Shown: positions 1 through 64,000 of the stretch, one piece after another
Layout: every line of letters begins with the position of its first letter
Position numbering within the stretch: position 1 is the first letter of the stretch
DNA from: Haplodiscus bocki
Lineage: Eukaryota
Assembly: GCA_965655095.1 (NCBI GenBank)
Contig: OZ296654.1
Coordinates: 70,246,001 to 70,310,000 of the forward strand
Direction of reading: 5' to 3'
DNA length: 64,000 nucleotides
Made by a program: the position numbers and the translations under genes
Notes under the pieces: model-generated
What the model was told of the DNA's origin: nothing
What the model saw: the letters and a program-made list of their open reading frames with translations, nothing else
Databases searched by the model: none

Positions 1-336
1 TAACTCTTTTCCATGGGTATTTTTAACCCAAGAAAATCATATTATTGCAGCCTAAGTAAACGTGCAAGCTTCACTTTAAGAAAACGAAATAACCAAAACT
101 TGCGACACAGTAATAACAAGTTATTGAAAACAGTAAAACTATAATATTTTCCAACAATTTCATTGACTAAGCATGTTGGTCGACCAATAAATTGGAGCTC
201 TAACTCGGTTGTACATAAGCACCAAGTAATGAAATTTGATGGACCGGCGTTTTAAACCCACGCGGATTGACCCGAAGTTAATGAACCAAACTATATTGTA
301 GCTTCGTTATAACGATGAAGAGGACTTTTAACTGAC

Positions 337-544
337 CTTATTGACGTTACCGAATATACAGAGCAGGTTGAACAGTTTTTGTGGTCCAAACTTATCTTCG
401 TCCAAGTTGTGAATCATGAGCACACTAGGAGCATAGTCGTGACCTTCTACTGCCGAACTGGAACCAGCAGCATACGCTCCTGACCCTCGACCATAGGCCA
501 CCAAACCTCCTGGTCCGATGTCATCGATTGGTACGTAAAAGGCT
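337..544 (-). CDS. HNRNPL: hnRNP L-like exon 8, start of RRM3; gene continues beyond the window start
   Basis: tttatttcag acceptor and AAG|gtcagt donor. Encodes ...APSVLMIHNLDEDKFGPQKLFNLLCIFGNVNK, matching SPVLMVYGLD...VFNVFCLYGNVEK. Confidence 0.93.
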
Positions 545-1530
545 CTGAAATAAACGAATCATATTTAGAGAGCACTAATGCACGCTCAAGTCCGATCTTT
601 TTGCAAATAATGAAAAAACTTTCTGGAATCTTTTCATTTGTTTCAACTGCTCATTAATTAAAAAGATTGCTTTCAATTAAAAAGTTGCAAACCATTGCAG
701 TTAGTTTTTTCACCGCGTAAAGAACACTCTTAGCAATCTAAAGGCTCGTCCTTCCTGTCCAATGTTGTCTACTGTGTGACGCAGCTGGTGGCATGCTAGT
801 GGCAGTAAGAACTACAATATTAGCGATGGTCAGCGCTGCGCATAATGGCTTACTAAGCCTCATATGCAGCTGTCTATATCTGGTACCCAGACACAGCACT
901 ATACATACAAGACAATGAAAATTAGATTTTCTGCGCCACGGAAAATGGGTCCAGGCAAAAAGCCGCGTATAACCACCAACCAAAACCATACAAATTTTCT
1001 TGAAAACATCAAAGGGTCCTCCTTAGGAAGTTTCACGGCAATAAGTAAAACCCCCTTTTACACTGAATTTTCTGAAAATTTTTCCAAGCATGAAGGACTC
1101 CCCTTTCAATATGTACCGTTCTCGGCATGTTTTCAAAATCATTCTCAATCTGGGAGATGAGTCACGGTTACTCTGGTGTCCTTTAAAAAGTCATCTTCAT
1201 GTTTACCAAACATTTCGCATTAAGTTATGCGTTTACTTTACCTTGCTTAAAATATGGTAACATGAGAGAAAACCTCCAACGAAACATAACACTGTTTCCA
1301 CCCCTCAATGCTTCCCATATTATTTTGCAAAAAAGGAAATACTTCAAATCGGAGACCAATTTTCTTGAACAACTTCGTTTTCTGATATATTACGACCTGA
1401 GTTCCCTTCAAAAAGTACTTCCACATAATTACGAGCAGCTTAGGACTAACATTTCGAAATGCTCAATTGGAACCTTTTTCAAGACCATTAGAGGTTTTTG
1501 AAAATGAGGTCAAATAGAAATTATACTTAC

Positions 1531-1561
1531 TCATGCTCCAAACCAGAAGGCGCTCCTCTTC
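1531..1561 (-). CDS. HNRNPL: hnRNP L-like 31-nt microexon (GRGAPSGLEHE)
   Basis: ggttttag acceptor and consensus gtaagt donor. Its phase 1 to 2 is exactly what joins 2425 to the CAG acceptor at 545 in frame. Confidence 0.78.
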
Positions 1562-2424
1562 CTAAAACCAAATGCAATGTGTAGACATAAATTTTTCAGG
1601 GTCTCCCCACTAACTATTCAAAGTTTTCAGCTTCGATTTCTAGAAGGTCTTGATCAGGGTACATCCAAAAAACTCACTTCATTTAATTTCTCGACTTTGT
1701 CCGACAAACCATTCAGCAAAAAAATAATATCGAAAAACTTCTGTAAATTAATTTGTGAACTGCCTATTCAAAGATGTCAATGACCGGATTCGCAGAAACC
1801 TTTGATAAACCAACAGAAACTAGCAAAAATGTTGAGCTGATGAGTATTATCTTTTCCAAAAAGATCTCCTTATTGGGCGTGAACTTCTTACTTGATAATC
1901 TGCTTTGAATCAAACAAACGCTTACAACTGTATTCTTCCTTTTCTCCATTTATGTTGACGAAAATTCGGCCTTCGAAATCTGATCCAGTTTTGAAAATCA
2001 ATCAACTTTCAATCAGCACCTTAATTATTTGGAAAAAATATTTGAGGTTCTTCTAGTACTGCACTTGTCCTAGAACGCCTTAGAAAAAAAAGTTTTCCAG
2101 ATTTTCGATTGCAATCATTCAACTTCAAACAATCGATATCGAAGCAGGGAAAGTTGTAGTTCACAAAATGATAAATTTAAGTAGCTGAAAATACATCGAT
2201 TGATTATATTCACTGACAATACTTTTCAAATAAATGTACATCCCCGTATATTTAACAGAATAGAATTTTACTGACAATTAACTTTCTGGTTCAATGGAAA
2301 CGTGAGATGCAAAACTATATAAAAAATCTAAACAAAGGAAAACACAAACAATAAAGCGAAATAGAAATACACCCCCCAAAAGCCAGCTACATGGAGTGAC
2401 ATGCTAGAGGAAAAGCGCCCTTAC

Positions 2425-2688
2425 CACTAGATTTGATAGCAACATCTTGACCATAGAACCCGGAGTCCAATGCAGTTGCAAGTTCACCTTCACGTCTTCT
2501 GTTTCGTCCAGGGGCGGAAGATTTGATACCACGTGTTTCGTACTCGGGTGCCATCTGCACTGGGGCACCTCCCCTAGAGGATCTCAAGCCCCCGTCGTAA
2601 ACCTGTCTATATATGGCCCCGCCTGTTATTTCAGGAGCAGGTAGAAGACCGGGGTCGATTCGTCCAACTCTTCCAGCTTCAACTCCTT
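2425..2688 (-). CDS. HNRNPL: hnRNP L-like exon 6, Gly/Arg-rich RRM2-RRM3 linker
   Basis: cttctttcacag acceptor and G|gtaagg donor; 264 nt open, phase 1 to 1; GC-richer than its flanks. Confidence 0.82.
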
Positions 2689-5600
2689 CTGTGAAAGAAG
2701 TTAAGGTATTTAATAACAATCAAAAACTAGTCAATTTTGAACAAAAAGGCATGTTGCACAAGACCATGTCTTTTAGTATTCTCATTTGATGTGTACTTCT
2801 TAGGGATGCTGAAAATTGAATTATATATTCAAATCTGAGACAGTTGTTTGACTTCGGTGAAATATTGAATCAGAAGTTTATTGTATCTTCAAAAGGTTAA
2901 GGGTGTCAAAATATGTAAAGCCGAAAGGATTGATGTGCAATAATTTATATTATCATGTGGAAGTTGGCATTCGTCTATTGAATTACTTGACCATTATTAT
3001 GGTGACTATAGTTGTGAAAAAAAAACCATGTATGTTCAAAACACTGCTTTGCACCTATAACCCGTACGGGTGTATAATTTATAAACTCCTCTCATTGTTG
3101 TGTCACTTTAACTTCGGCAGAAAACTGACCGCAATAAATGATTGCAATAAATTTATATTCAAATAGCAATAGCTACGTGTTTTGTGACTAATTGAAGAAA
3201 TACAGCTTAGCTCGAATTGAAAGTACCCCAGATTTGAAAACAATGTAACTTACACCCACGAGTTATAGATAGAGGAAGAATGTCCTATAATAATGACGGA
3301 GTAGTGCTTCCAGAAGTTACTCAAGCAATTTGCGATAGAAGTTTCTTGGAGGAGTATTGCCATAATTGCATTTTGTCCCAAAACACACCAGTTTTTTTAA
3401 TTTTTGTGCAATTCATTTCATATGCCGCGCTAAGCTTTCATCAAATGATTCCATCAATTGTTTTAATAGATTTCAGATTTTCTCATTTAACCTCGAAGCT
3501 AGTACAGATGTGAATATAGTTTAAATTAAAAATAGGTCATATAACATAGTTTCATATGACACGAAATTTCAACTCGTGCGTCCATCTTTGATGATTTTGA
3601 GTCCAACAATATAACTTTGACTCCTCAAGCTGTGGTGAAGTCTGTAGATATGAAATACATTTACAGAATGCAAGTGAGAAATCGGAAGGCTAAAAGTTGA
3701 CTGAACTGAGAAACTTTAGGCAAAAGGGGAACCAATGCAGTAAAATTTACGATAAGGTCTTCGTTGACTCGTGTTTAACAAATGTACACATAGCTATCGT
3801 TTTCTATCATGTCGACTATTTCGTAATGAGCCAAGTATGCATTGAATACAATCCATGATCTAGATTTGAATCAAACTTTTATGACAATTCATCACACACT
3901 CGATCAAAAAACACGAGCTGATGCGCCATGAAACTATGTAGAAGTGCGCCTGTAGTACTCGAGTTGAGTACTCCAATGTTAGACTAAAACTGAACAATTA
4001 GCACTTATCATATGTTGTCGTAAATGATTATTCAAAGCTCACATTTGATACGTTTTGTTCTGATGCTAGGGCTGGCCATGATTTGCAAATTGATCCAACA
4101 AATTAGTTTCGCGTACGAAAATGCCCCCTTCAGGGCACAGAAATTTCTGAGCCAAAATATTTGTCCACCATGAAGCTACCAGTGAAAATTTCTGCTAGTT
4201 TTTGAATTCTTCAGAAAACAAATAAGCTAGTGTGATCACTTTTGTACTGATTTTTAAAAAATGTAAATTGGTTTCCATCATTTTGCACCATGATTCGAAA
4301 ATTTGTGAAATACGATGAGAAAGGGTTTGCTTCACAAAAATAATTTATTTTGATCAGCACATCAGTTTGCAAAATACGAAGGCCAATGCTTTCTGCTTTC
4401 TCCAGTAATTCAAATTTCCTGAAGAAACAACAGTGACAACGAAAGAGCTCCTGACTCATTGGCTAGTTACGCTGCCCAAAAATATTGAATAAGGCTGGTA
4501 GCTGATTGGTTCCAGCGTCTTTCAGCTTATTCAGCGAATACATAGGATGAATAGACAAAACCATAGGCATCAAGGCTGCTAGGCATTAAGCTCTAAGAAT
4601 TTAAAAGAGTGAAAAAAATAAATTTATCACGCCGATTCGCAAAGAAAAGTATGAACTGGCCGAAATCATCAAATATTCCCATTGCGTGAAACATTCGAAG
4701 CATCGAAAGCTTCGAATGGTTTCATAATTTGAATTTTTTTACGTTTTGAAAAGTTTGCATTTTTTTCGACGCTTTGAGAATCAGTTTTTCGACGCCATGA
4801 ATGGCCTTAAATAATCAGGACAGTAAGCAGCAAAGAGTGGTGTCCGTTATAGCTTCAGGAGGCGAAATAGTTAACAAGACGACCGGCTAGCATCGGCATA
4901 TTTTTCGCCCGATTACAAAGTGATCAAATTTTGCAAAAACGAGAATACTATTTCTACGCTAGTTTCCAAAGGTTTTTCACAAAAATCAATTCCACCACAG
5001 ATTTCTACAATTCTTGGCATTATCGACTCCCCTTTTCCCCATAATTATCGCTCCGAATCAAAGTACTAAACTCGAAAATTTCTCTGAACCACCTTCTCAA
5101 AATTCAAAACTAACTCGTGAGATCTTTATCGTGGAAATCCGGCCAGTACTTTTAGATCGAATGAGTCTGACTAAAGACAAAAGCCACTACAAGCCCCACT
5201 TTTGCCAATTTCAACAAAAGAAATTACGAATGCAGGGAACCTATTTCGAAACATGTTTATCGAGTAACCTTATACACAGATAAAATTGTAAACTGAGACC
5301 TTGGCGGAAGAAGTCCAGTCTGTAGTTTTAGAGACAGATGAATTGGAACCTCTCAAGAAAAAACATATGCATATTCAAGTTTTGGAATTTTCAGCCAATC
5401 AAGTTTCCGCTGAGAGCTCAAGTTTTCACATTTGAGTTCCATTCAAAATTTCAAACTTGTCGATTGACGTCTTGATAGAGAAATTCAGACGGTAGCTCTG
5501 GAAAAAATGGATTCCAATACAAAGAAGCATCATACATATGCATAGCTTTTGACAATTGGGGCCTAATAAATTTTCGAGAGAGGATGAAAAAAGTAGACAT

Positions 5601-7744
5601 GAAAATTGAATCAACCTGTACAAAAACACAATTGTTGATTGAGACCTAGACGGAAAGAATCTTGACAGTTGCTTGGAGTGAAACCGAGTTGGAATATCCA
5701 GACGATCAGAACAATATTCAATATTTGGCTAGTTTCGCCCATCAAGTTAGTGCCGCAATGAACTAAATGATTGTTTGGCAATCAAGTACCTTCTTACGAG
5801 TAGAAAAAGGTCAATTCACACCCTGTTGGACCAAACGCTGCCAGCAGTCATGGAGAACAAATTGCTTGATTCAGGAAAAATCGAGACTTTTGCCCTTTCT
5901 GGCTGTTTCGGTCCTTACACTTTCTGATGTAAGAAACGTTTCCCAAAATACTGTTACTGAAAAATGATCAACAATTGCATAAATGCTGATCGAGAAATTC
6001 AGCCAGTTGAAAAAATCGAACTTGGTTATCAAGAAAAATTATACGAAAACGCATTCTTTGGCATTTTCCGACCAACAGGGTTGCGTTGCGAGGAAGGAAG
6101 ACATTCCCGTACGCTTTTACACGTCGTCTGAAATCTTGATGAGCAAAATGAATCCTCTGGTTTTTGAGAAAGGCAGGTTTGTTATTCAGGAAAATCAGAC
6201 CACTTCGACATTTTGGCTCTATCGGTTCATGAGGGTGGCGATGCAAGGATATTTTCCAGGAACACTAGCCATTAGCATCGACCGATGTCCTGCACATAAA
6301 ATTTTACTCACCGAGACCATGATTGAAGTAGAGGTTGTTTTGAAAAGAATCGAGTCCGTTTATCGAGACGATTTAAACAATTATTCATTTATTGACAATT
6401 TTTAGGTATCAGATTTCCGTTCGGAGGAATAAAACACAAAAGTGGACATCGATTCGCAACTTACAAGTAGAAAAAAGTCAACTTGGCCAGAGAAACGTAG
6501 CCGGTAGTTCTGGCGAAAATTTAGGTTTGGGTTGAGAAATATCAGCAATTTTTGTTTAATTCCATCCAGAAAGGTTCCAATTCAAGAGCCGGTATCGAAG
6601 ATATTGTTGATGAAGGATGTTTCGCAAGTAGGAGGGTGTCGACTGAGATATTGACGGAAGGGTTATGGCCAATAGCTATGAAGGAAAATTAGTGCGATTA
6701 TCAGGTTGACCTTACGTGAATGCAGTTCTGGCTAATTTCAGTCACAGGGGTTTCTATTGTAAAGGTCATATAGCAAGAGATTCTTTACTAAAAACTGTTT
6801 TACATGGCGAAAATAGTCGAGTGAGACGTTGCTGGGTCCAAACCAGCAGGTGGTTTTGAAGATAAATACGTTTGAAGTTCGATTTAGCAAGTCACCCGTC
6901 CAATACTTTTAGCAGAATTGATCTTTATTGCATATACCAGCTTCTGAAACCGAAGTCCTCCGATAACGAAGGCACTTCTATCGGTGGAAAAATGTCGATT
7001 GTGGCCTGCTTGAAAAAAGTCCATTCGACCGTTCTGAAAGAATGACCTTCAGTATCGAGGAAAAAACCATATGTTTCTCAAGCTTGGTTTGACTCCAAGT
7101 ACTCTACAATGCACACAATGACGTGTTCCAGGAAAAATGTTCATGAATTGTTTTTTTTTAATGTTTAAGTCCCAGATATGAAAACAATATAACAGGTACT
7201 CGAGGAATCCTTTCAGCAAAACAGTTCAAAATTTCAGACCAGAATTCATTACATCATATGAAAATCTCAAATTCGGATAGTTGAAAAGGATCAAAAATTC
7301 CAATTTCTTGTCAATTTTTCTAAATTCGGAACAAGTTCAATTGATTCATCTATGTGGAAAAAAGGAATCTTTTCAGAAAACAGTAAACCCTAAATTATAT
7401 CGAAGAAAACTGTGAAGTGGAACAAAAAGAACCAAAAATGTACTTAAGTTTCAGGAAACATAAAACCAACTTGAAAAAGATTTGATGCGTTCTATGTTCG
7501 GGTTACCTATCTGCTGTTACACCGCATGTTATATACATGTAATATAGAAGAGGCTAATGGATCTGCAACACGAAGTTCGAGTGACTTTTGAAAATTTGCA
7601 AAAGGAAAAAACTGCAATACTGAACTGACTATTTTCCTTTCCCAAAACTAAGGAACGGTAAATAACACACGCTGAAAATACGTCAAAGTCTACGCTGCTT
7701 ATCTGTCCGGCGCGAAAGCTTCCGTAAATCCTAAAAAGGTACGA

Positions 7745-8160
7745 CAAATTTTTGTCTCACAGTACCGAAAAATTAGTATGGGAGCCCTGTTGCTAGTTCT
7801 GGAAGTTTTTGGCGTTGCCCATTTGTCGGTTGCCAAAATTTTGGCGAACCATAAAGCGGGTTACACAGAAATTTGTCGAAAAATTTTTGTCTCAGTGGAA
7901 AAAAATTCTTGTAGCGGCCATTTTGGTGTTGCTGAAAGTTTCTTGCAGCGAAAATCTATGCGAAACGCGGGTATCATTTTTCATCAAAAACGTTTTGTCT
8001 GACAGTACCGAAAAACTTCGTGGGGGAAACCTTCTGTATTTCTGAAAGCTTCTGGTATCGAAAAACTTTATGCATAAGTGGAGGTATCACGATTTTCCGT
8101 CGAAAATATTTTGTCTCAGTACCGAAAATAATCGTAGAAGGGACCTTTTGGTGTTTGCGA
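7745..8160. repeat. Degenerate ~120-bp tandem repeat, about 4 units
   Basis: ttttgtct(ca)cagtaccgaaaa-like core at ~7750, 7884, 7993 and 8110; a related unit near 9100-9155. Confidence 0.75.
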
Positions 8161-8410
8161 GTCCTTGCCTGTGCTTGGCATAAAACAACATGCCGGAGAA
8201 AACAATAAAGGAAAAAGTAGAAACTTCGTTCTGATCTTGAAGATAATAATAGTAATGATAATAGAAAAACAAAGTAGCAACAAGAGTCAGCATTTTATTC
8301 ATAAAGCGCCGACTAAAAATCGGCGGAAATTATTAATTTTGATAGGAGTGGAAAACCAATCCTCAAAATTCAACATCATATCAATAATGTAAACAAATAT
8401 ATAAGTAAAG

Positions 8411-8470
8411 GCTGGGATTCGAACCCGTACTTACCGCTTCAGATCCCTGTTGTCCTACCAACTGTGCCAT
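8411..8470 (-). promoter_or_regulatory. tRNA-derived Pol III promoter (SINE-like head) with a degenerate tandem copy at ~8525-8585
   Basis: A box TGGCACAGTTGG (8469-8458) and B box GGTTCGAATCC (8425-8415) at tRNA spacing; no proper cloverleaf. Confidence 0.6.
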
Positions 8471-11064
8471 GGAAACCATTGGAAATTCTGACAAATGCCA
8501 GCGATATGATAAAAATATATGGCACGACAGAGATTCAAGCCCGGACCTACTGCTTGAGAAGTTTTTGTCCTAACCTCACTGCCGAGATCTATTTTTGAAT
8601 AAGAAGAGTTAGCAAAAATACACTAAAAACAAAAAAAAGAAAACCCTACTAAATGAATTTTTCTTACATATTCCAAAATATGTGGCGAAAAATAATTCAA
8701 ACTAAAGCTAAGAACTGTGCTTCACTATCACTCAGCCTTGTTCATTCCGTCAATCACTGCACTTCCGCGAAAAAAGTAAAAGCTATAAGCATTGAGTTTC
8801 ACTCAATGCCTAAAAGAAGTTTTGTTTATAAGATCACACTTTCGAGGCTCCGATATAAAAACATAGCCACCCTCATCGTTCCTGCAAATTCGAATAGAGG
8901 CGGAGCAAACTTCGCAACATATTCTGAATCATCCGCTGAAATTAAATACAGGCAGTACACAACGAAGATTCGGAGACATTTGAAAGCATGATCGTAGACG
9001 TGATTGACACTTCTAGAAACAGCTGCTAATCAAGCAAGCCTTTGTTTTATTTAGTCGAATTGACACAAATACCTAAAAAGATGTGGCTTTTCCGTCAAAA
9101 ATGGTATGATCGCGTTTTTCTCGTAAAAAATTTCTCGCTCAGCACTGAAAATTTATTAGAGTGTTTACGGAACAATATATACTGTCTGGGTTGTTAGTTC
9201 AAGTATTTGTGGTATATGTTATATTGGCAAATGCAATGGGGATTTCATGGTCCAAATTTGCTACGTACAAAGATTTTTTTTGCTTCCCTCAAAATAATGA
9301 ATGCCCTGTAAAATTTGGTGCCCGACCAGTTTGTAGCTTTACGAGGTGGGAAAAAGCCACGGTAACATTCGGGCAATTTTCTTATCAAATGCGCCCGACA
9401 TTCTTTCATGAAGTAAATTTAGAGTAAATTTTCGATGTTCTAAAAACGGAAAAATACATCAGAGGAAGCTAAATAAGCAGATTACAGTTTCTGCGAAAAC
9501 AACCGCCCATATAGTGTAGACCTTGGTTTCCTTATTTTTATTCAATTTTTCTAAGACCAGCCCTAGCTTTTACTTTATGTGATTCCAGTGAATTCATCAA
9601 TGAGTCCCTTGCTAAATTTGCAATGGAAATAATTGTTTAGCAGCTGCTTTGTTAGTGCTTGCATTCTTCCTTCATGCCACTGCGAGCCACGAAGATAAAA
9701 TTGGAATATGGTTTTATTTGCTCAGAGATGTCGGTAAGTTATTCATCCTGCTCACAGACAGGTCAATCTTCACGCAAGCAGCACTCTTTGGGTCGTAATG
9801 AACAACGTAATGCTAAGGGTCATTTGATACAATTTGTACATCACAATCCACCATAGTTTCCAAGATGCAGTAGTCAGGACTTATTCCCGTAAAACAACAC
9901 ACCTAGTAATGTAACAACACATCACATTGCCGATGCTTCAGAATATTCCACCAGAATATATTGCCGATACATAATATATCGTCAGCTTGGGGACCGGAAG
10001 TTCTGAGGTTCGATTCCATGTCATGTCATTGCCTTCGTTACTTGATTGCCACTCAAGCTCTGAATGCCCATACAAAAGCCACTTGTAAATATCCTATGGT
10101 CACACGTTGAATTTGGGGGATCGCTGCAATTAGATTGAAAAAGTGTTTCAACACCTGTAACATTGGAATCTCAGCATGCGCGCCAACAGCAACATCATTA
10201 AATATGTCGAAACTGCTGTTGCGTAATTTCGAACAAATCAGAAGCCGAATATTTTGTCGCTATATTCACTCAAAATTCTGTCTCTTAAGATATGCATAAT
10301 ATGAAGTGCCAATGACCAGGGATGGGAAATTTTGATAAAGTGAGCTTCTTAATTTCGTTGATTCGTCAAGCATCTTTTAATTAAATTCATTTCTTGAATT
10401 TTTTCTTGTGGTATTGTCGGGAATGATAGCCCATTTTTTTTTCAAAAAATTAATGTGTACATGATGGTGAATGTTACTTAGTGTTTCATATTTCAAAAGG
10501 TGTTTTCCTTTAAATTCTCTCCCATCAGTGTTCACAGGACAGTTTAGCGAGTGAAATGCTCAGCGAAATATGGCAATTTAGCCGCTGCACCTTTTTGGAT
10601 CATTCCAAGTGAAGTTATTTCCCATAACATGTAACTCCCGAAAATATGGATTTTTCAATCGGTTTATGGGAGAGGCAGTCTTGAATATCATGTGATCGTG
10701 TTTCGCAAAGGTAAAGGTGTTCGCATTCACGCTTTGTTTCTGATTCTGAAACAACTTCTGACTTCTGAAAGGATCCTTTATTTGATGACGTTCAGCGTGA
10801 CCTCTTTCCATCTGCTGTATAGTCATTGGTTGTTTATTGTTTAAATACCTGTTGTATTGATTTGTTGATCTGTCTCAAATGCCGAAGCGATGCAGTAGTG
10901 ATGCAATGCATTGATCTCGTCATTCCCTTTCTCTGTCTTTCTATTAATCTTGTACTTGCATTTCATTATCTTCTGCTTGTCCCACAAAAGGTGCTTGTGT
11001 CTGTTGTGAGTGGCCCTTAATATCAATGAAAATAAATCTTACATTTTGCAGAAAACGGACTCAC

Positions 11065-11165
11065 ATCCAAAGCGACTTGACCACCTGACACAACTTTGAA
11101 CTCCGAATGAACTCTGATGTAAGGTAATATCGTCTTCACCAATCGAACGAGAAGCGACAATTGGT
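11065..11165 (-). other. Candidate poison (frameshifting) cassette exon, 101 nt
   Basis: gggtttttcag acceptor and GAT|gtgagt donor, 130 nt downstream of exon 5. Inclusion puts TAA at 2628-2626 of the next exon in frame. Confidence 0.5.
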
Positions 11166-11295
11166 CTGAAAAACCCAATCACGTATCTTCATCAACTGTC
11201 AATCAAATGAAAAATGTCGATTGACATGACCCCTGAAAAAAGTAAAAACCACAGTAGCTTCAACACAAAACTTCCATATGCTTCACTATAATAAC

Positions 11296-11356
11296 CTTCA
11301 GCCAATTTCGCATTGTACGTGTCCTCTGTATTTCTCGTGACCTTCAAAGTCTCCGG
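11296..11356 (-). CDS. HNRNPL: hnRNP L-like exon 5 (PETLKVTRNTEDTYNAKLAE), equivalent of vertebrate exon 6
   Basis: gttttag acceptor and a weak gttatt donor; 61 nt, phase 0 to 1, bridging exons 4 and 6. Aligns by eye with PTRLNVFKNDQDTWDY. Confidence 0.82.
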
Positions 11357-14300
11357 CTAAAACATGGAACGACACCAGTTAAAAGTTTGTATAAATCGAG
11401 ATTAGATTACCGTCCATTCATTTGAAAAACCTGAAGATTTCTAACACATTTTTATCCGTTCTGACAAAATATCGCACCCAACCTCAATCTTTGAACCCTT
11501 CGTACCACAGTATTGCACCACTAGCAAAAGCTTGACGCTAAGAGGAAGTGATGCAATTTTATCAGCGAAGAGAAGTTGCGGCTCAAAATTGAGAGAGCTG
11601 CCGCTAAGCGGATACTTGGATGGTTCGACACACATCATGATATCATTCAATACAAAAAGTGAAACATCTGGAATAACTTAAAACCTCTGAAATAGCTAAG
11701 AAAATCGGTGCAAATTTTTAATGAAAACTTGTTTTTTTCTGAAAAGGAACAATATATGGTCCAAAAGCAAAGTAAGAACTTCTCCACTTCAACATTATCT
11801 CCCTAAGCTCCGCAAAAAATGGAAAAAACTCATTTCGAGATTTTCGTGAAGTTAGCGATTAGTTGGTTTCAAAAAGCAGCTTTAGCAAGCAATCCTCACA
11901 AAAGCGATATTTGTGATTAGTCATTTTCTATTAGCGATGCAATACACCCTTTCGTATCTAAACATGAAACTGAGAAAAGATATATGGTTGGTGAAAGAAT
12001 TTCAAGAAAAATCGACACCAAATTTGCAAATTCTTGAATTGGAGTCATCAGAGTTGCTGACTAAGATGGTTGAAAACGATGATATACTCATAATAGCCGA
12101 AAAATTCAATTGGTTAATTAATTTCTGAAATTGCAAAATACTTGAGGCCAGTGAATTGCTCACTCACTAAATATGCGCTTTCCGACGCTTGCACTATTTC
12201 CCAATTCGTTTTCCGCTTATGACACTCGTTGATACTCCATTTCCGCTAATGGAGTTTTACACTGAAAACAGTAAAGCTGTGTTGAAAGTAAACGCATCAT
12301 AGCACAAATCCCAAATTCGAATATCACAAAAACCATTAGTATTTTTCAAAAATTGCCCGTTCTAAAAGTTTCGTAGAGTTTTATCTAGTTTACAATCGTT
12401 TTTGTTTGAAACGTCTACGGTCAAAATTGCAAAAGTTACCAATAACCATTTTTGGACAAACTTGGCTCAAACTGGCGGTTTTTTCATATTAGATCAGCGG
12501 GAAAAAAATTTTTCCGGCGAATTTTATAATCAAAAAACTTCCTTCACCATCCTGAAGCCACTGATATATTTTGAATCAAAAACGAATTTGAATTAGTAAA
12601 AATATCGGGCTCCGAAAATAGAGATTTTCGAATTTACATGTATTAACATAGGATTTTAAAATTTGCAAATTTTAAAACTTCCATTTTATAGAAACACTTT
12701 ACATAACTTTGACATTGAGAGACTTCAAGAGATTCAGGTGATTTTTTTGGGAAGAAAAATTTGGCGAAAAGAAATTTATAACACACTCAAAATTAGGTAG
12801 AACTGCAAAATCAAGAAAAATTGTCTCAAGTGGACCAATAGTATTTCTGCATTTATCTTACTTAGCCATCGAGATTTCTCAAATTAGGTCTATTTGAGTT
12901 CCTTAATGCGTTTGTTTTCAACACTACTGTAGATAGCCACCAATCAACATAATGGGCGTTATCTAGTTGAGCGATTCTGTGACAATAAATGGAACTTCGG
13001 GGTGTATTTCTAGGAAGGAAGCCTAAAAGGGAGAAGTTTTGTTAACTTCCAAAAATTAGCCGCTAAAAGGGATCATCAGGAAGAATTGAGGATTATTTTA
13101 ACAAAACTAGCTATCAAAAAATTTTGAGCAAAACTCACTAAATAGTGAATGGAATTCATCCATTGACGCGATTGATTGGAACCAGAAAAAAATTTTCACG
13201 AGTTGCCAAAGATAAAAATCTGAACTCGCCATTTTTGTCAACGCAATTTGAGAGCTTGCTTTTACGTCCAACCTCCACGCGTTGCATTTATTTCACTCAT
13301 ATTTGTTAATGTCACGCACTGACACGCGCTTCCTGAGTGTACAAAAATTCAGGAAAATTTCATAGCATCGGTCAAAATTGATGATTGGTCAAAAGCTAGA
13401 CAATCAGGTTGTAAAATACAATCAATCTTATAAACGTAGATACTGCCGGAAAAGTCGCACAAAATCAGTTTGCCAGTATAAAAAGCATAGCGTGCTGTGA
13501 TGAAGAAATGGCACAAAAGGCTTTGAAAAGGAAATGGGACTTCACTTTTTGTCGTCTGATAATCAATTGACACAACTTTTTATTCTTTGGCTTTCAAGAT
13601 TTATGCTAAAAAATTGATATCAAATCTTAGAGTGCTGATATTCGGTGGTTTGTAAAACCTTCTTGAACTTATTTTCGACGATTTTAATTTTACCTCAGAT
13701 CTCATATTTGCTCATCCAAGAAATTACATTTTCAATTTCTTTCAATCTGAACCCACATCTTATCAACTCGCGGCGATAATTGATTTTTCGAAACTGCCAA
13801 ACTTTCAAGAAAATCGACAAATCTTGAGCATAAAACAATATGCAATCTTAATACATGCAAAAGCAAATTTGTCTGTCCAAATAGTCATTTTCTTCTTTTA
13901 ATGCAGAATGACATATTTTAATACCGTAAAAGGCACTTTCTGGCAGAAATTGAGGGATGTTGGTCTCAAAAAATAAATTCTTTGCCAAATGGGTTGAAAT
14001 ACGTCAAAAAATTTATTGATGGCTCCAGGAGCAGAAACTTCAAGGGCCTATATTCTATAATACAGATACAATTTTTTCAAACAAAATCCATAGTAATCTA
14101 CTAAAAAAATATAAGAAACTTTGGCTCCTGGAACTTCCTTGTAAGTTTGCTAGATTTTTAAACATTCAGCTGTCCCATTCCTTTTTCACAACTTTATGTT
14201 TCATTTCTTCATCACCGCACTGAATTTAAAGTAGGCAAGATTGAGGGCATAAAAGAGCCATAGTGTTCGAATTCTGACATTTTGTTTAATTTTCAGGTAG

Positions 14301-14722
14301 AGAAACGAACTATTCAGTTACAAATCTGAGAAATAGAAAATATTCTGAATTCTGCGGGACTGGAACGAATGTTCATCATAATGGGGTTTACATAAGATGA
14401 TATGAGAAACAGACTTGAGAGGAAGTTTGAGAAACTGACTTTCATTACACGTGTGCTTAAATGAATGAATGTGTTTAAAACCTGTTTTTTATTCTTCCAA
14501 ACATTTAAAGCAGTTTTTTTCACTGATTCCTGTAGTGAATGAATGTAACCCTGGTGTAAAATTTGTTTCTTTATATTGCACTATTTATACAATATACGCA
14601 GAAAAATTATATAATTTCGCGAGGAATACGCGCTGCTAGCTTACATACCTTACAAAATCGGTCAAGATGAGTCCCTATATCGGATACCTTCGTATTCGAT
14701 ATTAAAAAGAAGTGAAACCAAC

Positions 14723-15023
14723 CCGAGCATATTCAATTTTGAGAGTGCAGCATCCGGAATAGATATCAGCTCCGTCCAAACTTTTCTTAATCTGGATGGC
14801 AGTTTCTACGTCAGCAAATTCGACCATGGCCTGCACTCCACGTCTGCGGAATATGTAAATCTTGATGGGCTGAGCATTGAACTTGCTGCACACATCCATG
14901 ATCACTTTCACGTCTATCGGGTAGTCCGGTCTGAGGATCGTGAATAGTAAAACTTTGTTCACCCGCTCTTTAACTCCATTTTCCATCCTAGAACCACCCC
15001 CGTTTGCGTAATGCTCGTCGGGT
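14723..15023 (-). CDS. HNRNPL: hnRNP L-like exon 4, RRM2
   Basis: ttttgcag acceptor and gttggt donor; 301 nt, phase 2 to 0. VNKVLLFTIL...GVQAMVEF...LDGADIYSGCCTLKIEYAR is near-identical to hnRNP L RRM2. Confidence 0.96.
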
Positions 15024-16065
15024 CTGCAAAACCAAGCAACACAAGAATGACGAGCTGTTTGGTAATGAAAATGAAAGAAGATCCCATTTGAAGCATAATT
15101 GGCAAGAAAATATAGGCGAAAGGGGGTCACAATACGAGCTACAAAACTGACCCTTTTCAAAACATGACCCCTTCAGACTTGTTTATAATCACTCCACATT
15201 GACTATTACGTCTGATTAATTAGTGACCGTTTTTTAGAGGTCATCGCTAAAACAGGTTTTACTGTATTTTATAGGCTTTGGCGGAAAAGGAAAAAATGCA
15301 TTACTATCGTACTCCATTGATTGCAAGCCGCGGCTTGTATTAAAAACTTCAATAATTTGGTGAGTCTACTAATCGAAGGTGGCTTTTATCTCACTTTGGT
15401 ATTCTCAAATTATTTTCTCCTTTTAGCCATTTCAATTTATCTGATCTGAGATGACCGCTGAACATACTCCGAGAAAAGAAGCATTGAAATTAATGATGTT
15501 CACCAGTTACAGGAGTTTATTATTTGTACGGCAGCATCAACCATTTTTGAGTCTCAATTAAATCGGAAGATTGAGTTGGCGCAGTTTGAAATTCTTTGCG
15601 GCTTTGATTAGAGCGCGACTTGTAATCGAAGAAACACGGCAATGGAAAGAAGATTCTCGTTATTTTGCAGCCAGTTATCAACTAACAAGCAAGCACTGCA
15701 AGCCAAAGTTGGACGGTAGACACCATAGGATTTTTGCAGTTTAGAATCAAATTGGGTGTTTAATGCCAGCTAAAAGATTTAAAAGTTTTTGGCAATCCAG
15801 TTTACATAGTTTTAGGTATCAAGCAATTAACAACGGGCATCGACTTTTCTGTACGTTAATTTCAAGGAGACCCTAATTTCAAGGGTTCTGATGGTAGGGA
15901 GTGCAACCGTCTTTCCTAAAGGGAGTAACTCATTTTGTAACCTGGAGACATGCGGAACACGCCTAAAATTTCTACTATCACAGTACGCGATAGCAAATTT
16001 GCCACACAATTACAGTACAGAACTCCTGGATCCTTAATGATCTTATGGAAAAGTAGCCGACTAAC

Positions 16066-16560
16066 CGAGTAGACATTGATCCGTGAATTGATCTATAATT
16101 GGAGGCTGTGTACGACGATACAGCAGAGAGGCTGTTAGCTTTTGAAGAGTGATGGCGGTTGTAATCTGACGGAGCACCTGAATCCAGATACGCCGCTGCA
16201 GTGCTGCTCCCTACACTTCCCCCTCTAATATGTTGACTGTTGTGGAGGCTGTGGTGATCGCTATAGAATCCTGCACTGCTGTTCAGATCAGATACAACAA
16301 CTGACTGTGGCGGTGGAGCCAACGAGTTGATACTACTGCCTGAGGGGGGATGGTTGCCGGTTACGGAGGCGAGGGGTGAGGAGCTTGAGTTTGAAGAATT
16401 TGAGGATATAGTTTGAATGGGAGAGAACGTTATCTGTGGGACACAGTTGCTAATGTTTATACATTGCCGCTGATGTTGCAGTTGTAACACATGCTCCGCG
16501 TCTTCCACACACTCAAATTCTACCAAGGCCTGACCTTTGTTAGACAGCAAGAAACAATCT
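16066..16560 (-). CDS. HNRNPL: hnRNP L-like exon 3, rest of RRM1 plus long Ser/His-rich linker
   Basis: ttcttttttatccag acceptor and gttagt donor; 495 nt, phase 2 to 2. DCFLLSNKGQALVEFE matches YVVVMPKKRQALVEFE of hnRNP L. Confidence 0.93.
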
Positions 16561-18679
16561 CTGGATAAAAAAGAAAATAAAACAACTTACAGCACTCAAA
16601 CAACATTCAATATAGCGGATAAAGCTATACAATCCAATATCATGAACCAAACAAAATCAACTTATTTACAGTTAACCAAACCGAACTCGGCTGAGACCTC
16701 GTTTCAGATAGTCCTAACAATACTTATATCACTCCCGAATCATCATAACTACTTGTACTCTTTATACTGTCATCTCAAAAATTGGTTTCAAACTCTACAT
16801 TCATGTAGTATTCAAAGACAATACTAATCCCACGTATAAAGCATCAGTAAAATTTTCCCAATCAAAACCTTTCACGCGAATCCCACTTTGTTTCAAGTAT
16901 TACCATCATAACCATGAATTATTATAACTATAATACTGAAGAATGAAAATGGTGTCGAAACAATCAACAACTTTATACACTTGCTTCTCGACAAATCCAA
17001 CACCAGCCGGCCATTGAAATCAAAAATTCAAATGATAAATTGTGTGTAAGGCATCAATACACAATAAACAATCTGTGACAATTTCGAGTGCCATACTCAT
17101 CGCCGTCGACAGTTCAATTACGTTGACATACTTGTACACCGCAAAAAAACTGCATTTTTTGAGAGCGCTTGTGGAACATTGTTGAAAAATTGCACCATCC
17201 GTTTGTTTTTGAGGAATCCCTGTCCCGTTACTGCATTGCTTTTTTTAGGAAAAAGAAGACGCAAATTGTTTACTAACTTTCCCAGCATTCACAGCTTTTA
17301 TTGATGATCGAATACCTCAGTATCAAAACAATAAATCTTTGTAAGAATTGAAATTCAACTCAACTGCCAGACAGGTGAAACGCTGAACTGGACAACCAAT
17401 GATTTTCATTTAAATTTTTTTTCCAAATTTGTGGTCAAAGCTACAAAGTATTTCCTTTCAACCGCAATATCTTGTCTAAGAAAAGCTACCAGATATCTGA
17501 ACCGGTTAAAAGATTATTTTGGTTGCGATTTTTCGGCCAGATTGAACTCGAGAAGAAAATAGGGAATGAACAACAGTTTCAAGGGAGTAGACCAGAAACG
17601 GCTCAAGGACAAAAATTTCCGAAAATATCCGAGCCTAAAACACCCCGGGCCAAAATGCGCTCAGCAGGATCACATTCACAGTCGATTGGAAAGCTTAAAA
17701 CACAACATGCTCTAATGGAAGACTACAATCAGGAGCTTTAATGGCTAAAGCAATGGTTTCGTGGTTTTTGATCAGTTTTAAACTAGAAGTAAAGATACCT
17801 GTCCGCACGAAAAGAAAATTTAGAACTCAAAATGGATTGCTCGTGACAAAACCGCTATTTTGTGAACGATTGTTGAAAAGAAAGCTTTCTGATGAAACAA
17901 CCACATTGAAAAAGTTTCTTGACTAACTTTTAACTGTTGCATTGTATGTCATACGCTCCAATCTTAAATTAACATTTCAAAAAATAAAATCCCTGGTTGG
18001 GTTCGAGCATCAAAGCAATAGATGGAAAATTTTGAACTACGTAAAGAGAAATGGATATTGAAAAAATCATTCACGATCCTGTTTCAAAAGCCACCGAGTC
18101 TCAAATTCCAACTTTCCAAAAGATAAAGATGTGAGAGGCCTTCAAAGAATAACCATTCCGGAAAACTTGATGGAAATGATCATTTTCAAAGTTTTACCGA
18201 CCAAAAACAAAGCGACGAAAATTTTGATGGTGACCAAAATTCATGCATAGTTAACACGCGTCCTGCTGCCACGCTCAAATGAAAATTTTGCTATTTCAGC
18301 ACCATTTCGCTAAGATAAGCAATTATGCACCGGCAAATGTCGTGGAAATGAGCATTTTTGAAGAATTTCCTGATCTATAATTTTTCAAGTAGGTAACATT
18401 TTTGGATTGCAGTCAAAAGTTAGTAAAACGACAAATTAAACTTTCGTTGCGAGCGGGGAAAATAGACACCAATGATGCCTAAGCGAAAAATTGCACTTCG
18501 AAAAAGACAGTCTACACAAAAAGGCCCTTTCGGGGCTGAACTATCGAAACATTAAAGTAACTTTAACCACTAAATCTCATGCTTTCCACCCTTTGCTCTC
18601 AACATCAATTGAAAGTTTTTTAAATGAAAAAAGAACGCCGAGCTCTGTTCCACGAACTCTTTTCCCGATATAATTAGCT

Positions 18680-19270
18680 GTTGATTAGGAGCTCAAGGAG
18701 CAAATTTTAACAGGGAGATGAGAAAAACATTTTTAGATTTCAATCAAAGTCACCCATCAGTTTTCCTTCGTACTTTTGGCCAATTTTTCTAAATGAAAAT
18801 GGAAGGCCCAAATGTGTTCCAGGAGATTCATTCTAGATCATTTCAGCTTCTGATTAAGTGCTGAATCAGTAACTTTGAATTGATAGTGAGAAAAACAATT
18901 TGGAACTTCCATCAAAGTCACAATCATCGAGTTTTTTTGGCAATTTCGCAAAAAAATGGAAGAAGGAAAGTGAAACGAGATGTTTTCTGGACAAATTTAG
19001 CCATTGCTCAAACCCTCCTCAAGGAGCAAATTTGATAAGTTGGTCACCGAAAAAATCAATTTTGAGCATCAATCAGTCAGCAATCTGTTGAAATTGCTTC
19101 GTGCTTTCGACATTTGTTTTCAAAAATGAGAATGGAAGACCGAAACCTGTTCAAGATCTTTTCTAGATATATCTATTTTTCGGTTAAGCGCTCATTGAAA
19201 AATCGGATAGGTGGTTATTGACAAAAACAATTTTCAAAATCAATTAAAAACGACAAATCTTGTCATTTCA
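18680..19270. repeat. Degenerate ~165-bp tandem repeat, about 4 units
   Basis: aaaaac(a)atttt...tcaatc core at ~18723, 18890, 19050 and 19222; ctcaaggagcaaattt at ~18692 and ~19018. Confidence 0.6.
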
Positions 19271-20809
19271 GTCTTTAGAACGCGAAGACGTGATAACCCT
19301 CCAGCGACTGAACGCGAAATCGCAAGTTCCAGTTATGTTTAAAAACAAAGAGCCATTTCGCCTTACAAGTGAGACCAGAACTAACGGCGGCTACATCAGT
19401 GGATTTCACACCATATCCACTCAAGACAGGTCTGAAAAAAACGGGCATGACGTTTTGATCTCCACTTTCTGCTTCAATAGCACGGCTTTTTCACAAAACG
19501 TTTTGGACCGCAACATAGCTGTTTTTAATTATGTTTATGCAAAAATTAGGTGCTTTGGAAGCCTATGCCTAAGATAAAGCACGTTTTAAAAGACAGCATC
19601 TTAAAATGGCCGAAAATAGCTTTATTTCCATTTTTTTCGGAACAAAAGTCGAACAACTTTCTGTCCCACACCAGAAACATCGATACGGCTTATTGAAAGC
19701 CAAGAGAGCTTTAATATTTGTCGGAACAGTATGACTTGGCAGTGAGAAATTCCTTTAAAATTTCTAAAATTTGTTAAAAATCAATAAACTCGTTAACTTC
19801 TTTCGGTAAAAAACTGTCCAAAGTCATACAAAAAAAAACAAGATATGGCAAAATGGAGGTCAAAAGTACTGAATTTGCGACAACAGGTCAGAAACTGTCT
19901 CTTGGCAGTTGGCAGTCAATAAGAAACTTTTCTTTATTTTCATTAAAGCATGAATTTTTTCATTTTCCCCAGAAAGAAACGGTGGCTATGTTGTAGTTGT
20001 TAGAACCTACTGAGCTAACGAACAAACTAGAATTTCCCAATAATAGCACCGAACTTTGAATGAATCTCAGAAAATCTCAAAACCTACCGAAAAAAGTCAT
20101 GTCATAAAAAGTCAGAGTAATAGTCGAGCACTTTTCTCAAAGTGCCATTAAAATCACGATTCTGCTACACCCAGATGTAACGAATCGACCAAAAACATTG
20201 GATCACGAAAAAAAGGTTTTAAATGATTGCTAAAATTCAGCAATAAAATATCCTGGTATATGCACAATTTTATTTAACATACGCGGAGCGGAACTTCGCA
20301 ACACATTCTGACTTGTCAGTTGAGATCAGGGATCCCAAAAGACATTTGAAACCATGATCGGAGACGTGAATGCCTTTTCAATGCTGTTTTACAGAATTAT
20401 AACATTTAAACATCTTAATAGTTTGTATATAAAGGCGCTTATATTATGTGAACATTTATGAGATGATAGCAAAAACATAGCCGCCAAAGGCGGATAGGAC
20501 TTGGGAAATTTTGCTTTTTTTCATTTGCGAGCTCTCACCGCTACTATGATGGTCCGTATGGTCCCTCATGTACTCACACGCAGCTTTGCTGTGTTTTGGG
20601 GAAATATTGAAATTTTTCAAATGTTACCCAAAATTTCTTATTTCGGACATGGTCGCAAAATGTCGTACCAAAAAGCGTTACAAAGACAAAAACCGACAAG
20701 TACTTTAAGAACTTGGTAAAATTAAATTTTTCAAAATCCTAATAAAATGAAATTCTTCAATGTAATAATTGAATTAAAATTTTGCGGAGTCCTAAAAATA
20801 GGAACTTAC

Positions 20810-20961
20810 ACAACTGGAGCTTGTCTTCTCATGACAGAGATGACCTCTATTTCGGCACAGTTGGGAGGAAGACCACGCAGCTGAAGTACCTTGGATGGTT
20901 TCACTTCCGCCGCGGTACTCACATTCCCACCACGCACCCCACTGCTGCTCACGGGAAGAAA
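20810..20961 (-). CDS. HNRNPL: hnRNP L-like exon 2, start of RRM1 (FLPVSSSG...KPSKVLQLRGLPPNCAEIEVISVMRRQAPVV)
   Basis: ttgtttcag acceptor and gtaagt donor; 152 nt, phase 0 to 2. PSKVLQLRGL matches the hnRNP L/PTB RRM1 start (SPVVHIRGL). Not seen in this frame in the ORF track. Confidence 0.9.
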
Positions 20962-21121
20962 CTGAAACAACACCCAAACTAATTTTTCAAAATTTGATCA
21001 CCAATAAACAAGGCGGCCGGCTAGCACCAGCATATTTTTCGCCATGTGTACTTCATATATGGCGAAAAAAAAATCCAAATATGTATTTGAAAAATTTTCG
21101 ATTGAATTGGTAATGGTTATT

Positions 21122-21158
21122 TGGTTTAGTGGTTAAGACACCAGAGGTGGTTCGAACC
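21122..21158 (+). promoter_or_regulatory. tRNA-like A and B boxes with short spacing
   Basis: TGGTTTAGTGG and GGTTCGAACC only 16 nt apart. Confidence 0.4.
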
Positions 21159-21898
21159 TGTCTTCTAGTAAATTTTACTTCTAGTATTTTACTAGTAAAT
21201 CGGCAAAGCTTATTTGAAAAAAACTCCCAAACTCACAGGATGATTTTTCTTCCATATTATAAAATATGGGGCGCGAAAAATAATAAGCGAAAAGCATTAT
21301 ATTTAAAGATGAAGAAATGTTAACTAATCATTGCTGAACATAGCTATATACTTCTAGACCGAGATTGACCTGACATTTATACTTAATGTAATTATGCAGA
21401 TTCAATTCGAGATGATTAAACAGTGAAAGAAAAATGTTTCAAATAATTCACGCGACTACTTTTTTGAAATCATGAACGGAGTATGAACATGAAAATTACC
21501 GTTCCATCTGCGGTGAGCAATTCTTCACAAGTAATGTCATCCATTTAAAATGCAAAACTATTTCAGAGTCATCATTCATTCAAACTCACTCATCAAAAAG
21601 TCCTTTCAAAAGAGCGCCGAAATTGATTGACTCATCGTCAAAAATTACCAGTGAAAGAAAAGTTGCATCTAAATATGACTTGACTTGGCAACGTTTTTCA
21701 AAAGTATTCTATATGCATGAGCTGGTTTGCCGGAGAATACAGATCTTCACACGGGATCAGGAAGATTTCTAGAGACTTAAATAACTTGCACCCCCAAAAT
21801 TTACGTATTTTTTTGTACCTTTTGAAGGGTGATGCTGCCTATTGTAACCACTATTTGCTTGAGCCCCAGGTCTTTTTGAGACCCTGGCTAAGTTAAAT

Positions 21899-22320
21899 AC
21901 AGAGGCAAAGCGGAACTTCGCAACATTGTGACTTGTCAGTTAGAGATCAACGATCCCGAAAGACGTTTGTAACCATTATCGGAGATGTGTTTGACACTTT
22001 TAAGAAATACTACACCAGCTGTCAATCACACATTTGTTCGAAAAAGTCAAAAGTTTGCCATTTAGACAATTACTTGCCACAGTGTCTCACACTCGAACAT
22101 TTGTTCTCTCAATCATGTCTTTGAGGCTATGCCACTTCACAGCCCAATGTTTGTTTGAGGAACTTGCAAATTTACAACGCGAAAATGGAAACTACCTGGC
22201 ACATTATCTCATACTCAAAAAATTGATGTATCAAACATGACCTTTGAAGACACTGTTGTACATTTTTTTCAGACCAGTGTTTAAAAAAATTGGCACTTTT
22301 TAAAACGCGAAACAGAGAAG
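21899..22320 (+). repeat. Dispersed non-coding repeat (longest copy); other copies at ~8896, 20281, 36309, 38418 and 38910
   Basis: Shared start agaggcg(g/a)agcggaacttcgcaaca...gacatttgaaaccatgatcggaga...ttgacactt. Confidence 0.8.
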
Positions 22321-23388
22321 TACCTACCTAAAAAAGTGTCGTTCTTGACCGATTACATTACAACACCAGAAGTATGATGACGTCAAAAATACAAGTTTTG
22401 AACAGGATAAAAAACTAGGCATAAGCCGGTTTCAATACAGATTCTTCCTCTGAGTCAGAATCTGTAAAAAAAAATGTGAAAAGTTTCAGAGTTACTTATA
22501 AAATCCGGCCAAGAACCAAATGTTTCTATAAAGAAAGGCAACACTCTATTTCTATTAGAAAAAAAATTGACGTTCACTTTTCAGCCCTGACAATTTTGCA
22601 TAGGTTAGCGGGGATGGAGGTTATTAAATTAAATCTTGCAACTCTGCATTTGGGATCCCTGCTTGTAGGAACAAATGGGAGGGAGACCTCCCAAAGGAAA
22701 TAACTGTTCATACGAAGGTATTCCAGGATGTCGGACTAAATTTCGGAGTTCTTCTTAATGCAGGATGGCGTAAAAGATTACCTACTTTTGTTCATTTGAT
22801 TTTCCAGCACTGCAGTTCATTGAGTTATTGTGTCAGATTTGATGACACACGCAGGCATAGCCGCTCAGCCACTTCACAGGATCCCAACAGGCTCAAATTG
22901 AACTTCCAAGGAAAATTTACGCTGGCCTTTTGAGAGAAGGGAAATTTATGCCCCCTCGCATGCTGCACTTTGGTGAGTTTTGGAAGACTCGTATTACCAG
23001 CACTACAGAGTTAGGACGAGTAATGATTAACAAATGTTCCAGCTTTTGTGAACCTTCGGTCCTTTTTTGCCACGTTGAAAAAGTCGTGAATTCAAGACCA
23101 AGAGGCACGGTGTCAGACGGCCCAATAGATCAAACGATTGTCGAATCTAGTCACCCGATAATTGGTTTGGGCCTGGACTGTTCCCCAGTAAGAAAGAAAG
23201 AAAGAATTAATTTCTTTGATGGAGATGGTATACAAGTAAAAATGTTAGGAAAATAAATATAATATAAAATAAAGCCAACTCATCTCACATCAAAGGGGAC
23301 CCTCCCAAGGTGTAGCACCTTTCACTTGAGGGCCCTGGTGAAAGTACTATATCCTAAGGACCTATCAGAATCTTGACTGTTCGGCTGG

Positions 23389-26220
23389 TTAAAAAATAAT
23401 TTCGTAGACAACGTTACTGAGTTGAAATTCCTCTACTAGCTTCTTGACATGTTTCGAGTCCACTTGCTGTTTGGAGCTACGACTTAGGCACGGCAGAGGC
23501 GCGTTTAAACCTAAGAGGTAGTTCGAAAGTTTACATCCACGGTACCGTACAGAGTGTCTACTTTTAGAACTTTTAGCACATGGTAGCTCAAAGAGTCCCA
23601 AATTGGTACTCCTCGTACTCATCGACTGCGTATCTTTAACTGCGAATAAAGAATTTAAACAGGTTGTTGGACAGAGGTTACTAGTAGATTGTATGCAGAA
23701 CTTGAGAAGTTCGATGGTGTACATGTCGTATACATTCGATGTTCCGGTCACTTCAAATAAGTCACTAGTGTGCGACATTTTCGATAAGCAAAGAATTATT
23801 TTCAATACCTTTTTCTGCATATAAAAAACAGGCAGTGATTGAGTTTTTGAGGTGCACCCATACACGAGAAGACCGTATGAAATTATAGGTTTCACGTACA
23901 CGTTGTAATATCGAATAAGGAAATTTCTCGATACCAATTGACGCAGTCTGAATAAAACATTCAGATGTTTTGATATTTTTGTCACAACTTTATGTATATG
24001 ATGTGGAAAATTCAGTTTGTGATCAATGTACACACCCAAATAATTGACTACATTCTGCCGATCTATTATTTTACCATCCAAAATCACATCATGATACGGT
24101 AATCCAATCTGTAATACCTGCGTTTTTTCGACATTCAAAGCTAGTCCATTTGTGTTCGTCCAATCTTTTACTTTTTCAAGTTCATCGTTGAGACCAAACA
24201 ATTCATCTTTTTTGATCGAGTATAAACAATTGGCATCATCTGCGAAAAGAAAAGTTTCAAGAAGCGAAGATACACATGGGAAGTCATTCATGAAAATAAT
24301 GAATAGCAGTGGTCCCAAAATCGATCCCTGTGGAACGCCAGACATAACTAATTGAGAAGCGGAACGAGTTTTATTTATTTGAACGCACTGATATCTATTA
24401 TTTAAATATGATTCAAACCATGCAAGTGCAGTCCCACGGATACCATAGATTTCTAATTTCATAAGTAATCGTTCATGATTTACAGTGTCAAAAGCTTTCC
24501 GCAAATCCAATAGCACCGATGTATGTTGAAATTCACTCTCTCGAAGTCGCTCTGTTATTTCAATCAGGGCGTGGCATGTTGAATGACCCGACCTGAATCC
24601 AAACTGCTTGTGATGGAGAAGTTTGAATTTATCAACAAAAGAGCAGACCCTGTTATGAACTGCTTTTTCTAAAACTTTACTTACTGTAGATAATAAAGAA
24701 ATAGACCGGTAGTTGTCAGCACAAGTCTTTGGTCCCTTTTTGTGTAGAGGAATTACCCGAGAGATCTTTAAACAATCGGAAAAAACTCCAATTTCCAGTG
24801 ATTCATTACATAGCTGTAATAACATGAGACAAATTACAGGGAAACTACATTTTAAAATTTCGGAAGATATTCCATCTAGACCAGTTGCCTTGTGATCCCG
24901 AAGTTTAAAAATAATGTTTTCTAATTCAGGAAGACTCATAGGATAGAAGAAAATTGAGTTTGCACTATTGCATACCTTTCTCAGGCAATGATTGTTGTGA
25001 AGAGGATCAATCGGGAGCCCAACTGTACCGGTGAACTTCTCATTAAAAGTGTTGGCTATTTCGAGTTCATCTGTAATTTTTTCATTCGAACCATCATTCA
25101 AGAGTATCTTTGTATGTTGTTTGTGTCGACCACAAAGGGAATTTAACACTTTGTAGAACTTCTTTGGCGCGGCTAAAGTTTCGTTCAAATAACTTTCAAA
25201 ATAGTCTTTTTTGGCTAACCTGATTATTTCTATTGTTTTATTGCGTTGCTTTCTATAGCATCTTTCGTCATGAAGGTTCCTAGTTTTGCAGAAACGTTTG
25301 TAGAGCTTCTGCTTTTTAGTTATGGTGTTTTTAATTTCGTTCGTTATCCATTTTTCGGAATTCTCACGTACCGTTTTAGTGCATGTATGCAGCATGACTG
25401 TGGTACTAAGTGTTTGTAAAAAATTGCCGAACTTATCGTCAAGATTCTGTTCATTATGAATCTCAGTAAACTCATTGTTAAGATCGTTGAGAAAGGAAAC
25501 GAGTGCTTCACTATTTTTCAAAAAAGGCATAGACTATTTCCCTTTTGTTCGATTTTATCTCCATTGGTGTTTCAAAAAAAGTGGCAGAGTGATCAGTGAT
25601 TCCCAATTTCTTGACCCCTGCCTTTTTCTTGCATTTGCTATTGTGTATAACATGATCAATAAGAGTAGACGTACTGCATGTAATCCTGGTAGGTTCATGG
25701 ATTTCTTGAATAAAACCATGTTTTTCTAAGATACTGAGATAGTCAGAGACAGTAGAAATATAACAAAGTAGATCAATGTTCATACCACCCAAAATGAAGC
25801 AAGGACTGTCAAATGTACTAACTTTTTCGATCCCAATCTCAAAATCACGCAAAAAACAAGTTACTCACTGACGGAGAATTATAAATGCATGCAACAAAAA
25901 ACTGTACTCCTGGTTTTGAAACACATTTCACCAAGATAGCATTCAAGTTAGTTGCGATTTTCACTTCTTCGAACCATATTGATTCATGAAGAAAAATAAC
26001 TACACCATGGTTTCGTTTTTTGCCATGTTTTTGCAGTGGTGCACTAAACCCTGGTATAGTGTAGATTCTGGTATCTGTGTTTTCTGTTAACCACGCTTCA
26101 CTTAGGCAAATCACACTTGGTTTTTTCGAACCCAAAATTTCCAAGTAAGTATGCAAAACATCAAAATTTTTTGAAATTGATGTGATATTCAGATGGAAGA
26201 AGCACTCGCCACCGTTCCTT
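23389..26220 (-). pseudogene. LINE ORF2 (endonuclease + reverse transcriptase) with two frameshifts (~25852 and ~25520)
   Basis: ORF-track pieces 25845-26156, 25511-25852 and 23389-25530 join into one APE-RT protein. Confidence 0.9.
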
Positions 26221-26269
26221 TTTTCTTTTGATTTTAGAAAACTTCTCTTATGTTTGGGAAGGCCCCCTC

Positions 26270-27012
26270 TTAAAAATTTAGACTTTCTTTACAAGATGAC
26301 ATAACTAAAGCTGGATTCCATTTATACACTTCAGCTAAATTGTTGAAAACAGTTTTCTTGCCTTGGATGTCATACAAGGTTATCTTTTCATTTTGCATCA
26401 CTACTGTTTTCATATCTTCAATTTCACGCAATTTAGCGGAAATCTTCGATCTCAGTGGAGTCAAATCATCATTGATGTAGATTTGATGCTCGCCTTCTTT
26501 CAGCTTCTTTTTGTTGCGCATAATCTCTAACATTGTTTCGCGCCTGACAAATTTAACAATTAAAGGTTTTTTACCTCGTCTACTGGGGAGCCGATGACAT
26601 ACACTGATATCTGTCTTTTTGATATTCACTCCTACCAGTTTTGCTACATGCACCACTACATCGTAGGGGTTCTCGGGTTCTCGTCTTTGGCCTCGTCCAG
26701 TCCGAATATCCTGATGTTGTCTCTACGTCCATACTGCTCATTCGCATCTGATTGGAGTAGGGAGAAGAGCTTCGATGTGTCATCTGGTTTGGCATCGATG
26801 GTTGTTGCTTTCAGCTCAGCCACCTCAGCCGCCGCACAGAAGCCACACAGAAATGGTCTCTCCATGAAACCTCGTGGTACTCGCTTCGGTAGCCAGGTGG
26901 GAACCCACGCTGGACACGGACTGCCATCTGGAGCCGTGCCAGTACAGCCAAACAGGTGCGTCATCCCATCATCATCTGCATCTGAGGTCGATCCAATCCT
27001 TTTTGGTGGCAT
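26270..27012 (-). pseudogene. LINE ORF1 split by an 8-bp duplication frameshift
   Basis: ORFs 26656-27012 and 26270-26656; gggttctc is duplicated at 26667-26682. Confidence 0.88.
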
Positions 27013-29739
27013 CTCAACAATCAGTCTCTGAAACTATTTAATAAGTTTATCACAACAATTAGGTAAGACAGATTTTGCGAAGCCTCAACTTGACAAACAG
27101 TTGTGACCAGTTTCAGAACCCTTTTATCCTACCATCTAGACAGTCGGGCACTTCTAAAAGCGCCAACTAAAATAGTAAGCCAATAAAAAAGCGAGAATGA
27201 TTCAGTGATAGTGTTTCGGTTATGGGGTCATGCTGATCATTCCGAATGAGGAGAGCCAGTGAGTTCATTAAGTCGTCCGCTACATTCACCTGCCTGCTTT
27301 ATTCATTCAGCGTGATAAGACTTCGAACCAGAAGAAGATGACAGCATAAAGTGAAGAGAATTTGTGAAAAAAACAACCGAAGTCAAAGTGCGAATATGCG
27401 TGGATTTGACCATTACATTAATTAGCTTAAAGTCTTATCTTTAGGCAGTAGGCTGTAGCACAGGGCCTCCTGCTGTTTTTCTCAGCTCACAAAATCAATA
27501 CAGCCAGAGACCACCAGAGCAAAAACTACAATTTCTGCAGTGAGAATAGCCTGTTTCTCCTAATTTTCGTGACCTCGCTTCGGGTGTTAAAATCAATCTT
27601 TCAAATTAATTTCGAAGATTACTAAGAAAAAACTCGATGGATATGTTTCAAGATGACTGATCCAATAGAAACACTTCAATGGATCTTCAAAATAACAATT
27701 CTTTGTGCAGAATTAGAAGAAGGGTTTCCTAGTTTTGTTAAATCGCCAAATATCAGCTTTATTGAATCTGTCAACGGTTGTATAGTAACATTCAAGTTTT
27801 AATTTTAACCTTCTATTTTCGTTCATCGGAATTGTATCACTATTATGACTATCAACTATTAGACTACACATGTACGCCCATAATCCGTATCATAGAGTCC
27901 AGATCCAGAGATACGGATGTACACAGTTTTTGATGTTGTATATGGCAGCTGGGCCAAAATCAATTAAACTATTGAATAGTGGCCAAATACAGTTGCAGCC
28001 GAGTGGTAGGAAATTCTCACTGATTGGATGCGGAAATAACCAGGAACCGCTTTGGACAATGACGTCATTGTTCACGCCGGAACATCATTCGTGTTGAATT
28101 TTCATTCATTCTACCAGTGCTCTCGTTACGTGTATTTCGTACTTTTTTGCGTTCCCGAACGAGAAAGCTTATCAATTTCAACTGTCTTTTGAACTAACTT
28201 TACACACGGAGTCGAAGCTGTGCTTAGCAGACACTTGTGACGAAGATGACAAACGGCATCAATTAATTACTACTCCAAGGAAACTTCTCACTTGATTCCC
28301 CTGAAGTCCTCGTTATAGCAAACTTCAGGGAAGACGTTTACACTGTATAAAAGCGAAGGGAAAATTCAGATGTTCAAGAAGAACCTTACTTGTAAGGTTA
28401 CGAATTCGATAGCCGTAATCCAACTGAGTCTCCAAGAAAATATTGAGGACGTTTCCCCAAAACTTCAAACTGGGACATCACCATCACCGGATCTCCAGAT
28501 TGCCAAAGTATTCTTGAAGTAATTTGAAGAGACAAGTGAAGAGATTTTGATTTTCAAACTACAAGCCAGCAAATTTTCATGGAAATATTTAACGGGCATA
28601 TGCCAAGCTTTCAAAAGAGCCCTGGATGGCCACAATCCAACAACCATTTTTTTCCGAGAAAAAAACTTCGAAAAAAGAACGCAAGTAAAACGATTTTGAT
28701 TTTCAAATTAAGTTGATACTGCGTGTGGAACAACTGTAACATAACTTCCCTGTTTCTTCATCGAGTTTCCACTTTTCGCGACTTTGAGTGAGTGTGGGAT
28801 GAGGGCAATCCAACAAGCATTCTAAGATGCGTGCAACTTTGAAGACGCAAGATAAAAGATTTCCAATGTCAAACGACAAGTCAAAATATCACGCGTGCCA
28901 AGAACAAAATGTGACTTCCTGCTTCACTGCTTAATCTACAGATTGAGCGCGTTTGATTGACCTTTAGATGTCCTCAATTGCTCAAAAACAAGAAAATATT
29001 ACTATAAATCCCCCCAACGGACGAAGAGTGAGAATAATTATTCGAAAAGCAGTTTCAATTTAGACTAAAATTTCCAAAACAAAGTGAACACTGAGGTTTC
29101 CAAAGCTCAATTGCTTACCCCACTGATGGACTCTCATAAGAATCTATAGAAACGGTTGAAGAGCAGTTTTAGCAATATAGTAAGAACATGTAGTCCTGTA
29201 ACTCAACATCGTCCTGGAAACCAAAATATCTCGAACTTGAGAAGAGTATGAGATGCCAAAGAACCAACATCCCCGTGACAAAAAAGTTCGGAAATTTTGA
29301 TTGTCTGGAAAAAACCATCACCGTCTCACGAAATAAAATTTGATAGAATTGACCGAAAATGTGCGTTTGCCTTCCACAGATTAGGAAGTTGTTCTGACCA
29401 AAATTTTTACTAAAATTCGGAATTTGTATAACAAAAGGAATGCTGTGAGGCCAAATTAGGCAAACTAATCCATAGTGTAACACGCTACAATTCACTACAT
29501 CTACTGATACAGGTACTAACAGAAATAGGGGTTTAGAACTTCCACTCAACTACCGACGCAAAAAAATGGAAGCTATGATACTCCGTTGTTTTGAAATAGC
29601 AGGTTCTAAAATACGCAGGTCGTGTCATAGAAAGTCCACAAAGTCATACACTGTCTGAATATTATATAACACAGAGGCAACATTGTGCAACTGTACAGAG
29701 TCCTACTTAAAGTTGTTATTGTAATTATTGTTTTCATGG

Positions 29740-32700
29740 CTTTAAGGATCCTATCTCCACAGAGACTATGAGTAGCGAGTTTTCAGTTCAGTGGGTTGGC
29801 ACGACATTTTCGGCACAGACAGATGAACGCCCAGCTGGATGGGTTTCTCTCATTTCAGATTTCATCACATGGTAGTTATGAGTCTGACCTGTGGAGTTCA
29901 AGCGCATCGAAGAAGTCATTTGTCCGCCGAATGACGTTTTTACGTTCACCAGTTCCATTCAAGACGTTCCATCTCGGAATCTCGTACGTCCCTTCGGAAC
30001 GCAGAACTCCCTTGTGTCTACCCTTAGTTGAAGACTGACGTGTGAGGACAAGTCAACGTTGTATCATTCTTCCATTATGCTGCACAGGAAAAAAAGTCTC
30101 CAACACTCGAGATACGAAAAGGAAAGTAAATTAACAGTTTTAATTCCTTCTTAATAGCTCATGTCATTGCATATCCAAGATATTACTTTCTTTGCAAAAC
30201 TCAGCAATTTTTGCTCACACATTTTCAAACAAACCCCAGCATTTAGACGCAAAGAAAAGGATCGGACGAATGATCGCTCAATGCAGTTGCAATCTAATTG
30301 TTCTTGACAGTATCTCCGAAGTGTTCCTCCTGAGTAGGAACAAGGATTTCATCGATTTTGAAATTATGGACTAGACATGCACAATCCATCCGAGACTCAC
30401 CGACCATCAGCCCTATACCCTCACATGATTTCTAACAATTAAATGGCTTCAGTTCACATGTAAAGCTTGCTTCATCTAAGAACCTCTTCTTTCCTATTGA
30501 AAATTCGCTGATCGAGCATTTTTTGTAGTAAAATAACTAGTGATTTTGCACACTCCACTCATGCACATTGTTATGGTCTTCATGAAACTTGTCGATGTGA
30601 TGTTCGTGTCCATTAAAGATAGTTTTCAGGTCATCGGCGGAGGGTAAAGCAATCGAAGAACAGACTATAAAGGTCGGTCGTTCACGTAACTCATTGAAGT
30701 AGATGCTTCAAGACAAAGTCCTGTGGCAGCACTCCAGATGTTGTGATTTCCGGACTCGACAAGCTCTCGTTAACCTTTACTGATTCTCTCCTTCCTGTAA
30801 AGTGGTTCTGAATTAGATCAGCCAACTTTTCTGATGGTCGTTGTAATATTTTTTTTTCAGCAAGATGTGATCTTTGATTTTTTTAAAATGATCTCGAAAA
30901 GTCGAAGAGCACAAAAGTGTTCACAGGGCCAATGTTTTGACTGATTTTGGACAAACTGGCAGTCAGTTGGATAACCGCTTTTTGTTTTAGCAGGAAGCAA
31001 AATTGTAACAGACTGACAAACTTCGCAACGGGCTCTATTTTTGCTTTGAAACACGTATCAATGATCGACAACATGTTTAGCAATGTCACAGTTCGATAGT
31101 TGGAAACTAACTTGTCATCACCTTTATATATCGGTGACACTCAGACGAACTTTCGCTAGTCTTTTGATATTATTCAATTCTTCAATGAGCAGGCTAGTTC
31201 CTTTCAGGTTTCTTTCAACAAAATTGGGGGATCAAGTGGCATCCCTTGCTCTTTGAAGTTTTTAGTTTTTTCAGTTTTTGCTTATCTTGAAAAGGCTAAA
31301 CTTCAGATTTGTATTCCGGGAAGTATGGTTACTGCAGGTTTGAAGTGATAATCTGGGTCAGTCACAACTGACAAACATACTCATTGAAGAGTTCCACATT
31401 TGAAGACCTCGGAGTAGTTATTTGTAAAGGAGTCTCTTCGGGTATTTGAAAATTTTGTTCCTGTATCTGGTCGCCTAACCTCCGATCATTTGCTAGAATG
31501 TCCTCGCAGATTTCTTCCACTGATCTTACGGAAAACTCCTGGCGTCTTGTCTATCTCGTCTAGTTTTCGACCGTGGGGTTTGAAGTTGGTGTATAGCATG
31601 TGACGTTTCTCTGCTCCTCCATCATGAACGGTTTTCTCCTGTTCTAGTTCGTTTGGGAGTGCAGTTGTCGATCGTTGCAAAAATCCATTCATATCATAGG
31701 CTCAAAGTCATGTCAATCTTGCTGTAACACCTTCACTTGTATTTCAGACTTGAGTTCCTCAAAGCTCCACTTCCACTTGCAATCGCTATATAAATTCTGG
31801 ATTTTCTTCGGGGGCTTTCTTCCACTGAACGCCATTTCCAATATTACAAGTTTGTGGTCAGAGAACTGTTTCAAGGGAGGTGCAAGTTGAATGTTGTCCA
31901 CTACGGATTCATTTGTAACAAACACAAAGTCCAGGCAGAATGTAGCTCTGGTATCGTATCTAATTACTTGCTTCGAGTTTAACTTTAGAATTGTCAGCCA
32001 TCTTTTCATACTAAGGATTTTTCGTCTCCCATGTGAGCCAGTCCATTTCAAAAATGTTAAAGTCCCCAGCAATGAGTTACATTTGCAGTTACCTGTTGAG
32101 AAAGTGAAAAACTCTTCACCTCATCAGCATGTACTGGCTAAAGATTTCCACCAGCAGGGTTATAGACTCCGACTATGAAACGCGTTTCGCATAATCCAAT
32201 CATAACACGAGTACAGCCTCCAAGGCTATCGCCAAATCCACCGTGCTTATCTTTTGATTTTCTTACAATTTCATTCACAGCTATTAGGATGCCGCCATCT
32301 CTGTGGACCTTGTCCTTTCGCGATGGTCGGTCTGCCTTTATGAAGTTATAATCCACCAGACAGAGTTTACCGATGCTTGTATTTCCCGTTAGCAACGTTG
32401 AAACTATTGTGTCATACCTCATGCGAAATGGAAAGTCGGAGAGTCCTAGTCGTTTCTCAATCAATAACGCTTCTTACATTATAGACTTCTTACGTTCCGC
32501 CCTAGCCATTCCTCGGAGTTTTCTGTAGGATTGGTTTTTCCTTTCTTTCGTCTCTGCACTTGAGCTGGTTTGGAGGACCTCGCACTGAATGATGACATTT
32601 GGTAGCATCTGCCCGATCTTTTGTTCGTGCTTGGTCAACTAGTTTTTTATCTTTACGGGGTCTCCCTTGAGTAGCCTTGTCACACTTTCTTCATCTGCTT

Positions 32701-35460
32701 TATCTAACTCCTATTCCGTTATTGCTTCCTCCTTTAATGTTTCGTATATGTGTGGCAGAAATTGCGGTTGTCTGAGCCACTGCGACCAGCTCATTGTGTT
32801 TCTGTCATCTTTCGCAATAACAGTGTTCACACAATCACTAACAAGGTGTTTTCTAAACCGTAAAGCGACAACTTGCTACAAGCGACAAGTCGGCATAGAA
32901 ATCAAAAGGCGACAACTTGCTACAAATCGATCGAAGCGACAAGTTGCCAAAAAGAAAGATGGGCGACAACTTGCCATAAAACATAAACTGACTAGATTAA
33001 AGTGGACAACCAAAAGCGCGCGCATTAAAAAATCAAGTTTTTCAGCTGAATATTAAACAATTAACCAATAATACAATTACTAATTGGATCTGCATTAAAC
33101 GGATGTACATAATTATCACCTTACAGGTGTGAAAACTAAAACGAGTACAAGACATCATAACTCATTTGTCTCCAAAAAAGCACCATATATAGATTTATTT
33201 ACACCTGCCAATAGCACTTAAAAAATTCATGCCTTCAGAATTTGTCAAACGTCAGCAGGGAAAGCTCAAACTGAAGTACGAAGGCTATTTGTACTGCCTG
33301 TTGGGCGGAAAAGAATGGATTAAAAACGTGGAGATGCAACAAAAGACAGTGCAAAGCCATTGCAACAGCGCTTCACGACAAGAGAACACTTGTATGAAAC
33401 AGATCTGAAGCACTCGAAGCTACTGAAGGTTTGAAAAAAAGATGAAAGAGAAAGCCGCGAACTCCAACGAGCAGCCACGAAAAATTGTACAAAATGCAAC
33501 AGCAACACTTACGAGTGAAGATGCAGTGGCACTGCCAAAATGCGAGAGTTTGACCCGAAGCATTCAAAGACAACGTCGGTGGGGAAAAAACTACATTGAA
33601 GGATGTGGCTATTCCATCGGAGCTACAATTGACATCACGAGAAGAGAGATTCCTAGCCCACGTTTGGTTCCGATGATAAGGAAAAATTTCTAAATTTTAG
33701 CACTGAGCAAAATTTGCATCTCCTCGAAAGCACTCCTCAATGGCAAACGCGGACAAAACATTTAGACGTCCAGATTTGATTTATCAATGGTATAGAGTTC
33801 ATGGTGTGCTGAATGGACATACAATACCGCATCTATACATGCTTTTAGAAGAGAAAAAAAGTTACAACTCAGATTTCTGAATGAATTAAAAAAATCAACC
33901 CGTTTGTAAACAATAACGTAATTCTTTTCTAAATATCCTTCCTGTTGCTTTTGCAGGTTGCTTCTTTCATTTGCCCAAGCCAACTGGCGCAAAGTACAAG
34001 ACCTTGGACTGAAAAACGAATACGGTCAAGAAATGGAAATTAGAACTTTGATAAAGTCTTGCGTATCATTGGCCCTAATTCCTCCCCAAGATGTTTTTAT
34101 GGGCTTCGATCAAGTTTTTGTTCGGCATCGGAAAGTTTTCCAGGAACCGAAAGTTACCTGAAAAAACTTCGAAGAAACTTGCTTGGAAGTCCTGGTCGTC
34201 TTGGGAAAGAAGTAAACCGTTGTTTCCAATCAGTCTCTGGAATCAGTTCGAAAATGCGCGAAGTGGTAACCAGAAGACCAACAACGTTGAAGGCTGGCAT
34301 AGAGCCTTTCAATTGGGCATGAGGTTCGCTCATCCAACGATAGCGAAATTGTAGCATTATCTGCGGAAAGAGCAGAGCTTCACTGAAAGCCGCATCGCAA
34401 GAATACGTGCAGGGAAAGTGTTGTTAGTCAATGCCAAAGTGGAGCGTTACGGCAAGCGCGTTCAACGAAATCTCAGTCATTATCACAATACTAATTTCTC
34501 GTCCGTTCTAGAAGGACTCTCAATTAACTTCGATTTTTGAATGTACTCTTTGTTAGTTTAAGATGTGTGTTTAATTGATATTCAACTGCGACATCGTCTT
34601 TCCTACGTGTAAAAAAGTGTTCCAGGTTGGATTCGAACAACAAAGCCCCAAAAATACAGGAAAATATACCTAATCAAGGAGGGCGAACTTGAGGGTTCTG
34701 AATATTGCAAAAATTATCGCCTCAATCTAAGGTTTATTTTCCGTTTTCCGCGCTCCACTCTTATCACGTGGTCACGGAGCCTTACTTTTCCTGAAAATTA
34801 CCTTGATTACCTGGGAATGGGTAACTAATCACCTCATAGAACTATAATTTGGTAAAACTTTTTTCATTGAAGCGTACCACCGCGTCTTATCTTCTGTAGC
34901 TAGTTGCCGCCTTTGAAGTTTTGCGGCAAGTTTTCGCCTTTTTAAATTTGTGGCAAGTTGTCGCCTTTTGGATTCAAAGGCCAGTTTTCGCTCGATGTCA
35001 TTTCCCACATAACGCATTACCCTGCTTTTTGTTATCCAGTTGTCCTTCGCTCAGTTGAACTTGTGCAAATGGCACTGCGTGCATGTGGCTTCGTCCTTTA
35101 ACATTCGTTTCCGACGTCGGAACATCTCTTGCACAGCCATATAAGGGAACGTGTTTACTTCATCGACTTCAAGATATTGACTTACTGCAGAGTGATACAA
35201 TCTACCACAACGATAAAACCAAAGACTCCGTCCTTACATAGGGATTTGCATCCCCCACATACCAATTTCATGGCTGGCTTCTCTCTGTCCGTCATTCCCG
35301 CGTCCTTTGGATAAGTACCTATCAGTCAAGCCTCTTCTAATCAAAGGTGGTCTTGATTGAAGGCACAAACTGTTACTGCTCGAATTTCAATTAAAAAACA
35401 AAAGTCTCTGCAGATACCCACCAGCAAAAAACACACAGCAGAGAGAGCGCACCTTCCAAC
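29740..35460 (-). mobile_element. Decayed CR1-like LINE (PHD-type ORF1, APE, RT) split by a MULE insertion
   Basis: APE motifs DRPS..GGILIAV, VYNP, LDFVF, FSDH; RT motifs SPIYKGD..SNYRTVTLL, FDFSRSF, SGVLPQ. A Cys-rich WLCKRC segment lies near 35100-35270 beyond the MULE. Confidence 0.75.
32845..35020 (+). mobile_element. Mutator-like (MULE) DNA transposon with FLYWCH domain, degenerate
   Basis: LKYEGYLYC..WRC...C (FLYWCH), WRKVQDLGL...LALIPP and PLFPISLWN...KTNNVEGWHRAF transposase motifs. Inverted terminal regions are built from repeated GGCGACAACTTGC / GCAAGTTGTCGCC units (32863-32975, 34895-34992). Confidence 0.88.
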
Positions 35461-36849
35461 CTGAAAAGTTCGTCAAGGCACGATATTGAAGAGAAATTTA
35501 ATTTGCTGCTGTTTTTGTCGCTTTTCTTTTCGTCGTCTTTCCGCCCGAGAAGGCTTGTTCTTCTTCTTGATGAGGTAAGATAGAATATTCCCCCTCCTTT
35601 AGACCGTCGAGTTGTACTTGAAGCTTGAGCATCGGCGGCACCAGAGTCTTGTAGGTTTCAAGGTCTTGTAGGATTCGGTAATCGTGCTCTTTTCGAAATG
35701 AAAACAGTTTCCTCTTGGCAGGGAATGGATATCTTCGTTTGGATCAGTTTGGCAAAGATATTGTTCGTTCCACGTCTATGGCAATATATGATGGCTGCGA
35801 TACGATTGCTAAGTTATCTCAAGATACACTTCAGTGCTGCGACGCATGGTTTGTACCTGTTGCTGCAATTGGGTGTTGTATTATTGAAAACGTCATCCCA
35901 AATTATTATTTCGAGCTTGTTAGCAAGCATTTCACGTCCAAATAGCAAGTTCTGAAGAACCATAGGCTGGTTCTTTGCCTCTCCGTTGAAGTTTAGCAGC
36001 CCGGGGATGGCGTAACTTCTTCCAGATATCTTGTTGTTGTTTGTAATGGACGCTTTTGAGTCTGTGGGCAAGGGAGCTGGCACCGATGAGAAAAACCATA
36101 AATGCCGGCCTCTTAAATACCTCTGTGGATAAGGGCTCCCCAATACAGATATCCGGACTTTATCCTAACGAATCTCTTTCATAAGTTTATCACAACCATT
36201 AGAATGCCAAGTTGGTCGTCGAATCATTGAAGTAAAGCGAACTCCGAAGGGATCGGTGGCGACATCTTATGCGGCAGTACAAATCTTCATCTATATAAAT
36301 ATTTCCACACAGAGGCGAAGCGGAACTTCACAACATATTGACTAGTCAGAAAAGATCAAAAATGAAAATTACACATCAAAAGTCCGGAGACAGTTGAAAA
36401 TACGATCGAAGTGATCGACCTTTCAAAATAACTACAGCGGCTGTCAATCTAAAGTTTGTTCGAAAAAGTCGAATTGAGCCAAGAACCTGTCACAGTGCCT
36501 CATACTCAAGCATTCAATCTGTCAATAATGCCTTTCTAGATTTTCCTCAATTTGCAGCCTAATGATTAAGATTTGAAGAGTTAACAACGCGGAAATGACT
36601 AAAATACCACCAACAGTGTTTCAAAATGAAGACAGTCAATATATTGATCTGCAAAATATGACCTTTTAGGAGACTATTGTTCATTTCTCAGACCATATGT
36701 TTTTAAAACTAGCCCTTTTACAACGCGAAATAAAACAACTACCAGCCAAACGTCTCAACAGGCTCTTTTTGACTGTATACACAAGGAGGTGTCTGATCCC
36801 CTTTACTTTTCAAAAGTTTCACAAAGGATCAACCACTCCCACAGAACAC

Positions 36850-37760
36850 AAAGTGCTCCATTTACGCAGACAGAGCAACCGATGTTCAGGAAGAAAGCAA
36901 AGAAAGATGGCAGTGCTTGAAAACTACTACGAGGAAAACAATCTCAAACTAAACCCCTCAAAAACGGAAACGTGTATGTTCCATATAGGCCACAAAAACT
37001 GCAGAAACACTGAAAATAAAACGGAACAATACTAAACTCCAGCACAACACGCAACCTAAACATCTTGGCGTAAAACTTGACAGAACCCTTCAGTTCAAGA
37101 CCCATTGTGAAAACGTCAGCTTTAAAATTGCAAACAGAAACAACATCTTAGGTATGCTAATTAACAGTTCCTGGGGTGCCGATCCTAAAACAGTCAAGAC
37201 AACCGCACTGAGTCTTTGCATATCTTCTGCCCAGCATGCATGTCCTGTCTGGTACCAGTTCCTGCATGCGAAACAAGTGGATGTACCCCTGAATGAAACA
37301 ACGCGTAAAGAGACTGGGTGCATGAAAGGTACTTGGATCTCCTACTTGTATAGGCTGGCCGGAATAGCCCCACCGAAGATCAGACGAGAGGGTATCGCCC
37401 GTGTAGAATGATGGAAACAGCTGAACAACCTTCACTTCCTGTTTGAACAATGTCCGTCTGCACTACGAATCAAATCGAGGAAAGGTTTCTAAAAAGAAAC
37501 TAGACCACTGCAAATCACGAAGCAAGCGCTTTCGCCTTAAAAAGTGGAAACTAACATCAGAGCTCAAAGGCGAATTAATTCAACCATGCAAAACCATGCC
37601 TATTGGGGCGGACTGGAAATGAAACGAACGGAAAACGTTAAATCGCCTCAGATCTACTTCCAGAAGGTGTAAGAAAATACTACAACAGATGGGAGTTGAC
37701 ACCGACACGAAATGCCTTACCTGTTTTGAAATGGAAGATGAGTCATTTCTATACGTGCCC
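36850..37760 (+). mobile_element. 5'-truncated I-group (Ingi/Vingi-like) non-LTR element, RT C-terminal region
   Basis: LKLNPSKTETC, KHLGVKLDRTL and WGADPKTVKTTALSLCISSAQHACPVW motifs, with frameshifts and stops. Confidence 0.75.
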
Positions 37761-38498
37761 GAGACAGAGAACGGTCAAACAGCTATGGGGAGAAGATTTA
37801 GCGAAGTACATTGCAACATCTCTGGCAAAACGCATTTGATTGGAAACGAAGAAGACTGTCTACAATGGATGAATAGATTCTCTGATGACATCAAAAAAAA
37901 TGCAAAGTCTGGACAAGATAATAAAAACACTAATCAAAAGACGCTCTCAGAACACATTCTTCTTTTCAGTCAGAATGTGTAGAAACAATTTTTTTGATAC
38001 TGCTACAGTAATAGAGCTAAAATGGTTGAAATTTTAAACGCAATCACTCATTTAGCGGGATGAACTTTTAGGAATGTTCGGAAAATGTAAGGTTTCTTGA
38101 TATTATGTGAAAATTTGGGGAAAATTGCAATTCTGAAATACATGGAATGCCTTTTTAATGACCACTTAAGGCGCTTTTATCACTTTCTGACTACATTAAA
38201 ATATTTCGATTGTTTCAGAGAAAATCAGCGCTAAAATTTTTAGTTCTGAGCAGCCCGATTCACACAAAATCGGAGCCGATCAGCTCTGAGATGGCTTTGA
38301 TAAACGCTGGTATTCCCGTAATCCCAAATAATCTCATTTTTTTCGTCAAATTTATCTAATGCAAACATTGCGCTACAACTTTTTAGTCAAGCGAAGAGTC
38401 TTTTGCCAAAATTTAGGACAGAGGGGAAGCGGAACTTGGGAACACAATCTGACTTTTCAATTGAGACCAAAGATCCTGGAAGACATTTGAAACCATGA

Positions 38499-38909
38499 GA
38501 AGAAAAAGTTCATTTACTAATGTGCTTTGTTTCAAACAGCATCACATACAATTTTTTTCAAAAAAAAACACATTAGAGGGACCCTCCAAAAGCTCAAGTT
38601 GGCTTGTCGAAGGAGGATCGTCAACCAAGTCATTAATTAGAAAAGGAGCACATTAACAATATTATTTCGGCGATTAGTTTACACGAAAATTTGTTTCAGT
38701 TCTCCACAATATTTTCGAAAAGTGTAAGGAGACATAGTATTGACTTTAACAATCGGCTTCTCATTAGCAATAAAAAAAATGAGTAATCGAGCACCATGTG
38801 TACTTAGTGAATTTTTTATCAGAGCATTGGTCATTGTTGGCACCTTGAAGCTTCCTGAGGCAACACTTCCCGATTTCAAGTAATTCGTATTTTTTTTGAA
38901 AGAGAATTT
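38499..38909 (-). mobile_element. 411-bp 5'-truncated CR1-like 3' end with a CATGA target-site duplication
   Basis: SGSFKVP...KNSLSTHGARL resembles the young LINE's C-terminus (LGLFELP...RHSVRYRGCKL). Carries the GGGACCCTCC 3'UTR motif. Flanked by catga at 38494-38498 and 38910-38914. Confidence 0.7.
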
Positions 38910-39186
38910 CATGATCGGAGATTTGATTGACACTTTTAGAAGTACTACATTAGCTGCCAATCATGCTCTTGTTCGAGAGTCGAAATAAAACAATTACTTG
39001 TCACAGTATCTCACAAACGAAAAGTTGACCTGTCAATCATGTTTCTAAAGTTCACCATTTCGCCGTTTAATCTTTAAGAGATTTGCACAGTGTTCAACTC
39101 CTGGTCACCGTTCGCAATGCTTAATGTATTTCATGTTAGAATATAAATAATCTTTATGAAAAATAAGAACGTTCAGATAATCTTAC

Positions 39187-39300
39187 CTCTGACGGAGCCG
39201 ATAAGGTGGTCATGCTCTCACTGTCAGTATATCGAAAACGCTTGGCAGGTTGCTCTACAGCTTCGTTACCGAAAACGTATTCATCTTCTATCATGCTCAT
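39187..39300 (-). CDS. HNRNPL: hnRNP L-like gene, first coding exon (MSMIEDEYVFGNEAVEQPAKRFRYTDSESMTTLSAPSE)
   Basis: Strong acceptor (cttttcattctttgcgctttcag) 5 nt before the ATG at 39300 and donor GAG|gtaaga. 114 nt ending in phase 0, matching the next exon. The basic PAKRFR motif resembles the N-terminal KRLK-type NLS of hnRNP L. Linked to the gene by inference across an 18.2-kb intron. Confidence 0.7.
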
Positions 39301-39427
39301 TGTTCCTGAAAGCGCAAAGAATGAAAAGGATTGAGTATTGCCAGCATATGGGATACTGTACGTCGAGATGGACAATGCTTTGAAGAGAAAACGTAATTTA
39401 ACCTTCCTCATGCAAGCGTATAAGCGT

Positions 39428-39487
39428 TGAATATATACCTGGTGAATATATACTTGCATAGAATGGTGAATATATACTTGCATAGAA
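39428..39487. repeat. 24-bp tandem duplication (tggtgaatatatacttgcatagaa x2 plus a partial copy)
   Basis: Exact copies at 39440-39463 and 39464-39487. Confidence 0.85.
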
Positions 39488-40389
39488 ACAAGATACATAT
39501 AATGAAGGTTAGAGGGCGGCGAGGATTAAACTACACACCGATCGTAGGAAACATGGAGAGAACTAATTAGAGCACCTTGCTTACAGTGCTTACCAAAGGA
39601 TTTGTAAGAAATTTGAAATCTTTGAAGGGTCTGATAAAAGTTTTATTTCTGCTTTACTTTGAGCAGTAAGTTATTAGCTGTTCAAATATTTGCAAAGATT
39701 ACCAAAACTCTCATTGGATTCTCTTACTTTCCAAAACTCTTTTACAATGTTGAATCGCCAACAAGAACTCGCAAACTTTTGAACGAGTGTGACCGAGAAA
39801 ATGGGGCAGATACCAAAAAAAAACTTTTTTAATTGGGTAGTTTTTGTTTGAAATAGTTTACAGGATTGGTCAATGTCAAAGAGAGCAACCTGCTTCGACA
39901 TTGACCAATCCTGTACTTTCATCAAATGTTTCTGTAACACAAGCCGTAATCTCATAGCAGAATCGTTCAAATGCCTTCTAGCTTCCATTTATACCAGACT
40001 TTTGTTTAAAGCCCCTTCACAAAGGAATGAGTAGTTACTACTTTTTGTCCATTAACTTTTTCTTTTTTACAAATCATATAGAAGGGGACCGTGCAAATCC
40101 AAACGTTAGGCAACTTATAAATGAATACTTGCAGAGACACAAGCTAAGTTCGAAAGATGTAAGATCTGCCAGGGGTCAGAAGTCCTGGAAATGCGAAAAA
40201 AGAACAACTGTCAGAGAAAAATTCAGGGTTCGGGTCGTTGATATGCTGCAAGCTGTACCCCTCATGTAGTGATATTGAACGGCCCCTTGTTTAAAAGAAG
40301 TTAAGAAGAGGAATTCAACTTCTCTGATGAGGACCAATTATAAAAGAATACGACAATTGTTTTCTTTTAAAAATGGTCATCAGAGAAAT

Positions 40390-43300
40390 ACAAACATATT
40401 ACTGAATATAATATAAAATATATATATTGCTGAATACATCTAGATATATAATATAAATAGCACCATCAGAGGGGACCCTCCAAAGTATGAAAAAGTGGAC
40501 CAGAATAAAGTAACAGCTCATGATGAGCAAGCTCATTGGAAGATTAGATTTGAAATTTGATCTTTTACTAATACGTTGCATGTCTTTTAATGTTTTACGC
40601 TTGATTCCTATCGAAAAATCAGCTGTACCCAAAAATTGTTTCTTTTAGGCAATTGATGAGCTTTGCACCTCTGTAACCCAAAAGAACTACGACTAAGAGA
40701 GAGGGATAAACTTTCTTAAACGAGAAAAACAAGTTCAGTTGAGCTTTTCTGGTTTCATTGTTAGACATTTTGTGCTCAAATAATACGTTAACATACTCAG
40801 ATGGAACAACACTACGAACTGATTTAGGAAAAAAAATTGGCAGCCCAACAGTATAATAATCAATTATATTTACCTTTAATTCATGAAAAAAGTTTTGCAG
40901 CTGGCCAATAAGGAGCCTTGGAAAAAAGTTGTCTTAGTATCCTTTTCTGTAAACTAAAAATAGTTTTCTATCTGTTTCGGGAAGTACAACCATAAATGAA
41001 GGAACCATATGCAATATCTGATATAATAAAAGTATTATCGTACTAAAGGAGCACAAGCTTTCAAACATAGTTTCCCATTCTTGATAATACTCAAAAATGT
41101 TCCGCCATTTTTTAAATACATCCGCAAAATGAAAATTAAAGTTCAAATGTTTATCGAGTAAAAAGCAAAGATACTTTACCCCAATACTTCGCTCATTGAT
41201 GGAGTCCGATAAATCAATCTCCTCGCCCTGATTTTTAGGGAGGTTCTCGCTTCAGTTTTATCGACATATAAAACAAGCTTATTGACAGATAAACTGTCCA
41301 GGATTTTTTCGGGAAAAATCTTTAGCAAAAACAACTCATCCTGTTAATTACGATAGATTAAATTCGTGCCATCAGGAAATAAAAATGAGTTGGCTATTCA
41401 AAAGCACATGGTAGAGCATTGGTGTGTATTAAAAACAATAGAGAGTGCCAACAATTGACCCTTCCGGTACTCCTACCAGCAGGTACAAGAAATCCGAAAG
41501 TACATCTTTTACCTGAAATTACTGCCATCGGTCTTTTAAATATGTTTCAGACAACTTCCAGCGAATTCCTCTGTCACCATTTTTCTCCAATTTAGTTAAT
41601 GAAAAGTCATGATTAGTGGAATCAAATGCTTTACGCAGATGAAGCAAAATACAGGTAAATGTAGCAGTACTCCCATGCTCGACTTGTTCTTTAACTTCAG
41701 TACAGCGTCAATAGTACTTCGTTTGTTACAAAAACCAAACTGCTTCGAATTAAACACAATCCTTTTATCGAGAAACGAATCTAATCGTCCGAACATGAAT
41801 TTCTAGAAATCTTTACTAATATTTGGTAATATGGAACTAAAGTTACTTATATGTCCATTATGTCACCAAAAACGTGTAAAGGATATACTTTTGCATCCTT
41901 CAGACGTTTCAAGAACCAACCGCGTGACAAAGATGGAATAACAAATTCAGATAATATAAAAATATTCACCGGAAGCGAAGGTTTAAGCATTCCAGTTGAG
42001 ACACCATCATTTCCAACGGTTTGATTGTTTTTCAAATTACCTACCTAATTAAAGACCTCAGTTTTTCTAGTTGGGAAAGCAAACATATTGTTATCAATAT
42101 TTTCGAAATATTTCAAACAATCTTTGAGCTTCTGTGCGGTTGGACCTTCAATGGTAGTTGCAGAGGTTACAAAAGTTTTGTTGAACGTATCCAAAATAAC
42201 GGTAGGGGAGTTTACGGTCCCTTTGTTTTGATTATTATCAATCAGTTTAGTTTTCACGCTACTTTTACCGCTCATTGCATTCAGCGTCCTATATAACTTT
42301 TTCGGTTTATTGATACAATTTGAAAAATGATTCAATTTCGCTTCCTCGACAGTAAAACTTGTTTTTCGAATAATTTAAAGGAGTCTTCTTTTAGTCGAAG
42401 CAGTTGGTATTTCTCTACAGCACTTCATTGCCTGTTTCTTTGAACCGATAGCTTTTTAAACTTTTTCATTGTATAATTTTCTTTTTGCATTGTATTACAG
42501 ATCTGCATAGTTCACAGCTCTTTGGTATGGATTCTAAAAACATTTCAAACCGCTCATCAACGTCATCATAGATGTTGGGCATTTTCACATGGTTTGAAAA
42601 AAAAATCCCGAAAAACTTGTCTTGCATATTCTTTATGAATGAAAGGAAAAACTTTATCTATAGTTCCAGTATCATCATATTTGTTACAAGAGAATGGCAG
42701 TTTCACGATAGTAACAGAGTGGTCAGTTGAAACAGCATCAAGTGTACCACAACCAGTCTTGCCAAAAAATGGTTATGGAATACATGATCGATCAGAGTTG
42801 ATGAATCTTGGGTGCTTCGTGTTGCAGTTGCTAGTAGAGTCATTCCGTTATACTGCAATAAATTTGAAAATTAACTAGACAAAATGTTTTTTTTCAGAAG
42901 ATCAATATTCATATCACCTACAAAAAAAATGCGGAGCCCAATAAGTTTGAATTGTCATTTGGTAACAATTCAAGCTCCTGTAATGTTAAAAATTCTTTGA
43001 ATGATGGAGAGATGTACATGCAAACCACCACAGAACATTGGTTGTTCTTATTCGTTGCGTTGATGATTTTACGAGATAGGTTTGTTTTCGTAAACACCAT
43101 CTCACATTTGACGGATTCCAGCACATAAACAACTACACCGTCATTTCTATTGAATCCAGGATGAAACAACAGAGGCAAGTATTTGTTTGTTACTTTTGCA
43201 AATCATTTACATTTGATAACCATGCTTCTGATAAACAAACAACAGATTTGACAAAACTTTCCGAAAATTTCTAATTTATCAAAGATTTTACTAAGTGAAT

Positions 43301-44240
43301 GAATATTGACGTGCATGACACGTTCATTGTCTTCTCGACTGGTTTCAGTGTCTTTGTCGAACAAATTTCATCGTTTTTTGTATTTTTGGGTGGGGTCGTT
43401 CTATTTGAAAAGCCTTCCCTTACCAAAAATGCAAAATATGTTACATACAGAAATCAAAAAATTCATGTCCCCTTAACATAAATCAAATAAAGTAGCAAAT
43501 AATGGCTTTTTAATGTTGGACATTGTGAAAACTACTTTTCCGTTAATCATATTAACATAAATTACGTCGTGGTGCTAGCGAAGGTCTCTTGCTAATATTT
43601 CTCGCAATAGTGTTACATGCTCATCGATTCAATATTTTTGCATTAGTTTTTTAGGTTTCTTCTTTGTGTCATAATGCGAGATTTCGTTTCACGTTGGACA
43701 AAATTTGCCATAATTGAGAGTAACACTGGGTTTCTGTAGGGCAAATGATGACACACACTGTTACCTTATTTACATTTATTAACTCCAATATCGTTTGCCA
43801 CCGCTACCACACTTTCATATAAATCCTCATCATTAACCTCCTCAACCCTAAAAAGGCGAATGATGTCAAGTCGACCATACTGTTCATTTGAATATGCATA
43901 ATACAAACTCGTGATATCGGCGTTATTTGATGATAGCGATGTTTTGCTGTCTTCAAACCCCAATATAGCGCAAAAACAACATAAATGGTGTGATCAATGA
44001 AGTTTGTCCGTGTGCACTTTGGCAACCATAAAGATGTCCACGCAGCACATTCTTTGCCGCCGGACCAATCTTCGTTCAATGAATGAGCTGCAATGAGCAA
44101 ATCATTATTGACCTCAAGGTCTGTCACAGAAATTTGCCTGCTTTGATGTAGAAACTTCATAAATCATATGAAACACTTTTAATTAGTTTATCACAACAAC
44201 TAAGCTCAGGGCAACAAGCTTTTTCGACAGTTGAGGGCAA
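40390..44240 (-). mobile_element. Decayed full-length CR1/L2-group LINE related to the 23.3-27.1 kb element
   Basis: Colinear remnants: ORF1 (WTSLWLPK, NEQYGRLDIIRLF), APE (VCLSEAWL, NDGVVVYV) and RT (KQFGF, GVPEGS). Shares 5' and 3' UTR motifs with that element. Confidence 0.88.
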
Positions 44241-44319
44241 GAAGTTACTGCAAGATATGATGAACTTAAAATCTTCATGTTAAAAACTTGCACTTGAAAA
44301 TACAGCTTTTGCTCTTCAG

Positions 44320-46350
44320 TGATCGCTCCAAATGAACTTTCTCATGGTTCGTTCCGTCTCATTGATCTGCAGCCCCGTTAACAAAGTATCGAGCTATGGA
44401 AGAGAGCAAAGCTCATTTTGGTTCGGACGTAAGTCATGGCATTGGCATACAATTCCGATCTTTCCATTATATTCTCTGCCAGTCTTGGCATTACCTTTGC
44501 TGCTTTGGCCACAACGCCACCTGTGCATGAGCACATTGGTGGAACGACGCTTGTCTGTTCAACAGCCAGCATGTGCCGTAGGTACTCCAGTTCTGTCATG
44601 TTTTCGTGATATCTGTAGGGATGGGGTAAATTTTCATGTTTTGGCTAACGGATCGAAAACTTTTACAGAGAAATGATCCAGTGAAACGGCGTCCTTGCAA
44701 GCCATTCGGAATTTGAGACAATACAGTGCATAGGCAATCGTAGATTCGTGGCCACATGGACAAATTTTGAGTAGATTTCTGAGCTCAATTACGTATCTCA
44801 AATGTAATCCGTCCCGAAAATCTGACTGGTTCCGGTGAAGGCACTTTTTTGTTCGCCGCAGGACATTATTCAGCAAACTTGATTCGCGTTTTTTGAGGCA
44901 AGGTCAGCAATTTGATTTTTTTTTCAGTGCGCATTTCTAAAAACTTGTCCTTTTCCCTTTTCCGCTCGTGGGTCTTTTCTCGCCTGATTTTAACCGACGT
45001 TTTCATGTTTTTGTGTTGCCTCAAAAATTTCACATCCTTTAGGTGTACTAAAACGTTTTTGAACAAAAAAGTCTTCGGAAAGATCTGTTGGTTTTCGGAC
45101 GTTTAGTCCACCCTTCTTGATCCCACGCTAACAAATGCCGATCCTCGTTTGATATTGTTGGTTGGCCTACGATTGGAACCTTCAATTGTTAGCTTTGACT
45201 CAATTTTGCCAAATATCTACACTAGAGTTGGTGTTTTTTTGTACATGAAAGTCAGTTTCTCTTGAGCATCTCCTGTCAGATGAAAGTGTGCGTCTTTTGG
45301 CCGTGACTTAGCTGGTAGTAGAGACAATTGCGTGCAGATTTTGTTGCATTTGTCTACTTTTTCCTCAATGTAATGCTCACAGAACGTTTCGCTTCCAATA
45401 ACGGAAACCACGGCTCTGCATTCATCAGTGAAATTCAATATTATCCCATGGAAGCTTGTTCTGGCTTTGGCGGAGGAAGCCTTCTTGACAATGAAACAGC
45501 ATTTTCAGGTTTTTCCGTTGTATCCCAAATGTTTGAAATGTTTTTCGTGTTTTAGAAGGTTGTCGAATGACGTTGTCGAGTCACGTGGCGCAAGTCTTCC
45601 AACTTTCCTTCTATTCATCCGTCAAGGGCCTACCACCGCTGTATCAACCGTTCGTTTTCTACTCTTTCAATTTTTGCAAGAACAGCGATACCGTACATTG
45701 CCGTAGCGAGGTTCGGCTTGTGTTGTGTCTGCCCTTACAACAGTTTCTTCTGATTGACGAACGGAGCAGATGGTTTTGAGTAGGAGTCGTTTATTGCGTG
45801 ATACAGCGTCGGACACAGAGTTCCGCAACTCTTCATAGCCAGTCGAGTAGAAGAAGTGCTTCAGTCTCGATCTGATCACAAGTTTTGCGGAGTGAATGGA
45901 TGGGGAACTCAATTTTGCATTTGTGTCCGAGGGAGAGTTGCTTATCGGACCTGCGTTGAAGAAATGAAAAAAGAACAAAGATTGCACGTTGCATTTCTGA
46001 AAGCTTGCTTTCCAACAAATGACACTTCAATACTGCCCCTGCAAACCAGACATGTGTTTATAGAGAAACTGGGTGAATGGTTTGGAAAACTTGCAAAGCA
46101 CGGTTTGAGAAAGAATTGCAGACAGCAATTTTTCATTAAACAGGTAGCTTTTGGCAGAAGCGACAGCATTACGACATCATGGTTGAGATTTTCAAACAGA
46201 AGAGTTATTAAACTATTTCACGCAATTAATACAACATTGGGCGAAGGTCTGTGTTCATTGAGAACAGCTATAAATGTGACAGATTTTCGCTTTTTGGCGC
46301 GTAATTCGGATTTACTTTGCAAATGTTGATCAACGTAGCTCTTCTGTACG
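44320..46350 (-). mobile_element. Degenerate CRE-like non-LTR retrotransposon (restriction-like endonuclease type)
   Basis: DFRDGLHLRY...KICPCGH...ALYC zinc-knuckle region, FSVKVFDP, YANAMTYVRTKMSFALFHSSILC C-terminus and VIGSETFCEHYIEEKV. These resemble CRE-clade ORFs. Confidence 0.65.
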
Positions 46351-49300
46351 AAAGTATTAGCTTAAGTAAAACGCTCGGGAGCTTCTTTGGTTTGATTCTG
46401 CTGCCTGATCACTGCATAAACAACGAGAAAGTGACATCAATCTTTGAGAAACAGTATGTAAAAGACAAAAGTAATAATCAAATTGCTAATTAAAACAAAA
46501 ATTGTTTGGTAATTTGAGAAAATAAAGGGTCGGGGCACTGGTATTCCAACGGGTATATGTTGAAAGGAAGGGTGCTTTTTGGCAAATAAGAAACTGTCTT
46601 CAGATCCAGAAGTGCCTTGTCTTCGGTGATCGTACACTTTCTGCGTCTCTCTAAAATTGCCTGCTGGCTACCCAACAAAACTTTATTAGGAGGCTCAAAC
46701 ATTCATATCTACCTATTTGTTCAGTTATCACTTTATTTGGCCTACTTGTCCGGTACAATCCGAAGAACTACTCTAAACGTAGAGTTTCAAAAACAAAACT
46801 TTTAATTCGTCTTAATAAGCCTGAACATCGTTTCGGGATGTGCACCTGTGGCTGATTTTCCACGTAGGCAACAATATTGTTGCAAAGACTCTGCCACTTA
46901 ATGTAATAATTACTTTTAGAGTCCTTTCTGGATATATCGGTATGGTCCGCCATCAAGTATTTCAAATTATTAACCATGTCGGTGAAAAATAGCAGTCCGC
47001 AGATTCGGACACTGATATTGTGCAGCAAAACTTTGCCAAAAAACACTTTGCACCAAAAGGTTTTACTTGTAATCTTGAGCACTAATCTTCCCCTGTCAAA
47101 ATTTTTACAACTGATTCGTGTGTGGATATTATGCGAAACAGATTTCTTTTCTCCAAACAAAATTCGAAACTGGAAGCTGGAAAATAATCCCCAATCGGTC
47201 GACCGCAATCTAAATTTCATTACGTTAATATTTTGGGTTAGCGAAGAGTTTATTAATTCTTTTGCTAAAAAGAGGTATAGTGTTCCTCACCACTTTGAAG
47301 GAAAAAGAAAGCGCTTTAGAATTCATTTGTGATGGAAGAGATTGTTTCGATAGATAAAATCAAGAAGAGATAATAGTTGGTACTCTTATACCAAACACAG
47401 TTTGTATTCAAGTCTGGTCAGAAAGCTTGGAAATAGGTGATGTAGTGAAAAAGTGAGCACGCTAGGTCGAAACTTGGAAGAATAGTTTTGAACACTTTCA
47501 GCTAGCTCTTTGCTTTAGTAGTAAGATAGTGTAAACGATTTTGATAGCGGTAGTGTTCATGTGGGTCCCTCGTACCATTGGTTATCTTCGAGTTGTGATA
47601 GCGAGGTGGACATTTTTTTGAAATGGCGAAAATGTAGCAACCACAAATTCTGTATTTGGGTCTAGACCGACTGCTCGGAAACTGGAGCTGTATTGTTTTG
47701 TTCAACAAGCTAGGCTTCGACTTCGAAGGAAAGTTTCGAGTCGTTTTCGCTCTGATTCTCTGCTGTGCGGTTTGGAAAGAGTAAACGACTGCAATACTAA
47801 AGAAACTCAACTGAAGATTTTAAAAACGTTTAGTGCCTTATAACAAATGGCCGTCTTCTCAACCCGCTTCTATCCCGAAAAGAATGTTCGGCGGAACTCG
47901 TTATTATAAGGAATGATTTTAGGTTTGTATAGCCTGATCTCTATGAACGCGACAGTTAGCAATTCTTCTCCAGCATACTCCTTGACGAAAGTTGAAAGAC
48001 ATTTCGAAAGTTGTCGAACTCGATCGACTGCTTTTATAGGTTAAAACATAAATAACAGTTTATGATTGGTCGTGTGTCAGTCGTTGTCCTCATGACCACT
48101 TTTTTAATTTTCTCAAATTTGTTTTCAGGTGACCGACTTTGCTCCCGTCTCAAAGCGAAGACAACCTCCATACACAAAAGCATGAAAACAAGACTCTTGC
48201 TCGAGCTGACTGCGAGGAACTAATTCATTCTGCAGCAGCACTAATGGAAATCAAGGGTAAACTATTTTGATTGTATTTGAAGCTGAACACATTATTTGTT
48301 GCAAAATATCCCTCACTATTATTTGTTTTTCAAGCGTTTCGCCAGCAAGGATGCAATTGTCCTGTTGTAAATGGACGAGCACCTTTTGAGCCTACCCTGG
48401 TGACGGTGAGACAGCAGACTCGGTTCTTGGAATCTCTTCGCTATTAATTCCATGTGGGCGCGCTGTGGGATTATTGGTCTCGGAGATTCAGAGTCTCGCC
48501 CACTTTGAGGCTTTGCATAGGAACTGCAGCGCACGACTCAGCGTAAAACTGGTTTCATGCTGGAATTGCAATTGTACTAGCATGGTTTCCGAACGTTCCT
48601 TATTCTCTCCCAGCTCCTCATCTGCTGAGACCTAGTCGGCCTCAGTGTCATCTAATTCTTTTTTTGAGTCTCCAGCTGGTCTTTGATGGCACCTTGATGC
48701 CAAATTGACGCTAGTGTACAGAGCCCTCCGACAAATGCACCTGCGCAATCGTTACGTCTGCTTTCCTCTCTAGGGACGAAAAAGTTGTGTAAGGGCTTCC
48801 AGTTGACTAAGCAAGCTGCTGCGTTTCGCCTTCAGAGAGGTGCTTTTGCAACGGATGTCAGAACAGCCTCCTTCTTTTGTATCCGCCTTCTTGACGAGTC
48901 ACGACGGTGAGAGGGACTCAGCAGCAATAAAATTGCGGTTCTCGCTGATAGTACCCTCGATTTGGAGGCGTAATGACTGTATATCCTATTTCACTCCGAA
49001 ACTTTCAGTTTTCCAGTACGCTCTAGTTTCAATTTTGAGAAGCAAGATGAAAGTCAATCAAATCACTGTAACTGCACTCGCAGTTTTCGTAGTCCTCCGT
49101 ACTCTTTTTCGACATTTGAGAAATGCAGCTCTTTTTTAAAAAAAAAACTGACGCTAAACACAATTTATGGTTACAAAACAAATGAACTGGGCCCTCTTCT
49201 CCATATACATTCTGCAGAGTCTTGCATTCAATTAAAGAAAACACTTTTCAATTCTTTTGGAAGTGTCCACATTTTCCATGTTCAGCTACACTAAGTGATT

Positions 49301-52300
49301 TCAACTGAGACTTTTTGAAAGTAAAGTTGCCAAACTTGAAGAACCATTCCAAGTCTTTTTTCGAAAGCTCCTGCTAAGTTTTGTGGGGCCCCCAGTTATC
49401 ATAAAGTTAACACATTTTCTCAACAAATAAAATTGCACAGGCTTGATGCACGCTTCTGAAGTTACCTTTGCACCATCCGACATCGGGATGGTTGAACGCA
49501 GCCAGATGTGTTTAGTTTCTCCAGATTTTCATTAAATCAACTTTATCGTGAACGAATAAAAATTCATACAGTCATAAGGGTCCGTGTGAGGGTTTTTTGT
49601 TTAAACACACAAAATGTTTTCTCTGTAACCCGAGCCTCATTTTTTTGCTCATTAACAAAACGTTCTGTTTGACCAGGGCCTCTGTAAATTGTCCAACCTT
49701 ATCCCGTTGGACATCGCATCCACCTCAATTTCCTGAATTTGGCGTTTTCTACGTTGATTTGAACTTCATTGTACCCGGAAACGCATCTTTGTATCCTCTT
49801 TAGTCCTGGTGTTTTTTTGACATAATTTGAAAAATTTCTGGTAGATAATAGACGAACTCAAAATTGCGAGAATCAATTATTTCTGAACGAACAGTTTTTT
49901 TTAATGTTGTGCGCATTTCTTTTTTTGCAGAATTTATTCCATATACTCACTAGAGATTTTCTTTCAACCATCTATGCAGTCTTTAGACTAAATTCCCAAC
50001 TCTACAATAACCTATTTTTTCCCCGAAAAGTTACGCCGATTCATTTATTGGCATTCTGCAAGATTTTGAACTCGTAGAAAACGTTCAAAAGTTGTAGAGT
50101 GAAACGCTTCTGAGTTTACAGTTGCTTGGGTTTGATGATGAAGACAAACATGATTAGAAAATATAGAAGAGTACCTACTAATGTTAGAGTTAGGACGGTT
50201 AATGAAAATTTTGTGACGGTCCACCAAACCAACATTTTGGCCTTCTCCTCTGTTTCAAAACATTTGTGAGCAACCCAGCTAAATCCCAGCTGCCTATGTG
50301 TGATAACCATTTGAAAAAATTACCCATCAGAGTATCAGTCCTCCGAACCACGGTATACCTCTTTACCTTAAGTAGTTGTTCAACTCTGCATCAACATCTT
50401 CAATCGATTACACTCCCAAAGGTCCTCCAGTGCGAACAATCAATTTTCCGTTAACCCAATGAACACGTGTTTTCGAATTTTGCCCCCGGTTTGATTGAAG
50501 AATGATTGTGTTCCAATGCGAGTGGTTTCAATTGACTTACCACAATTAATCGATGAGCCTTTCAAACGTTTCCTTAGGTTTGGCTACAGTAGAATGCACT
50601 CCATCAACGTGCAAGTGGAAGAAAAACTTTGGTGATAAATTGCATGAATTCACCATTGCTTCTCTGCCGGAGCCCATTTGAAGCGGTAAATCTTCTGTGC
50701 AGAACTGATTTTCAATTAAATTTTTTTCCAATTGTGAACATCTATGAAGTTAGACGACTACTCCTACCCCCTCAAGATTGTACAAATTGTGTCTAACCCC
50801 ACTGCACCATCAAAATTAGAGTGGGTTGAATTGTAGGTTGATGCATTTGACAACAATGCAAATTCATTTACAGGAAAATGTCTTGCGAATACTGCCGCCC
50901 GCGCGCGTAGGCAACTTCCCATCGACTTTGCTCAAATAGTGACTTGTCAAGTATGTTCATTTATCTTTCTGATATCTTTAGTAACTAGAAAATGACATAT
51001 ACAATCCAAACGATTGTTTTTGAGAAAATTTCTATTAAAAACAATGAGGCATGTTGTTGACCTCAACGAGGAAACGCTTATTGCGTCATCTACTAAAGAA
51101 ACGCTTTAGGCTGGTAGATTTTTGACCAATGAAATTTTCTGCTTCATTTTCTTCAGTTGAAGTCACACATTTCGACCAGACACAATTTGTTGTGTTTCTA
51201 GTCCAGAACACATCAAACTGGCGCCCGATATTATTCAACAACTCAATTGCCGAGTCTTGAAATACAAAAAGATCTTTCCAGGCGAAGAAAATCTCCTCGG
51301 CATGCACTTTTTTCATTCCGAACAGTTCACCTATTGTCAGTCTCCCATTGATCAACACAGATCCGCCTTTTGTATCCCCTGAGGCTGCAAACCATGAGAC
51401 AGAGAAGGAAAGACCAATTACACGTAATCATTCATGCATGTTGCTTAGTAGCCAAATTTTTTCTACACATCCGTCTACGCCTGCTCCAATTTGATAATAC
51501 TGAGTACAATCACTTGAAAAACTTCTTTTCCGAAACCTTATAACTTGAATATTTTGCCTGCCTACACTTACTGGCAAAATCCAATTCGTATCATGTAAGG
51601 CATTGGAAATTTTCCATTTTTGGTGCAAGTAAAGTCTGTCATCAAAAACATTGGATTTCTTCAGTTTTGCCACGAAGTACGGGGCCGGATATCACCACAG
51701 CAGTCTCAATTCTGCTACATGAAGATTTTTCTGGTTAAAACGTGTTGCTGTTGTGGTACCACTACTAAATTTGCGGTCTCGAGAGCTTAGGTGCTAATTA
51801 TTTCAAGAAAACGCTGAGCAAGTAAATATTTTATCAAAATATTCTCCTCCTTTTTTAGTTCTGTCGACGTGAAGAGAAATAAAGTAAAAATTGATTCATG
51901 CAAACGATGATTGTGGTTGTTCCAAGACATTCCGTGTCCCTTGTTATCGCTGACTTGCTTCCATAAGCAAAAACATCATCCCTATCGCAGTTATCATGTT
52001 CCTCCTTATCAGCCAAACATTCAGCAAACCATTTCGGAGGCGAAAAGATACGAGTATCTTTTTCAAAGCAGTGGTACGGACTCTTGCCTTCTTTTCTTCA
52101 AAAGAGAGTCTTCCGCAAAAGCGCTCGATTTGTCATAAAAGGTGACACTGTTCTTTGGCAACGGATGGATCTTTGATCTGTCCCAAGTTTTACTTTTGCC
52201 TACAATCAACGTGATTAGTTTGGTAACCAGATTTTTCATTAATCCTATCCTCTCCCTTTGCATTGTGTTTTGTAAAGCTGGGATGCTCTGTGTCTTCTAT

Positions 52301-52599
52301 TTCGGTTTCAAGCATTTTGACATCCGCCTCCTCGTCTAGTGAACTTACCTCGTTTTGTGCAGTGTTGCTAACGTTCTGCATGGACGGGAAAAAATTGTTT
52401 GTATTGCATTTTTTCAATCTATCACATAGCAATTTTGAACATTCTTTCCTTTCTTTCTTCATGACACACGCAAAAATTCAGGCCATCAGTTGTTTCTACA
52501 TTTGTGTAGCGTCCTTTGTAAAATGAATTGTACTTGTTTTTTCTCTTTTCTTTTTTTGGAAGGAAACAAGAAAGTGCTCGCTTTCACTCTTAGTAGGAC

Positions 52600-55500
52600 C
52601 ATAAGCACGGTAACCATAGTCAATCGTTTGGAGATCGTTTTCGCCTTCTAACTCAATTTTTATCAACTGATATGCTCTCTTTATTTCTCAGTAGGTTTTG
52701 AAAATGAAAGTGCTAAGTGTTGGAGAAAACTCTGTTTGACGTGTTTCAACAGAACAATCATTTGACAGTTTGAAAACCATTCCTAACGCTTTGTAGGAAA
52801 GGCTATTGTTTGTAATTGCGTGAACGGAAGAACGGTAAGCCATCAACACAAACTGTAGACAGTTTTTCCACTCATGTTGATGTTCATCCACATCCTCTTG
52901 GGTTCTGTTCGTCTTTCTGATCATTTCATTACCTTCAGGGGAAAAAGATGTCGTTGGATTCTTGTTCACAGCTAAAATCATGCAGTGTTCTCGGAATGGT
53001 TCGGACATGGAGTTTGTTCACTTCTCACTAGGTAGGATGACAAGTCACCCTAATTAAGTGGGTCACATTTCAACCACAGCTCGGGCAATTGTTTGCGCTT
53101 TCTCTTTTGGCATTACCACACCTAGTAACTTTTGCTAAAGTGAACTCCGAAAAAAAATTGTGTACTTTCACCACCTCGAACTTATACAAGAAACCCATCA
53201 ACTAAAGGGATGCCTGACAAAAAATGTGAATAGTCTGCCAGCTTCTGAGACTTAGTCTGGATTCTTTGCCGCGGTCCTTCTCTTTTCAGGCACTTTTTGC
53301 AACTGTCAACACAATTCGCAACAACTCGCTCTAAGAGAAAGAGAGGCTCCTGGGCGCTCTGATACGTTTTTGATACCATAGTGCCCGCCCACGGATATTT
53401 ATTAGCAGAGCAAGAAAATATTGAATCTGAGCTTGAGCAACAATCAAGTACTGCGATCTCTGCCCACTACTCTCATTTTGTGTTCTCCATTACAAAAACC
53501 TACCATTTTTTACCATATTTTCTACTTTCCACAGTTCTTGTGAGGCTCCAGTTTTGTTTCTTTGATGGGATATCTTTCTGTTTTATACCAGAAAAGAAAC
53601 ATAGGCTAGATTTTTAATTTGTGCCTGTTGCTAATCATTACTTTTTTGGGCAATGACTTTAAGTAGTTGCCATGAAATGGAAAACAAACCCTGCTTTCCT
53701 GTCTGGTTTTCTGTTAACGTGGCCACATCTGTTGTTATGCCGCCCTCTTCAATTCGCACACTCATCAGACAGTCCGCTTCCAGTATGTGCTCACCTTCGT
53801 TTTATTCAGTTTTGGAGAGGAAGTGCCCCAGACTTTCGAGACATTTCGCAATCACATCTCCCGAAAGAAGGACAGCCACAACAGGTCCCATGATTTCTAT
53901 CAGAAACAATTCTTCGGCCAAGCAGGTAAGTTTGGAAATGATTTGTAAAAATTACTGCAGGATAAAGCTCACGGTTCTTGGCGGGCTAGTTTCACTGCTT
54001 TTTGGTCAGAGTCTTACCAGCCTATGCAGCAACTCAATCCACTCTTTTTCGATTCTGAGTCAAAAACTTCACTGTTACTAATTGCGAATCTGTCCTTAAG
54101 TTTAGTGTACCCTTCGCGCTTAGTTGAGTAGCCAAAAACTGGCGCCGATTGAAATTTCTTTCAGAACTCGAGTGCATCTTTGTTCTCCTTTCCAAAGGAT
54201 ATCTCTCTTTCCTCAGTATTTGGTATATGGGTCCTGAAATTTTCGTGGAACTCGGATCGAACATTGTAATGCAGACCAATTCAACACAAAACGATTCTTA
54301 CTTCCGTTAGTTTGGTGAGCGATTTCAATTTGAAGGCTGCTTCCTTTTCCTCTCTGTCCCATTTTTACTCCATCCTCTGAGACAACATGCCTAATGAAAA
54401 ATTTTATTTTGACCTTTTTACCCTCGAGTTGCTTTTCTCGGGTCCAACGAACACTGCTCCAAACGCTACGAATTCTTTTCGAACACTTTAGCACAAACAA
54501 TTATGTGGTCCAATGACACCAGTGCAACTTCGTTAGAAATTACAAGGAAAACCACGTCCATTAGGTTTTGAAATACTCCCAGCCAGTCCCATCAGCAGAT
54601 GCTTCCGTTTCCAAAAAAGCATTAGGATAATGAAAGGTTTCAATTTTTGGCGTTTTTCTGTCGGAGCTTATTGGAAAAAACCGTCACGTCAGGCCAGTGT
54701 TTGAAGAAATTTCATCACCTTCCAAAAAACTGACCAGGTCAGTCTTTTTTGGAAGAGTCCAACTTGTTCTCTCTATTCGCTTCTTCGACCCGCGGTTGTC
54801 TACAACCAAACAGTGAGTTCGGTCCTCCAATGGAACTAGCATTCAGAAGCTTCGCAAAGGGTATGTGTGGGAACACTTAAGCACGGTTCGGCTAGTTATT
54901 CTACATTTTTCTCACAGACAATTTTTCTGTCATAACTCCAGTTACCATCAACCCAATGGAAACCATCTGCAACAGGCTTCCTTTTGACTGGATCCGACCA
55001 CTAAAACTCGAGTCGCTTGCACTGTTGGAAGCTTTTTTTTATCAGACTTGAAAAATAGACTTCAAAATGTATGCTTTTGCTGTAAATTTGTGATTCTAAC
55101 GTCAATTTTTTTGTGGTTTGCTGTATCAATTTTTTCATTTTTGGCGTCTGCAGTCTAATCCCGTAGTACAAAAAATTTTTGATGCTCTAACACGAACAAG
55201 GACCCCGACTATCGGTTTTCTGAATGTAAGAAAACGTTCTTCTTGAACATTCGGACCCGACAAATTCCATTGACAACTCTTACCAAAGTCTGCCTTTGCC
55301 CTAACCTAATCTGCTCTTGAAAGATTTGATTTGATTCCAAAAACTTTCTATTTGTAAATGCTGGATTATTGATCGTTCTTTTATTGGCATTGTAGTATTT
55401 GTTCAAACCGAGTTGAAATGGGCTACGTTGAATATACAGTCAGATATTTTGATCCCCTGTTGTTAGGATTTGTGCTCAATTGGAAAGCTTGGCGCAACTT

Positions 55501-57300
55501 TGCTGAGAAGAAACTTTGTTTTTGGCATAAAATTTGCAAACATTTTCTTGTCAAAAAAACTAATCCCGGTCGACAGTGAAATGTGTCCACGGTTGATCTC
55601 AGATTAGCAACCCGAATCTCGGCAGCAACTTTTCGATTGAAACTATCAATTCTGCTTTTTCTATAACCAGCATTGATGTACTGTTTGCTGTGGTGTTTTT
55701 TCTTTTGTAGTCTACCATTGCACCACTGAAACCTAGAGATTGCAGAAATTTCCAGCTAGCCAGGGATTCACTGTTGCCACCAACTACAAGTACAGATGAC
55801 CTTTTGCCCGTTTCGACAATGTCGCCAGAAATTTTTGCCTTAAAGTTCTCTCCACTTCTCTTGTCCCTTTGACTGTGGCCGTTTTACGAGTAGGCAACTA
55901 TGCGGTCAATTATGTCAGTCAACTTTAGCTTAAAAAAGGACTGGTTTTTTTATAACTTTTATGAACTTCCACGCTTGAAACAGTTCTAGGACTCTCTCGC
56001 CCAGTGACCACGTTACACGCAGTTACGGCGGCTTTCAGTTTAAAAGTCCACATCCCGCCGATGGGATCTCGGAAAGCTCTCTGGAGACTGAGATTCTTCG
56101 TTTATTCCTGGGGACCTTCCTGGATTGGGGGCCCCAATGTTTTTTACCTGTGACACTGCCACTTCCTCTTGTTCCTCTACCAAGTTCACCCAAGCTTTCT
56201 TCACGATTACCTTCTCTTGAGCTGGTCTCTCCGTAATTGTTTTAATCTCCAAACAAAGCATGGTTGTCACTTTGCGAAACTCGAAAGTTTGAACCAGATG
56301 ATTCACTGCATTAATTATTAATTAACCTTTTTCACCGTTTTTGCCGGGATGAACAACCTCCACTTTAAATTCTTTTTTAATTACCCCAAGTCCCGTGACA
56401 GTTTCAAGACGTAATGTTTTCTCTAAAACTTTTTTGGTTGTTAATTTTGCGCCTATTACATTGCTCCCTCATGATTTTGATTATGATTGTTGTAAATTTT
56501 TTCCAAGAATTCAAGCACAGCCAAATGATCATCAAGTTCAATCAAGTCTCTCGGGTAGAATCTCATTGCCACACAGTTCATGTCTCCGAGAAAATGTGGC
56601 AACTTTCGTCCTATTTGCTGCATTTTTCTAAGAAGCCGCCTCGGAACACCACTTTTTCCTCAGAATTTTTTTGTTTCGAAAGCTTCAACAGTTTTATCAT
56701 AGCTTGCTTTTTTGGCATCCATTAACGTACGGTAGAAATTAATCGCTAATGCCTGGAATTGAAGTGCAAACTTGAGCTGCCGTTATTCTACTTTGAATTA
56801 GTTTTTTCTTTGCTTTTCGATGCTTTTCCTTTTTTGGCGATGCGCTAACAGCCTGAAGTGTTTTATACAGCTCGTACTTATCATTGGAGCCGGCGAACAG
56901 TTCCAGTTTTACCATCGCACAACATCCCGTAGCCATACCTTTACTCACACGATCTCAAACATCTGCAATTTCAACTTTTGATCTCGTCGACTTTTTTGAT
57001 TTCTTAGAGCCATTGGGTTCTTTCAAAGTTTGTCGTCTATTTATGCTTTGCTTTGTGTTTCCAAACTCGAAAAGCAGACTTTATTGCCCAACGGAGTCAG
57101 TGGAACCCAACCATTTCCTTTTACTCATGTTCAAGTATGGTCCGTCGCTGAGTGTCCTAGCATTGTTTGTTTCACCATTGTTTTTGACATCTCATTCTGA
57201 TTTTCGTAGCCAAATACGTTTTGAAAACTTCTTCCGGGTCGTTCCGTTTGTAAAATTTTTTACGAATAGTGTAACTCAAACATTCCTTATTTTCAAGATG
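52600..57300 (-). mobile_element. Heavily decayed Ty3/Gypsy LTR retrotransposon internal region (gag-RT-RH-INT)
   Basis: Integrase PTTSFSPEGNEMI..TNRT..WKNCLQFVLMAYRSSVH, VDSCKKC zinc finger, RNase H LRTDS, RT-like text at 54.3-54.9 kb and a GHWARE gag knuckle near 56000. Domain order is Gypsy-type. LTRs not found. Confidence 0.75.
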
Positions 57301-60300
57301 AACTCGACACTAGTGTTTCTGATGATGTTCTATTTTTTTGTTTTTTCTTACTGATTTTCGTCAAAATTTGCAATGCTTCAGTTTTTTAAATTTCAGGCGA
57401 AAGTTTCGATCCGACTCTTTACGGTCACTCCATAACTAGGGTTTCGGTATCCTCCAAGGAGATTGTTTTCTCCTAGAAGTAAACCATTATGAAAATGCTG
57501 CTTTTCTTTTCAGGAAAGTTTATAACGCTTTGTTTGAAATTATTTTTGTTCCTGAAAATGACAAAACATTTTTAATCTCTAAGTGGTTGTTCTTCCGGGT
57601 ATGAGACAGTTAGGCACCTAAGTTGTAAAACGATTTTTTCTATAAAGTTGGAGAAAACGAAGGGATATCACTTGGATGGAAGTTTCCGTTAAGACTGAAA
57701 TAAAATGCAGACTGTTGAACGACAAAAAATATGACCGTCTTTGTCATTTCTATAATAACCCGTAGAAAATTGGGGAAAAGTGACAGCCGTCGATAATTGA
57801 GTCGTAATAGACGAGATTATTTTTTTAAAAATTTTTCTGGAACACGTAGTAGTTAGTTCTATTATCTTGGAATGAACAAACTCGAAACGTTCTAAGCACT
57901 AAAAGGAGTGGCCCGCTAATCAATCCACCTATGTCCGTATATCCAAAAGAATGATGGGCCAAATTTGCCCTTGTTTGAATTGCTTTGTGATGTTGTTTAG
58001 CTGACCCGTGAAAAACCGACGGCTAGCTGTTCTTTCAAAGTACACTCCTTGTCCAAACCCGACAGCGACTTTGCAAAAGCTGGCGAACTCGACATCTTGA
58101 ATGTATACCTTGTCACACAAATAATACTTTATGGCGGGTTGTGAATTGATAGTTTTTCTGGAACAATTTTTTTTTACCCAAAACACATTTTCAGTTATCC
58201 CATAAGAATAGGTATTTGAATTACTTTGATTATCGAAAAAATGGAAATCAATTAGTTGTGTTCTGGTTCTTCGAGAGGAACAAATTGAAACAAACTTTTC
58301 GGCTGTCTATTTGAGAAGTGACTATTTGTGAGCTGTTGACTTTTTTAATGTTCCTTTGTGTCCAAATCATCAAAATTGATTCTACAGGGAAGTACACAAG
58401 TCAGTCAGCGTTTATTTTTCAGTTTCAAACCAATGACAAAAGTTTTACACTAAAGCGAGCAGTACAGAAGCCGTCTCTAGTGAACTAGTAGTTATTGCAA
58501 ATGCCTTAACAGCAATCACTTCACTGAGTTGGGCCGACGACAGTAGCTCTAATCGTAGTTCTTTTGGCTTCGAGTAGATGAACCTGGAAGAACAAAGAAA
58601 CAAACTGCCTTGTCATTTGGCACGATGTTCCAAACATTTGTTTTGCAGCCTAAAAAAAAACAAAAACCTGCAGCCCACTTTTTCCCCCAATATGATAATT
58701 TAAGCCCAATTTTCTCAGCAATCACGAAAGGAAGCCTTGATGTATCCAAAGTAAGTGGCGCCCAGCTCTTTTTGGACGTAGTTGGCGGAAAAAAATTGAT
58801 ACTTTTTTAGAAAGAGTAAGTTTGGCCTCGTCAAAACCAGAACAGTGTGCCACTCCTGAATGAATGCGCTGAAATTCGTCAACCTCAGGAGTGTGAACTG
58901 TGGTACCTCTTCACTACTTTGAGAAACCTAAAGATATTGAAGTCCTTATCTCCAAACACGAGAAGTTGAGCAAGAAATTTCCGCAAAGATTTTGAAAGCC
59001 GACGATCCATGCAATCTACAATTCAACAGCAGTTGTGACAAAATTTGATGCTTCCGTTCTTCTAGCTACGTTGGGCTTAGTCAAAAGACGACTCAATCAT
59101 CGGTGGCAAATTCAAAGTACTCAGAAAACAATTCATTTTCTTTTCGTGGAATCTCTTGACTAATTTCAAATTGAAGAATTTTGGATCCTGAAACAGAAAA
59201 CACTTAAACTTCCCAATCAATGGAGATCGAAAGACAACCAGGGTTAGATGTGGGCTCGAAGGCGCTTTCACTAAAAAGAAACAGGAAGTGGCTGAGTCTT
59301 TTTCCACAGCAGATTATTTGCCAAGTAAACTGAATAAAACAATCACACAAATTGAATAACCAAGCACGACAATAATGCAGTAATGGATTGGTTGCATGCC
59401 AAAATTGTTTGGCGCATTGATGATCCAACTAACAAAAGAACTAATTCGAACAATCATCTTAAGATTTTGTTATTGCAGTCAGTAAGCGAGCTGGACTCTG
59501 AGCACTGATTGAAAACTCAACAAAGCTCCAAAAAAACTCAAAATGGTATACTAGCCTTAATGCAGGTCATATGTCTGTTAAATCAACCGAAATGACATAA
59601 CAAAGCTCCTCTGAACAATTTTTTTGGGTCGTATACTGAGTAGATCAACTTTTTAGATCTAACAATTCCATCAAAACTCTCCAATTTACAGTTATCTATT
59701 TTCTTTTATACCGATTTAAGATAAGGTTTGTGTTAGAGGGAAACCGCCCGGGTGATCAACTAGATGTCAACCACTGACTCTACTAACAATTTTACCGAGA
59801 GACACTTTTGAGAGACATATGCAAAAACAATTGTGCATCTTGTGGACTCATTTGCGGTCACCTGGTAAAAGGCAGCGCCAAATCTCAAACCCTTGGCCTG
59901 CTTAAGAATATTGCTTTGAATGTTAATTGAGCATGTGAGAGTGCTCGCTGAGCTTAGCCAGTCGTCACAAAAATGAGATTCACCTGGTGACTGTTTCGCA
60001 AGAGAAATTGGTCCAACAACTACCGAAGCGGAGGCAACCGGAAATTTGAGAAAATGATGTACTGAATTGGTCCGACTTCCTAGGCACAATATGCCAACCG
60101 TTCTAAACTGGTGATGTCAGGGTAGCACAACAGGCAGTTCTGACACAAAAAAATCAATGACCAAATTTTTTTAAAGAATGTCAATAGAGCGCTGTCTCCA
60201 GTACTTCTTGGGACAATTGCAAAAATCACCGTCACCAACAAGTCATTTTTTCTGTTTTGCAAAAGGCAATGTTTTTGCCCAAAGGCACTAGTATGAATAA

Positions 60301-63300
60301 ACAAGAAACTCTACAACTAAATTTTTTAAAATGGATATTGACCAAACGCATGTCTATCAAATGAAAGAAGCCGCGGAACGAAAACCAAGCAATGTACGTC
60401 GCTCTATTCATCTTCCAGTTCTCACAATGCACTCGCTGACAATAACAATGCAGATCGTGATGCGGATGAACAAAAAATGAAAATCGCGGGACCCCACTAA
60501 TCCCTTTCAAGACGGGGCAGTTTATTTTTGCCAACAAAGTCTACACAGTGCGGCTCGATGCTCCAATTGGACATTCAGCATGAAGCACCAAAAATGTCCG
60601 TATTCTCTGAGCTTCTGGCTCACTGGTCACTTTGTTTTCTATCGCCACTGGTAAGTTTTCATTCTAACTACAAGCAAAAGTCAAGACACAGTCACTTGTC
60701 ACTACATTGGGCTTAATCGCTTCTCAGAGGAATCGTGAAATAATTTCTGAAGAAGTCCAATCAAGCGTAAGTCACACTAATTCTAGTGTCAAGAGTTTTG
60801 AATGCAGATTTCAACAAGAACAATGATTTTGCTCAAATCAGTCTTGTAGATAAGTTTCAATTGGCTGATACATCTTATAAAGCTCTTGATAAAGTTTACA
60901 AACTATATGAGACAAACCTAGAATAAGACGTTTTGATCTACAGTAAAAAATGAGGCAATGGTCTGCGTATCTAACCATTGGTCCACAGGAGGTTTGCTTT
61001 CTGTACTTGTAAACAAGCTTTCCGCATTTGAATTGGAACAAGGTTCAGAAAAACAGAAAGGCAAAACGGCGAACGCTTTGTGACATGAGTAAACCAATTA
61101 ACCTCATAACTTAATTGTCACGTTTAGCTATTTTACATGAAAAACTCAAGCAAAGGACAAGGGATGTTGGTGTCTGTTGAAAGAAAACTTCGTACCCAAG
61201 GTCCGACCTTGTACACTACATTGAGACCTGAATGAACCATTCTTGCAGTACTGCAGCTGCAGTGTATTGTTTTATTATTGGAAGTTTTGCATTCTATTGA
61301 TCCTTATCATTTCATTGATGCCTACGGAAAAACATTCGCTGCTTGTATTTCTACACACGCCACTGTTTTTAATGGCACTCGGGAGGGAATGAAGAGAAAA
61401 CGCTATTCGTTCCCAGATTACTAAATTAGATTTCTATGCGTCCTTGCGGGGCATTGGCGTTCTAAATCCTGGTCAAAAAGACTGTTTCCCAGTATGACAT
61501 AACATTCGATGAAAACATGTTTGAACTGATTTGACAAAACTTTGTGCCGGTTGGCGAAAGAAAGTTGTCGCTGGTCAGGAATTGTGTTCGAAACTGATTT
61601 TTGAGTCACAAGCTGATCCCAATGAAACTTGGATCTAAGTATTGCGGAGAAAACCCCAACAAGTTCATCTAATAGATTTACTGCGGACCAATTCTCGAGG
61701 AACAGACTGTAGTGGATCGCAGTCCATGTGTTAAAACCGGAAACATTCCACAAAATCGAATTTAACGGAGTTTTAAGCTTTGGAGAAAATGCCTGTTGCG
61801 ACTACTTGGAATTCAGCGTTGAACAATGAAAGAACTAAAAAAGATGCTGTTGAATTTTCCAAACAGAATCCACTCTACAAAATTCTCGAAACAAACACTC
61901 CAGTCAAACATTCTATTCGAAAGTTAAGAAATTTAGAATGTTTTTTCAAACTGTTTAACAGCTTCAGAATTGACACACGCAGCAATCCATCTAGTATCGA
62001 CAACATCTGAGGAGGCCTTTTTTTCGGAATGATCAATACTATCAGACATGAAACTCTTGCTGAATTTGTTTATGTAGCCATTTTTGCAGTGGAGCTTTTT
62101 CCGTTGCAGGTGGACTGACAACCGCAGGTCTTCCCGACGCAAGCAGGTATCAGAGACTATTTTCACAACAGTCTTTTGCCCCCGGTTGAGATAGAGCTTC
62201 CTCACTCAAAAACAGATGAAGGCACGAATACGTTAATACACACAAAAGAACACAGTTTTGGATTTTGACATGCAATAACCAAAAATAGATATTAGGCTGC
62301 CTTCGCTGTACTCGGTTCTTTTAGAAGCAAGTGTACACTTTAGTAGGAAACGTGCAAAACTTAGTGGTTGATGTTTCTGCAAGGACAATACAGGACTTCG
62401 AAATTGCCATCAGTAGAGCTTTCTCTGAAAAAAAAACTGATCAAGGCTTCCAAAAACTCAAACAGTACAATCTTTTTTACTTTGCCAGCAAAGCTGTACA
62501 TTTATAATAAGTTTCTGGTCTGAACACACTTCTAAAGATAAGAAAATTCGAAAGATTTTTTAAGGTCCAAATTGTCTTCAAAACATATTTAGTGACATGG
62601 GGCCTTAATTTAATTGTATCTGAGACAACACCAATAAAAGAAAGCGAAACTCAAAAACAAGAAGAAGATGCTCTACCATTCCAACATGCAGGATTGAATA
62701 TTGATTGATTTTCTGTTACTCCAAAGTGTCAACACTTTGGCGACTGTCAGACTTTTGCCGCTAAAGCTGCAAAGCTCAATATAGGAAAAACGATGTCTAT
62801 TACAATCTTCACTTTCGAACAAATTTACACTCTGCTTTCACAGAGAGAAGTGTTGCCGAACTTGCGGCCAGGTTGGTTGTCTTCTATCGGAAGACCCGAA
62901 AACAGAACGTCATTAACGTCTGTTCAATTTTGTTTGGGTGCCCCTGCGTAAAGGAACTGCCTAAAAAGCTAATCTTCTAGTTGAAAAACCAAGTTCCGGT
63001 CAGAAAGTGATCTACTTTAAAGAACATGGTTTTTAATTACTAGAAGAAGTGGGCACGGGGATATCTCAAAATTTAACAAGGAAACTATTTTTGGAGTCAA
63101 ATGTGGCCGAGAGAATATTGGCCGGGGTTGATGGTGTGATGCATCGCTTTTTTCTTCTCCGTAGGTTCATGTTTATGGTATCTACTACCAAACATGATCC
63201 GGGATGTCCCGGAACGTTCTGCTTTTCACCGATGCTAGTGACTTGAGACGAAACTCAGCGATAGTTGAAAGTGCGTCTAATATTTTATTCTCTGTCCTAA

Positions 63301-64000
63301 TAAATTCCTGAGAAATCCTTCATTGTAACTCTTCCTATAGTACCTTTTTTAGAGTTGAGCAACAGATTTCCTTTTCATCCTTGCGACATTTGTTTCACAT
63401 GAATTCCTGGCTCAGTTATGATCATTTTGATTATCTCACTTCGTTGAATGTGACTTTTGTTTCTTCTCTTTGTTTCTGATTTGACCTGTGAGTGCTTGCG
63501 TATCTCGTAATTCATACGGAAGAGACGTTTAATACTTGCAATACAGATACTGTGTTTATCCTGAGACTTCTTTCAGTCCTTCGTAATATACCTTTTAATT
63601 GGGGGAAAACATACTTTTCTACACACCAAGTTAAGGTACAAAAGTGGAAAATACTGAAAGCGATATGCATCAGAAAATGGCAACCATAAGCCGGAATTTA
63701 AAATTTCCCTTCAACTTTACCTTCAATAGTCGCTTCCATTTCATCCTGTGACAAAAAGTCGAAACTTCTAGTTCACAATTGAGCATCAAAACTTCTACTA
63801 TCGCACCGACATTGTATTTTTCCGAAAACTACTTCAGATAAAATACTTCAATATTGGATAAGAAGATATAAGCTGTACGATTCATCAAGCTGAATAAGCA
63901 TGTCTAGCCATTCTAATTTGAGAAAAGTCCACTACTTTTTGGATGCAAGAAACCAGCGAGCAGCAGCAACTATGGGCGTTGTAAGAACGTTCTTCTTTTG

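What the first reader, a model, noticed from the sequence alone, without database searches (positions are those of the whole stretch)
11065..11165. Candidate poison exon in the intron equivalent to vertebrate hnRNP L intron 6 (exon 6A position)
Seen: a 101-nt segment with gggtttttcag/gtgagt splice sites lies 130 nt after the exon equivalent to vertebrate exon 6. It stays open in the incoming frame (DQLSLLVRLVK...QVALD) but shifts the next exon so that TAA at 2628-2626 is read about 200 nt upstream of the next junction, which is NMD geometry. Known (recalled): vertebrate HNRNPL autoregulates through frameshifting exon 6A in intron 6. Inference: this invertebrate has an equivalent unproductive-splicing feedback loop at the same intron, either deeply conserved or convergent.
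Basis: partly seen in the sequence, partly recalled or inferred. Interest (0 to 1): 0.8.

Follow-up and report, generated by a model that had tools for sequence, protein, structure and literature searches.

The report
Unconfirmed poison exon beside CA-rich tract
The 101-base "poison exon" in this flatworm-like hnRNP L gene is present exactly as described, but it is no better than chance pseudo-exons and the only RNA contig skips it. The non-random feature is a CA-rich tract just downstream that sits at the same place in a related species.

Summary

The signal is not above chance. Seven AG..GT pairs in this 8.6-kb intron score at least as well on both sites, and random introns give about 4. Ninety-seven percent of pseudo-exons here would create a premature stop.

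The one RNA contig available (low depth) joins 14723^11356 and 11296^2688, so it skips the segment. The segment is single copy. It shows no similarity to the orthologous intron of a relative (L002).

The intron does match, in position and phase, the intron after the bird exon PTRLNVF...SGQ.

A tract directly 3' of the candidate (about 11035-10811) has the highest CA-dinucleotide density on the sense strand of the whole 64 kb. L002's intron peaks at the same offset. Strict CACA/ACAC motifs are not enriched.

The 61-nt upstream exon has weak donors in three relatives.

Verdict: splicing control at this intron is plausible, but this particular exon is unproven (about 0.2). An earlier scan note (s1-369320) covers the same gene's 3' end.

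The parts
11065..11165 (-). Candidate 101-nt cassette (the finding). Acceptor ...gggtttttcag|ACC, donor GAT|GTGAGT. Open in frame, shifts the frame by +2.
   Evidence: Skipped in the only RNA contig. Single copy. No similarity in L002 or L006.
11296..11356 (-). Constitutive 61-nt exon (PETLKVTRNTEDTYNAKLAE plus 1 nt) with weak sites (acceptor score 4.7, donor AAG|GTTATT score about 3). Homologue of the bird exon PTRLNVF...SGQ.
   Evidence: RNA contig of run X1 spans 14723^11356 and 11296^2688. Orthologues are in L002, L006 and L003, all 61 nt with the same phases. Bird exon. Scores.
11166..11232 (-). Possible 5' extension of the cassette from a much stronger upstream acceptor (tttttacttttttcag|GGG, exon start 11232, score 11.5). 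With donor 11065 this gives a 168-nt exon that carries in-frame TGA TGA.
   Evidence: No RNA evidence.
11043..11064 (-). Possible 3' extension to a second donor, AAT|GTAAGA (exon end 11043, score 6.1). The motif AAATGTAAG recurs at a similar offset in L002 and L006. The variant 11165..11043 = 123 nt makes a TAA across the junction.
   Evidence: Three-way k-mer sharing is at chance level, so this is only a lead.
10811..11035 (-). CA-dinucleotide-rich, TG-poor tract directly 3' of the candidate. It has 28 CA per 200 nt, the maximum of the whole sense strand of the window.
   Evidence: L002's intron has its maximum (27 per 200 nt) at offset +250, against +280 here. 3 of 300 and 5 of 300 shuffles reach the observed maxima. 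The other introns checked in the two genes have lower maxima (19-22 per 200 nt); in L002 none shows an early peak, while the window's intron after RRM2 has a smaller one (22 at +140). Strict CACA/ACAC motifs are not enriched.
10853..10940 (-). Block inside the CA-rich tract with weak local similarity to the intron of relative L006 (tail positions 223-312, where that contig ends).
   Evidence: z is about 3.0-3.7, and 0-6 of 300 shuffles reach the score. Other 500-nt pieces of the same intron score lower.
2425..2688 (-). Next constitutive exon (acceptor tttcacag|AAGGAG). TAA at 2628-2626 is read after a +2 shift.
   Evidence: The loose end of the X1 contig equals the first 30 nt of this exon.
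14723..15023 (-). RRM2 exon of the hnRNP L-like gene (ends ...KIEYAR, phase 0).
   Evidence: Pfam RRM_8, E = 1.1e-8. X1 contig. Homologues.

Best explanation
The 101-nt segment as drawn is most likely an ordinary intronic pseudo-exon. It is a chance AG...GT pair lying in the first 250 nt of a long intron that is normally removed whole, by joining 11296 to 2688.

The non-random feature here is its setting.
- The 61-nt upstream exon has weak splice sites in three related species.
- It is followed, 260-480 nt into the intron, by a strand-specific CA-rich tract whose position is kept in a distant relative.

Inferred, not shown: this tract is a binding platform for a CA-binding splicing regulator, with hnRNP L itself the obvious candidate, and it acts on splice-site choice around the weak 61-nt exon.

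Which outcome it controls cannot be decided from the data at hand. The possibilities are efficient use of the weak donor, a cassette using the donors at 11065 or 11043, read-through of the donor, or skipping of the 61-nt exon.
For: - Chance level of the site pair.
- The premature stop is automatic for 97% of pseudo-exons.
- The only RNA contig (X1, 270 nt, depth 3.4) shows 14723^11356 and 11296^2688.
- No similarity of the segment to L002, L006 or L003.
- The CA tract is the top of 6380 sense-strand windows (28 against a mean of 13.0, sd 3.5) and is TG-poor. L002's maximum is at the same offset. The other introns have lower maxima (19-22).
- Weak similarity of the tract to L006.
- Weak donors of the 61-nt exon in the window, L002 and L006 (scores 3.0-3.6).
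- hnRNP L binds CA-rich intronic RNA. Sites downstream of an exon are reported to activate it and sites upstream to repress it: PMC7547044.
Against: - One low-depth RNA contig cannot exclude a rare, NMD-degraded isoform.
- The donor GAT|GTGAGT is among the six best in the intron, and a donor of similar strength lies at almost the same offset in L002 (+229 against +231).
- A CA-rich tract downstream of a cassette fits the published activation map.
Confidence: 0.5

Rival explanations
1. A cassette covering 11165..11065 (or variants from acceptor 11232 and/or to donor 11043) is included when hnRNP L is abundant, activated through the CA-rich tract just downstream. Inclusion gives a premature stop and mRNA decay, which makes negative feedback at the intron homologous to the vertebrate one.
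For: - All four site combinations give a premature stop.
- The donor is strong, and a comparable donor lies at the same offset in L002.
- The CA-rich tract starts about 30 nt after the donor and is position-conserved.
- A downstream CA-rich site is reported to activate the upstream exon (PMC7547044).
- The intron is homologous in position and phase to the bird intron after PTRLNVF...SGQ.
- An unidentified eukaryote has an isoform pair, L012 and L013, that differ by a 76-nt frameshifting insert exactly at this junction.
Against: - No inclusion is seen in RNA.
- The acceptor is mediocre (score 5.3), and other AGs lie between the likely branch site and this AG.
- The pair is at chance level.
- The exon sequence and the acceptor position are not conserved.
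- In vertebrates the cluster is described as lying upstream of exon 6A, not downstream (PMC7547044).
Confidence: 0.2
2. Feedback exists but uses another unproductive outcome at the same place. One option is read-through of the weak donor of the 61-nt exon, or use of a downstream alternative donor. The other is skipping of the 61-nt exon, comparable to PTB exon-11 skipping. Either way a premature stop results.
For: - Read-through hits a stop after 34 codons, and skipping the 61-nt exon reads the same TAA 2628-2626.
- The cDNA-like contig L003 of a relative is spliced through RRM1, RRM2 and the 61-nt exon, then runs 117 nt past the donor into a stop.
- Gene models of a bivalve and an annelid (P0070, P0090) end by reading through the same donor.
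- The donors are weak in three relatives.
- PTB autoregulates by exon skipping (PMC7547044).
Against: - L003 may simply be partly spliced pre-mRNA.
- P0070 and P0090 may be annotation artefacts.
- The X1 contig shows the 61-nt exon included and its donor used.
Confidence: 0.15
3. The CA-rich tract is a plain intronic splicing enhancer that helps the weak donor of the 61-nt exon, like the CA-repeat enhancers described in vertebrate introns. It has no feedback role, and the 101-nt segment is irrelevant.
For: The donor is weak, the tract lies downstream of it, and both are kept in relatives. hnRNP L is reported to activate splicing from downstream CA-rich sites (PMC7547044). The eNOS CA-repeat example is recalled from memory, not checked here.
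Against: The tract starts 260 nt from the donor. If hnRNP L were the activator, the loop would be positive, which is unusual for splicing regulators (PMC4379411 reviews negative loops).
Confidence: 0.15

Closest known systems
Vertebrate HNRNPL exon 6A (also called exon 7) autoregulatory poison exon (Rossbach et al. 2009, as summarised in PMC7547044 and PMC6885243)
   Same: The host gene is orthologous. The intron follows the homologous small exon after RRM2, with the same phases as in a bird. A cassette here would give a premature stop. A CA-rich tract lies next to it.
   Different: Inclusion is not shown. The vertebrate exon carries its own in-frame stop, while the 101-nt form acts by frameshift. 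The vertebrate cluster is described as immediately upstream of the exon and is rich in CACA/ACAC (bird control: 57 observed against 21 expected). Here the tract is downstream and only CA-dinucleotide-rich. No conservation of the exon is detectable between the relatives.
PTB (PTBP1) autoregulation by exon 11 skipping
   Same: PTB is a paralogous RRM protein family. Skipping the weak 61-nt exon here would likewise frameshift into a stop.
   Different: No skipped isoform was seen, and the only RNA contig includes the exon.
Unproductive splicing of splicing factors, conserved in principle but evolutionarily flexible in detail (Lareau and Brenner 2015, PMC4379411)
   Same: A splicing regulator gene with candidate stop-introducing events in a conserved intron. 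An unrelated eukaryote shows a 76-nt frameshifting insert at the same junction (L012 against L013).
   Different: For this genome the event itself is hypothetical.

Membership tests
hnRNP L exon-6A-type autoregulatory poison exon | Host gene is an hnRNP L orthologue | tested here: met
   Pfam RRM_8 and RRM_5 on the exons. The closest named proteins are all hnRNP L, L-like or L2.
hnRNP L exon-6A-type autoregulatory poison exon | Lies in the intron homologous to the vertebrate intron that holds exon 6A | tested here: inconclusive
   The 61-nt exon and the bird 73-nt exon (L005 4986-5058) share position and both phases. The bird intron has significant CACA/ACAC clusters. The vertebrate transcript ORF P0139 ends shortly after that exon, but where it leaves the normal sequence was not established. 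I did not locate exon 6A itself in the bird, and the exon numbering rests on the literature.
hnRNP L exon-6A-type autoregulatory poison exon | The alternative exon is actually spliced into some mRNAs | tested here: inconclusive
   The only RNA contig (X1, depth 3.4) skips it. Contigs drop rare isoforms, and no other RNA run was served.
hnRNP L exon-6A-type autoregulatory poison exon | Inclusion creates a premature stop upstream of a later exon junction | tested here: met
   TAA 2628-2626 lies 201 nt before the donor at 2425. This is also true of 204 of 211 pseudo-exons in the intron.
hnRNP L exon-6A-type autoregulatory poison exon | Adjacent CA-rich hnRNP L binding cluster | tested here: inconclusive
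   CA-dinucleotide density is maximal for the whole sense strand just 3' of the exon and is position-conserved in L002. CACA/ACAC motifs are not enriched (49 observed against 64 expected). Binding is untested.
hnRNP L exon-6A-type autoregulatory poison exon | Exon and flanks conserved among related species | tested here: not met
   The segment shows no similarity above shuffles in L002, L006 or L003. Only the downstream tract shows weak similarity to L006. The relatives are distant (about 62-78% amino-acid identity in RRM2), so this test is weak.
hnRNP L exon-6A-type autoregulatory poison exon | Isoform is NMD-sensitive and its inclusion depends on the hnRNP L level | not testable with these tools
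   Needs knock-down or NMD-block experiments.

The most novel reading that the evidence does not exclude
hnRNP L autoregulates through unproductive splicing at the same intron in an acoel-like invertebrate as in vertebrates. A CA-rich platform next to a cryptic exon or donor does the sensing, and the spliced unit has turned over between lineages. In that case the position of the feedback module dates back to early bilaterians while its sequence does not.
Probability: 0.25. Interest if true: 0.65.

Novelty: new member of a known kind. Interest (0 to 1): 0.4.

Why it matters
Poison-exon feedback in splicing regulators is well documented in vertebrates, and for SR proteins across kingdoms. For hnRNP L it is described only in vertebrates in the papers I could read.

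If an early-branching bilaterian lineage used the same intron, the location of the control module would be ancient even though its sequence is not. As it stands, the finding offers a concrete and cheap test: a handful of named junctions and one CA-rich tract. It is not yet a result.

Tried and rejected
- **Repeat or transposon origin of the segment:** rejected. It is unique in the window and single copy by depth.
- **Known RNA family in the gene region 1-22000:** none found.
- **Strict hnRNP L motif cluster (CACA/ACAC):** not enriched in the window or L002 introns. The same scan is clearly positive in the bird control.
- **Sequence conservation of the candidate in L002:** none.
- **An apparent equivalent 107-nt pseudo-exon in L002, seen by eye:** its acceptor scores below 3 and it is not among the better pairs of that intron.
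- **Three-way shared k-mers among the window, L002 and L006:** at chance level.
- **A second relative (L001, extended by L004):** no 61-nt exon within 14 kb after RRM2, so not usable.
- **L003 tail against all introns:** no similarity.
- **Search for full-length acoel-type transcripts or truncated isoforms:** none in the collection.
- **The 93-nt conserved block as a coding exon:** the indels against L006 are not multiples of three, so it is not coding.
- **Rossbach et al. 2009:** could not be read.
- **Source of L006:** the accession prefix was not found in any paper.

Full report
**Observation**

- The RRM2 exon is 15023..14723 and ends ...KIEYAR in phase 0.
- A 61-nt exon, 11356..11296, encodes PETLKVTRNTEDTYNAKLAE plus one base. 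Its donor is AAG|GTTATT.
- The candidate is 11165..11065 (101 nt), with acceptor gggtttttcag|ACC and donor GAT|GTGAGT. It starts 130 nt after the 61-nt exon.
- The next exon starts at 2688 after tttcacag.
- The candidate is open in the incoming frame. Because 101 = 3n+2, it shifts the next exon into TAA 2628-2626, 201 nt before the donor at 2425.

**Gene identity and intron homology**

The exons carry Pfam RRM_8 and RRM_5. The closest named proteins are hnRNP L, L-like or L2 from many animals.

In the cuckoo Centropus bengalensis (L005), the exon encoding PTRLNVFKNDQDTWDYTNPNLSGQ (4986-5058, 73 nt) begins in phase 0 right after ...IEYAK and ends in phase 1. The 61-nt exon here has the same phases. 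A vertebrate transcript ORF (P0139) ends shortly after that exon; where it leaves the normal sequence was not established.

The claim that this is the intron equivalent to the vertebrate autoregulatory intron is therefore reasonable. I did not locate exon 6A itself in the bird. I left the N runs of that locus untouched and used no human sequence. Some human RNA letters were printed by a supplement look-up and were not used in any search.

The papers I could read say the vertebrate exon carries an in-frame stop and that hnRNP L binds just upstream of it (PMC6885243, PMC7547044). Rossbach et al. 2009 itself is not held.

An earlier scan note (s1-369320) calls the organism an acoel flatworm. I did not verify the taxon.

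**Is the pattern more than chance?**

No.
- The candidate scores 5.3 (acceptor) and 8.0 (donor).
- Seven AG..GT pairs of 30-300 nt in this 8607-nt intron are at least as good on both sites.
- Markov-1 random introns give 4.0 on average, and 91% contain at least one.
- The whole window holds 52 and 38 such pairs on its two strands.
- 204 of 211 pseudo-exons in the intron would place a stop before the next junction, so the NMD geometry carries no information.
- A much better acceptor lies at 11232 (score 11.5). A second donor lies at 11043 (AAT|GTAAGA). All four combinations give a premature stop.

**RNA evidence**

Only five public runs were served. Four are DNA-like, with flat depth across the intron. 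This also shows that the segment is single copy, while 12255-13040, 13437-13830 and 14028-14224 are high-copy repeats.

The fifth run (X1, guessed RNA, 320 million letters) gives one 270-nt contig at depth 3.4. It lies on 14882-14723, then on 11356-11296, then continues with letters that are the exact start of the exon at 2688.
- This confirms both constitutive junctions and shows the candidate skipped.
- It cannot exclude a rare, decay-prone isoform.
- A protein search with a 415-aa relative's ORF found no acoel-type transcripts that could have shown truncated isoforms.

**Relatives**

Three related loci carry the 61-nt exon.
- L002 is an ENA genome contig. The 61-nt exon is 13563-13623, the intron is 2821 nt and the next exon starts at 16445.
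- L006 is a 1.6-kb genomic contig holding 314 nt of the intron.
- L003 is a JGI cDNA-like contig.
- A fourth locus (L001 with L004) has RRM2 but no 61-nt exon within 14 kb.

The candidate segment has no similarity above shuffles in any of them. These species are distant, with about 62-78% identity in RRM2, so the test is weak.

**What is non-random nearby**

Prompted by hnRNP L's known preference for CA-rich RNA, I scanned the intron.

Strict CACA/ACAC motifs are not enriched:
- window: 49 observed against 64 expected;
- L002: 26 against 24;
- bird control: 57 against 21, with 10-11 per 100 nt, reached by 0-1 of 300 shuffles.

Plain CA-dinucleotide density gives a different picture.
- In the window it peaks at intron positions 260-480 (about 11035-10811) with 28 per 200 nt. 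This is the highest of all 6380 sense-strand windows in the 64 kb (mean 13.0, sd 3.5), and TG is depleted there.
- L002's intron has its maximum (27 per 200 nt) at +250.
- The other introns checked have lower maxima (19-22 per 200 nt). In L002 none shows an early peak, but the window's intron after RRM2 has a smaller one (22 at +140).
- Three of 300 and 5 of 300 shuffles reach these maxima. The chance that two maxima coincide within about 30 nt is of the order of 0.01.
- This was my second metric, so some discount for multiple testing applies.

Inside the tract, 10940-10853 shows weak similarity to the end of L006 (z about 3).

A donor-like AAATGTAAG occurs at +249, +225 and +178 in the three species. 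Three-way k-mer sharing is at chance level, however.

The donors of the 61-nt exon are weak in the window, L002 and L006 (scores 3.0-3.6).

**Other unproductive forms at this junction**

- L003 is spliced through RRM1, RRM2 and the 61-nt exon, then runs 117 nt past the donor into a stop. This could be intron retention, an alternative donor or simply pre-mRNA.
- Two metatranscriptome contigs of an unidentified eukaryote (L012, L013) are identical except for a 76-nt insert in L012 exactly after the equivalent exon. The insert ends in a pyrimidine run plus TAG, so it looks like an alternative 3' splice site. It shifts the frame into a stop.
- Short gene models of a bivalve and an annelid read through the same donor.

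These cases show that this junction is prone to stop-introducing variants in several lineages. They say nothing direct about the 101-nt segment.

**Reading**

The segment as drawn is most likely a chance pseudo-exon (about 0.5 for 'not a used exon, while the neighbouring tract is the real element').

It is helped by the strong donor, by a similar donor at the same offset in L002, and by a downstream CA-rich tract, which matches the published activating arrangement (PMC7547044).

Feedback by donor read-through or by skipping of the 61-nt exon gets about 0.15. A plain enhancer for the weak donor also gets about 0.15.

Every functional statement about the tract is inference. No binding, knock-down or NMD data exist.

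**Novelty and score**

If real, this would be a new member of a known kind, namely unproductive-splicing feedback in a splicing regulator (PMC4379411). The interesting twist would be a conserved location with a non-conserved sequence.

The central event is unobserved and the pattern is at chance level, so I score interest at 0.4. The conserved CA-rich tract keeps it from being lower.

Noticed in passing
L012:639-714 versus L013:673|674: Two JGI metatranscriptome contigs of an unidentified eukaryote hnRNP L-like gene are 100% identical except for a 76-nt frameshifting insert exactly at the junction after the exon equivalent to the 61-nt exon. The insert ends ttcttcttttgcttag, so it is probably an alternative 3' splice site. 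The resulting stop is at L012 nt 895.
   Followed up: partly
L003:1189-1305: A cDNA-like contig of a relative is spliced through RRM1, RRM2 and the 61-nt exon, then continues 117 nt past the donor AAG|GTAATG into an in-frame stop. This could be intron retention, an alternative donor or pre-mRNA.
   Followed up: partly
window 23389-27012 (minus strand): LINE-like element inside an upstream intron of the gene. It has a 713-aa ORF with Pfam RVT_1 (E = 4.8e-36), preceded by further ORFs at 25511-26156 and 26270-27012.
   Followed up: no
window 12255-13040, 13437-13830, 14028-14224: High-copy repeats in the intron between RRM2 and the 61-nt exon. Summed DNA contig depth runs from hundreds to tens of thousands, against about 6-50 for the flanks.
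   Followed up: no
window 540-552 (minus strand): The exon after 2425 needs the second AG of tttcagag|CC to keep the frame. The first AG would shift it. This may be a tandem acceptor and is unverified by RNA.
   Followed up: no
P0070, P0090, P0139: A bivalve and an annelid gene model (240 aa each) end by reading through the donor of the same small exon. A vertebrate Logan transcript ORF (235 aa) ends just after that exon.
   Followed up: partly
L005:5770-5870 and 6660-6900: The bird intron after the homologous exon has significant CACA/ACAC clusters. The first is followed by a strong acceptor near 5952. The second lies in a tandem-repeat-like stretch.
   Followed up: partly
L001:15983-17566: An array with a period of about 387 nt lies in the long intron after RRM2 of another relative. 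It shows up as evenly spaced tblastn hits.
   Followed up: no
window 14789, 14828, 14834: The RNA contig of run X1 (organism A) differs from the window at three exon positions in 160 nt. It therefore comes from another strain or a close species rather than the assembled individual.
   Followed up: no
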